Assembly: GCF_003072485.1 (NCBI RefSeq)
Contig: NZ_CP025989.1
Coordinates: 390,001 to 422,000, forward strand
Direction: 5' to 3'
From: Candidatus Fokinia solitaria
Lineage (GTDB): Bacteria > Pseudomonadota > Alphaproteobacteria > Rickettsiales > Midichloriaceae
DNA length: 32,000 bases
Both the position numbers and the translations under genes were made by a program. Positions 1 to 32,000 of the stretch are shown here, one piece after another. The notes below the pieces were generated by a model, which worked only from the letters and a program-made list of their open reading frames with translations, was not told the origin of the DNA and did not search any database. Numbering within the stretch: the first letter of the stretch is position 1; each line of letters opens with the position of its first letter.

Positions 1-161
1 GCTAACTCCTTCCGAGATATATCTCCGCTTTTATGAAGAAGAAGTTCTAATACCTCAGATGAGATAGGTAGAATTGTTTTACAGCATCTGTGAACAATTC
101 CATGTACCGTCTCATATTCAGATGCGTTCTTCTTGTATTTAGTATTATCTTTATCTATCAT
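1..161 (-). CDS. Partial CDS (first 53 codons; continues past the left edge), paralogue of the 172-aa protein at 2453..2971
   Basis: Minus-strand translation from ATG 161..159 is open to the window edge: MIDKDNTKYKKNASEYETVHGIVHRCCKTILPISSEVLELLLHKSGDISRKEL... It aligns with the N-terminus of the 2453..2971 product (MLNKNNTK...REVIHEYCEIILPLAPDILKFFLHKNGNVPRMEL). Too short in-window to appear in the ORF track. Confidence 0.55.
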   Translation of the reverse strand, partial: MIDKDNTKYKKNASEYETVHGIVHRCCKTILPISSEVLELLLHKSGDISRKEL

Positions 162-235
162 TATAAATATCAATCTAATATGTTGTTATATAGTATATGC
201 AAGGAAAAAATAATAGTCAATTGATGGAAGTATTG
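130..235. repeat. Copy A of a ~100-bp duplicated segment (5' end of small minus-strand gene + 35-bp divergent spacer + first codons of the large plus-strand gene)
   Basis: By-eye alignment with 2940..3035: ttagtattat(c/t)tttat...cattat...tatatagtatatgc(ttc)aaggaaa..taat(a/g)(g/a)tcaa. Boundaries approximate. Confidence 0.7.
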
Positions 236-2227
236 CTCAAGGATGAAGCTGCTTTTCGGCAGTTAGCTGAGCAGAATGATGACAATCTTGCAGGAATAGC
301 AGGAAAATTCGTATACCAGCTAGATTATGAAGCGTATCATTCTTTGTTCTATCGTAGCCTTGTGCACTTTATATCGCATAATGAGACACTTAAGCACTAT
401 CGAGATATGGTATTGGAGGCGCAGAAGTATGGACTACCAATCGAGACAGTAGAGAGATTAAAAGCATCACATGAGGAAAAAAAAGGAGAATTCATAAAGC
501 GATATAATGATCAATTAAACTACATCAGAGAAAAAGAAGTAAGTAATGTATTAAAGGAGAATAGAACACTTCTCGAAATAGCGCTAAAAGAAAATAATGA
601 AGATAAAGATTTTTTAAAAGCGCTATTTACAGCATTATCAGCTAATAACCGCCCTCATGTTATTACTCTTGCTCCTCTCAGAATGAATATTCGTGGAGGT
701 TTTTATAACTTACGAAATGATTCGATTACTCTATTTCAGGATGATTCGCGATATAGATCTCATTATACAGTGTCTACCCTTGTGCATGAACTTATGCATA
801 GATTCGCTTACTGTTACAATGGGGCAGAATTGGTAATAAAGAGAGAGAAAATGGTTGAAGACTTTTTAAACCAATTTCCACCTTCGCTTCATTTTGTGAT
901 ACTTAAGAAAATGGCGGATGACTTTGCAATATTGACTGATAAGATGATATCTCAACATTATGTTGATAAAGTAGAAGAACAGGATAACTTGAAAGATAGA
1001 AAAGAGCATTTTATTGGGCACATTATGGGCGAGGTAGCGACGAGAGTATATGACTTAGTTCGAGACAGAGCTCAAGGTATAGATCAGACTGGGTTTCCTG
1101 TTACAGTAGAGGTAAGAAAGTTCTTTCAAGAGGTAGTGAAGAGCGAAATATCAGCATTTGAGAAGTATGGTATAACAAAAGATTGGCAGGATCAAATGAA
1201 GAGTTTTGCGGCTCGAGGAGCGGCGATGGATGCCTCTATTACTGCTATAATAACTTCTAGTCAATATTGTACAATAAATGAGGCTGCTTTGATGCAAATG
1301 TTAGTGGATATCGATCAATACGGCAGCCAGATACACAAAAAAGATCCGAAATTCACAATTATGCTCGAGTTAGAGCACAATGCTGTAAAAGGGATACTCT
1401 CTATAAAAAAGAAAGAATTTCAGGAAAATATTAACAATTATGAGCAACTGATAAATTTGTCGCAAGGAATAAGAAAGCTTGAAAAAGCAGTATCTAAAAT
1501 GATTTGTGCAAAAGAAGTAGGGAATTTTCGGAACTTAAAGGAGAAAATCGACAAAAGTATAATGACTGCTTTCGAAAAATTTTCTGATGAAAAAAATGAT
1601 TTTGTAGCTCTGATAGATCTTTTAGGAGGAATAAAGAGCTTTGCAACGATCTCTCAAGATGATAGTCTGAAGAAAACACTCAACTCTTATGAGAGAAAAG
1701 TAACGACAAAGCTTCAAGGTAATAGTAACATTCCACAATTTCTTGGCGCAGATATAAAAGCGTATATTGAAAAAATAACACAGTCTTTGGAAAAAATGAA
1801 TGCTAAGGAAGATTTGGAAAAAGCGGCAAAAGATCTGGAAGACAGGTACGTAAAGTGTTCGCACAGACTTGCTACACTTCTTTCGTGCAACAGCGAAATG
1901 TTTACTGACATAATAATGGAAGTGCAAGATAAAAGTCGTAATGCGTGCTATAATCTATTAGGCGAGATAGAGCGTAAAAAGAATACGTTTGTAGTACAGC
2001 AACAGCAATTCAATGAAGAGCAGCAACAGTCACCTCGGTCGCAACAACAGCAGACGCAGCAACAGCAGCAGATAGAGAGCGTACCAGAGGAAGTGCTATA
2101 CCGAGTAGCAAATAGCTTCAGCACAATCCAACAAGCAGCAACAGAAGGAGCAATCACAACAGCCGCAGGGAGTCAGAAAGTAGTGCAAAATGACAGCAAC
2201 AAGAGTCCAGGAGGAAGGCGCCAATAG
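197..2227 (+). CDS. Hypothetical 676-aa protein with HExxH zincin-like motif, K/E-rich helical body, poly-Q tract and basic C-terminus (candidate secreted metalloprotease-like effector)
   Basis: Long uninterrupted ORF from ATG. STLVHELMHRF at aa 193-203 (HELMH = nt 785..799). Q-tract at aa 601-625. Ends in GGRRQ. No family recognised beyond the motif. Confidence 0.8.
   Translation: MQGKNNSQLMEVLLKDEAAFRQLAEQNDDNLAGIAGKFVYQLDYEAYHSLFYRSLVHFISHNETLKHYRDMVLEAQKYGLPIETVERLKASHEEKKGEFIKRYNDQLNYIREKEVSNVLKENRTLLEIALKENNEDKDFLKALFTALSANNRPHVITLAPLRMNIRGGFYNLRNDSITLFQDDSRYRSHYTVSTLVHELMHRFAYCYNGAELVIKREKMVEDFLNQFPPSLHFVILKKMADDFAILTDKMISQHYVDKVEEQDNLKDRKEHFIGHIMGEVATRVYDLVRDRAQGIDQTGFPVTVEVRKFFQEVVKSEISAFEKYGITKDWQDQMKSFAARGAAMDASITAIITSSQYCTINEAALMQMLVDIDQYGSQIHKKDPKFTIMLELEHNAVKGILSIKKKEFQENINNYEQLINLSQGIRKLEKAVSKMICAKEVGNFRNLKEKIDKSIMTAFEKFSDEKNDFVALIDLLGGIKSFATISQDDSLKKTLNSYERKVTTKLQGNSNIPQFLGADIKAYIEKITQSLEKMNAKEDLEKAAKDLEDRYVKCSHRLATLLSCNSEMFTDIIMEVQDKSRNACYNLLGEIERKKNTFVVQQQQFNEEQQQSPRSQQQQTQQQQQIESVPEEVLYRVANSFSTIQQAATEGAITTAAGSQKVVQNDSNKSPGGRRQ
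1997..2071 (+). repeat. Imperfect CAG/CAA trinucleotide tract encoding QQQQFNEEQQQSPRSQQQQTQQQQQ
   Basis: Read directly: cagcaacagcaa...cagcaacag...caacaacagcag..cagcaacagcagcag, in frame in the 197..2227 ORF. Confidence 0.85.
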
Positions 2228-2388
2228 ATCGTTTTGAACATGATGATCTTTTCACTTTCGTATTTACGATGATTGAAAATATCAACATCCCTACCCGTTT
2301 TTGTATCGCACTTATGAGATTCGAAGATGAAAGAAAAAAGAAAGGAAGAAGGAGCGAAATGAGATTTTCGCATACCTCTGTTACAAAT

Positions 2389-2410
2389 GGAGAGAGTTGA
2401 TACTCTCTCC
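2389..2410. terminator. Perfect 8-bp inverted repeat (GGAGAGAG-ttgata-CTCTCTCC) between convergent genes; possible bidirectional terminator
   Basis: Located between the stop of 197..2227 (+) and the stop of 2453..2971 (-). There is no clear T-run on the plus side and only a weak one (atttgt) on the minus side. Confidence 0.3.
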
Positions 2411-2452
2411 AAGAGCATCACAATACTTTGTACGTGATACTACGATGAAAGC

Positions 2453-2971
2453 TTAGTCAATACTATCAGAATCGGAGTAATGCATCGCACTGTTATCATG
2501 AATTTCGCTATGTGGAGCCGCGCACTGACTTTGTTCAGGACTTGGTGCAGCAACTTGCTGTTGTTGTAGATGATTCGATGTAACATGATGTGGAGTTGCT
2601 TGATTCTGCAGCATCATCTGCGCTTCCTCCATGAAAATTGGCACCGCTATAGAACGTATTGCATCATGCACATGTCGATTGAATAGCATATAATCAGGCA
2701 GATATGGTGCTTCACCAACAAGAGTATGTCGTAACTTCTCAACAACTCTATCTAAGTCGCGAGAAGAAGTGAGGGTAGGAAATTTTTTTATTAACTCCAT
2801 TCGAGGTACATTTCCATTCTTGTGGAGGAAGAATTTTAATATATCAGGAGCAAGAGGTAAAATTATCTCGCAATATTCGTGAATAACTTCTCGCGTTATA
2901 TCGCTATTGAAGAAATCTTCATTGCTTTTGAATTTATCTTCATTGCTTTTAGTATTATTTTTATTTAACAT
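2453..2971 (-). CDS. Hypothetical 172-aa protein: winged-helix-like N-terminal half, Q-run plus acidic/Ser C-terminal tail
   Basis: ATG-initiated ORF. It has a paralogue at 1..161. Segment ILKFFLHKNGNVPRMELIKKF...RDLDRVVEKL resembles a wHTH by pattern only. Tail is HLQQQQVAAPSPEQSQ...YSDSDSID. Confidence 0.75.
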   Translation of the reverse strand: MLNKNNTKSNEDKFKSNEDFFNSDITREVIHEYCEIILPLAPDILKFFLHKNGNVPRMELIKKFPTLTSSRDLDRVVEKLRHTLVGEAPYLPDYMLFNRHVHDAIRSIAVPIFMEEAQMMLQNQATPHHVTSNHLQQQQVAAPSPEQSQCAAPHSEIHDNSAMHYSDSDSID

Positions 2972-3035
2972 TATTAGTATAAATTAATGTATATTTATAT
3001 AGTATATGCTTCAAGGAAATAATGATCAATGAGTG
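2940..3035. repeat. Copy B of the duplicated divergent-spacer segment
   Basis: See copy A. The spacer between ATG(2971, minus) and ATG(3006, plus) is 34 bp, versus 35 bp in copy A. Confidence 0.7.
3006..3032 (+). pseudogene. 8-codon remnant homologous to the start of the 676-aa gene (MLQGNNDQ-stop versus MQGKNNSQLM...)
   Basis: atgcttcaaggaaataatgatcaatga aligns with atgcaaggaaaaaataatagtcaattgatg at 197. No further similarity seen before greA. Confidence 0.5.
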
Positions 3036-3287
3036 TCAAGAAAAAGAGAAAAAGGTATTAGTGCAATACATATAATCCGCTGTTTTGATAACGAATTACT
3101 AGATACATGGCAAGAAGTGAGATTTACCGCTGATAATTGTAGAATCAATGATTTAAAGCATTTATGCAGCGAAAACTCTTTCTAATGCGCAAAGCAATAG
3201 TCTTAATAATATGATAAAATGTTGATTATATAACCTTTAAGTTATAACATCATAAGCTACGTGTGTTTATAGATTCATGCTTTGTAT

Positions 3288-3755
3288 ATGCAAAGGTTCT
3301 TGATTACGCAAAAAGGTTATAATGCTTTAAAAGAAGAGCTTCATCGTCTTAAGACAATAGATAGAGTATCTATAGTTGCGGCAATTTCAGAAGCAAGATC
3401 TCATGGCGATCTTTCTGAAAATGCGGAATATCACGCCGCTATTGAAAAGCAGAGTATGATAGAAAGTAAGATAGCTGATCTAGAAAGTAAGTTTAGTCGC
3501 GCTGAAGTTATAATACCTAACACTGAGACTGACGTTATCAGATTTGGTGCTACAGTGGAGCTTGAAAGCGAAGATACACCTAAGGTAAAGATGAGATATA
3601 CTATTGCTGGAAATTATGAAGCGGATCCGGAAAAAGGAGTAATATCCGCCTACTCACCTGTAGGTAGATCCATGATAGGTAGAGTAGTTGGAGATGATAT
3701 TATGATAAATGAGCGCGTATATATTGTGACTAGTGTATTATATATTACGGATTAA
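3288..3755 (+). CDS. greA: Transcription elongation factor GreA
   Basis: Size (~155 aa) and motifs: ITQKGYNALKEELHRLK, AISEARSHGDLSENAEYHAA, C-terminal SPVGRSMIGRVVGDD. The track start at 3282 is TTG. ATG at 3288 gives the usual N-terminus. Confidence 0.9.
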   Translation: MQRFLITQKGYNALKEELHRLKTIDRVSIVAAISEARSHGDLSENAEYHAAIEKQSMIESKIADLESKFSRAEVIIPNTETDVIRFGATVELESEDTPKVKMRYTIAGNYEADPEKGVISAYSPVGRSMIGRVVGDDIMINERVYIVTSVLYITD

Positions 3756-6161
3756 TTGCGTTGACTTAGTATCTGATTTTTTCAGTATAATTCTGCTAGG
3801 TTGTGCCGCTATCTGCTGCTGTCTCACGCGGAATTTATACATGCTTCTTATCTTGTTATAAGTAAGAGTAGCGATTGCGGCGGTAGCAACACCAGCAGCA
3901 GCTATTTTAGTAAATGTAGCGACAGCAACTAGTACAGCAGAAGCAGCAGCAGCTTTTACGGCAATTTTTCGTGATGCGCGATCGAAGATCTTTTCAGGAT
4001 TTTCTTCTCCTTCCAACAATTTATCGTACATTTTAGTCTTTGCAGATTTCTCTGCTACTTCTTTGCTAACTGCTGTGATAGCAAGTAAGCTTCCTGTGAG
4101 TTCGGTATTACCTCCTAATGCCTTTTGCGCAAGGGATGATACTGCGCAGTACAATGCGAGTTTTGCTGTATAATGTCCGATATTGTTGGCTACTTCATTA
4201 GCTACAGCGGCAACAATAATTGCTTTTTCTTTGTCTCCTATTTCTTTAGAATTGTATCTCGCTTGGTATGCTTTTACCGCAAGTCCTGCAAGTATAGCTG
4301 TAGCTTTTCCTAATGTACCGATGCCAATTTTATTAGATGTTTCATGAATTACCCCTACTGTTGCGGCAGCATCTAATGTTTGAGAAGTTTTTTTAGCATA
4401 ATCATATAATTTCACTAACTTCTTCCTTTTGTCTAAATCCTTATATTCTGAAATAATGCCTTTGTCCTTGATTGCACTCTTGAGTCTTTTGTGCAATTTA
4501 AGCGCGAGAGTATCTTGCTTTTTGAGCGATACAGTAGCCTTTTTATCGATAGTAGGAGCTAGAATCCCCATTCCCATATCGGTACTACCGATCTCTATCT
4601 TACTATCTATTCTGTTACTTTTATCTATGTTTACAAGTTGCATATTAGAATCTTGTGCTTGAAAAGCGCCAAAGGTACATTTTTGAAATTTTCCACACTG
4701 CATCTTAGTATCTTTGATCTGAATACTATCGGCCTTTACAGATATAAATGAAGAACTTGGTACAAGCGAGTCTAAGAATGTTATGTTTTTTGCCTTCACC
4801 TTATTGAATTTCATAGGAAGTGCAGAGTTCTTGAACTCAATTTTATTACCAATACAATTTGTAAACCGTAACCGTCCGCCCTCTTCCGGTAATTGACTGA
4901 AAAGCTCTTCTGTAAGCGAATCAACCTTTTCTTTTAGAAATGGCTTTTCTTGTGCATCCAAGAAAACATCATCACTTTGTACACTGAGAAATATGTCGCC
5001 ATCCTTATTTATTGTCGCGTCTTCAATAGATGCGCTATGCTCAATTTTCCTTGTGATATCGTCTTTTATGCATTTCTTTGCTTCATGATCAATTGTATTT
5101 CTACAATCGATAAACTTTACAGCGCCGAATTTCTTCGTCACTTCAATATCATTTAAGAATATACAGTTTTCAAATACTGTTTCTTTATTATTTTCTGCAT
5201 CAGCGCCAAGTATATGCGTATTTAGAAATATGCAATTCTTATAAGTTTTTCCCTGTTCTATTTCATCTTGAATTGAATATTGCGTTTTAGGCGCGATATC
5301 TTCTTGTTTCTCTTCTACGTATTGTAATTGCGCTTTCCTTATATCATTTTCAGCAAGCACAAGTTCAGTCTTTGCCGTATTATATGCTTGCATCACGTCT
5401 AATAATCGTTCTGATACTTTATTTGATGTATTAATGCTTTTTATAGTGCTTTGCGCATCAAACAATATTTTCATTTCTTCAGCAGACATATCTTTTTCTA
5501 CGATCTTTTGAAAATGATGAGGATCAGTATTATTCTGTGAATTTGTTATACTCCATAATTCTTCTAGGCATTCTGCGACATTTTTCCTTTTTTCTTCTAC
5601 AGCTTTATGATGTCTTTTTCGTAGATCTTCATCAAAAATCCATTCTGGTGAAGCTTTTTGTTTGGCATCGAATGTTGTAGCAGAGAATAATTCTTCTTTT
5701 GAAATTTTAACCCTTGCTTCTCCTACAATTAGATTTTTCACCCCTTCTCTGAAATTTTTGAACGCTCCTCTAAATCCTTGATTTTGCGCTACTACATTAT
5801 TTTGATTATTTAATTCAGGCAAGGAGGGGAAAGATGCTTTTTCATGAATATTAAAGAGATGATGTTTATCGCTAGATGGTGAATCTATAATTGCGCCGGA
5901 AAAATCAGAATCTGGAAAAGCACAATTGGTAAAGTGAGAATTTCGAAAGCGAGTGCCATCGAATTGACAATTTCTAAATACAGAAGTCGCGCAATGTAGA
6001 TTTTTTATTACACAACCAGAGAAATCTATGTCGCTCAATATTTCCTCTTTTATCTGTCTTCCACCATTAAATTTTTGAAAATCTATCTCTTTCTTACCAC
6101 TTTGAAGCGCCTCTTCTATGAAGAGATGTAACTCGCTTTTTTTGATGTTATTCTTTTGCAT
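3738..6161 (-). CDS. Hypothetical 807-aa protein: N-terminal pentapeptide-repeat block, further degenerate beta-helix-like repeats, Ala-rich hydrophobic/amphipathic C-terminal ~200 aa
   Basis: aa 45-94 read as ten consecutive pentads with F/I/C at the central position (IDFSG CVIKN LHCAT SVFRN CQFDG TRFRN SHFTN CAFPD SDFSG AIIDS; nt 5880..6029). C-terminus contains AILAGLAVKAY, AIIVAAVANEVANNIG, AAAASAVLVAVATFTKIAAAGVATAAIATL. Confidence 0.8.
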   Translation of the reverse strand: MQKNNIKKSELHLFIEEALQSGKKEIDFQKFNGGRQIKEEILSDIDFSGCVIKNLHCATSVFRNCQFDGTRFRNSHFTNCAFPDSDFSGAIIDSPSSDKHHLFNIHEKASFPSLPELNNQNNVVAQNQGFRGAFKNFREGVKNLIVGEARVKISKEELFSATTFDAKQKASPEWIFDEDLRKRHHKAVEEKRKNVAECLEELWSITNSQNNTDPHHFQKIVEKDMSAEEMKILFDAQSTIKSINTSNKVSERLLDVMQAYNTAKTELVLAENDIRKAQLQYVEEKQEDIAPKTQYSIQDEIEQGKTYKNCIFLNTHILGADAENNKETVFENCIFLNDIEVTKKFGAVKFIDCRNTIDHEAKKCIKDDITRKIEHSASIEDATINKDGDIFLSVQSDDVFLDAQEKPFLKEKVDSLTEELFSQLPEEGGRLRFTNCIGNKIEFKNSALPMKFNKVKAKNITFLDSLVPSSSFISVKADSIQIKDTKMQCGKFQKCTFGAFQAQDSNMQLVNIDKSNRIDSKIEIGSTDMGMGILAPTIDKKATVSLKKQDTLALKLHKRLKSAIKDKGIISEYKDLDKRKKLVKLYDYAKKTSQTLDAAATVGVIHETSNKIGIGTLGKATAILAGLAVKAYQARYNSKEIGDKEKAIIVAAVANEVANNIGHYTAKLALYCAVSSLAQKALGGNTELTGSLLAITAVSKEVAEKSAKTKMYDKLLEGEENPEKIFDRASRKIAVKAAAASAVLVAVATFTKIAAAGVATAAIATLTYNKIRSMYKFRVRQQQIAAQPSRIILKKSDTKSTQLIRNI

Positions 6162-6193
6162 TAGAGAGTGTTAATATTAACTTTAATTATATT

Positions 6194-6248
6194 AATTGTA
6201 TTAAAATGCAATCGAATTGTAAAGTTAGAATTAATTTATACAATTGTA
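6194..6248. promoter_or_regulatory. Three AATTGTA motifs (6194, 6215, 6242; the last inside palindrome TACAATTGTA) in the AT-rich region upstream of the 807-aa gene
   Basis: Read directly. Function unknown, and short AT-rich words recur by chance in AT-rich DNA. Confidence 0.2.
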
Positions 6249-6601
6249 TTATATCGTGAAATATGAACTAATGAAATATCTTAATGAATTTATTTATGTA
6301 TTGTAATTTTTCGATAAAAAGAAGAGATATCAAGGAAATAAGACGAATTTAAGATATCTTTAATGATTTTTTGAAAATAGATGGATTTCATTCTAATCCT
6401 TAAGATGACAGTTATGCATTCTGAGTTCTTGTCTTATGAAATGATATAAGTACGACCTCTTATAGCTTTCCTATGGAGTGATTCGAATAGTGAGTGCGGT
6501 AAGAAATAAGTCAGATGGAAATTGATCTTTCTAAGAGAAATAAAAATACGTGCTTAGTACGATTAACGGAGAGAGAAATGAAGCATACGTAAGAAAGGAG
6601 C

Positions 6602-7078
6602 TTACCGCATGTTTAATCTACTACGAGCAAATTCTTCTGTTTCCGGTGTGTCATCCAATACCCAACCACTTGTGAGTAACCTCGTAATGTGTTGCTTGTT
6701 ATATATGAATGATAGAATGAAATTAGGAGCAAAAAAGCCGCTAATAAAGTATAGTAGAACTATACTAAGCTTCTCTCCTCGAATTAGAGGTACCCAGAAA
6801 GAGAAGTAAAAGTACGTCCAGCACCAGCCTAATTGAGCAGTTTTTCGAATACCGCTATCCTTATGTCTGACAACGACTGGCCTTTGCTTGAAGACGAAGA
6901 CACCGAGTACTAAAGGAAGCAATGAAAACAGAATGAGAGTGCCACTAGATTCATGACGAAGAGGGTAAAGAAGCTCTTTGATGAGAGTATTAGGAAGTAG
7001 CTGATCGAAAAGAAAAAAAGGAATTAATCCTGGTGAATAAAGAAAGAAGCAGAGCAAGCGGCAGAATTCGAAAAACAT
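6602..7078 (-). CDS. Small integral membrane protein (possibly DUF2628-like)
   Basis: 158-aa ATG ORF with several hydrophobic segments. GWCWTYFYFSFWVPLIRGEK...LLYFISGFF resembles the W-x-W/FxGPxW-LYR pattern of DUF2628-type proteins, from memory only. Confidence 0.55.
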   Translation of the reverse strand: MFFEFCRLLCFFLYSPGLIPFFLFDQLLPNTLIKELLYPLRHESSGTLILFSLLPLVLGVFVFKQRPVVVRHKDSGIRKTAQLGWCWTYFYFSFWVPLIRGEKLSIVLLYFISGFFAPNFILSFIYNKQHITRLLTSGWVLDDTPETEEFARSRLNMR

Positions 7079-7400
7079 AGTATACGCAAAAAAATTAAAT
7101 CAAATTAAGCGAGACAACATGTGCAATCATGAAAATAGCTATAGCATAGAAGCTGATTTGCGCACTCTATCTGTTTCGCAGCTATTCTTTGTATTGCCAC
7201 TCTATAAGCAGAATAACCAGAAAAGGAAGAGAAACGGTGCTAAGCTAGGCGCAGCAGCAGCAAGCACGATCAAAAGTAGAATAGACATGTAATGTAAAAC
7301 TTAATGTGACGTGATATACGCAACCATCAAGAAAAATGGCTATGGCATAAGCTTGTCTCCTCCCTACTCTATAAAAACTATCCTCGAAGTTATTTCGTAT

Positions 7401-8000
7401 CTACTCAGATGCCTTTGTCTCTGCTTCTACTGCTTCAGAGGGCGCGCTATTATTATCATTCTCTTCTTGAGGAAGTCTTCCGTAATCAGTTCTATTTCTG
7501 AAGATGTAAGATGCAGATATCCCTCTAGCTGCTGCTATCGCTCTTGGAGATCTACTTTGTAATAATGCTTTCTTAGCTGCCAACAATACAGTGAAAGGAT
7601 TAGTACTACCTATACATTTTGATACAACGTCTTTTACTCCTAATACTTCGAGAAAAGCGCGCAAAGAAGGCCCTGCTATTACGCCAGCACCGTGCTGTGC
7701 TGGTCTCATAAGCACTTTTGTTGCGCCACTTTTGGATTCTATTATATGATGTAATGTTCTGCCATCTCTAAGCTGTACTCTTACCATATTACTACGTGCT
7801 GAATGTGCAGCCTTTGCTTTAGCGTCGGACACCTCATTCGCTTTACCTAGACCAATGCCAACGCTACCTTTTCTATCTCCAACGACAACTAATGCGCGGA
7901 AGGAGAAGCGTCGTCCTCCCTTTACCACTTTCACCACTCTACTTACTGATACTACCTCTTCCTGTAAAGTATCGTGTCTTTGAGATTTAGCCTGCTTCAT
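7401..8000 (-). CDS. rpsE: 30S ribosomal protein S5, with a ~30-aa acidic C-terminal extension
   Basis: VVKVVKGGRRFSFRALVVVGDRKGSVGIGLGKANEV and GAGVIAG...LEVLGVKDVVSKCIGSTNP are canonical S5 motifs. Confidence 0.95.
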   Translation of the reverse strand: MKQAKSQRHDTLQEEVVSVSRVVKVVKGGRRFSFRALVVVGDRKGSVGIGLGKANEVSDAKAKAAHSARSNMVRVQLRDGRTLHHIIESKSGATKVLMRPAQHGAGVIAGPSLRAFLEVLGVKDVVSKCIGSTNPFTVLLAAKKALLQSRSPRAIAAARGISASYIFRNRTDYGRLPQEENDNNSAPSEAVEAETKASE

Positions 8001-8208
8001 TACGTCTGTTTACGATTTAATACATATGCATGAGGTGAAGCATAGAGGAAAATATAATCTTATTCAACAGGTAGATGTAAAGTCATTGTCGCTATTTTAC
8101 GGAGTAATAAGAAAAATTTCATCTAATGAAAGAAGTGATTGTATTGCATCGAATTGACAATTACCGCTTTCATCTATACTGATTTGTAGTAAAAAAGTTT
8201 ATTGATAT

Positions 8209-9717
8209 ATGTCGTCATCTTATAAGAATGCGATTAGCCCTACTAGAGCTGAGGACTATTCACAGTGGTATCAAGAAGTGGTGAAAATGGCTGATTTAGC
8301 GGAAAGTTCACCAATAAGAGGATGTATGATCATAAAGCCATGGGGGTACGCTATCTGGGAAAATATACAAAAAGAACTTGATAAGAAGATAAAAGAAACT
8401 GGACATCAAAATTTTTATTTTCCGATGTTTATACCCCTTAGCTACATGGCTAAAGAAGCTGAGCATATAGATGGATTTGCAAAAGAATGTGCTGTTGTTA
8501 CACATCACAGATTAGAGGTAGATTCTCAGAATAAGTTAGTACCAAGTGGAAAATTAGAAGAGCCTTTAGTAATAAGACCTACATCTGAGGTAGTAATAGG
8601 AGAAGCTTTTGCAAGATGGGTGAATTCATATAGAGATTTACCAATACTCGGTAACCAGTGGGCTAATATAGTCAGATGGGAAATGCGTCCTAGGATATTT
8701 CTCCGAACAAGTGAATTTTTATGGCAAGAAGGACATACTGTCCATGCTACTGCTGCAGAAGCGATAGAAGAGACGAATAAGATGCTTGACGTCTACAAGA
8801 CATTTGTTGAGGAGTTTTTAGCAATGTCGGTAATAGTTGGAGAAAAGACGCGAGGAGAAAGATTTCCTGGTGCTGAGAATACGTATTGTATAGAAGCGAT
8901 GATGCAAGATAAAAAGGCACTACAAGCCGGTACCTCTCATTTTCTCGGGCAGACTTTCTCGAAAGCATTTAAAATAAAATTTCTTTCATCCGCTGGAAAA
9001 GAAGAATTCGCCTGGACAACTTCATGGGGAGTATCTACGCGATTGATCGGAGGATTGATAATGTCACATAGTGATGATGATGGCTTGGTATTGCCGCCAA
9101 AAATTTCTCCACTCCATGTAGTAATTATTCCGATAATTCATGATGCGCAGCAAAGCAGCAACATTATGCAATATTGTGAATCAATTGCACTAGAATTAAA
9201 GGCGAGTAAATTTTGTAATGAGCCTATAAAAGTACTGATCGATACTTCTATGAAAAGTACTGGCAATAAGATTTGGAGTTGGATAAAGAAAGGCGTCCCT
9301 ATCAGAATTGAGATTGGAGAAAGAGAAATGATGAGTAAAAACGTGTGCGTTGCAAGACGAGATCATATCCCCTCTTCTAAAGCAGTATCAAGCAAAGCTG
9401 AGTTTATTCAAAAAGCGGAGAAGATTTTGTCAGAGATTCAAAGCGGCATGTTGCATAAAACTCAAAAATTCATCGACAGCAATATAGTTACAGTAAATTC
9501 GAGAAGCGATTTTTTAGATATACTGAATAATGAAAAGCATGATATCGGTTTTCTTAGAGCGTTTTGGAAAGAAGATGAAGAGATAGAGAAAATGCTAAAA
9601 GAAAAATATCATATAACTCCGCGTTGTATACCTTTGATAGATAAAGATAAAAGAGGAAGATGTATTTTTAATGGTACAGAAGACGGGATTTTAACAGTGT
9701 TCGGCAAGGCATATTAG
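8209..9717 (+). CDS. proS: Prolyl-tRNA synthetase, archaeal/eukaryote-like architecture (no INS editing domain, C-terminal extension ending in Tyr)
   Basis: N-terminus DYSQWYQEVVKMADLAE.SPIRGCMIIKPWGYAIWENIQ. Also IVRWEMRPRIFLRTSEFLWQEGHT, HSDDDGLVLPP, and terminal ...FGKAY. 502 aa. Confidence 0.95.
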   Translation: MSSSYKNAISPTRAEDYSQWYQEVVKMADLAESSPIRGCMIIKPWGYAIWENIQKELDKKIKETGHQNFYFPMFIPLSYMAKEAEHIDGFAKECAVVTHHRLEVDSQNKLVPSGKLEEPLVIRPTSEVVIGEAFARWVNSYRDLPILGNQWANIVRWEMRPRIFLRTSEFLWQEGHTVHATAAEAIEETNKMLDVYKTFVEEFLAMSVIVGEKTRGERFPGAENTYCIEAMMQDKKALQAGTSHFLGQTFSKAFKIKFLSSAGKEEFAWTTSWGVSTRLIGGLIMSHSDDDGLVLPPKISPLHVVIIPIIHDAQQSSNIMQYCESIALELKASKFCNEPIKVLIDTSMKSTGNKIWSWIKKGVPIRIEIGEREMMSKNVCVARRDHIPSSKAVSSKAEFIQKAEKILSEIQSGMLHKTQKFIDSNIVTVNSRSDFLDILNNEKHDIGFLRAFWKEDEEIEKMLKEKYHITPRCIPLIDKDKRGRCIFNGTEDGILTVFGKAY

Positions 9718-9812
9718 CTTTATCAAGAAAAAAGAGTTGATTATACTATTTACTTGAAAGCGTGGTAAATATATGCATATACGTGAAATGGCGTAGATTC
9801 ACTTTTTACAAA

Positions 9813-11099
9813 ATGTCGGTGGCAGGATTCTGTCGAGTTTTACTCATATTGAGCCTCTTTCTTTCAAAAGTGGCGTTCTCTGCAGAAATAGGAGAATCAG
9901 GGTTAGTCGGAATAATAAGAACAATAGAAGGTAGCTATATGACAACTCTTCCTAGAGAGAAGATCATCGAAGCCGCAGTCGCTGGTATTTTTAAATCTTT
10001 GGATCGAGATTCTAAATTTGTATCACATTCTGAATTAAAAGTATTTCGAGATAAATTACGTTCTGTCGTAGTAGGGCTTGGTATAGTATATTCTTTTAGC
10101 AAGGAGGATTTAGGCCGAGTAAGGTATGTGCTACACGATAGTCCTGCATACAAAGCTGGTATACAGAGAAACGATAAGATCTTGCAGATCGATAATTACG
10201 ATTTAAACACCCTTTCTATATCTGCGATAAAAGAAAAGATGAGTACAGGACATAAAGTAGTCCTTCGTATTTTGAGAGGGAATGATATCAAAGAATTTGT
10301 GCCACAAAGTACAAAAATCAAGAGAGAACAATTTCATATAAAAAGAATAAGCGGTAAATTTCAGATTCTATACATAAAGATCCATACATTTGCCGATTCT
10401 TTGTCCACGCAATTGAAAGGGGCAATAGAAAAAGCATTTCGAGAAAGCGAAATAAAAGGTGTGATTTTAGACCTAAGATATAATAACGGTGGACTACTCA
10501 GCGAAGGAATAAATGTTGCAAATTTATTTTTAAAAGAAAATTTACCAATTATAAAAATATCAGAAGGAGATGGTATGGAAAACACAATATATTCGGATAA
10601 TCTGATAGATGTTGCAGATGGATGTCCTATGATAGTATTGATGAACAGACTTTCGGCGTCGTCATCAGAAGTAGTGATCGCGGGGTTAAAGTATAATGAT
10701 AGAGCTGTACTTCTTGGCGCAAGAACCTTCGGTAAGGGATCGATACAAGAGCTTTTTCCAATTCAAGATTTTGGTATTACTCTCACAATTTCTACATTTT
10801 CATCGCCATCCGGTAATCCTATAAATGGTGTAGGTATTGCTGCTGATATTGAAATTCCATTTGAAGTTGATACTTCAGATGTCTTATATAATAGAATGAA
10901 GAACGATCAATTAAATCGATCTGCTTTATTTCTGCTAGACTTAGATAATGATAAAACGGATGATATAGGCGAGCAAAGCAGTAGTGTGGAATTGGATTGC
11001 GCGCTGGATGCGATGTTAGGCGATACCAGTATTGACCCTACTATCATAAAATCTATATCGGTAATGCAAGAAATGATCGATAAAAAAATTAAAGATTAA
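9813..11099 (+). CDS. ctpA: Carboxy-terminal processing protease (peptidase S41) with PDZ domain and signal peptide
   Basis: MSVAGFCRVLLILSLFLSKVAFSA signal-like start. PDZ-like GLGIVY...DSPAYKAGIQRNDKILQID. S41 motifs DLRYNNGGLL, SASSSEVVAGLK-like, and TFGKGSIQ. The track start at 9762 is an upstream non-ATG codon. Confidence 0.9.
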   Translation: MSVAGFCRVLLILSLFLSKVAFSAEIGESGLVGIIRTIEGSYMTTLPREKIIEAAVAGIFKSLDRDSKFVSHSELKVFRDKLRSVVVGLGIVYSFSKEDLGRVRYVLHDSPAYKAGIQRNDKILQIDNYDLNTLSISAIKEKMSTGHKVVLRILRGNDIKEFVPQSTKIKREQFHIKRISGKFQILYIKIHTFADSLSTQLKGAIEKAFRESEIKGVILDLRYNNGGLLSEGINVANLFLKENLPIIKISEGDGMENTIYSDNLIDVADGCPMIVLMNRLSASSSEVVIAGLKYNDRAVLLGARTFGKGSIQELFPIQDFGITLTISTFSSPSGNPINGVGIAADIEIPFEVDTSDVLYNRMKNDQLNRSALFLLDLDNDKTDDIGEQSSSVELDCALDAMLGDTSIDPTIIKSISVMQEMIDKKIKD

Positions 11100-11103
11100 A
11101 AAA

Positions 11104-11811
11104 ATGGCAGGCCACTCCAAATTTAAGAACATAATGCATAGAAAAAATGCACAAGATCGAAAAAAAGCTCGTGTATTTACTAAAATTGTAAAACTTATAA
11201 AAGGTGCGCTTACTTTTGGCACAGATCCATCATCGAATCCTAGATTGAAAACTGCCCTTGCGTTAGGAAAGGAAGAAAATATACCTAAGGATGTAATATT
11301 AAATGCTATGGAAAGTAAAGAAGAAGCAACGAATAATGAAGAAGAAGTCAGATATGAAGGGTATGGTCCGTACGGTATACCAGTAATTGTCGAAACTGTT
11401 ACTGATAATAGAAATAGAACAGCGGGAGAAGTGAGAGCAGTTTTTACTAAATTTGGTGGCAATTTAGGAGAACTTGGCAGTGTTTCTCATATGTTTCATA
11501 AAGTTGGAGTATTGCTATATGATAAATCGGTGTCATTTGATTCTTTTATCGAAAGCGCACTTGTTTCTCATGTTATAGATTGCACTGAATTAGAATCATT
11601 TTATGAGGTCACTACAAAATGGGATGCATTACACGATGTGATAGAAGCGCTGATTTCAGCTTTTGGTACGCCTAAAGAATGGGAAATAGAGTGGCGACCA
11701 ATTTTTACCGTGACATTAGAGGATGAAAATATAGATATAATAAAGAAAATGCTAGCTACTCTCTATGATTTAGACGATGTAGAAAAGGTATTTCACAATG
11801 TAAATATGTGA
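11104..11811 (+). CDS. yebC: YebC/PmpR (TACO1) family transcriptional/translational regulator
   Basis: MAGHSKFKNIMHRKNAQDRKKARVFTK..., RYEGYGPYGIPVIVETVTDNRNRTAGEVR. Starts 4 nt after the ctp stop. Confidence 0.92.
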   Translation: MAGHSKFKNIMHRKNAQDRKKARVFTKIVKLIKGALTFGTDPSSNPRLKTALALGKEENIPKDVILNAMESKEEATNNEEEVRYEGYGPYGIPVIVETVTDNRNRTAGEVRAVFTKFGGNLGELGSVSHMFHKVGVLLYDKSVSFDSFIESALVSHVIDCTELESFYEVTTKWDALHDVIEALISAFGTPKEWEIEWRPIFTVTLEDENIDIIKKMLATLYDLDDVEKVFHNVNM

Positions 11812-11889
11812 GATATGTAAGTATTATGAGATTGTTTCGGCTATAGTACTTGAAATTTCCAGCTATTCGTGTAGGTTATCTCTTGCATA

Positions 11890-11966
<77 letters not shown>

Positions 11967-11996
11967 TACTCTTTATTATTTGTATGGACGGTGTTT

Positions 11997-12629
11997 ATGC
12001 AAAAATGTCTTCTTTTTTCATTTCACGGATACGGCGCGAATGGCGCTAACATGAGAAGTGTTGTTACTTCGTTTATGTATGGCCTATCTGATGTAGATAC
12101 GATTTGTCCGGATGGTATTGCGCCATTTGAAGAAGCGCCTTGGAAGCGTGATGCGCGTATGTGGTTTTCATTACGAAATAGCACTCAGAGTATGATGCAA
12201 GAATTAGCATGCAATGCTGCTTCTGATGTGTTAGCATATGTGCTAGAAAAAGCAAAAGAACATAATGTGCGAGAACGCAATATCATTCTTACCGGATTTT
12301 CACAAGGTGCAATGCTAGCATGGGAGTTAGCTAAGATCTTACCGGAAGTACCGCGTGCTGTTATAGGAATGTCCGGTCTGATTGTAACTCCAGCTAGAAC
12401 AATAGATTCAGTTAGAGCGGATAATATAAATAAAAAAACGTCAATTCTTTTTTGTCATGGAAGTTTGGATTCGGTAATACCACTACAACAGATGAAGCAA
12501 TCCTTGAGCGCGCTAGATGAAAAAAATATAAAATATGAATTATTTATAGATAACGGCGCAGAGCATACTGTAACAGATAGTATGATAGAAAAAATTCATG
12601 CTTTCTTAAAAAGAATTATCGTAACATAG
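11997..12629 (+). CDS. Phospholipase/carboxylesterase family alpha/beta hydrolase
   Basis: FHGYGANG (oxyanion region), GFSQGAM (GxSxG nucleophile elbow), CHGSLDSVIP (Asp), GAEHTV (His). The track start at 11931 overlaps the tRNA, so the first in-frame ATG after it (11997) is used. Confidence 0.82.
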   Translation: MQKCLLFSFHGYGANGANMRSVVTSFMYGLSDVDTICPDGIAPFEEAPWKRDARMWFSLRNSTQSMMQELACNAASDVLAYVLEKAKEHNVRERNIILTGFSQGAMLAWELAKILPEVPRAVIGMSGLIVTPARTIDSVRADNINKKTSILFCHGSLDSVIPLQQMKQSLSALDEKNIKYELFIDNGAEHTVTDSMIEKIHAFLKRIIVT

Positions 12630-12631
12630 GG

Positions 12632-13480
12632 ATGCTTTTACTTGATAAAGAAAGAGTGGTGTTATCGGTATATGGAGTAGATGCGGCTGCTTTTCTTCAA
12701 AATATACTTACAAACGATGTATATAAAGCTTCTTGTGATAATGCTGTATACGCTTTCCAGCTGAGTAATACTGGAAAGATATTATATGATAGTTTTGTAT
12801 ATAAAGAAGGAGAAGAGAGTATAAAGATGGATGTATCAAAAGAACAGGTACAAGAGATAAAAGATGTAATAAAAAAATATGTTTTAAGGAGTAAGGTAGA
12901 AATAAAGGAAGAAGAAAGCGTTGTAATAATAGGAAAAGAGAAAGTAAAACTGAATGATAAGTACGAGTGTATAGGACAAGATAATAAAGTAAGAAGATGT
13001 GTTGTGACGCAGTATTCAGAAGATCCAAGAGGAAAAGGATTAGGATTTAGAGGTATAGGATTGTTAATCGAAGATAAAGAAATTGAAAAGAAAGAAGAAA
13101 AATTTGAATTATACTATAAGAATTACTGTAGAATACTGTTTAAAAGTTGTATTCCATCGTTTGGAAATGGATTTCATTCGAATGAGTTTTGTCCTCATGA
13201 GATAGGTTTTGCAGATATAGGAGTGTCATATGGTAAAGGATGCTTCATAGGACAAGAAGTCACTACAAGAGTAAAATTCTTAGGTAAATCTAATAAGAAG
13301 ATCTTATTACTCGATAATTATCCTCTTGAATTTTTCAATAATTTTGAAAGATTACACATATACTATAAAGAACAGCTGGTAGGTGTTGTACTCGAGAAGT
13401 GTGACGATACTCTGATGTGCTTGTTCTATCGTGACGATCATTATGTTACGAACGAACTTAAGATATGTAAGTTGTTGTAA
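12632..13480 (+). CDS. ygfZ: YgfZ/CAF17-type folate-binding protein (GcvT-like, Fe-S cluster maintenance)
   Basis: N-terminal VLSVYGVDAAAFLQNILTNDV and the signature KGCFIGQEVTTRVKFLGK. Starts 2 nt after the preceding stop. Confidence 0.8.
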   Translation: MLLLDKERVVLSVYGVDAAAFLQNILTNDVYKASCDNAVYAFQLSNTGKILYDSFVYKEGEESIKMDVSKEQVQEIKDVIKKYVLRSKVEIKEEESVVIIGKEKVKLNDKYECIGQDNKVRRCVVTQYSEDPRGKGLGFRGIGLLIEDKEIEKKEEKFELYYKNYCRILFKSCIPSFGNGFHSNEFCPHEIGFADIGVSYGKGCFIGQEVTTRVKFLGKSNKKILLLDNYPLEFFNNFERLHIYYKEQLVGVVLEKCDDTLMCLFYRDDHYVTNELKICKLL

Positions 13481-13542
13481 AATACCAGCATATGTGAGAT
13501 GCTAACCTTACGTGATGTTTATGCATTAATATATTTTTTGGC

Positions 13543-16098
13543 ATGTTTCTGAAATTCCTCAAGCGCTTTTTTTCAAAAAATAGCGATAAGAAGTATATAC
13601 AGAATGCTTATGAAGTGGTTGGACAAATTAATGCTTTAGAGGAAAAATTTCAAAAAATGACCGATGCAGAAATGTTTGCATATGTTCCTACAATAAAGCA
13701 GAAAATTAGCAATGGTTGCGTCTTAAATGAAGTGTTACCGGAAACGTTCGCTCTCGTAAGAGAGGCAGGTGTACGTAGTATAGGAAAAAGACACTTTGAT
13801 GTTCAACTTATAGGAGGAATGGTATTGCACGACGGAGATATAGCAGAAATGCCTACAGGTGAGGGAAAAACACTCGTTGCTACTCTTGCAGCTGTGTTAA
13901 ATGCTTTACTAGAAAAAGGCGTTCATATTATTACTACAAATCCCTACTTAGCAGGAAGAGATTCAGAATCAATGGGGAAAATTTATAATTTCCTTGGATT
14001 ATCGGTATCGTGCGTATTGAGTACTATGAGTAATACCGAGAAACGTGCTGCGTATAGAAGCGATATTATTTACGGTACTAATAGCGAATTTGGTTTTGAT
14101 TACTTACGAGATCATCTGCATTATAAATTGATAGATATGGTGCAAGAACAGCATTATTACGCAATTATAGATGAAGCAGATAGTATATTGATAGATGAAG
14201 GACGTACTCCGTTAATCATTTCTGGCGCTAGTGCAACTGATACCGCAATTTATCAGAGAATAAATGATATCACCTCCCTCCTCACTGCTACAAATTATGA
14301 AGTAGATCATAAAAATAAATCTGTTCAGCTAACAGATGATGGCGCAGAAAATGTAGAAAGTATCATAATAAAACATAAGCTTATAGCTCAAGATAGTAAG
14401 CTTTACGATGCAGAGAATTTGCATATACTTCATCATATTGAACAAGCGCTAAAAGCTCAAAAACTCTTTAAAAGAGATGTAGATTACATTGTGAAGAATG
14501 GCACAGCGATGATTATTGATGAATTTACCGGTCGTGTTTTGCAAGGACGACGCTATTCAGATGGCCTGCATCAAGCAATAGAAGCTAAGGAAGGACTAGC
14601 AATACAGCCGGAAAATGAAATTATCGCATCAATTACACTGCAAAATTATTTTAGGATGTACGATAAAATCGCAGGAATGACAGGTACTGCGAAAACAGAA
14701 GAGCGCGAATTACAGGAAATATATTCTCTTAATGTACGTAAAATTCCACCAAATAAACCACTGATCAGAGTGGATGAAGAAGATGTGATCTTCAGAACAG
14801 AGAAGGAGAAGAATAAAGCGATTGTGAGTGAAATTATGAAAGCGCATTCGAAAGGACAGCCTGTGCTAATAGGTACGGTAAGCGTAGAAAAATCAGAACT
14901 GATCTCCAATTTACTTGAAAAAGAACATATTCCGCACAAAGTGCTAAATGCAAAACATGATGCGCAGGAAGCAGAGATTATTAGTGATGCAGGAAGAATA
15001 AAAGCAGTTACTGTTGCCACCAATATGGCCGGTAGAGGTACTGACATAGAGCTTGGCGGTAAAATGCCGTTAGAAGTTGAGGAATTTGATAAACATAATG
15101 AAGATGCGAATAAAGTGAAAGAACTAGGAGGATTACTAGTAATAGGTACTGAAAGACATGAGTCTAGAAGGATAGATCAACAGCTTAGAGGTAGAGCAGG
15201 ACGGCAAGGCGATCCAGGGCGTAGTATATTCTTCTTATCATTAGAAGATGATTTAATGAAGCTTTTCGGATCTGCTAAATTATCGGTATTTTTGCAAAAA
15301 TTAGGCATTCGGGAAAATGAAGCTATTACACATCCTTGGATCACGAAAGCTATACAAAGAGCGCAGCAAAAGGTAGAAATGCGCAATTTCGAATTAAGAA
15401 AGAACTTGATTCAATACGATGACGTTATTAATAAGCAAAGAAAAATAATATATGCAAAGCGATTAGAGTATCTCACTAGAGGAGATTTTCTAAATGATGA
15501 TATCAATGCTACTATTGCTGCGTTTTTCCAAAAACTTGTAGAGCACTCGTATGATGAGAGTTGTGATGAATTTGATGTTGATAAAATTCAAACTCTTGTA
15601 AGTGAGTTGATAGGCAAGGAATATAAAATGTCGATACAAGATAACCGACATTCTAAAAGCCATTCTAAAAAAATTGCTGAAGGATTAGTGGATTTTACTA
15701 GTGATATCATAGTGAAATTGCGCGAAGAGAATGACGAATTTCTCACTACGATACAAAATACCCTACTTAGTATCCTTGATGCATTTTGGAGAGAGCATTT
15801 GAAGTTTTTAGAGTACTTGAGAATCGGTATCAATCTGCGATCATATGGCCAAAAGAATCCACTGCATGAATATAATATCGAGGCGTTCAATGCATTTCAG
15901 AAAATGAAAAATGACATAAACGACGCTATGGCAGAGAGAATATTTATGATTATTAGATATTATGAGAATAAAGATGCTGCGATGGAGGAGAAGCTAAAAA
16001 CGAGTAATGTCGTAAATAGTGATAGCGGCATAAGACGTAATGCAGAATGCCCGTGTGGTAGCGGAAAACGATATAAACATTGCCACGGTAAGTATTAA
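13543..16098 (+). CDS. secA: Preprotein translocase ATPase SecA
   Basis: MPTGEGKTLVA (Walker A), IIDEADSILIDEGRTPLIISG (DEAD), TNMAGRGTDIELGG, C-terminal zinc motif CPCGSGKRYKHCHG. 851 aa. Confidence 0.97.
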   Translation: MFLKFLKRFFSKNSDKKYIQNAYEVVGQINALEEKFQKMTDAEMFAYVPTIKQKISNGCVLNEVLPETFALVREAGVRSIGKRHFDVQLIGGMVLHDGDIAEMPTGEGKTLVATLAAVLNALLEKGVHIITTNPYLAGRDSESMGKIYNFLGLSVSCVLSTMSNTEKRAAYRSDIIYGTNSEFGFDYLRDHLHYKLIDMVQEQHYYAIIDEADSILIDEGRTPLIISGASATDTAIYQRINDITSLLTATNYEVDHKNKSVQLTDDGAENVESIIIKHKLIAQDSKLYDAENLHILHHIEQALKAQKLFKRDVDYIVKNGTAMIIDEFTGRVLQGRRYSDGLHQAIEAKEGLAIQPENEIIASITLQNYFRMYDKIAGMTGTAKTEERELQEIYSLNVRKIPPNKPLIRVDEEDVIFRTEKEKNKAIVSEIMKAHSKGQPVLIGTVSVEKSELISNLLEKEHIPHKVLNAKHDAQEAEIISDAGRIKAVTVATNMAGRGTDIELGGKMPLEVEEFDKHNEDANKVKELGGLLVIGTERHESRRIDQQLRGRAGRQGDPGRSIFFLSLEDDLMKLFGSAKLSVFLQKLGIRENEAITHPWITKAIQRAQQKVEMRNFELRKNLIQYDDVINKQRKIIYAKRLEYLTRGDFLNDDINATIAAFFQKLVEHSYDESCDEFDVDKIQTLVSELIGKEYKMSIQDNRHSKSHSKKIAEGLVDFTSDIIVKLREENDEFLTTIQNTLLSILDAFWREHLKFLEYLRIGINLRSYGQKNPLHEYNIEAFNAFQKMKNDINDAMAERIFMIIRYYENKDAAMEEKLKTSNVVNSDSGIRRNAECPCGSGKRYKHCHGKY

Positions 16099-16436
16099 AA
16101 AGAGAGATTGTATTACGCAAAATCATTAAACTTCTTAGCGTTTTATCGCGCAATTATTTGATTATAGAGGAGCTGAAGGAACGGGCTAGGTTGGAGTTGC
16201 TTCCCTGAGCGATATTGAAAAGAGAGATAGTACCTTCGTGTGTGCAGAGAGCGATATCTAATTTAGTAAGTTCTTGTTGTTGCTATAATGATACTTCAGA
16301 TGAAAGAAAAAGAAAAAATAGGTACCGCCCTAGTTTTTTTACACACCTGATGGTACTATGAATATTCAAGATAGAAGTCTCAGTATATTTGACCCTGGAG
16401 ACTTTTATCTTATTTTTAACCTTCATCATTTCTATT

Positions 16437-16952
16437 ATGAAAGAAAAGATAAAGCAAATGCAACTTGCATTCCCCGATTACATAACTGAAAAGGGGATAA
16501 CAAAAGGCATATACAAAGTATATAGAAGAGAAAGTAGAATAGCAAGCTCATTTCCGTGTAAAGACTCAAAATTACCACTTCGCACTAGAGCTATTGTTGA
16601 TAGTGAAGTGAAAACTCTTGAGTGCGTTACTTCTCAAGAAGAGAATAACAACTCTCAGCGAGAAATTGGCGCCTTGCCTAACGATATCAATTTAAAAAAG
16701 GAATTTGTTGATTACAAGATGGAACTAGAAAAGGAATTTGTTGATCACAAGATGGAGCTAGAAAAGAAGTTTGATGATTATAAGATGAAACTAGAAAAGG
16801 AATTTATTGATTATAAGATGAAACTAGAAAAAAAATTTACTGCTAGGGTAGAGGTAAAAAGACCTAGTATTTACGATCTCGACGTTTCTATATTTACTGA
16901 TCTGCCGTTTAACTATAAGGAACGTCAGATGTATTCTCAAGGCAAGAGATGA
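16437..16952 (+). CDS. Hypothetical tandem-repeat protein (four 11-aa KEFVDYKMELE-type repeats)
   Basis: ORF with in-frame 33-bp repeats. The first ATG is at 16437. The track start is TTG at 16389, which would add a hydrophobic N-terminus (TLETFILFLTFIISI). Start unresolved. Confidence 0.65.
   Translation: MKEKIKQMQLAFPDYITEKGITKGIYKVYRRESRIASSFPCKDSKLPLRTRAIVDSEVKTLECVTSQEENNNSQREIGALPNDINLKKEFVDYKMELEKEFVDHKMELEKKFDDYKMKLEKEFIDYKMKLEKKFTARVEVKRPSIYDLDVSIFTDLPFNYKERQMYSQGKR
16698..16838 (+). repeat. 33-bp tandem repeat, 4.3 copies
   Basis: Units at 16698-16730, 16731-16763, 16764-16796 and 16797-16829, plus a partial unit to 16838: aaggaatttgttgattacaagatggaactagaa and variants. Confidence 0.92.
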
Positions 16953-17192
16953 TGAAGAAAGGAAGTGTAGCGAAAACGTAGTATATGAATTAAGTGGTAC
17001 GTTTAAGGTATTTTCTACTAATACCATTTGTGACAGTGCGCTGAAAGATAGTGACTATACTGATCAGTGTTCTCATCAAATAAACGTACTACTTACGTTC
17101 AGAGCAATGTACTACGCTTGTGAATGCAAAGAACTACTTTGACGCGTGTATAGCAGTAGTGGAGAAGACTTACACATATCTTATCACCGCTG

Positions 17193-18707
17193 CTATTTTC
17201 GCGCGAAAGCATCTACAATCTCATTTAAAGCCATTGTCCTTGCGCCCTTCACAACAAGCACATCATCTTGGCGTAACACGTTATTCAACTCGTTTATTAT
17301 CTCGTCATTAGTATGGAAAAGCCGAAAATTCTTCTTTTGTTCTATCGTAGACAATGCATCCTTCATGTGTTCTCCTACTAAAAACACCATATCTACACTG
17401 CTATCAGCAACGTACGTCAAAGCTCTAACATGTTCTTTGTGAGATAAGTTTCCAAGTTCTGCCATATCTCCAAGCACGGCGATCGTTCTACCATTCATCG
17501 CTTTCCCAAACATAATCGCTCTATCAATCATTGCCATAATGGCATTTGGAGGATTATTGTATGATTCATCTAATAATAAGAAGCGTTCCGTTTTTATATT
17601 GCAGAAAGTTGCAGCTCCTCGTCCTTGGAGTGCTTTAAATTCCTGAAAGATATCGCTGCATTCAAAAAGTATACTCTCATAATTGCTTATATCTAATACC
17701 TTACATACGGAGGAGATTGCACATAACGCCGCGATGCTGTTACTTACAATATGATTTCCTATATCACCTATTGTATACTTCATCGTATTACCACATACAA
17801 CTGCTTCTACATCCGTAGAAAAAGCTTCTTTAGTGAAGTGAGAAGTGAAATTTCTAAGCCTATACTCTGTCCCTGCTCCACCGTAAAGAATGATCTCTCT
17901 TTCACTTTTTTTAAGAAAACTATAAACCTCATCAAAGTAATTAATATCCATATTCACTATACATAGGCATTTTTCATGAAAGACCTCGAGTTTTGCCTTA
18001 TGAATCTCTTGAATTGTATTAAAAGATCCGACGTGCGCGCTGCTTACTGAGACTAGCATTGATATATCAGGCTTTGCCAATGTTACCATTTCCTTTATTT
18101 CGCCCTTTTCACTCATTCCAACTTCTAATATCAAGCATTTCAGATCTTTATCAACGTTACAGATAGTTTGCATTACTCCTATCATAGTATTTCTATTACC
18201 TTCATTTTCTGCAACGTGAGTACAAAGAACATCTTCATCGTAATATGCATTCGCTAAAACTTTTCTCAGACCGCTTACTATCATTTCCTTGATAGTAGTT
18301 TTTCCGTAACTTCCCGTAAGGCATAAGACTATTCCACTCATAGCATTCCGCTTATATTCAGCTATAACGTGAAATGCTTTTATCGTATTTTGCGTCACTA
18401 TTACGAATGCCGAGTGCTCTCCTAAGGATTTGTATAGCTTGAGTGATTTTTTACTATTGATCATTACAACTTTAGCGCCTTTTGTAATTGCTTCACATGC
18501 AAAATCAGAACCATCATGCTTCCTACCTCGTAGTCCTATAAAGATAGTGTCTTTTCTTATGTCTTTGCTGGAGAATGAGAAGAAAGATAACGGTATATGG
18601 TCCGGCCGATACGGTAGCAGGCCGTCCTGCGACACTCTGAATACAGTGTATCTGACTTGCTGCTCATCCAGTATAAGCTGAATTGTTTTCAGAGAAAACA
18701 TTGACAT
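17193..18707 (-). CDS. murF: UDP-N-acetylmuramoyl-tripeptide--D-alanyl-D-alanine ligase MurF
   Basis: SKDIRKDTIFIGLRGRKHDGSDFACEAITKGA, LTGSYGKTTIKEM (P-loop), DESYNNPPNAIMA, and C-terminal VLVVKGARTMALNEIV are the typical Mur ligase/MurF layout. Confidence 0.9.
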   Translation of the reverse strand: MSMFSLKTIQLILDEQQVRYTVFRVSQDGLLPYRPDHIPLSFFSFSSKDIRKDTIFIGLRGRKHDGSDFACEAITKGAKVVMINSKKSLKLYKSLGEHSAFVIVTQNTIKAFHVIAEYKRNAMSGIVLCLTGSYGKTTIKEMIVSGLRKVLANAYYDEDVLCTHVAENEGNRNTMIGVMQTICNVDKDLKCLILEVGMSEKGEIKEMVTLAKPDISMLVSVSSAHVGSFNTIQEIHKAKLEVFHEKCLCIVNMDINYFDEVYSFLKKSEREIILYGGAGTEYRLRNFTSHFTKEAFSTDVEAVVCGNTMKYTIGDIGNHIVSNSIAALCAISSVCKVLDISNYESILFECSDIFQEFKALQGRGAATFCNIKTERFLLLDESYNNPPNAIMAMIDRAIMFGKAMNGRTIAVLGDMAELGNLSHKEHVRALTYVADSSVDMVFLVGEHMKDALSTIEQKKNFRLFHTNDEIINELNNVLRQDDVLVVKGARTMALNEIVDAFARK

Positions 18708-18785
18708 CTATTTTTTAATTGATGCGATTCTATCGTTGTTATGCGCTTATTGCAATCAAATGATTGGCGTAATTGAAATTTTCAT

Positions 18786-19172
18786 TTAGCTTCGAGATCT
18801 ATGCTTATCCTTCATACGATTATTTTTCCGTAACATTAAAAATGTCACCCAAAATCCTTCTTTATTCTTATGCATGAGTGCACTTATATACATTTTAGAA
18901 ATATTACGTTTTATAATTAGATTCGTCCAAAATCCGTGAGGCTTTACAATGCCGACGATCTCCTTTTCATCATATTCGCGATCATCGTATATGATTTTTC
19001 CATCTTTCATTTTTTTAAGTGTGACATGTTGTTTTGTTTTACTCGATTCAGCAAAAATGTCTTCCTCATATGCTGCTGTTTGTTTTGCATTATATATAGA
19101 CTTTCTCAATACGTAGAATAGCGTTGATATTACTACTGCAAAGACAATCACAAGCACCGATATATGTAGCAA
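18786..19172 (-). CDS. Hypothetical N-terminally membrane-anchored 128-aa basic protein
   Basis: Hydrophobic ISVLVIVFAVVISTLFYVL at the start, then K/E-rich, with two GFW(T/V)..L(I/M)..(K/R)(R/K)N segments. Only a TTG start (19172) is available and no family is recognised. Confidence 0.5.
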   Translation of the reverse strand: MLHISVLVIVFAVVISTLFYVLRKSIYNAKQTAAYEEDIFAESSKTKQHVTLKKMKDGKIIYDDREYDEKEIVGIVKPHGFWTNLIIKRNISKMYISALMHKNKEGFWVTFLMLRKNNRMKDKHRSRS

Positions 19173-19349
19173 ATTATACGATGCACACCATTTTATTAAA
19201 TTATAAAGCGTATTTTCTATAGAAGCAAATTACTCCGTCTATACAATGATAAAAAGTACTCTCGCATGCCAAAACAGGATTTTAGTAGACTTATGGATCT
19301 GAGTATATTACACTCCGTGCTGTAAGGTGTTTGTTTATAAGATAAGCAA

Positions 19350-19613
19350 GTGGATACTCAGAAAAAAAGAGAGATAGTTCAGCAGTACCGTTTAAGCGAG
19401 AACGATACTGGTTCTCCTGAGGTACAGTGTGCGCTATTTACTGCTAAGATACAGAGTATCATTGAGCATTTACATACAGCGAAGAAGGACTTTAGTAGCC
19501 GTAGAGGACTTGTAATGCTTGTTAATTCACGTAGAAGATTGTTGCAGTACTTAAAGAGAAAGTCCTCTATTCGCTATAGCGAACTGATTAAGAAGTTAGG
19601 TATACGTAAGTAA
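19350..19613 (+). CDS. rpsO: 30S ribosomal protein S15
   Basis: ENDTGSPEVQCALFTAKIQSIIEHLHTAKKDFSSRRGLVMLVNSRRRLLQYLKRK...LIKKLGIRK. GTG start. Confidence 0.93.
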   Translation: MDTQKKREIVQQYRLSENDTGSPEVQCALFTAKIQSIIEHLHTAKKDFSSRRGLVMLVNSRRRLLQYLKRKSSIRYSELIKKLGIRK

Positions 19614-19689
19614 TTGTAAATTATATTTTCTAAGTGCTGGAGGCTATGGTATGATCGCACACCGAAAATAAATAGATAAAAGATATTAA

Positions 19690-22038
19690 ATGTTATCGGA
19701 ACTTTCAAAGATTCCTTTCGTGTTGTGTGATGGAGATGTGCAACTTGAAATCGGAACATTAGCCGCGCAGTCGGATTCTTCTGTAGTAGTGAAGTATGGA
19801 AATACGACTGTACTTTGCGTAGTGGTCTATTCTCAGCTAGAAAAAGACATGGGATTCTTACCATTACAAGTAAATTATCAAGAAAAATTTTACGCTTCAG
19901 GGAAAATACCTGGTGGTTTTATAAAGCGTGAAACTAAACCGAGTGAAAGAGAGATTTTAATTGCCCGTAGATTAGATAGACAAATACGTCCGTTATTTGA
20001 TTCAAGTTGCACGAAAACTGAAATTCAGATTTCATGCACTACGCTATCTTACGATCCGAAATTTGATCCTGAAGTCGCTGCATCTCTTGGAGTATCTGCC
20101 GCTTTATTACTTTCTGAGCTTCCATTTGGCGGTCCAGTTTGTATGGTAAAAGGTAAAATGTTTCAGAATGCAAGATCGGAAATCATTATAGCGTTCACTG
20201 AAACTTCAGTTGTAATGATTGAAGGAAAATTTCCAGAATGCAGTACAGACGATTTTATTTCTGCTTTAGAAAATGTCCGTACTGAATCAAATGTAAGTCA
20301 GTTCATTACCTTAATCAAAAATTTTGTACAAGAATACAAGATATATGAGGAAAAAAGCCGAAAACGAGATGTTAGCGTAAACTCTGACATAATTGAGGTG
20401 CATTCCGTGCTTATACATTCTCAACGAGTTGGTATGCAGGCAAGACTGGAGAAGCATATTGCGCTTTGCAATGAGTTGATGAAGGTGAATGATATTTCAA
20501 AATATCTAGAGCAAATATATAAATTATCGGATAAAAAAGCGCGCAAGAAGAATATGCTAATTTTGAAGAAATGCCTTATTCTTGAAATATGCAACTTATA
20601 TTCTGGTCAGTTGACTGAAAAGTCTCTTTTTAAAAATGTCAGTAATGCTGTTAAGGCTGAATTCAATGCACTTTGGGAGGAAGGACTTCCTATAGAGGCA
20701 ATTTCTCATTTCGTTGATAGATATGCTATTGAAGAAAGTTCTAGTATCATGAGAAGAAATTTGAAAAATCTCAGAACGAGATTAGACGGTAGAAAAACTG
20801 ATGAAATAAGAACGCTTACTGCATTTCACTCGTATATTCCAAGTGCACATGGTTCCGCTTTATTTTCAAGAGGAGAAACTCAAGTACTTGCTGCAGTAAC
20901 ATTAGGAGGTAAGCAAGATGAGCAGCTTTCAGAAACGATAGTAGGAAGTAATAGAGAGAATCTTATGTTGCACTATAATTTTCCTAAATGGTCAGTTGGT
21001 GAGATATCTACAAGTCCTTCTCTAAGTAGAAGAGAAATAGGACACGGAAATTTGGCATTATCGGCAATTTCTAACGTTTTATCAAATATTGGAAATTTTG
21101 ATTATACAATAAGAATAGTTGCTGATGTACTATCTTCCAATGGTTCATCTTCAATGGCTACTGTGTGTGCATCTTCCATTGCTTTAATGGATGCAGGAGT
21201 GCCAATCTCTAAGCATATTGCTGGTGTTGCAGTTGGCGTCGTGAAAATGGATGATGAATTGATTGTGCTATCTGATATAAGTGGCGATGAGGATCAATTA
21301 GGCGATATGGATTTAAAAATTACTGGCACTAAAGATGGCTTTACAGCAATTCAGATGGATATAAAAATTACCGGAGTACAATTTAGTGAGTTAAAAGTAG
21401 TACTTGATAAAGCTAAACTGTCTTTAGATAACATACTAGACTTTATGTATTCAGTAATAAGCGTGCCATCAACTTCTTCTAATAGCCCTCAGACGATTGT
21501 AGTGAAAATTCCAAAAGAAAAGATCAGAAATGTTATAGGGCAAGGTGGTTCTATGATAAAACACATATGTGCTACTTCAGGTGCCAAAGTTGATATAAAA
21601 GATACAGGTGAAGCAAAGATCCTTGGAAATGCAGATTCAATAGAAAAAGCACGACAAATGATCGTAGATATTACTAAAGATGTAGAAGTTAATCAGATAT
21701 ATGATGGCTTGATAGTAAAAGTTGTAGATTTCGGATGTTTTGTAAAATTACCTACTGGAATAGAAGGACTTTTGCATGTGAGTGAAATCCCTAAGGACGA
21801 AGCTGGTCTTTTCGTGGAAGGCTATAAGTTAAAAGTTAAAGTTATGAGAGTCGAAAATAATAGAATCTCTTTAACTGCGCTTATAGATCGCAAGAAAAAT
21901 CATTCTAAAGATGAAGAACTTGAAACGGATAACAGTAGACAAAAAGCAAAACTTAGATATCGTAAAGAAAACGCATCTCAAGAAGCTGCAGATAATGAGA
22001 ATGGAGACTCTAGCGGTAAGAAATGGAGATTTACGTAA
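19690..22038 (+). CDS. pnp: Polyribonucleotide nucleotidyltransferase (PNPase)
   Basis: Two RNase PH domains (GKIPGGFIKRE...; RLDGRKTDEIR...GHGNLA...SSNGSSSMA...GDEDQLGDMDLKITGT), a KH domain (IGQGGSMIK) and an S1 domain (GLIVKVVDFGCFVKL). Canonical rpsO-pnp linkage. Confidence 0.97.
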   Translation: MLSELSKIPFVLCDGDVQLEIGTLAAQSDSSVVVKYGNTTVLCVVVYSQLEKDMGFLPLQVNYQEKFYASGKIPGGFIKRETKPSEREILIARRLDRQIRPLFDSSCTKTEIQISCTTLSYDPKFDPEVAASLGVSAALLLSELPFGGPVCMVKGKMFQNARSEIIIAFTETSVVMIEGKFPECSTDDFISALENVRTESNVSQFITLIKNFVQEYKIYEEKSRKRDVSVNSDIIEVHSVLIHSQRVGMQARLEKHIALCNELMKVNDISKYLEQIYKLSDKKARKKNMLILKKCLILEICNLYSGQLTEKSLFKNVSNAVKAEFNALWEEGLPIEAISHFVDRYAIEESSSIMRRNLKNLRTRLDGRKTDEIRTLTAFHSYIPSAHGSALFSRGETQVLAAVTLGGKQDEQLSETIVGSNRENLMLHYNFPKWSVGEISTSPSLSRREIGHGNLALSAISNVLSNIGNFDYTIRIVADVLSSNGSSSMATVCASSIALMDAGVPISKHIAGVAVGVVKMDDELIVLSDISGDEDQLGDMDLKITGTKDGFTAIQMDIKITGVQFSELKVVLDKAKLSLDNILDFMYSVISVPSTSSNSPQTIVVKIPKEKIRNVIGQGGSMIKHICATSGAKVDIKDTGEAKILGNADSIEKARQMIVDITKDVEVNQIYDGLIVKVVDFGCFVKLPTGIEGLLHVSEIPKDEAGLFVEGYKLKVKVMRVENNRISLTALIDRKKNHSKDEELETDNSRQKAKLRYRKENASQEAADNENGDSSGKKWRFT

Positions 22039-22104
22039 GATCTTCTTTAACTGATCGGCAAGCTGCACTGAATTGATTTTTTATTGAAGATAGCTGCATT
22101 TTTT

Positions 22105-24462
22105 ATGTCTAATAATTCAAAAAGAAGAAGAATTGTTCATAAAAAGCACTTTTTACGTCTTTTGGTGCGTTTGCTGATTAATAGGATTAATAATATCTCT
22201 CTATACGGTATTATATGGTACTTTCTATGTTTCTCTATCTCGTTTTTAGTTGCTGTAGTAGCAATAAGCTCGCTGCGATTTATGATCAATTTACCAAATT
22301 ATGAGATTTTGGTTAATTATGAGCCCTCCTCCGTTACTAGAGTGTACGATGTAGAGGGAAACGTAATTGGAGAGCAAGCTATTGAATATAGAATACCTGT
22401 ATCTTTTGACGATATACCGAAAGTTGTAATAGATGCTTTCTTAGCAGCAGAAGACAAAAGCTTTTTTGAGCACGATGGCATAGACTTTACTGGTATAATG
22501 AGAGCTTTGATACAAACAGTATTTAGAGTAGGTAAAGGCAAAACTCCTGTTGGAGGTTCAACAATTACTCAGCAGATTATAAAATCAATTCTTATCGGAA
22601 GTGAGCAAACAATCTCTAGAAAAGTAAAAGAGGCAATATTAGCTTATAAAATAAGCAGTATCATCGATAAAGATACTCTTATGGAGCTTTATTTAAATTA
22701 CATTTTCCTTGGAAATAATTCATATGGTATAGTAGCAGCTGCACGTTCTTATTTTAATAAAAATCTTACTGAACTCTCATTGCAAGAAGCTGCCCTTCTC
22801 GCTGCATTACCGAAAGCACCTACTAAACTTAATCCATTTCATAATCAAGAATATGCGCTTACTAGAAGAAATTGGGTAATTCAACGAATGTATCGCGAAA
22901 ACTTTATCACAAAAAGTCAAGCAACAGCAGCTATAAATACTCCTATTACACTAGTTTCTCCCTCGAAGAATAAAGCATCTAGTGCGATGTATTACTCGGA
23001 ATATGGCAATCAAGTTTTAGAGGAAGCTAAAGTTGCGTATGGCACAGATACAATTAATGAATCAGGATTGGTAATATACTCTAATATGGAAGCTGATATA
23101 CAGCGTGCATGTGTAGATGCGCTGAATAAAGGAATAGAAAAATATAGTGCAGAAAATGGTAAGTGGCTTAATATCATAGATCACATTTCCGATTATGATG
23201 AATCATCGCCTAAGCTTGAAAAAATAGCACTATTACGTAATTTACGAGCTAAATTTTTACGTGATGATGAAGTAGTACACGATGATAATGTAATTTCAAT
23301 AGGGGTAATAGACGGAAAAACTAGTACTAATTTGTCGATATTAGCCTTGGATTCTACTGTTTTTACGATCAATTACAGCAAGGATCATAATGTCAAAGAT
23401 ACTTCATTTCGTATAGGAGACGTATTGCTGATATCGAAAGACCGAAAGAATGAGTATGCGCCATACAAAATACCACAGGTAAATGGCGCAATGGTAGTAC
23501 TTGAAAGATTTACAGGTAAGGTATTAGCTTTTTCTGGAGGATACAAAAATCCTTTGCTACAACATGATTATTTTAATCGTGCATTTTTCGCCAAAAGACA
23601 GCCAGGCTCTTTGATGAAGACTCTCATATATTTGAGTGCGCTGAGAGAAGGATATACCCTTTCCTCTATTCTTTCAGATGAGCCAATTTCTCTTGATGCT
23701 GGTGATGGCACAGTGTGGAGTCCGAAAAATTGGGATAATAAATTTATAGGAGATATATCTCTATTAGATGCATTTGCGCTATCGAGAAATACTGTTACTG
23801 TGAAGTTACTAATGCAACTTGGATTGCCTAGAGTTGTAGCACTATGTAAGCAATTTGGACTATATGATAATGAGATAGACTATTCTCGTATAGGATATTC
23901 TTTTGCGCTTGGTACTTTAGAAACAACTCTACTTAAAATTACAAATGCATATAATATCATTGCAAGTCATGGATATAAGGTGTCTCCTCAGCTAATCAAT
24001 GCAATATACGATAAAGCAGGAAACGTAATCCAACAGAATGAATATATCTCAACGAATGAATTATATACTCGTAGCATTTCAAATATCGCAGATAGTGATA
24101 GCAAAGACTATGAGCCACTTTATGATGCTTCTTTCCAGCAGGTCATAGAAAAAGATACCGCGTTACAAATGCTTACTTTGCTTCAATATGCGACAAAAGA
24201 GCGTTTTCAAAATAGTAAATTATCTAATGCAGGAGGTAAAACAGGCACTACCAATGAAAGCAAAGATGTATTCTTTATAGGCTGTGGAGATAGATATACC
24301 GTAGGAATATATATCGGATTTGATACGCCGAAAACACTAGGTAAGAATATTTACGGAAGAAATACAGCATTACCAATTTTTGTCGATTTTATGGAAAAAG
24401 TTTTGCCAAATGATACGTTATCACTTGGATACGAACCCTTTATTTTGCATTTTACTTCATGA
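22105..24462 (+). CDS. mrcA: Class A penicillin-binding protein (bifunctional glycosyltransferase/transpeptidase, PBP1A-like)
   Basis: N-terminal TM anchor. GT51 motifs AAEDKSFFEHDGID, GGSTITQQ and RRNWVIQRM. Transpeptidase motifs SLMK (SxxK), SRN and KTGTT. The track start at 22084 is TTG; ATG at 22105 is used. Confidence 0.93.
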   Translation: MSNNSKRRRIVHKKHFLRLLVRLLINRINNISLYGIIWYFLCFSISFLVAVVAISSLRFMINLPNYEILVNYEPSSVTRVYDVEGNVIGEQAIEYRIPVSFDDIPKVVIDAFLAAEDKSFFEHDGIDFTGIMRALIQTVFRVGKGKTPVGGSTITQQIIKSILIGSEQTISRKVKEAILAYKISSIIDKDTLMELYLNYIFLGNNSYGIVAAARSYFNKNLTELSLQEAALLAALPKAPTKLNPFHNQEYALTRRNWVIQRMYRENFITKSQATAAINTPITLVSPSKNKASSAMYYSEYGNQVLEEAKVAYGTDTINESGLVIYSNMEADIQRACVDALNKGIEKYSAENGKWLNIIDHISDYDESSPKLEKIALLRNLRAKFLRDDEVVHDDNVISIGVIDGKTSTNLSILALDSTVFTINYSKDHNVKDTSFRIGDVLLISKDRKNEYAPYKIPQVNGAMVVLERFTGKVLAFSGGYKNPLLQHDYFNRAFFAKRQPGSLMKTLIYLSALREGYTLSSILSDEPISLDAGDGTVWSPKNWDNKFIGDISLLDAFALSRNTVTVKLLMQLGLPRVVALCKQFGLYDNEIDYSRIGYSFALGTLETTLLKITNAYNIIASHGYKVSPQLINAIYDKAGNVIQQNEYISTNELYTRSISNIADSDSKDYEPLYDASFQQVIEKDTALQMLTLLQYATKERFQNSKLSNAGGKTGTTNESKDVFFIGCGDRYTVGIYIGFDTPKTLGKNIYGRNTALPIFVDFMEKVLPNDTLSLGYEPFILHFTS

Positions 24463-24650
24463 AATTGTATAATGCTTGTACTTTTTATGCTATGAGTATG
24501 AGTAAAGATACCTGTAAAAAAGAACGCTTAGCACGGCAATTAAGAGAAAATTTAGTAAGAAGAAAAGAAGTAGTGCGTACGAAAAAAAGCGATGTAAATG
24601 GTATTCAAGGCACTAAGATCAAGCAAGGTGATAAAAAAGATGAGAACTGA
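24459..24650 (+). CDS. Possible small basic protein (63 aa or shorter)
   Basis: ATGA overlap with the mrcA stop and an 11-nt overlap with the next gene. KKERLARQLRENLVRRKEVVRTKK is highly basic. No family recognised; this may simply be intergenic sequence. Confidence 0.3.
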   Translation: MKLYNACTFYAMSMSKDTCKKERLARQLRENLVRRKEVVRTKKSDVNGIQGTKIKQGDKKDEN

Positions 24651-25362
24651 ATCAATTGAAGGAAGTGATAATAGAAAAGTTGTGCAATTGCACTACTCCT
24701 CTATATGTCCATTCTCAAGAATGGTGAGAATTGCACTATTAGAGCAAAAATATGAAGTGCATTTAGTAGAGGAGGCTTATGTGCACGATAATCATGAGAT
24801 ACTTGCAATTAATCCACTTGGAACTTTGCCTTTTATGGTATTTCAAGGAAATGTAGTGATAAAAAATTTGTGGAGTATAATAGATTATCTCATTAATACG
24901 AATGATGCATCGCGGCACACTGTGATGCCCTCCTTCTTTAAAAATTTCGAAAGAGCGGAAATACTGTTTAACGTTGAATGGTTTTGTACAAAATTTTTTA
25001 ATGAAGTAACGCTTCCGATCATACAGCAGAAAATTATCAACTTTACCACTAGACGTGCGCCGCCTAATTCAACAAGCATAAGAAATGCTTTAAGAAATAT
25101 GCACATACATATGGAATATCTTAAGTTATCTCTTGCAGAAAGTAATTACATTGAAAGTAGTATGCCTACGATTGCGGATTACAGTGCTGCAGCACAATTA
25201 TCTATCTTGGATTATACTGGAGATATTATGTGGAATTCTATTAATAAGAGAATCAAAGGATGGTATTCATTAATAAAGTCTCGTTCTAGTTTTAGAGCGG
25301 TATTAAGAGATAGGATACTTTCTCTCTCTCCTCCATCTCATTATGAAGATCCTGATTTCTAA
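24640..25362 (+). CDS. Glutathione S-transferase family protein (thioredoxin-like N-domain with CPFS motif)
   Basis: QLHYSSICPFSRMVRIALLEQKYEV...INPLGTLPFMV is a GST N-domain pattern. The C-terminal helical domain has IADYSAAAQLSILDY. Start taken at the internal ATG at 24640. Confidence 0.7.
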   Translation: MRTESIEGSDNRKVVQLHYSSICPFSRMVRIALLEQKYEVHLVEEAYVHDNHEILAINPLGTLPFMVFQGNVVIKNLWSIIDYLINTNDASRHTVMPSFFKNFERAEILFNVEWFCTKFFNEVTLPIIQQKIINFTTRRAPPNSTSIRNALRNMHIHMEYLKLSLAESNYIESSMPTIADYSAAAQLSILDYTGDIMWNSINKRIKGWYSLIKSRSSFRAVLRDRILSLSPPSHYEDPDF

Positions 25363-25455
25363 TTTATTTTAAAAGAGAAATTGGAAAGATTTCTGTAATC
25401 TATGCAATTACAGCGAATTGATGTATGCTAATCACTGATCCATTGCAATTCTCTT

Positions 25456-27222
25456 ATGAGTACCATAGACGTACTAACTGCAAAAGTTAGAATCTCCGAT
25501 TACATTGGACAATTTGTTAAGCTAAGGGCTAGTAATAGAGCTGAAAAAGTTGGTCTTTGTCCATTTCATAATGAAAAAACTCCATCATTTAACGTCAATG
25601 ACGAGAAAGCAGTTTTTTACTGCTTTGCTTGTGGCGCTGGAGGAAATATTATTACGTTTGCAAGTAAGTATCATAAAGTATCAGCAGGTGAAGCGGTAAA
25701 AATGCTAGCCAAACAGTATAATATACCACTTTCTACTACTCAATCAGCAACAAAATTCAATAACTTGTACGATATTCATGATACTATCACGAATTTCTAT
25801 CATGAAAACTTACGAAAATCCAAAGTTGCACTAGAATATTTGAAAGAACGCGGCCTTAATGATGAGGTAATTGATAAATATAAGCTTGGCTATTCTTCTG
25901 GTGATATCGACGAATTACTAGATAGAGTGAAATCGCAAAATCTATCACAATACATAGATGATACAAAGATAATACATACATATAATGGAAAAAAAGTGGA
26001 TTTTTTCAGCAAAAGGATAATCTTTCCGATTATGGATACAAGAGGTCGTACTATAGGATGGGGAGGACGCACGATGTCCACTTCTCATCAGCCTAAGTAT
26101 CTCAATTCACGCGAGACCGAGCTTTTTAAAAAAAGTGATTCAATGTACGGTATGCATCATGCGCTACGTGCACTTGACGTAAAAGCATCTGACTTTTCAA
26201 GCAAGATCATTATCGTTGAAGGATATATGGATGTATTGAAGTTGGCAAGTAAGGGTATTTATACTGGTATTGCAGTGTTAGGTACTGCGATAAATGTGGA
26301 GCATGTAGTGAAAGTATGCAACATTACTAAAAGTTATCCAATAATATGTATGGATAACGATGAAGCAGGAAAAAAAGCAGCGCTAAGATTAGCTTATTCT
26401 CTAGTAAAAGTTATGTCAAAGGATGTGACTGCGGCCTTCTTCTCTGCAGGATTTGGAAAAGATTTAGATGAATTTTTACATACTAAAACTTCTTCAGAAT
26501 TACTTACAGAGATAAATAGTAATACTGTTTCCGTGTTAGATCTAATTTTTGATGATATATGCAGTACAGTGCATGCACCGTCAAAACCTGAAAGATTTGC
26601 CATGATAGATAGTAAAATCGTGGAAGTTACTCAAAATATCTCTCAGCTTAATTTTAGAAAAGACTGTATTTATTATCTGAGGGAAAAGCTATGGCATTTA
26701 AAAAGAGAAAAGAAAAATACTGAGGATTTACCGAAAAGTACCATTATAAGTAATAAAATTCAGAAACCTTTCTTTCATGAAGCAATAGTCATGGATTTAT
26801 TAGCATTTTTATCCCATAATTTGCACTATCTTAATGATGAAAGAGTGTTATCTGTACTAGAAGAATTACAGATAAGCGATGAAAAATTGCAGAAAATTAG
26901 TGAAGCAATGATAGCTTATGGAGAGCAGTATCAAAGCGTTTGCAATACTCATGAAATGAAAGAAGTTCATGCGCTTTTGACGGAAAGATTAAAACATCTT
27001 CGAGAATTTGATATAGATACTCTTCTTGGTTATTTTGCACCAAATGAATGGAGACAGAAAAAAGAAGAGTATGATAAAATTGACTCATCTCAGCCAATTT
27101 CAGATACTGTACTTGATATTGTAGAAGATTTTGTAGAATACAACTATAAACTGACCTTTAGCAATGCAAATAGTTATGCTAAAAATATAGCGATATTAAA
27201 GAAAAGAACTGATAAATTTTAA
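25456..27222 (+). CDS. dnaG: DNA primase DnaG
   Basis: CHC2 zinc finger CPFHNEKTPSFNVNDEKAVFYCFACGAGGN. RNA-polymerase core YLNSRETELFKKS. TOPRIM IIIVEGYMDVL ... CMDNDEAGKKAA. Confidence 0.95.
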   Translation: MSTIDVLTAKVRISDYIGQFVKLRASNRAEKVGLCPFHNEKTPSFNVNDEKAVFYCFACGAGGNIITFASKYHKVSAGEAVKMLAKQYNIPLSTTQSATKFNNLYDIHDTITNFYHENLRKSKVALEYLKERGLNDEVIDKYKLGYSSGDIDELLDRVKSQNLSQYIDDTKIIHTYNGKKVDFFSKRIIFPIMDTRGRTIGWGGRTMSTSHQPKYLNSRETELFKKSDSMYGMHHALRALDVKASDFSSKIIIVEGYMDVLKLASKGIYTGIAVLGTAINVEHVVKVCNITKSYPIICMDNDEAGKKAALRLAYSLVKVMSKDVTAAFFSAGFGKDLDEFLHTKTSSELLTEINSNTVSVLDLIFDDICSTVHAPSKPERFAMIDSKIVEVTQNISQLNFRKDCIYYLREKLWHLKREKKNTEDLPKSTIISNKIQKPFFHEAIVMDLLAFLSHNLHYLNDERVLSVLEELQISDEKLQKISEAMIAYGEQYQSVCNTHEMKEVHALLTERLKHLREFDIDTLLGYFAPNEWRQKKEEYDKIDSSQPISDTVLDIVEDFVEYNYKLTFSNANSYAKNIAILKKRTDKF

Positions 27223-27246
27223 CTATTAATACTTACTTAATCATCT

Positions 27247-29061
27247 ATGCCAGGAACAAATAAAAAACTCTCAACGAAAAAAACTGAAAATTCGAAGAGT
27301 AGTAAGTCTACGCGTGCGAGAGTGCAAAATGAAAGAGATTTGGATTTCGATGATAAGCTTAAAAGTAAGATGCAGCATGGCATGGAGGAGAGTTATGAAA
27401 CTGAGGAAAGAGATGAAGATGTACCTATTAGCATTACTAAGATCTATCCAGACGAGAGAGGAAAGAATCAAGATCATGTACGATATTATCTTACTAAAAT
27501 TGCATCCACTGCTCTTCTTACAAGAGAAGATGAAACAGAGATCGCTAAGAGAATTGAACTTGCTACTGCAGAATATAGAAAGGCTTTATTGCGTCATCCA
27601 TCATTTCTGAGAGCACTTTTACAGATGATAGAAGATATAAAAGTTGGTAGTGTACAAATCGCTAAAGTAGTCGATATAGAAAGTGTAGTAGCGTATCACT
27701 CTATGCAGGACGCGACAAAACCTCTCTCAATTGATGATGACTTAGATAATGAAGATGTTGTTGATTACCATCAAATAGGAGAGCAAGACTCTCAACTGCA
27801 CAGCACGATATATCCAAAGATACTAGAGCAATTCGAAATGATGTACTCTCTTATTGATCAGGTTATAAATATGCAAAGACCTATATTACAAATGTTTCTT
27901 CAAGATAAGAAGATGAAGTTTGTTAAAAATCCGCAGTATGAAGAAGTAATTACGGAATTGTATAATATACTTTCCGAAGTGAAAATTACGGAAAGTACTA
28001 TCAATAAGATGATGCGGAAAATACAAAGTACTAACGTAAAATTGCAGGAAATTGAGAAATTAATAGCAGATTCTTTTTCTCGCTATGTAGATTCTTTATC
28101 TCGTACAGAAGTGATGGAGTTTTACGAGAGCAATATGACAGGGCAAACGCTTTCCGTAATGTATACGAAGTTCAGTAATTTTATCGATTTGTTAGATGTC
28201 GATAGTAATACTAAGAATATCCTTAAGAGTGAAATACTGGATGTGGCAATAGAAAAGATTACTATGATCGCAGAAGAGTCTTTTCTCGATATTTGGTCAT
28301 TTAAAAGAAGTCTCGTAGAGATAGAAAAGCTTTCTTGTACCGTAATAACGACAAAGAAAAGAATGATGGAAGCGAATCTTCGTTTGGTAGTATCAATATC
28401 TAAAAAGTATCTAAATAAAGGATTGAGCTTTTTGGATTTAGTACAAGAAGGTAATATAGGCTTAATGAAAGCTGTAGATAAGTACGAGTATCAAAGAGGA
28501 TATAAGTTCTCTACGTATGCTACATGGTGGATTAGGCAAGCAATTACTAGAGCAATTGCCGATCAAGCACGTACAATAAGGATCCCGGTACATATGGCAG
28601 AAAGCATAAATAAAATAACTAGAGCGGCAAAAGAGATCTCTCATCGTAATAATCGTGAAGCAACATCTGAAGAAATAGCAGAGCATACTGGAATTTCAGT
28701 CAAAAAAGTAAGAGAAATTGTAAGAATTTCAAGAGACCCTTCAAGTTTGAATGCGCCTACTAATGACGAGCAAAATGAAACAGGTAATAATATAGAAGGA
28801 GAAGTTGGAGAAAGCCCTACTACCATTGCAGCAAAAGATTGGCTTGAATACTATACCACTGTTATACTTGTACTCAATCTTACAGCAAGAGAAGAAAGAG
28901 TAATCCGAGAGCGCTTTATTATGGAAATGACTTTAGAAGAAATTGGCTTAGTACTTGGTGTAACAAGAGAAAGAGTTCGTCAAATAGAAGGAAAGGCTCT
29001 AAGAAAAATGCAAAAAACAGATAATATGAATATATCTCGCCCAATAGGAAGTGAAGTATAG
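27247..29061 (+). CDS. rpoD: RNA polymerase primary sigma factor RpoD
   Basis: Region 1.2 [24 protein letters not shown] long non-conserved region. Region 2 [13 protein letters not shown]...[54 protein letters not shown]. Region 4.2 [27 protein letters not shown]. Canonical dnaG-rpoD linkage. Confidence 0.95.
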
Positions 29062-30005
29062 CGATTCTATAGTATAAAGCGTAAGTCAGTTATGAAAAAA
29101 ATAATAAGTAAACTCTTTCACATTGAACGATTGCAAGCGAGTACGTATTTACCAAGTAAGAGAAGTTCTTATATGTTACAAGAAGAGGTATTTTAAAGAT
29201 ATATATAGAGAGGTGGTAAAAAAGTAGATATAAGCAACGTGAACTTATTCTCGAAATGCTAATTTGCTGAGAACATATGTATAATTATACAATTACGCTG
29301 TTTATCTATTTAGAAGAAAGTGCTTGAAAGTCCTTTCAATACTCGATGTTATACGTAAACAGGTTACTGGTGAATAGAAAAATCTTTGAGTAAAAAGAGT
29401 CTTATAATGAATTAGTGAATTAGCTAAGTATTCCTTTTTTATTATAAAGTAGCTAAAACTCTCTTCTCTGCAAAAGAAAGGTTATGAAGATATAGTAATT
29501 AATCTAGGAAGAATGCGAATTCTTCATACAGTTGAAAATTAGAAGTATCGCTAAAATGTGCACTTCTCTGCGATATCAGAGATTTCATCTTCATTATGGC
29601 TAAGATTATAGCAGCTATAGCTTATTGTAAAATTGCCGTTTTACTTCAGCATGGTAGTACAAAATACTCGAATTCACGCACTAAAATATGAACGATCTTC
29701 AGTAAAGTATGTGAGGAAGAATAGAAGGCTAAAAGAAGTGCCTCCGTCAATATATAGAGATCTCTCTGGGCACTATTTCATCAATAACAGCCTCAGCAAT
29801 GAGTATCCAATCTACTCGTAGATATATGAGAGAAAAATTTACATCCTCCATTATATCCTTAACACTTCTCTATAATGCTAATATCTCTACGTACTAAATT
29901 TGAGAGGAGTAGTCTCTTAGTTTGATATAAGCAAAAGAGCGCATAAAACCGAGAAAAAATTCGTCGATCTCATGACGCTAGTATGCTTTTTACTTCAAAA
30001 AGAAT

Positions 30006-30389
30006 TTATTTTATTTCTACAGTACAACCAGCAGTTTTTAGTGTATTTGCAAATCCTTCTGCTTCCTGCTTAGTTACATCGCTTCTAAGAACTTTCGCGC
30101 CTCCTGATGTAAGTTCATCAGCAATCGCCTTAGCTGCAACGAGACCATCAAGCGCACCGACTTCTTTAATTGCTTTCATTGCATCCATCCTCTTATTAGG
30201 ATCTATTGCAGTAATAATCACATCAAAAGCTGTCTTTTCCTGCGCTTCTGCAGCAGGTGCCGCTGCACTAGCAGCAACCGCAACAGGCGCTGCAGCGGAA
30301 ACTCCCCAAGCTTCCTCTAAATCTTTTACCAAAGTCGCGATTTCAGCAACAGACAATTCTGAAAGAGTCTTTATCAAATCGTTTTTCAT
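30006..30389 (-). CDS. rplL: 50S ribosomal protein L7/L12
   Basis: MKNDLIKTLSELSVAEIATLVKDLEEAWGVSAAAP..., an Ala-rich hinge, and C-terminal domain KAIKEVG...AKAIADEL..GGAKVLRSDVTKQEAEGFANTLKTAGCTVEIK. The internal ATG at 30389 is preferred over the track start at 30422. Confidence 0.93.
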   Translation of the reverse strand: MKNDLIKTLSELSVAEIATLVKDLEEAWGVSAAAPVAVAASAAAPAAEAQEKTAFDVIITAIDPNKRMDAMKAIKEVGALDGLVAAKAIADELTSGGAKVLRSDVTKQEAEGFANTLKTAGCTVEIK

Positions 30390-30512
30390 AACGTTACTAT
30401 GGAAATTACAATTAAAAGTCATGTATTAACGATAGTAACATACAACACGTTATGGCGAAAAGCTATTGAAAATTACACTAATCTCAGAGAAATCGCAGAT
30501 TGTTATAAACAA

Positions 30513-30803
30513 TTAAACGCTTTTTGAATTTTTAGCTAAATTCAGCATCACAGCATGTTTCACACTCTTTGCACTATGCATGTTTAAGTAATGCACTACA
30601 ACGCTATCCTGCTCTTTGCCATACATTTGGATCATACCAAACCCTGGTATTGACACAGTTGCGTACGACATTACAGCGCCCATTATATTTCTACAGAAAG
30701 AATCCCATATCTTATATGCATCATTCTTAGTGATGTTATGCTCTCTCATAAGCGCTTCTACCACTTTTTGAGAATGCATTACATTTTCTATCTCTACGTT
30801 CAT
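30513..30803 (-). CDS. Divergent HU/IHF-like DNA-binding protein (beta-arm motif degenerate)
   Basis: Length and N-terminal helices fit HU (ITKNDAYKIWDSFCRNIMGAV...VSIPGFGMIQM, compared with consensus LSKKDA..A.DAF...I...L..G..V.L.GFG.F). The R-x-GRNP-x-TGE arm is not present. Alternative start at ATG 30779. Confidence 0.45.
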   Translation of the reverse strand: MNVEIENVMHSQKVVEALMREHNITKNDAYKIWDSFCRNIMGAVMSYATVSIPGFGMIQMYGKEQDSVVVHYLNMHSAKSVKHAVMLNLAKNSKSV

Positions 30804-30951
30804 ACAGAAAAAACTTTACTTATCTACGTTTATACGGACTATATATACACTATTTAGTGCAAAATACCAATATATCCGATAAAAAAAAGTACATCTAATA
30901 TGTAGGAAATATAAAATTAAACTATCTTATTTGCCTGAAAAAGTAATACCT

Positions 30952-31992
30952 TTATTTTGTGCGCACAAGATTTTTATTTGCTTCATTAGCTATTATGTTT
31001 AATTGCTTATCCTGTTTTGTTATACGTGCCAAATCTTCCACTACTTTTTTGAAATCATTACTTGTTATCGTTGTTTGTGTGTTTGAATCTTTTTTCGTCC
31101 CAAAAATCTTTGCTGCTGCTGCATCGCCCATCATCTCAAATGAAGGCATAGGTACTTCATAACCTTTTATCTCCGGAGAAGACTTTGTTGCGTTTGGAAG
31201 CGTATTACTTTTACCCAAATAGCGCGATGTTACTTTCTTAATTATGTGTAAAGCAAGAAATCCAGCCCCCATAAGTATTGCAGCGTGTGGTAAAAACTTC
31301 ATATTTCCTAACAATTTTGTCATCGATAGTGCTTTTAAACCGACATATAAGCCTCCTACCGTTGCTGCAGCACTTACTCCTGTTACGGCATATTTCATTG
31401 CCATTGCACCTGTACGTTTAGCTCTACTGTTTTCATATTCTATGATGCATGGTGATACAGGAGATTGATTTGGAGAATACTGCTTAGTGCTACATATTTC
31501 TGCAGCAGCAGCAGTTTTTGCCATATTTTCAGGATCATTAATCTGTAATAGCATGGCTACTCGTGGTATATCGACAGGAGCAATATCAGCAGAGTTAAGA
31601 GAGATTGTTGTTACTGTTCCATTTCCTGAGACAGTATCTTGTAATTCTTGATATTTCTCACTGAGCGAAAGTGGTTTCTTTAGCGAAGAGAGTGTATTAC
31701 TACCTCCGGATAATGTGTTTGCATCGGTATAATTAAGAGGACTAGAGTGTACAGATTTCTTACATTTTTCTACATTACTATTAACTGTATTATAAAATTC
31801 CTGTAATTTTGGATTTTTAAGCAGTTCATCTTTATTTGGGCTTGTATCGGGAATTGTATAGAGTAATTTATTCAGTAGTACGTGAGAATAATATGCGAGT
31901 AAGCCATTACTTATAGCACTTTTTGAATCAGTACCTGGTGCAGGTTGTAACGAGTTATATTCCTTCGTTACATTATCGATCATCTGATTCAA
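30952..31992 (-). CDS. Hypothetical protein with bilobed hydrophobic domain (two TM helices, aa ~195-252); 5' end may lie at ATG 31983 or beyond the window
   Basis: Long ORF whose frame stays open to the right window edge; the track start is TTG at 31992. Hydrophobic segment AMAMKYAVTGVSAAATVGGLYVGLKAL-SMTKLLGNMK-FLPHAAILMGAGFLALHII (nt 31237..31410). No family recognised. Confidence 0.65.
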   Translation of the reverse strand: MNQMIDNVTKEYNSLQPAPGTDSKSAISNGLLAYYSHVLLNKLLYTIPDTSPNKDELLKNPKLQEFYNTVNSNVEKCKKSVHSSPLNYTDANTLSGGSNTLSSLKKPLSLSEKYQELQDTVSGNGTVTTISLNSADIAPVDIPRVAMLLQINDPENMAKTAAAAEICSTKQYSPNQSPVSPCIIEYENSRAKRTGAMAMKYAVTGVSAAATVGGLYVGLKALSMTKLLGNMKFLPHAAILMGAGFLALHIIKKVTSRYLGKSNTLPNATKSSPEIKGYEVPMPSFEMMGDAAAAKIFGTKKDSNTQTTITSNDFKKVVEDLARITKQDKQLNIIANEANKNLVRTK

Positions 31993-32000
31993 AGTCTCAA

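Follow-up and report, generated by a model that had tools for sequence, protein, structure and literature searches.

The genome of Candidatus Fokinia solitaria carries a tandem array of two linked gene families, one small (S) and one large (L), with at least three genes of each. The module described here, at the start of a window of 32,000 nucleotides, is the right-hand end of this array, which extends leftward from it. In our preferred reading, to which we give a probability of roughly 55%, the array took shape as its genes were duplicated in tandem, exchanged sequence by gene conversion and decayed, and the last copy, next to greA (copy B), lost its L gene from codon 9 onward, while the promoter of its S gene preserved the remaining stub. 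The repeated cassette would be an S gene on the minus strand, a spacer of about 35 bp and an L gene on the plus strand.

The host is a Paramecium endosymbiont whose genome, at 837 kb and with two IS elements, was the smallest of the Rickettsiales when published, and for which secretion systems are reported (PMC5905368). Within this genome, the S family has three members (Fsol_00364, Fsol_00367 and Fsol_00370), and an exhaustive HMMER search likewise finds three L genes: Fsol_00368 in the window, Fsol_00366 (869 aa) and the 5'-truncated Fsol_00362. By their locus tags (00362, 00364, 00366, 00367, 00368 and 00370) all of them share one neighbourhood; the layout of Fsol_00362 to Fsol_00366, to the left of the window, was read from locus tags and accession order only. 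The first-pass annotation had described a two-copy duplication; the homology is real, but it marks the end of a longer array with mosaic copies, to which a third S gene (Fsol_00364) and further L genes (Fsol_00366 and Fsol_00362) belong. By the same numbering, Fsol_00365 falls between the S gene Fsol_00364 and the L gene Fsol_00366. Inside the window (Table 1), blastn and blastx detected no remnants between the L gene of copy A and the S gene of copy B apart from an annotated 43-aa ORF; no tRNA lies near the locus, and positions 1-3400 have no Rfam matches.

Table 1. Features of the S/L module and its surroundings, in window coordinates.
Feature	Position	Strand	Description
S_A (Fsol_00367), 5' part	1..161	-	Codons 1-53; remainder left of the window
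Conserved core, copy A	127..221		About 95 bp; S codons 1-11, spacer, L codons 1-8
Spacer, copy A	162..196		35 bp, head-to-head
Candidate sigma70-like promoter, S_A	192..220	-	-35 TTGACT (220..215), 17 nt, -10 TATACT (197..192); 10/12 consensus match
L_A (Fsol_00368)	197..2227	+	676 aa, ATG at 197
Domain common to the three L paralogues	596..1186	+	Residues ~134-330; predicted three beta strands, then HExxH helix
HELMH motif	785..799	+	H197, E198, H201; invariant in 3/3 L paralogues
Glu279	1031..1033	+	In conserved GEV.T..Y motif; invariant across L paralogues
Conserved C-terminal tail of L_A	2198..2227	+	NKSPGGRRQ and stop; Fsol_00366 ends NKSPGGRPQ, Fsol_00362 ...IRQ
43-aa ORF (GenBank Fsol_00369)	2269..2400	+	Doubtful gene; GenBank accession but no RefSeq WP accession listed
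S_B (Fsol_00370)	2453..2971	-	172 aa
3' part of S_B	2453..2662	-	Residues 104-172 and stop; product has the same 69 C-terminal residues as S_A
Conserved core, copy B	2937..3030		Counterpart of 127..221
Spacer, copy B	2972..3005		34 bp, head-to-head
Candidate sigma70-like promoter, S_B	3001..3029	-	-35 TTGATC (3029..3024), 17 nt, -10 TATACT (3006..3001); 9/12 match
L stub	3006..3032	+	ATG, 7 codons and TGA; MLQGNNDQ and stop
greA	3282..3755	+	First housekeeping gene, right-hand array boundary; NF001261, 1.6e-49

At the DNA level, positions 1-221 are homologous to 2811-3030. The local alignment of 1-260 with 2811-3070 scores 83; shuffled sequence yields 21.4±3.0 and at most 34, and 260-mers from elsewhere in the genome yield 20.1±3.0 and at most 32. 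The spacer and the part downstream of it alone still reach 45 (background 15.6±2.6, maximum 28). Conservation is strongest in a block of about 95 bp (127-221 versus 2937-3030) with approximately 80% identity. It includes the invariant 15-mer TTATATAGTATATGC, in which a short ATATA-G-TATAT dyad is visible and which occurs exactly twice in the 32-kb window, at 186 and 2995. Deeper into S the DNA similarity declines, in line with the 33% N-terminal identity of the proteins, and on the L side the homology stops sharply at 221 in copy A and 3030 in copy B. Indels within the core leave L in frame and the promoter-like hexamers 17 nt apart; an RNA fold signal was found on neither strand of the core (z-scores -1.0 to +0.3). 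The head-to-head arrangement of small gene, spacer and large-gene start that had been read from the sequence is therefore borne out in all its coordinates, including the spacer lengths of 35 and 34 bp. The same holds for the left partial ORF, which had been taken for a paralogue of the 172-aa product: on the minus strand, 1..161 reads MIDKDNTKYKK...SRKEL, in full agreement (100%) with residues 1-53 of Fsol_00367 (166 aa), and BLASTP aligns the N-termini of the two S proteins with 33% identity (E=5e-11).

The large gene of copy B had been described as reduced to eight codons, and this ORF has a counterpart in the array: Fsol_00366 begins MLQGNNDQL, matching the stub in 8/8 residues. Given this identity of the N-termini, the 8-codon ORF is a true remnant of an L gene. 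Beyond it, as had also been noted, no homology resumes before greA, and blastn and blastx find nothing like any L sequence in 3033-3281, at the DNA or the protein level. This lack of any trace and the abrupt end of the homology at 3030 would also be expected if copy B had never been complete and a partial duplication or conversion had brought beside greA an S gene, its spacer and no more of L than the first ~25 nt, the more so as gene conversion is demonstrably active in the array. We consider such an origin rather unlikely: a tandem duplication ending in a partial unit requires an array already several copies long, and an intact ATG with 8/8 L residues suits a recent deletion equally well. 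In the reading that we prefer, copy B formerly held an L gene of the Fsol_00366 type, which would have been deleted from codon 9 onward.

The position of the promoters may account for the end point of this deletion. A spacer of 35 bp forces the two promoters to overlap each other and the 5' end of the partner gene, in agreement with the overlapping back-to-back promoters that had been proposed for it. A sigma70-like candidate promoter for S on the minus strand falls inside L codons 1-8, and its position is kept in copy B. Its candidate -10 element lies at the L start codon and its candidate -35 element in L codons 7-8; the DNA homology of the two copies ends 1 nt past this -35, which suggests that the stub was retained as part of the S promoter. 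The first eight L codons would then have survived because the 35-bp spacer cannot hold a whole promoter, and a deletion that kept S expressed would have had to halt at L codon 8.

That the conserved core could stem from gene conversion alone counts against this explanation. The core would then have been conserved through homogenisation only and have no regulatory meaning, its hexamers being due to chance in AT-rich DNA; the region indeed has 19 promoter-like sites where shuffled sequence predicts 12.8±3.6, which is a mild enrichment, a conversion tract of 100% identity exists elsewhere in the same genes, and the core gives no RNA structure signal. We nevertheless regard this as improbable, given that approximately 80% rather than 100% identity is not that of a fresh conversion tract, that the indels spare both the L frame and the hexamer spacing, and that an S promoter cannot fit into 35 bp regardless.

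The core has a further symmetry: the first ~25 nt of S and L are mutual inverted repeats, in which 12-15 of the 22 nt behind the ATG agree, against 6.2±2.1 in other gene pairs. One could take the core for a symmetric, mutually exclusive bidirectional switch, each of whose arms would encode the N-terminus of one gene product and at once serve the opposite gene as its -35 region, within a cassette of host-targeted zincin-like effectors and cognate winged-helix-like partners confined to Fokinia; the two families would have diversified in their N-terminal domains while gene conversion homogenised their tails. As a whole, we find this proposal quite improbable.

Very unlikely, too, is the suggestion of the first-pass annotation that L is translated from a leaderless mRNA beginning at its ATG. 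It drew on a TATATA that ends 4 nt before both ATG 197 and ATG 3006 and on the absence of a Shine-Dalgarno motif. However, such a motif is present at 0 of 24 gene starts in the window, so that its absence is common to the genome and, at L, uninformative. The transcription start normally follows the end of a -10 hexamer by about 7 nt; with TATATA ending 4 nt from the ATG, the start would be expected at the G of this codon or beyond it. Moreover, no plus-strand promoter passes the scan at the locus, and Fsol_00366 has no nearby alternative Met, so that its ATG must lie within the transcript.

The S proteins comprise 161-172 aa and are acidic (pI 4.5-5.7). AF2 predicts a confident helical N-terminal domain (pLDDT ~90 over residues 21-125), followed by a Q-rich acidic tail. 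Fsol_00367 and Fsol_00370 are identical in 35/96 residues of the N-terminal half (36%) and 69/69 of the C-terminal half (100%; Fisher p=2e-20), a mosaic that indicates gene conversion between the two genes. As to the winged-helix fold that had been ascribed to S, all profile and PDB matches are sub-threshold (IclR wHTH, 1mkm, E=0.1; RPA32 winged helix, E=0.16; HTH_11, E=0.24); the best PDB sequence matches, both of them winged-helix domains, align to residues 31-90, and the predicted helices sit where the three wHTH helices would be. The S/L pair also resembles a divergent winged-helix regulator and its target in its head-to-head orientation and very short shared control region. Unlike such regulators, S has no predicted beta wing, a long Q-rich acidic tail and an N-terminal domain that is acidic to neutral (pI 5.2-6.9), and a Foldseek search of the model against PDB and BFVD returned no match (best PDB E=2.3, no HTH protein). 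No significant profile or structural match supports the assignment of S as a wHTH regulator (HTH_11, IclR N-terminal), and of the original claim there remain the weak resemblances. S may be a dedicated partner of L, its winged-helix-like core either regulating the shared divergent promoter or binding the cognate L as a chaperone or adaptor.

The L proteins combine a variable N-terminal region, a zincin-like HExxH domain, a Q-rich C-terminal region and a conserved NKSPGGR.Q tail; Glu279 is a possible extra metal or catalytic residue. At position +10 of the HExxH motif, Fsol_00366 and Fsol_00362 have a histidine (HExxHx5H), and the window copy Fsol_00368 a tyrosine. HExxHx5H is the spacing of WLM/SprT-like proteins and metzincins, so that two of the three paralogues match it and the window copy differs. 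Likewise, SprT-like/WLM proteins (Wss1, Spartan) and Peptidase M76 (Atp23) have, as is predicted for L, an HExxH helix after beta strands, and it is this strand-plus-helix region, recalling minimal zincins, that is covered by the weak matches of one L paralogue (P0001) to SprT-like (PF10263, E=0.005) and Peptidase_M76 (PF09768, E=0.01), at 16-17 bits against gathering thresholds of 25.6 and 25.2 bits, respectively. The PF10263 scores of this protein (16.2-17.1 bits, E=0.005-0.01) lie below the gathering score and the remaining two paralogues have no match, so that the profile does not assign L to the SprT-like family. L differs from SprT-like and M76 proteins in its long helical Q-rich extensions, in an array of at least 22 FYxSL tandem repeats in Fsol_00366 and in having no structural match: in the AF2 model of the domain, which is of low quality (pLDDT 44), three strands precede the HExxH helix, and a Foldseek search with it against PDB gave nothing at E<0.1, the matches listed being meaningless. 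The UniProt name of Fsol_00366, 'RGS domain-containing', was not reproduced by Pfam.

In neither family does a hydrophobic stretch resemble a signal peptide or transmembrane segment. This and the conserved tail NKSPGGR(R/P)Q are indirect hints at type IV (rvh) secretion, and we infer that L proteins are non-Sec-secreted, host-directed and zincin-like, with putative proteolytic activity. A secreted zincin-like effector and its dedicated partner would be the most likely roles of L and S.

No Pfam or NCBIfam model reaches its threshold for S or L, and no homologue of either was found outside Fokinia among ~15 billion proteins, neither by exhaustive phmmer against 1.84 billion representatives nor by word-indexed searches. 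Metagenome DNA scanned with both family profiles gave no match, genome DNA likewise contained no homologue, and tblastn of the L domain and S found none in 72,556 plasmids and 50,697 phages. Judging by these searches, the S/L array is specific to Candidatus Fokinia solitaria, and its absence elsewhere would suit genes of host interaction that evolve fast. No S or L relative lies at greA in 80 further bacteria; this sample is mostly alphaproteobacterial (best identity 54%), with no Fokinia or close Midichloriaceae, and says nothing on the ancestral state. Carriage as mobile-element cargo (plasmid, phage or ArdC-like anti-restriction) finds no support in these plasmid and phage searches, the sole PHROG anti-restriction match having E=0.086.

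The retention of an S copy without its L could also recall an orphan immunity gene after toxin loss, with L as a harmful protease and S as its neutralising partner. The strict one-to-one pairing in the window, the small and acidic S proteins and the similar degree of divergence of the S N-terminal domain and L fit such a pair. Yet S and L are divergent rather than co-transcribed, defence-system (PADLOC) and phage (PHROG) families give no significant match to S or L (best PADLOC SduA, E=0.013), no Pfam toxin or antitoxin family and no plasmid or phage sequence matches, and the genome is a minimal one, of 837 kb with only two IS elements (PMC5905368). We consider a toxin/immunity-type pair highly improbable, and neither the orientation of the genes nor the PADLOC, Pfam and PHROG searches support membership in toxin-antitoxin or polymorphic toxin-immunity systems.

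The array as we read it, shaped by duplication, conversion and decay, has parallels elsewhere. Obligate intracellular bacteria have lineage-specific paralogous host-interaction arrays that bear the marks of duplication, gene conversion and pseudogene remnants, such as Anaplasma msp2/p44, the omp-1/p28 and TRP proteins of Ehrlichia, and the Wolbachia cifA-cifB pairs. Like these, the Fokinia array is confined to a single lineage and made up of tandem paralogues whose identity is mosaic, with a conversion tract, and it shares their traits of decay and repetition in the truncated Fsol_00362, the stub, the FYxSL repeats and low-complexity regions. It differs from them in that S and L have no sequence relationship to these families, in that its unit joins two divergent genes, where theirs is a single gene or an operon, and in that its secretion and host targeting are putative.

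The retention of at least three orphan cassette copies by so small a genome speaks for selection, which probably acts through the relation with its Paramecium host. As a compact natural experiment, the array brings together an intact pair, a diverged pair, a truncated L and an S with only a stub; it could reveal how new families of host-interaction genes originate, are diversified by duplication and gene conversion, and fall into decay. It would also show how overlapping promoters can determine the parts of a lost gene that remain. For annotation, an 8-codon ORF becomes a genuine gene remnant, and six 'hypothetical proteins' become two linked families.

At this locus, the proteins match hypothetical proteins of Candidatus Fokinia solitaria with 100% identity. 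This cytoplasmic Paramecium endosymbiont belongs to the Midichloriaceae (Rickettsiales) and has a chromosome of 837,348 bp (PMC5905368). The proteins fall into two families, a small one (S) and a large one with an HExxH motif (L). S has exactly three members, Fsol_00364, Fsol_00367 and Fsol_00370, in a search of a 5.8-billion-cluster database. For L, an exhaustive phmmer search with residues 1-600 of the window's member, Fsol_00368, against 1.84 billion representatives matched just two further proteins, which this genome also encodes: Fsol_00366 (869 aa; E=1.5e-29; 38% identity across L residues 134-328) and Fsol_00362 (annotated with either 250 or 257 aa; E=2.3e-8). The start of the latter falls midway through the shared domain, which makes it a 5'-truncated L copy. 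Outside this genome, no homologues of either family were found in protein databases, metagenome DNA, plasmids or phages.

The first-pass annotation had described a duplicated unit in two copies. The duplication holds, but not as a mere pair, as three S and three L members make up an array. Judging from locus tags and accession order, with orientation and spacing left of the window inferred, it runs 00362 (L fragment), 00363, 00364 (S), 00365, 00366 (L), 00367 (S), 00368 (L), 00369 (a 43-aa ORF), 00370 (S) and an eight-codon L start, the stub, followed by the housekeeping genes greA, rpsE, proS, ctpA, yebC, secA, a Mur ligase gene, pnp and a class A PBP gene. The GenBank accessions of Fsol_00362 to Fsol_00370 run from AWD33160 to AWD33168. 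Fsol_00369 has a GenBank accession only, with no RefSeq (WP) accession listed; on its opposite strand lies the sole terminator-like hairpin of the region, ~80 nt past the stop codon of Fsol_00370.

Features of the S/L array and of other loci in the window
Feature	Position	Strand	Remarks
S_A (Fsol_00367, 166 aa), partial 5' end	1..161	minus	MIDKDNTKYKK...SRKEL
Spacer, copy A	162-196		35 bp
L_A (Fsol_00368, 676 aa)	197..2227	plus	start ATG 197; MQGKNNSQLM
HELMHRFAYCY in L_A	785-817	plus	residues 197-207
Fsol_00369 (43 aa)	2269..2400	plus
Terminator-like hairpin	2354-2371	minus	GCGAAAATCTCATTTCGC + T-rich tail
S_B (Fsol_00370, 172 aa)	2453..2971	minus	MLNKNNTK
Spacer, copy B	2972-3005		34 bp
Stub	3006..3032	plus	start ATG 3006; MLQGNNDQ-TGA
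Conserved core	127-221; 2937-3030		~95 bp
Shared 15-mer	186; 2995		TTATATAGTATATGC
S/L 5' ends, copy A	137-161/197-221		~25 nt each
S/L 5' ends, copy B	2947-2971/3006-3030		~25 nt each
Candidate S_A promoter	-35 220..215; -10 197..192	minus	TTGACT, 17 nt, TATACT
Candidate S_B promoter	-35 3029..3024; -10 3006..3001	minus	TTGATC, 17 nt, TATACT
greA	3282..3755	plus
807-aa gene	3738..6161	minus	overlaps greA at 3738-3755
tRNA-Ile (GAT)	11890-11966
GTG-start ORF (232 aa)	11931..12629		mechanically listed
187-aa ORF	16389..16952	plus
33-nt tandem repeats	16660-16857		5-6 copies

Within the window, the duplication is evident at both the protein and the DNA level. The partial S_A product shares 33% identity with S_B (E=5e-11), and a 15-mer occurs at two sites in the 32 kb, one per copy, and nowhere else. 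Local DNA alignment of the two copies scores 83, far above shuffled sequence (21±3) and the window's remaining 260-mers (20±3, maximum 32); without the S portion the score is still 45, against a background of 15.6±2.6. The earlier claim that the small gene, the spacer and the large-gene start were duplicated together is borne out. The best-conserved block, the core, has ~80% identity and comprises the first 11 codons of S, the spacer and the first eight codons of L. S and L are also alike over their first ~25 nt when each is read in its own coding direction (S M-I/L-D/N-K-D/N-N-T-K, L M-(L)-Q-G-(K)-N-N-S/D-Q), and these segments form a 25-nt inverted repeat around the spacer with 72% complementarity. 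Over the 22 nt after the ATG, S and L agree at 12-15 positions, compared with 6.2±2.1 (maximum 13) for other pairs of gene starts, and this resemblance gives the core a loose dyad symmetry.

By its sequence, the stub is a genuine L-gene remnant, as first proposed: its eight residues, MLQGNNDQ, are all found at the N-terminus of Fsol_00366 (MLQGNNDQLIFQ...), and relative to copy A it carries paired, compensating 3-nt indels that change neither reading frame nor overall length. Past codon 8, DNA and protein comparisons found no likeness to any L gene or to the region downstream of L_A, in agreement with the first reading, and no further module copy occurs elsewhere in the window. Such an abrupt end could also mean that copy B was partial from the outset, which we regard as less likely, although its probability is not negligible.

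Why eight codons should persist may be explained by the S promoter. A sigma70-type promoter takes up ~35 bp ahead of the point where transcription begins, and since the spacer is merely 35 bp long, the S promoter must extend into L. A consensus scan places candidate minus-strand promoters at the same relative position in both copies, with the -10 overlapping the L start codon and the -35 formed by L codons 7-8; 1 nt past this -35, the two copies cease to be homologous. Promoter-like sites are only mildly enriched in the region (19 versus 12.8±3.6 expected). From these consensus matches and the geometry, we infer that the stub would be the portion of L needed for S_B expression.

The S proteins themselves are mosaics. 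Fsol_00370 and Fsol_00367 are 36% identical in their N-terminal halves (35/96), but from AIRSIAVPIFMEEAQMML... to the C-terminus all 69 of 69 residues agree (Fisher p=2e-20), which points to a recent gene-conversion or recombination tract joining S_A and S_B, on either side of L_A, over their 3' halves. The C-terminal part of Fsol_00364 is 58% identical to each of them. With conversion at work here, it might by itself have kept the core, an explanation that we consider improbable. Shared tails also occur in L: all three proteins have a Q-rich C-terminal region, and two end in NKSPGGR(R/P)Q.

A leaderless L transcript, suggested earlier from a missing Shine-Dalgarno sequence and a nearby TATATA, is not supported by the sequence and appears very doubtful. 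A Shine-Dalgarno-like motif (AGGA, GGAG or GAGG within 20 nt upstream) is missing from all 24 gene starts examined in the window, so its absence at L says nothing; this genome seems to initiate translation independently of Shine-Dalgarno motifs. A -10 box usually ends ~7 nt ahead of the transcription start, but TATATA ends only 4 nt before the L ATG; by this spacing, transcription would begin at the ATG or beyond it. Since Fsol_00366 has no nearby alternative Met, the ATG must lie inside the mRNA. No plus-strand promoter at L passed the consensus scan. TATACT/TATAAT-like hexamers directly abut several gene starts, for instance those of 6602..7078 and 18786..19172 (both minus).

No Pfam or NCBIfam model matches L above threshold. 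Its shared domain (residues ~134-330) has the invariant pattern ITL...R..Y.....VHExxH, followed by N, KM..FL, DF.ILT, GE..T..Y and FF, with three strands predicted before the HExxH helix; the structural model is poor (pLDDT 44) and Foldseek with it uninformative. Below threshold, the window's L matches SprT-like (E=0.005) and Peptidase_M76 (E=0.01), both of them minimal zincin families, and an ArdC-like PHROG (E=0.086). In Fsol_00366 and Fsol_00362, residue +10 is a His (HExxHx5H), spaced as in WLM/SprT-like proteins and metzincins, whereas in the window's L a Tyr replaces this putative third zinc ligand, with a Cys at +9; on the basis of this Tyr, the protein may have altered catalysis or metal coordination, or be a pseudo-enzyme. 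FYxSL repeats of 11-13 residues number at least 22 in the N-terminal ~370 residues of Fsol_00366, against one in the window's L. The UniProt name of Fsol_00366, 'RGS domain-containing protein', finds no Pfam RGS match at E<=1.

In the AF2 model of S, a confident helical domain (residues 21-125, pLDDT ~90) leads into a disordered acidic tail rich in Q; with pI values of 4.5-5.7, the proteins as a whole are acidic. The earlier label 'wHTH-like' is weakly supported: winged-helix domains of IclR (N-terminus, E=0.1) and RPA32 (E=0.16) give the best PDB profile matches, both over S residues 31-90, and HTH_11 matches at E=0.24; all are sub-threshold, however, and Foldseek found no match for the model in PDB or BFVD. 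A winged-helix-like fold is thus a lead, not a result, and domains with this fold include both DNA binders and protein binders. Hydrophobic stretches of the kind typical for signal peptides or transmembrane segments are absent from both S and L. We found no description of the S or L genes in the literature searched; the genome paper mentions 'putative secreted proteins' in general terms only (PMC5905368).

Elsewhere in the window, the 187-aa ORF contains tandem 33-nt units (an 11-aa repeat, ~LEKEFVDxKME), has no Pfam match and is another lineage-specific repeat protein. The 807-aa protein combines pentapeptide repeats at its N-terminus (Pfam E~1e-7) with a long C-terminal portion rich in Ala, and may be a further protein beside the array that acts in host interaction; its gene converges with greA, their 3' ends overlapping by 18 nt. 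The tRNA-Ile overlaps the 5' end of the GTG-start ORF; should this ORF be a gene, its true start has to lie downstream.

Taken together, we favor, at a probability of roughly 55%, a cassette array specific to Ca. Fokinia solitaria and shaped by duplication, conversion and decay, in which the terminal L gene would have been deleted as far as the S promoter, L would be a zincin-like, probably exported and host-directed protein, and S a regulator or chaperone dedicated to it. An S gene beside a mere L stub could also be the orphan immunity gene left by a toxin/immunity system, to which we give little credence. These accounts are not all mutually exclusive. In a long-branch endosymbiont, orphan genes that evolve fast and duplicate in tandem are to be expected, which makes the phenomenon itself one of a known kind; what is distinctive here is the divergent-pair architecture, the stub with its putative embedded promoter and the mosaic S proteins.

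Follow-up and report, generated by a model that had tools for sequence, protein, structure and literature searches.

A pentapeptide-repeat protein of Candidatus Fokinia solitaria with an Ala-rich helical C-terminus and a domain layout resembling that of SrfD

To our knowledge, the 837-kb genome of Candidatus Fokinia solitaria was the smallest Rickettsiales genome known at its description. A 2.4-kb genus-specific gene that is kept under purifying selection in so small a genome is probably important in the Paramecium cortex, which raises the question of what kind of protein it encodes. We analyzed this gene within a stretch of 32,000 nucleotides (hereafter, the window), where it forms a complete CDS on the minus strand (3738..6161, 807 aa plus stop codon). 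The ATG start and intact frame in the ORF list agree with an earlier reading made from the sequence only, and a colinear orthologue with the same start is present in Ca. Fokinia crypta (812 aa, 58.9% identity in this two-species comparison), where it is annotated as “pentapeptide repeat-containing protein.” Synonymous sites are near saturation between the two species (dS ∼1.2), and pN/pS is below 1 in each segment of the protein. The dN/dS of the gene is 0.22, which is 2- to 10-fold higher than the 0.02 to 0.11 of the flanking housekeeping genes; raised dN/dS is typical of host-interaction genes. Both Fokinia species share the gene order rpsE, small ORF, pentapeptide-repeat protein (PRP) gene, greA. 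In F. solitaria, greA is convergent with an 18-nt overlap, and the neighbor on the other side is a 158-aa membrane ORF without a family; F. crypta has the same arrangement. The orphan status of the protein, which has no relatives beyond the genus, is the only support for a nonfunctional gene, be it an ORF that exists by chance or a pseudogene decaying as the genome shrank. This reading is effectively refuted by a frame of 807 codons that stayed intact in two species despite the synonymous divergence, by pN/pS below 1 throughout, and by conservation of the start codon and of a block upstream of it. We conclude that this is a real gene, subject to purifying selection.

Residues 35 to 94 (5880..6059, minus strand) are a bona fide pentapeptide-repeat block, PRP-I. 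Ten clear pentads and two flanking ones would make up about three coils of a quadrilateral β-helix; the ten had been read at residues 45 to 94 (nt 5880..6029) and are present exactly as given. The hydrophobic-center register extends over 12 pentads, with centers from residue 37 to residue 92, whereas the longest run in shuffled sequences averages 5.0 pentads (p = 0.002 for a run of at least 10 in 2000 shuffles). Three Pfam families match the block above their cut-offs, PF00805 (27.2 bits, cut-off 20.2), PF13576 (29.2 bits, cut-off 27), and PF23894 (32.6 bits, cut-off 29), while PF13599 falls below its own (32.2 bits, cut-off 38). Searched against solved structures, the first 100 residues match MfpA (E 5e–7), QnrB1 (E 0.002), and the pentapeptide regions of SV2C and DotG. 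Hydropathy in PRP-I is periodic at 5 residues (p 0.002–0.005) and at 2.5 residues (p 0.0005–0.0015) in both Fokinia orthologues. The pentapeptide β-helix signature that had been proposed is therefore borne out by Pfam matches above cut-off, the match to MfpA, and the period-5 signal. PRP-I is 72% identical between the two species, and its AlphaFold pLDDT is 35 to 55. Ahead of it, the N-terminus is hydrophilic, with no signal peptide and no hydrophobic window in the hydropathy profile; a helix predicted by AlphaFold at low confidence (residues 8–21; 6099..6140, minus strand) is possibly a cap.

The remainder of the protein supports the earlier view that it is multi-domain. An AlphaFold model, which that reading had suggested, was made in two runs and is of low confidence (mean pLDDT 40 and 38). 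Residues 95 to 177 (5631..5879, minus strand) are probably a disordered linker, with pLDDT of 21 to 36 and poor conservation (46% identity between species, indels, pN/pS 0.67). An amphipathic, coiled-coil-like helical region follows at residues 178 to 284 (5310..5630, minus strand), in which AlphaFold places helices at 178 to 207, 227 to 242, and 248 to 284 (pLDDT 65–79) and hydropathy shows a period of 3.6 residues (p 0.016 and 0.034). Two regions further on had been described as decayed repeats of the pentapeptide kind, and they fared differently. Residues 431 to 530 (4572..4871, minus strand) are probably a second, degenerate PRP solenoid, PRP-II: Pfam matches are below cut-off (LD_SV2, E 0.001; Pentapeptide_4, E 0.016), the weak PDB matches are to PRPs only (AlbG/McbG-like, E 0.11), predicted strands recur every 20 residues (pLDDT 55–77) and run on to about residue 545, and hydropathy shows a period-2.5 signal (p = 0.001 for each of the two species) that matches the one of PRP-I in strength. 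Residues 305 to 355 (5097..5249, minus strand), by contrast, consist of two copies of a ∼23-aa xNCIFLNxxI motif with no significant hydropathy periodicity, and are at most possibly such repeats. This pair is 66% identical between species, and its profile aligns only weakly with the beginning of PRP-I (hhalign E 0.0009, probability 23%).

Residues 548 to 732 (3966..4520, minus strand) form an all-helical, Ala-rich domain, as judged by composition and by AlphaFold, which predicts helices there in both runs at pLDDT below 50. This is the second-best conserved part of the protein (70–72% identity between species), and it has no PDB, Pfam, or NCBIfam match. Ala makes up 21% of residues 601 to 768 and 42% of residues 733 to 768, compared to 6.6% in the other ORFs of the window. 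Local GC over residues 733 to 768 is 46%, and in a genome of 36% GC, an Ala content of 42% speaks for selection of small residues. The C-terminus had been called Ala-rich and membrane-seeking, with the last ∼200 residues spanning or coating a membrane. The composition is as described; the membrane claim was overstated, because the helices other than residues 733 to 768 have low hydrophobic moments and are neither amphipathic nor hydrophobic. What is left is one 36-residue candidate membrane hairpin at residues 733 to 768 (3858..3965, minus strand). It comprises two lobes of 15 and 16 residues, AAAASAVLVAVATFT - K - IAAAGVATAAIATLTY, with the single Lys as its sole charge, and contains the only 19-residue Kyte–Doolittle window of at least 1.4 in the whole protein (maximum 1.91). 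Its Hessa-scale sum is +2.8, where the true anchors of the window range from –3.2 to +0.1, and its TopPred-like (GES) score is 1.35, compared to 1.8 to 2.3 for the anchors and 1.16 to 1.26 for soluble SecA and PNPase. Thus, on three scales, the hydrophobicity of the segment is marginal, between the soluble proteins and the true anchors of the window. The protein ends in a strongly basic tail (residues 769–807; 3741..3857, minus strand) with a net charge of +9 (10 K+R, 1 D+E); the F. crypta tail carries +7 (8 K+R, 1 D+E), and tail identity between the species is only 35%. Basic residues following a hydrophobic segment would be expected just as well in the cytoplasm-facing tail of a bacterial inner-membrane anchor.

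That the protein belongs to no assignable full-length family, as the sequence-only reading held, agrees with our searches. Residues 100 to 807 have no relative at E ≤0.001 among 1.84 billion representative proteins, and a full-length profile search likewise found none at E ≤10 in 5.8 billion proteins; thresholds at these database sizes would miss similarity below ∼35 to 40 bits. Because residues 100 to 807 have no detectable relative, the protein is genus-restricted outside the PRP block, with relatives only within Fokinia. A Foldseek search with the AlphaFold model gave nothing significant, the top match being the HalA structure 9nyi (E 0.13). The architecture itself has precedents, contrary to the earlier view, in that SrfD, HalA, and SV2 also combine PRPs with membrane helices (SrfD: PMC11258249). 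HalA, the Hailong anti-phage effector (NF051894, PDB 9nyi), joins a pentapeptide-repeat region and membrane helices in one bacterial polypeptide; four copies form a transmembrane channel that carries a crown on the cytoplasmic side (PMC13434031). It is the best NCBIfam match of the Fokinia protein, and a weak one (24.7 bits, residues 12–92 only). HalA is ∼335 aa, tetrameric, and paired with the nucleotidyltransferase HalB, whereas the Fokinia protein is 2.4 times larger. We rejected identity with HalA because the score is ten-fold below the equivalog cut-off of 250, no HalB-like nucleotidyltransferase adjoins the PRP gene in F. solitaria or F. crypta, and PADLOC returned no match for the protein. 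The closest sequence matches to the repeat blocks, MfpA, Qnr, and AlbG/McbG, are proteins of 180 to 220 aa that consist wholly of 8 to 10 coils and, as dimers, mimic B-DNA for gyrase; a stand-alone DNA mimic of this type was rejected for an 807-aa multi-domain protein whose PRP-I has ∼60 residues and ∼3 coils. SV2 exemplifies a membrane protein on which a short PRP can serve as a docking surface for proteins; its luminal domain, PF23894, was matched above cut-off, and the MFS transporter context is lacking in the Fokinia protein. Inc proteins use two hydrophobic lobes with a short turn for insertion of secreted effectors into host membranes, and these bilobed domains have 40 to 60 strongly hydrophobic residues in lobes of ∼20, usually lie near the N-terminus, and reside in the vacuole membrane. 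We rejected a chlamydial Inc-type domain given lobes of 15 and 16 in a total of 36 residues, the marginal hydrophobicity, and the lack of a vacuole in Fokinia.

The overall layout resembles that of SrfD from Rickettsia parkeri (WP_014410824.1, 957 aa; Sanderlin et al. 2024, PMC11258249), which was shown by experiment to be secreted, to localize to the ER, and to bind Sec61 (PMC11258249). SrfD is composed of PPR1 (57–116), CC1 (126–257), PPR2 (305–686), and C-terminal TM helices (766–821) that are dispensable for its ER localization (PMC11258249). Both proteins come from obligate intracellular Rickettsiales that live unenclosed in the cytoplasm of their hosts, each is a large single-genus orphan with “pentapeptide repeat-containing protein” as its sole annotation, and both genes are embedded among housekeeping genes. 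The Fokinia protein has the SrfD domain order with its parts at similar positions, namely a short N-terminal PRP (35–94), a helical, coiled-coil-like region (178–284), a second PRP starting at 305 or 431 (305 in SrfD), and a C-terminal hydrophobic part (733–768), in a match that is architectural only and in which PRP-II is sub-threshold. They differ in that SrfD has a second coiled coil (CC2) after the TM region where the Fokinia protein has a basic unstructured tail, in the length of PPR2 (∼380 residues compared to ∼100–240), and in the TM region, which is 56 residues and two helices in SrfD and 36 marginally hydrophobic residues in Fokinia. Family and host differ as well, Fokinia being a member of the Midichloriaceae with a ciliate host; and secretion, ER localization, and Sec61 binding are experimental findings on SrfD only. 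A second comparison is cREM-4, a candidate rvh type IV effector of R. typhi (Lehman et al. 2024, PMC11077975). This PRP protein of ∼950 aa co-precipitates with RvhD4, the coupling protein of the T4SS, and is present in Rickettsiaceae and, among the Midichloriaceae, in a single species, Ca. Jidaibacter, with no report from Fokinia (PMC11077975). Like the Fokinia protein, it is large, with a small pentapeptide-repeat block as its only recognizable feature. We infer that cREM-4 and SrfD are one family, which is stated in neither paper. Since database-wide searches gave no match for residues 100 to 807, the similarity to SrfD and cREM-4 is architectural only, and no Rickettsia protein turned up in searches of collections that cover NCBI proteins (similarity below ∼35–40 bits would be missed). 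Set against the published domain coordinates, the likeness to SrfD could be convergence or coincidence among repeat proteins. It is quite unlikely that the Fokinia protein is a deeply diverged true SrfD/cREM-4 homologue or that its Ala-rich C-terminal domain is an undescribed module for host-membrane insertion after translocation.

Where might such a protein act? Ca. Fokinia solitaria sits directly in the cytoplasm of Paramecium, with no vacuole around the symbiont (PMC4701390), and so the vacuole-anchored effector that had been considered is excluded. By analogy, an effector targeted to an organelle or host membrane appears the most likely reading, and because the layout resembles that of secreted SrfD, we regard the protein as a plausible host-targeting protein and not as a new kind of system. 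Our tentative proposal is a lineage-specific, SrfD-like secreted scaffold with a hairpin that inserts into host membranes. Repeat-bearing proteins, pentapeptide ones included, are counted among putative Rickettsiales effectors, the T4SS is almost universally conserved across the order (PMC10847448), and multiple secretion systems have been reported for F. solitaria (PMC5905368). The protein, with its PRP solenoid, disordered linker, coiled-coil-like helices, degenerate solenoid, Ala-rich helical domain, weakly hydrophobic two-lobed segment, and basic tail, would be synthesized in the cytoplasm of the symbiont and carry no Sec signal. Because the Ala-rich segment is only weakly hydrophobic and lies close to the C-terminus, the protein may stay out of the bacterial inner membrane; this lone hydrophobic segment lies 40 residues before the C-terminus and is far less hydrophobic than the bona fide anchors of the window. 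Export would most plausibly occur via the Rickettsiales vir-homolog type IV system, which the basic C-terminus would fit; a positively charged C-terminus is common in type IV system substrates. Within the Paramecium cytoplasm, the hairpin would insert into a host endomembrane, and the rigid solenoids and helices would provide a protein-binding scaffold. For the Fokinia protein, then, we infer secretion, membrane insertion, and a host target. Lobes of 15 to 16 residues are too short for two spanning helices, which speaks against a SrfD-like hairpin, as does the nearly equal TopPred-like score of soluble proteins in the window (1.16–1.26 compared to 1.35).

Much of this evidence could also describe a tail-anchored protein of the symbiont’s own inner membrane, a cytoplasmic solenoid and helix scaffold or regulator whose hairpin inserts post-translationally, with the basic flanks at either end remaining in the bacterial cytoplasm. 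A signal peptide is absent, basic residues flank the segment on both sides in keeping with the positive-inside rule, and the gene has housekeeping surroundings and a conserved promoter-like site. Stand-alone bacterial PRPs usually work inside the cell, and MfpA and Qnr are the best matches. Nevertheless, we consider an inner-membrane anchor possible but rather unlikely, given that the Hessa and GES values of the segment fall well short of those of true anchors and that the gene evolves much faster than its housekeeping neighbors and is not found beyond the genus. The genomic surroundings do not help to decide here because Rickettsia srf effector genes are also found among housekeeping genes. 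The marginal values on three scales, near the maxima of soluble SecA and PNPase, would be expected if the protein were a soluble resident of the symbiont cytoplasm, its Ala-rich helices (residues 733–768 included) being the buried core of a bundle with no membrane step. The Lys in mid-segment, lobes too short for a bilayer span, and the character of the other C-terminal helices, neither amphipathic nor hydrophobic, all agree with a soluble protein. It is unlikely all the same, because 36 residues with 42% Ala and one Lys as the only charge are unusual for a soluble protein in a 36%-GC genome, because residues 733 to 768 are the sole outlier of the 807-residue hydropathy profile, and because the conserved, strongly basic tail directly after them suggests contact with either lipid or a secretion apparatus.

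A membrane-permeabilizing protein would place the C-terminal helices in another role, either oligomerizing to form a HalA-like ion channel or forming a colicin/Bcl-2-style helical bundle that buries the Ala-rich hairpin and inserts it on a trigger. With ∼230 all-helical residues and one Ala-rich hairpin toward the end, the C-terminal domain is reminiscent of the pore-forming domains of colicins, and HalA is both the weak best NCBIfam match and the top, insignificant Foldseek match. The HalA score, however, comes from the pentapeptide block only and stands without HalB or a PADLOC match, residues 548 to 807 have no Pfam match (colicin PF01024 and Bcl-2 included) or PDB sequence match, and the structural model of this domain (pLDDT 38) is too poor for fold comparison. 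We therefore regard permeabilization as very improbable. Were the protein instead a secreted scaffold of the SrfD type, a symbiosis with no characterized effector would gain a concrete candidate, and there would be a hint that effectors combining pentapeptide solenoids and membrane hairpins are a recurrent design in Rickettsiales. True homology to SrfD/cREM-4 would mean that the series PRP, coiled coil, PRP, membrane hairpin marks an ancient class of Rickettsiales effectors, older than the split of Rickettsiaceae and Midichloriaceae, with a target (e.g., the Sec61 translocon) conserved from ciliates to mammals, while an internal membrane-tethered scaffold would be one more lineage-specific orphan. 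Either way, the protein is a lead for symbiosis researchers and no new class of system.

Upstream of the gene, a promoter-like TTTACA-17-TACAAT (6195..6223, minus strand) lies ∼34 nt before the ATG and matches the consensus at 10/12 positions. It is the best minus-strand consensus match, in a sequence where the count of such sites is not above that in shuffles, and it falls within a ∼75-nt block that is the best conserved part of the upstream region in comparison with F. crypta.

In Ca. Fokinia solitaria, a member of the Midichloriaceae (Rickettsiales) that lives as an endosymbiont in Paramecium (PMC5905368), the gene for the pentapeptide-repeat protein (PRP protein; 807 codons with an ATG start, 3738..6161 (–)) lies in a window of ~35% GC that carries mainly housekeeping genes: greA, rpsE, proS, a C-terminal processing protease, yebC, tRNA-Ile, secA, a Mur ligase, pnp, PBP1a, and dnaG. 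From 5.8 billion proteins searched, the sole other protein recovered was an 812-aa "pentapeptide repeat-containing protein" of F. crypta, which is colinear with the F. solitaria protein, has the same start, and sits in the same gene order (rpsE, a small membrane ORF, the PRP gene, and convergent greA). The two orthologues share 58.9% amino acid identity, with dS ~1.2 and dN/dS 0.22, compared to dN/dS of 0.02–0.11 for the flanking greA, rpsE, proS, ctp, and yebC between the same species. pN/pS was below 1 in all segments of the protein; identity was highest in the repeat block PRP-I (72%) and at aa 548–732 (70–72%) and lowest in the linker (46%) and the final 39 residues (35%). A TTTACA-17-TACAAT site lies ~34 nt 5′ of the ATG, within the block where conservation between the two species is highest. 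That the ORF is non-functional is effectively refuted by the dN/dS and pN/pS analysis, and we consider it highly improbable. Given these ratios, the colinear orthologue, its shared position, and the conserved upstream block, we conclude that the PRP gene is functional and evolves faster than its neighbors.

greA (+) and the PRP gene (–) converge and share 18 nt at their 3′ termini (3738..3755), as they do in F. crypta, and no terminator-like hairpin was found between the two genes. Directly upstream on the same strand is a 158-aa ORF (6602..7078 (–)) that matches no family and in which four segments are strongly hydrophobic; it is kept in F. crypta (57% identity, dN/dS 0.26) and annotated there as 16 residues shorter; the 440-nt gap separating it from the PRP gene makes co-transcription unlikely. 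rpsE (ribosomal protein S5, 7401..8000 (–)) stands alone between the small membrane ORF and proS, outside any ribosomal-protein operon, and the arrangement is the same in F. crypta.

The protein begins with a helix (aa 8–21) that lacks a signal peptide, followed by the block PRP-I (aa 35–94). The ten pentads quoted by the sequence-only reading are present exactly in the intact ORF, and the register with a hydrophobic center extends to 12 pentads across aa 35–94 (the longest run in shuffles averages 5.0; P = 0.002 for a run of at least 10). PRP-I exceeds the Pfam gathering thresholds of PF00805, PF13576, and PF23894 but falls slightly under that of PF13599. MfpA (E 5e-7), SV2C, QnrB1, and the repeat region of DotG all match the N-terminal 100 residues, and the hydropathy power of PRP-I at periods 5 and 2.5, the latter expected from an h-x-h-x-x pattern, is significant in both Fokinia species. 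After an indel-rich linker modeled with low confidence by AlphaFold (aa 95–177), three helices are predicted at aa 178–284 (pLDDT 65–79) with an amphipathic 3.6-residue periodicity (p 0.016 and 0.034).

Two further regions had been read as decayed repeats. The first, with two copies of an 'NCIFLN' motif (aa 305–355), has no significant periodicity; the second (PRP-II, aa 431–530) fared better. In Pfam its matches to LD_SV2 (E 0.001) and Pentapeptide_4 (E 0.016) do not reach the cut-offs, its weak matches in the PDB are all pentapeptide proteins, and its AlphaFold strands recur every 20 residues (pLDDT 55–77). Its period-2.5 signal equals that of PRP-I (p 0.001 in both species). We conclude that aa 431–530 are probably a degenerate pentapeptide solenoid. 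An hhalign comparison of PRP-I with PRP-II (E 0.019 over 14 columns only) is too weak for use, and self-BLAST found no internal repeats in the protein.

Searches beyond the repeat block returned little. phmmer with aa 100–807 against 1.84 billion representative proteins recovered nothing except the PRP protein itself, and a profile of the two orthologues, searched in 5.8 billion proteins with a threshold of E ≤ 10, added only a Zixibacteria pentapeptide-repeat protein at E 1.8. There was no match in 72,556 plasmids (tblastn) or in a genome scan with the protein as query, no paralogue in the window or the F. crypta locus (tblastn), nothing in a profile search of the PDB with the C-terminal domain, and nothing meaningful for the sub-domains in NCBIfam, Pfam, or PADLOC. 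Foldseek of the predicted model against the PDB gave nothing at E ≤ 0.001; its top match, the Hailong effector HalA (E 0.13), we count as non-evidence. As judged by these searches, the protein outside its repeat block is confined to the genus Fokinia. The earlier interpretation is thus supported in part: its pentapeptide block and the orphan, multi-domain character of the protein hold. Syntenic loci in other Rickettsiales, sought through GreA, led beyond Fokinia only to generic Alphaproteobacteria (the two loci inspected belong to unrelated metagenome bacteria), and a ProS-anchored genome scan led to Coxiellaceae, Chlamydiae, and others, with no Rickettsiales among the best 80 loci. GreA itself (3282..3755 (+)) is 89% identical to its F. 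crypta orthologue and only 58–59% identical to the next best, which are generic Alphaproteobacteria and not Rickettsiales. This drop illustrates the long Fokinia branch and the reason that sequence searches with this genome reach few relatives.

The C-terminal third consists of Ala-rich helices without relatives and with low hydrophobic moments (aa 548–732), a hydrophobic segment AAAASAVLVAVATFT-K-IAAAGVATAAIATLTY (aa 733–768), and a basic tail (aa 769–807) with a net charge of +9 (+7 in F. crypta). AlphaFold modeled the full length at a mean pLDDT of 40 and aa 548–807, from an alignment of two sequences only, at 38. The Ala richness that the sequence-only reading ascribed to a membrane-seeking tail is real: Ala makes up 21% of aa 601–768 and 42% of aa 733–768, compared to 6.6% across the other ORFs of the window, and local GC climbs to 46% at aa 733–768. 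This segment is the sole outlier in the hydropathy profile of the protein. We compared it with anchors (PBP1a and the small membrane ORFs) and soluble proteins, all from the window, and it fell between the two on all three scales: its Kyte–Doolittle 19-residue maximum is 1.91 (anchors 2.3–2.8; soluble proteins not above 1.8), its Hessa 2005 sum is +2.8 (anchors –3.2 to +0.1; soluble proteins +3.5 to +12), and its score on a re-implemented, TopPred-like GES scale is 1.35 (anchors 1.8–2.3; soluble SecA and PNPase 1.16–1.26). Its two lobes, of 15–16 residues each, are too short for two bilayer crossings. Because of this intermediate hydrophobicity and the short lobes, we regard a membrane-seeking C-terminus as a reasonable hypothesis rather than a finding. 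Small-xxx-small motifs were not enriched in aa 601–768 over shuffles (p 0.38), and an Oleosin match at the hydrophobic segment (E 0.2) was rejected as insignificant.

The architecture had been thought undescribed, and this does not hold. SrfD of Rickettsia parkeri, a 957-aa "pentapeptide repeat-containing protein" found only in the genus Rickettsia, is secreted into the host (demonstrated by BONCAT, reporter fusions, and antibodies), localizes to the ER, and has Sec61 alpha/beta as binding partners (PMC11258249). Deletion constructs of SrfD delimit PPR1 (57–116), CC1 (126–257), PPR2 (305–686), TM (766–821), and CC2 (848–890) (PMC11258249). Set beside this published map, the Fokinia parts follow in the same order and at similar positions (35–94, 178–284, 305/431–545, and 733–768), and the PRP gene, like the srf genes, lies among housekeeping genes. 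In R. typhi, cREM-4, a pentapeptide protein of ~950 aa that is also present in the Midichloriaceae species Ca. Jidaibacter, coprecipitates with the T4SS coupling protein (PMC11077975); we infer that cREM-4 and SrfD may belong to the same family. Strong similarity of the PRP protein to either is all that our database-wide searches argue against. HalA, of the Hailong defense system, likewise joins pentapeptide repeats to membrane helices. We class the PRP protein as a variant of the known Rickettsiales repeat-solenoid candidate effectors with C-terminal hydrophobic helices, a worthwhile lead for ciliate symbiosis or SrfD evolution and no surprise to specialists.

By analogy, we tentatively favor an SrfD-type scaffold that is secreted and specific to this lineage. 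Across Rickettsiales, conservation of the type IV system is almost universal, and the putative effectors of the order include repeat-bearing proteins, pentapeptide ones among them (PMC10847448); for F. solitaria, the genome paper describes several secretion systems along with putatively secreted proteins (PMC5905368). The protein would be synthesized without a Sec signal, and its Ala-rich segment, weakly hydrophobic and near the C-terminus, would avoid insertion in the bacterial membrane. Export would probably be by the type IV system; the charge of the basic tail, conserved where its sequence is not, fits an export signal and a membrane-proximal flank alike. After export, the Ala-rich segment could insert in a host endomembrane, with the solenoids and helices binding a host protein. 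A vacuole-anchored effector, as proposed earlier, is excluded because no symbiont-containing vacuole surrounds F. solitaria, which lies naked in the Paramecium cortical cytoplasm (PMC4701390).

Other readings are less likely. The Ala-rich segment could instead be a tail anchor that holds the protein in the inner membrane of the symbiont itself, which is the strongest alternative, although the segment is less hydrophobic than the true anchors of the window. Somewhat less probable is a fully soluble protein with the Ala-rich helices as its buried core; the segment comes close to soluble SecA and PNPase on the GES scale. A reading as a HalA-like or colicin-like channel or pore would draw on HalA being the top NCBIfam match, which is weak (24.7 bits vs a cut-off of 250); no HalB lies beside the PRP gene, PADLOC gave no match, and we give this reading little weight.

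Two other orphan ORFs lie in the window. A 676-aa ORF (197..2227 (+)) has an HExxH motif ('VHELMH'), a Q-rich C-terminus, and a weak SprT-like Pfam match (E 0.0099). It has no counterpart in the syntenic 18-kb F. crypta stretch and possibly encodes a metalloprotease or effector peculiar to the species. A 172-aa ORF adjoining greA (2453..2971 (–)) is ~40% identical to each of two tandem 160-aa paralogues at the F. crypta locus (12480–12962 and 13205–13687), and all three are without family assignment. The prolyl-tRNA synthetase (8209..9717 (+)) is of the archaeal/eukaryote-like type (TIGR00408), and its best genome relatives, at 55–59% identity, are Coxiellaceae, Chlamydiae, and Oligoflexales MAGs, none of the best 80 loci being from Rickettsiales; proS was possibly acquired horizontally.
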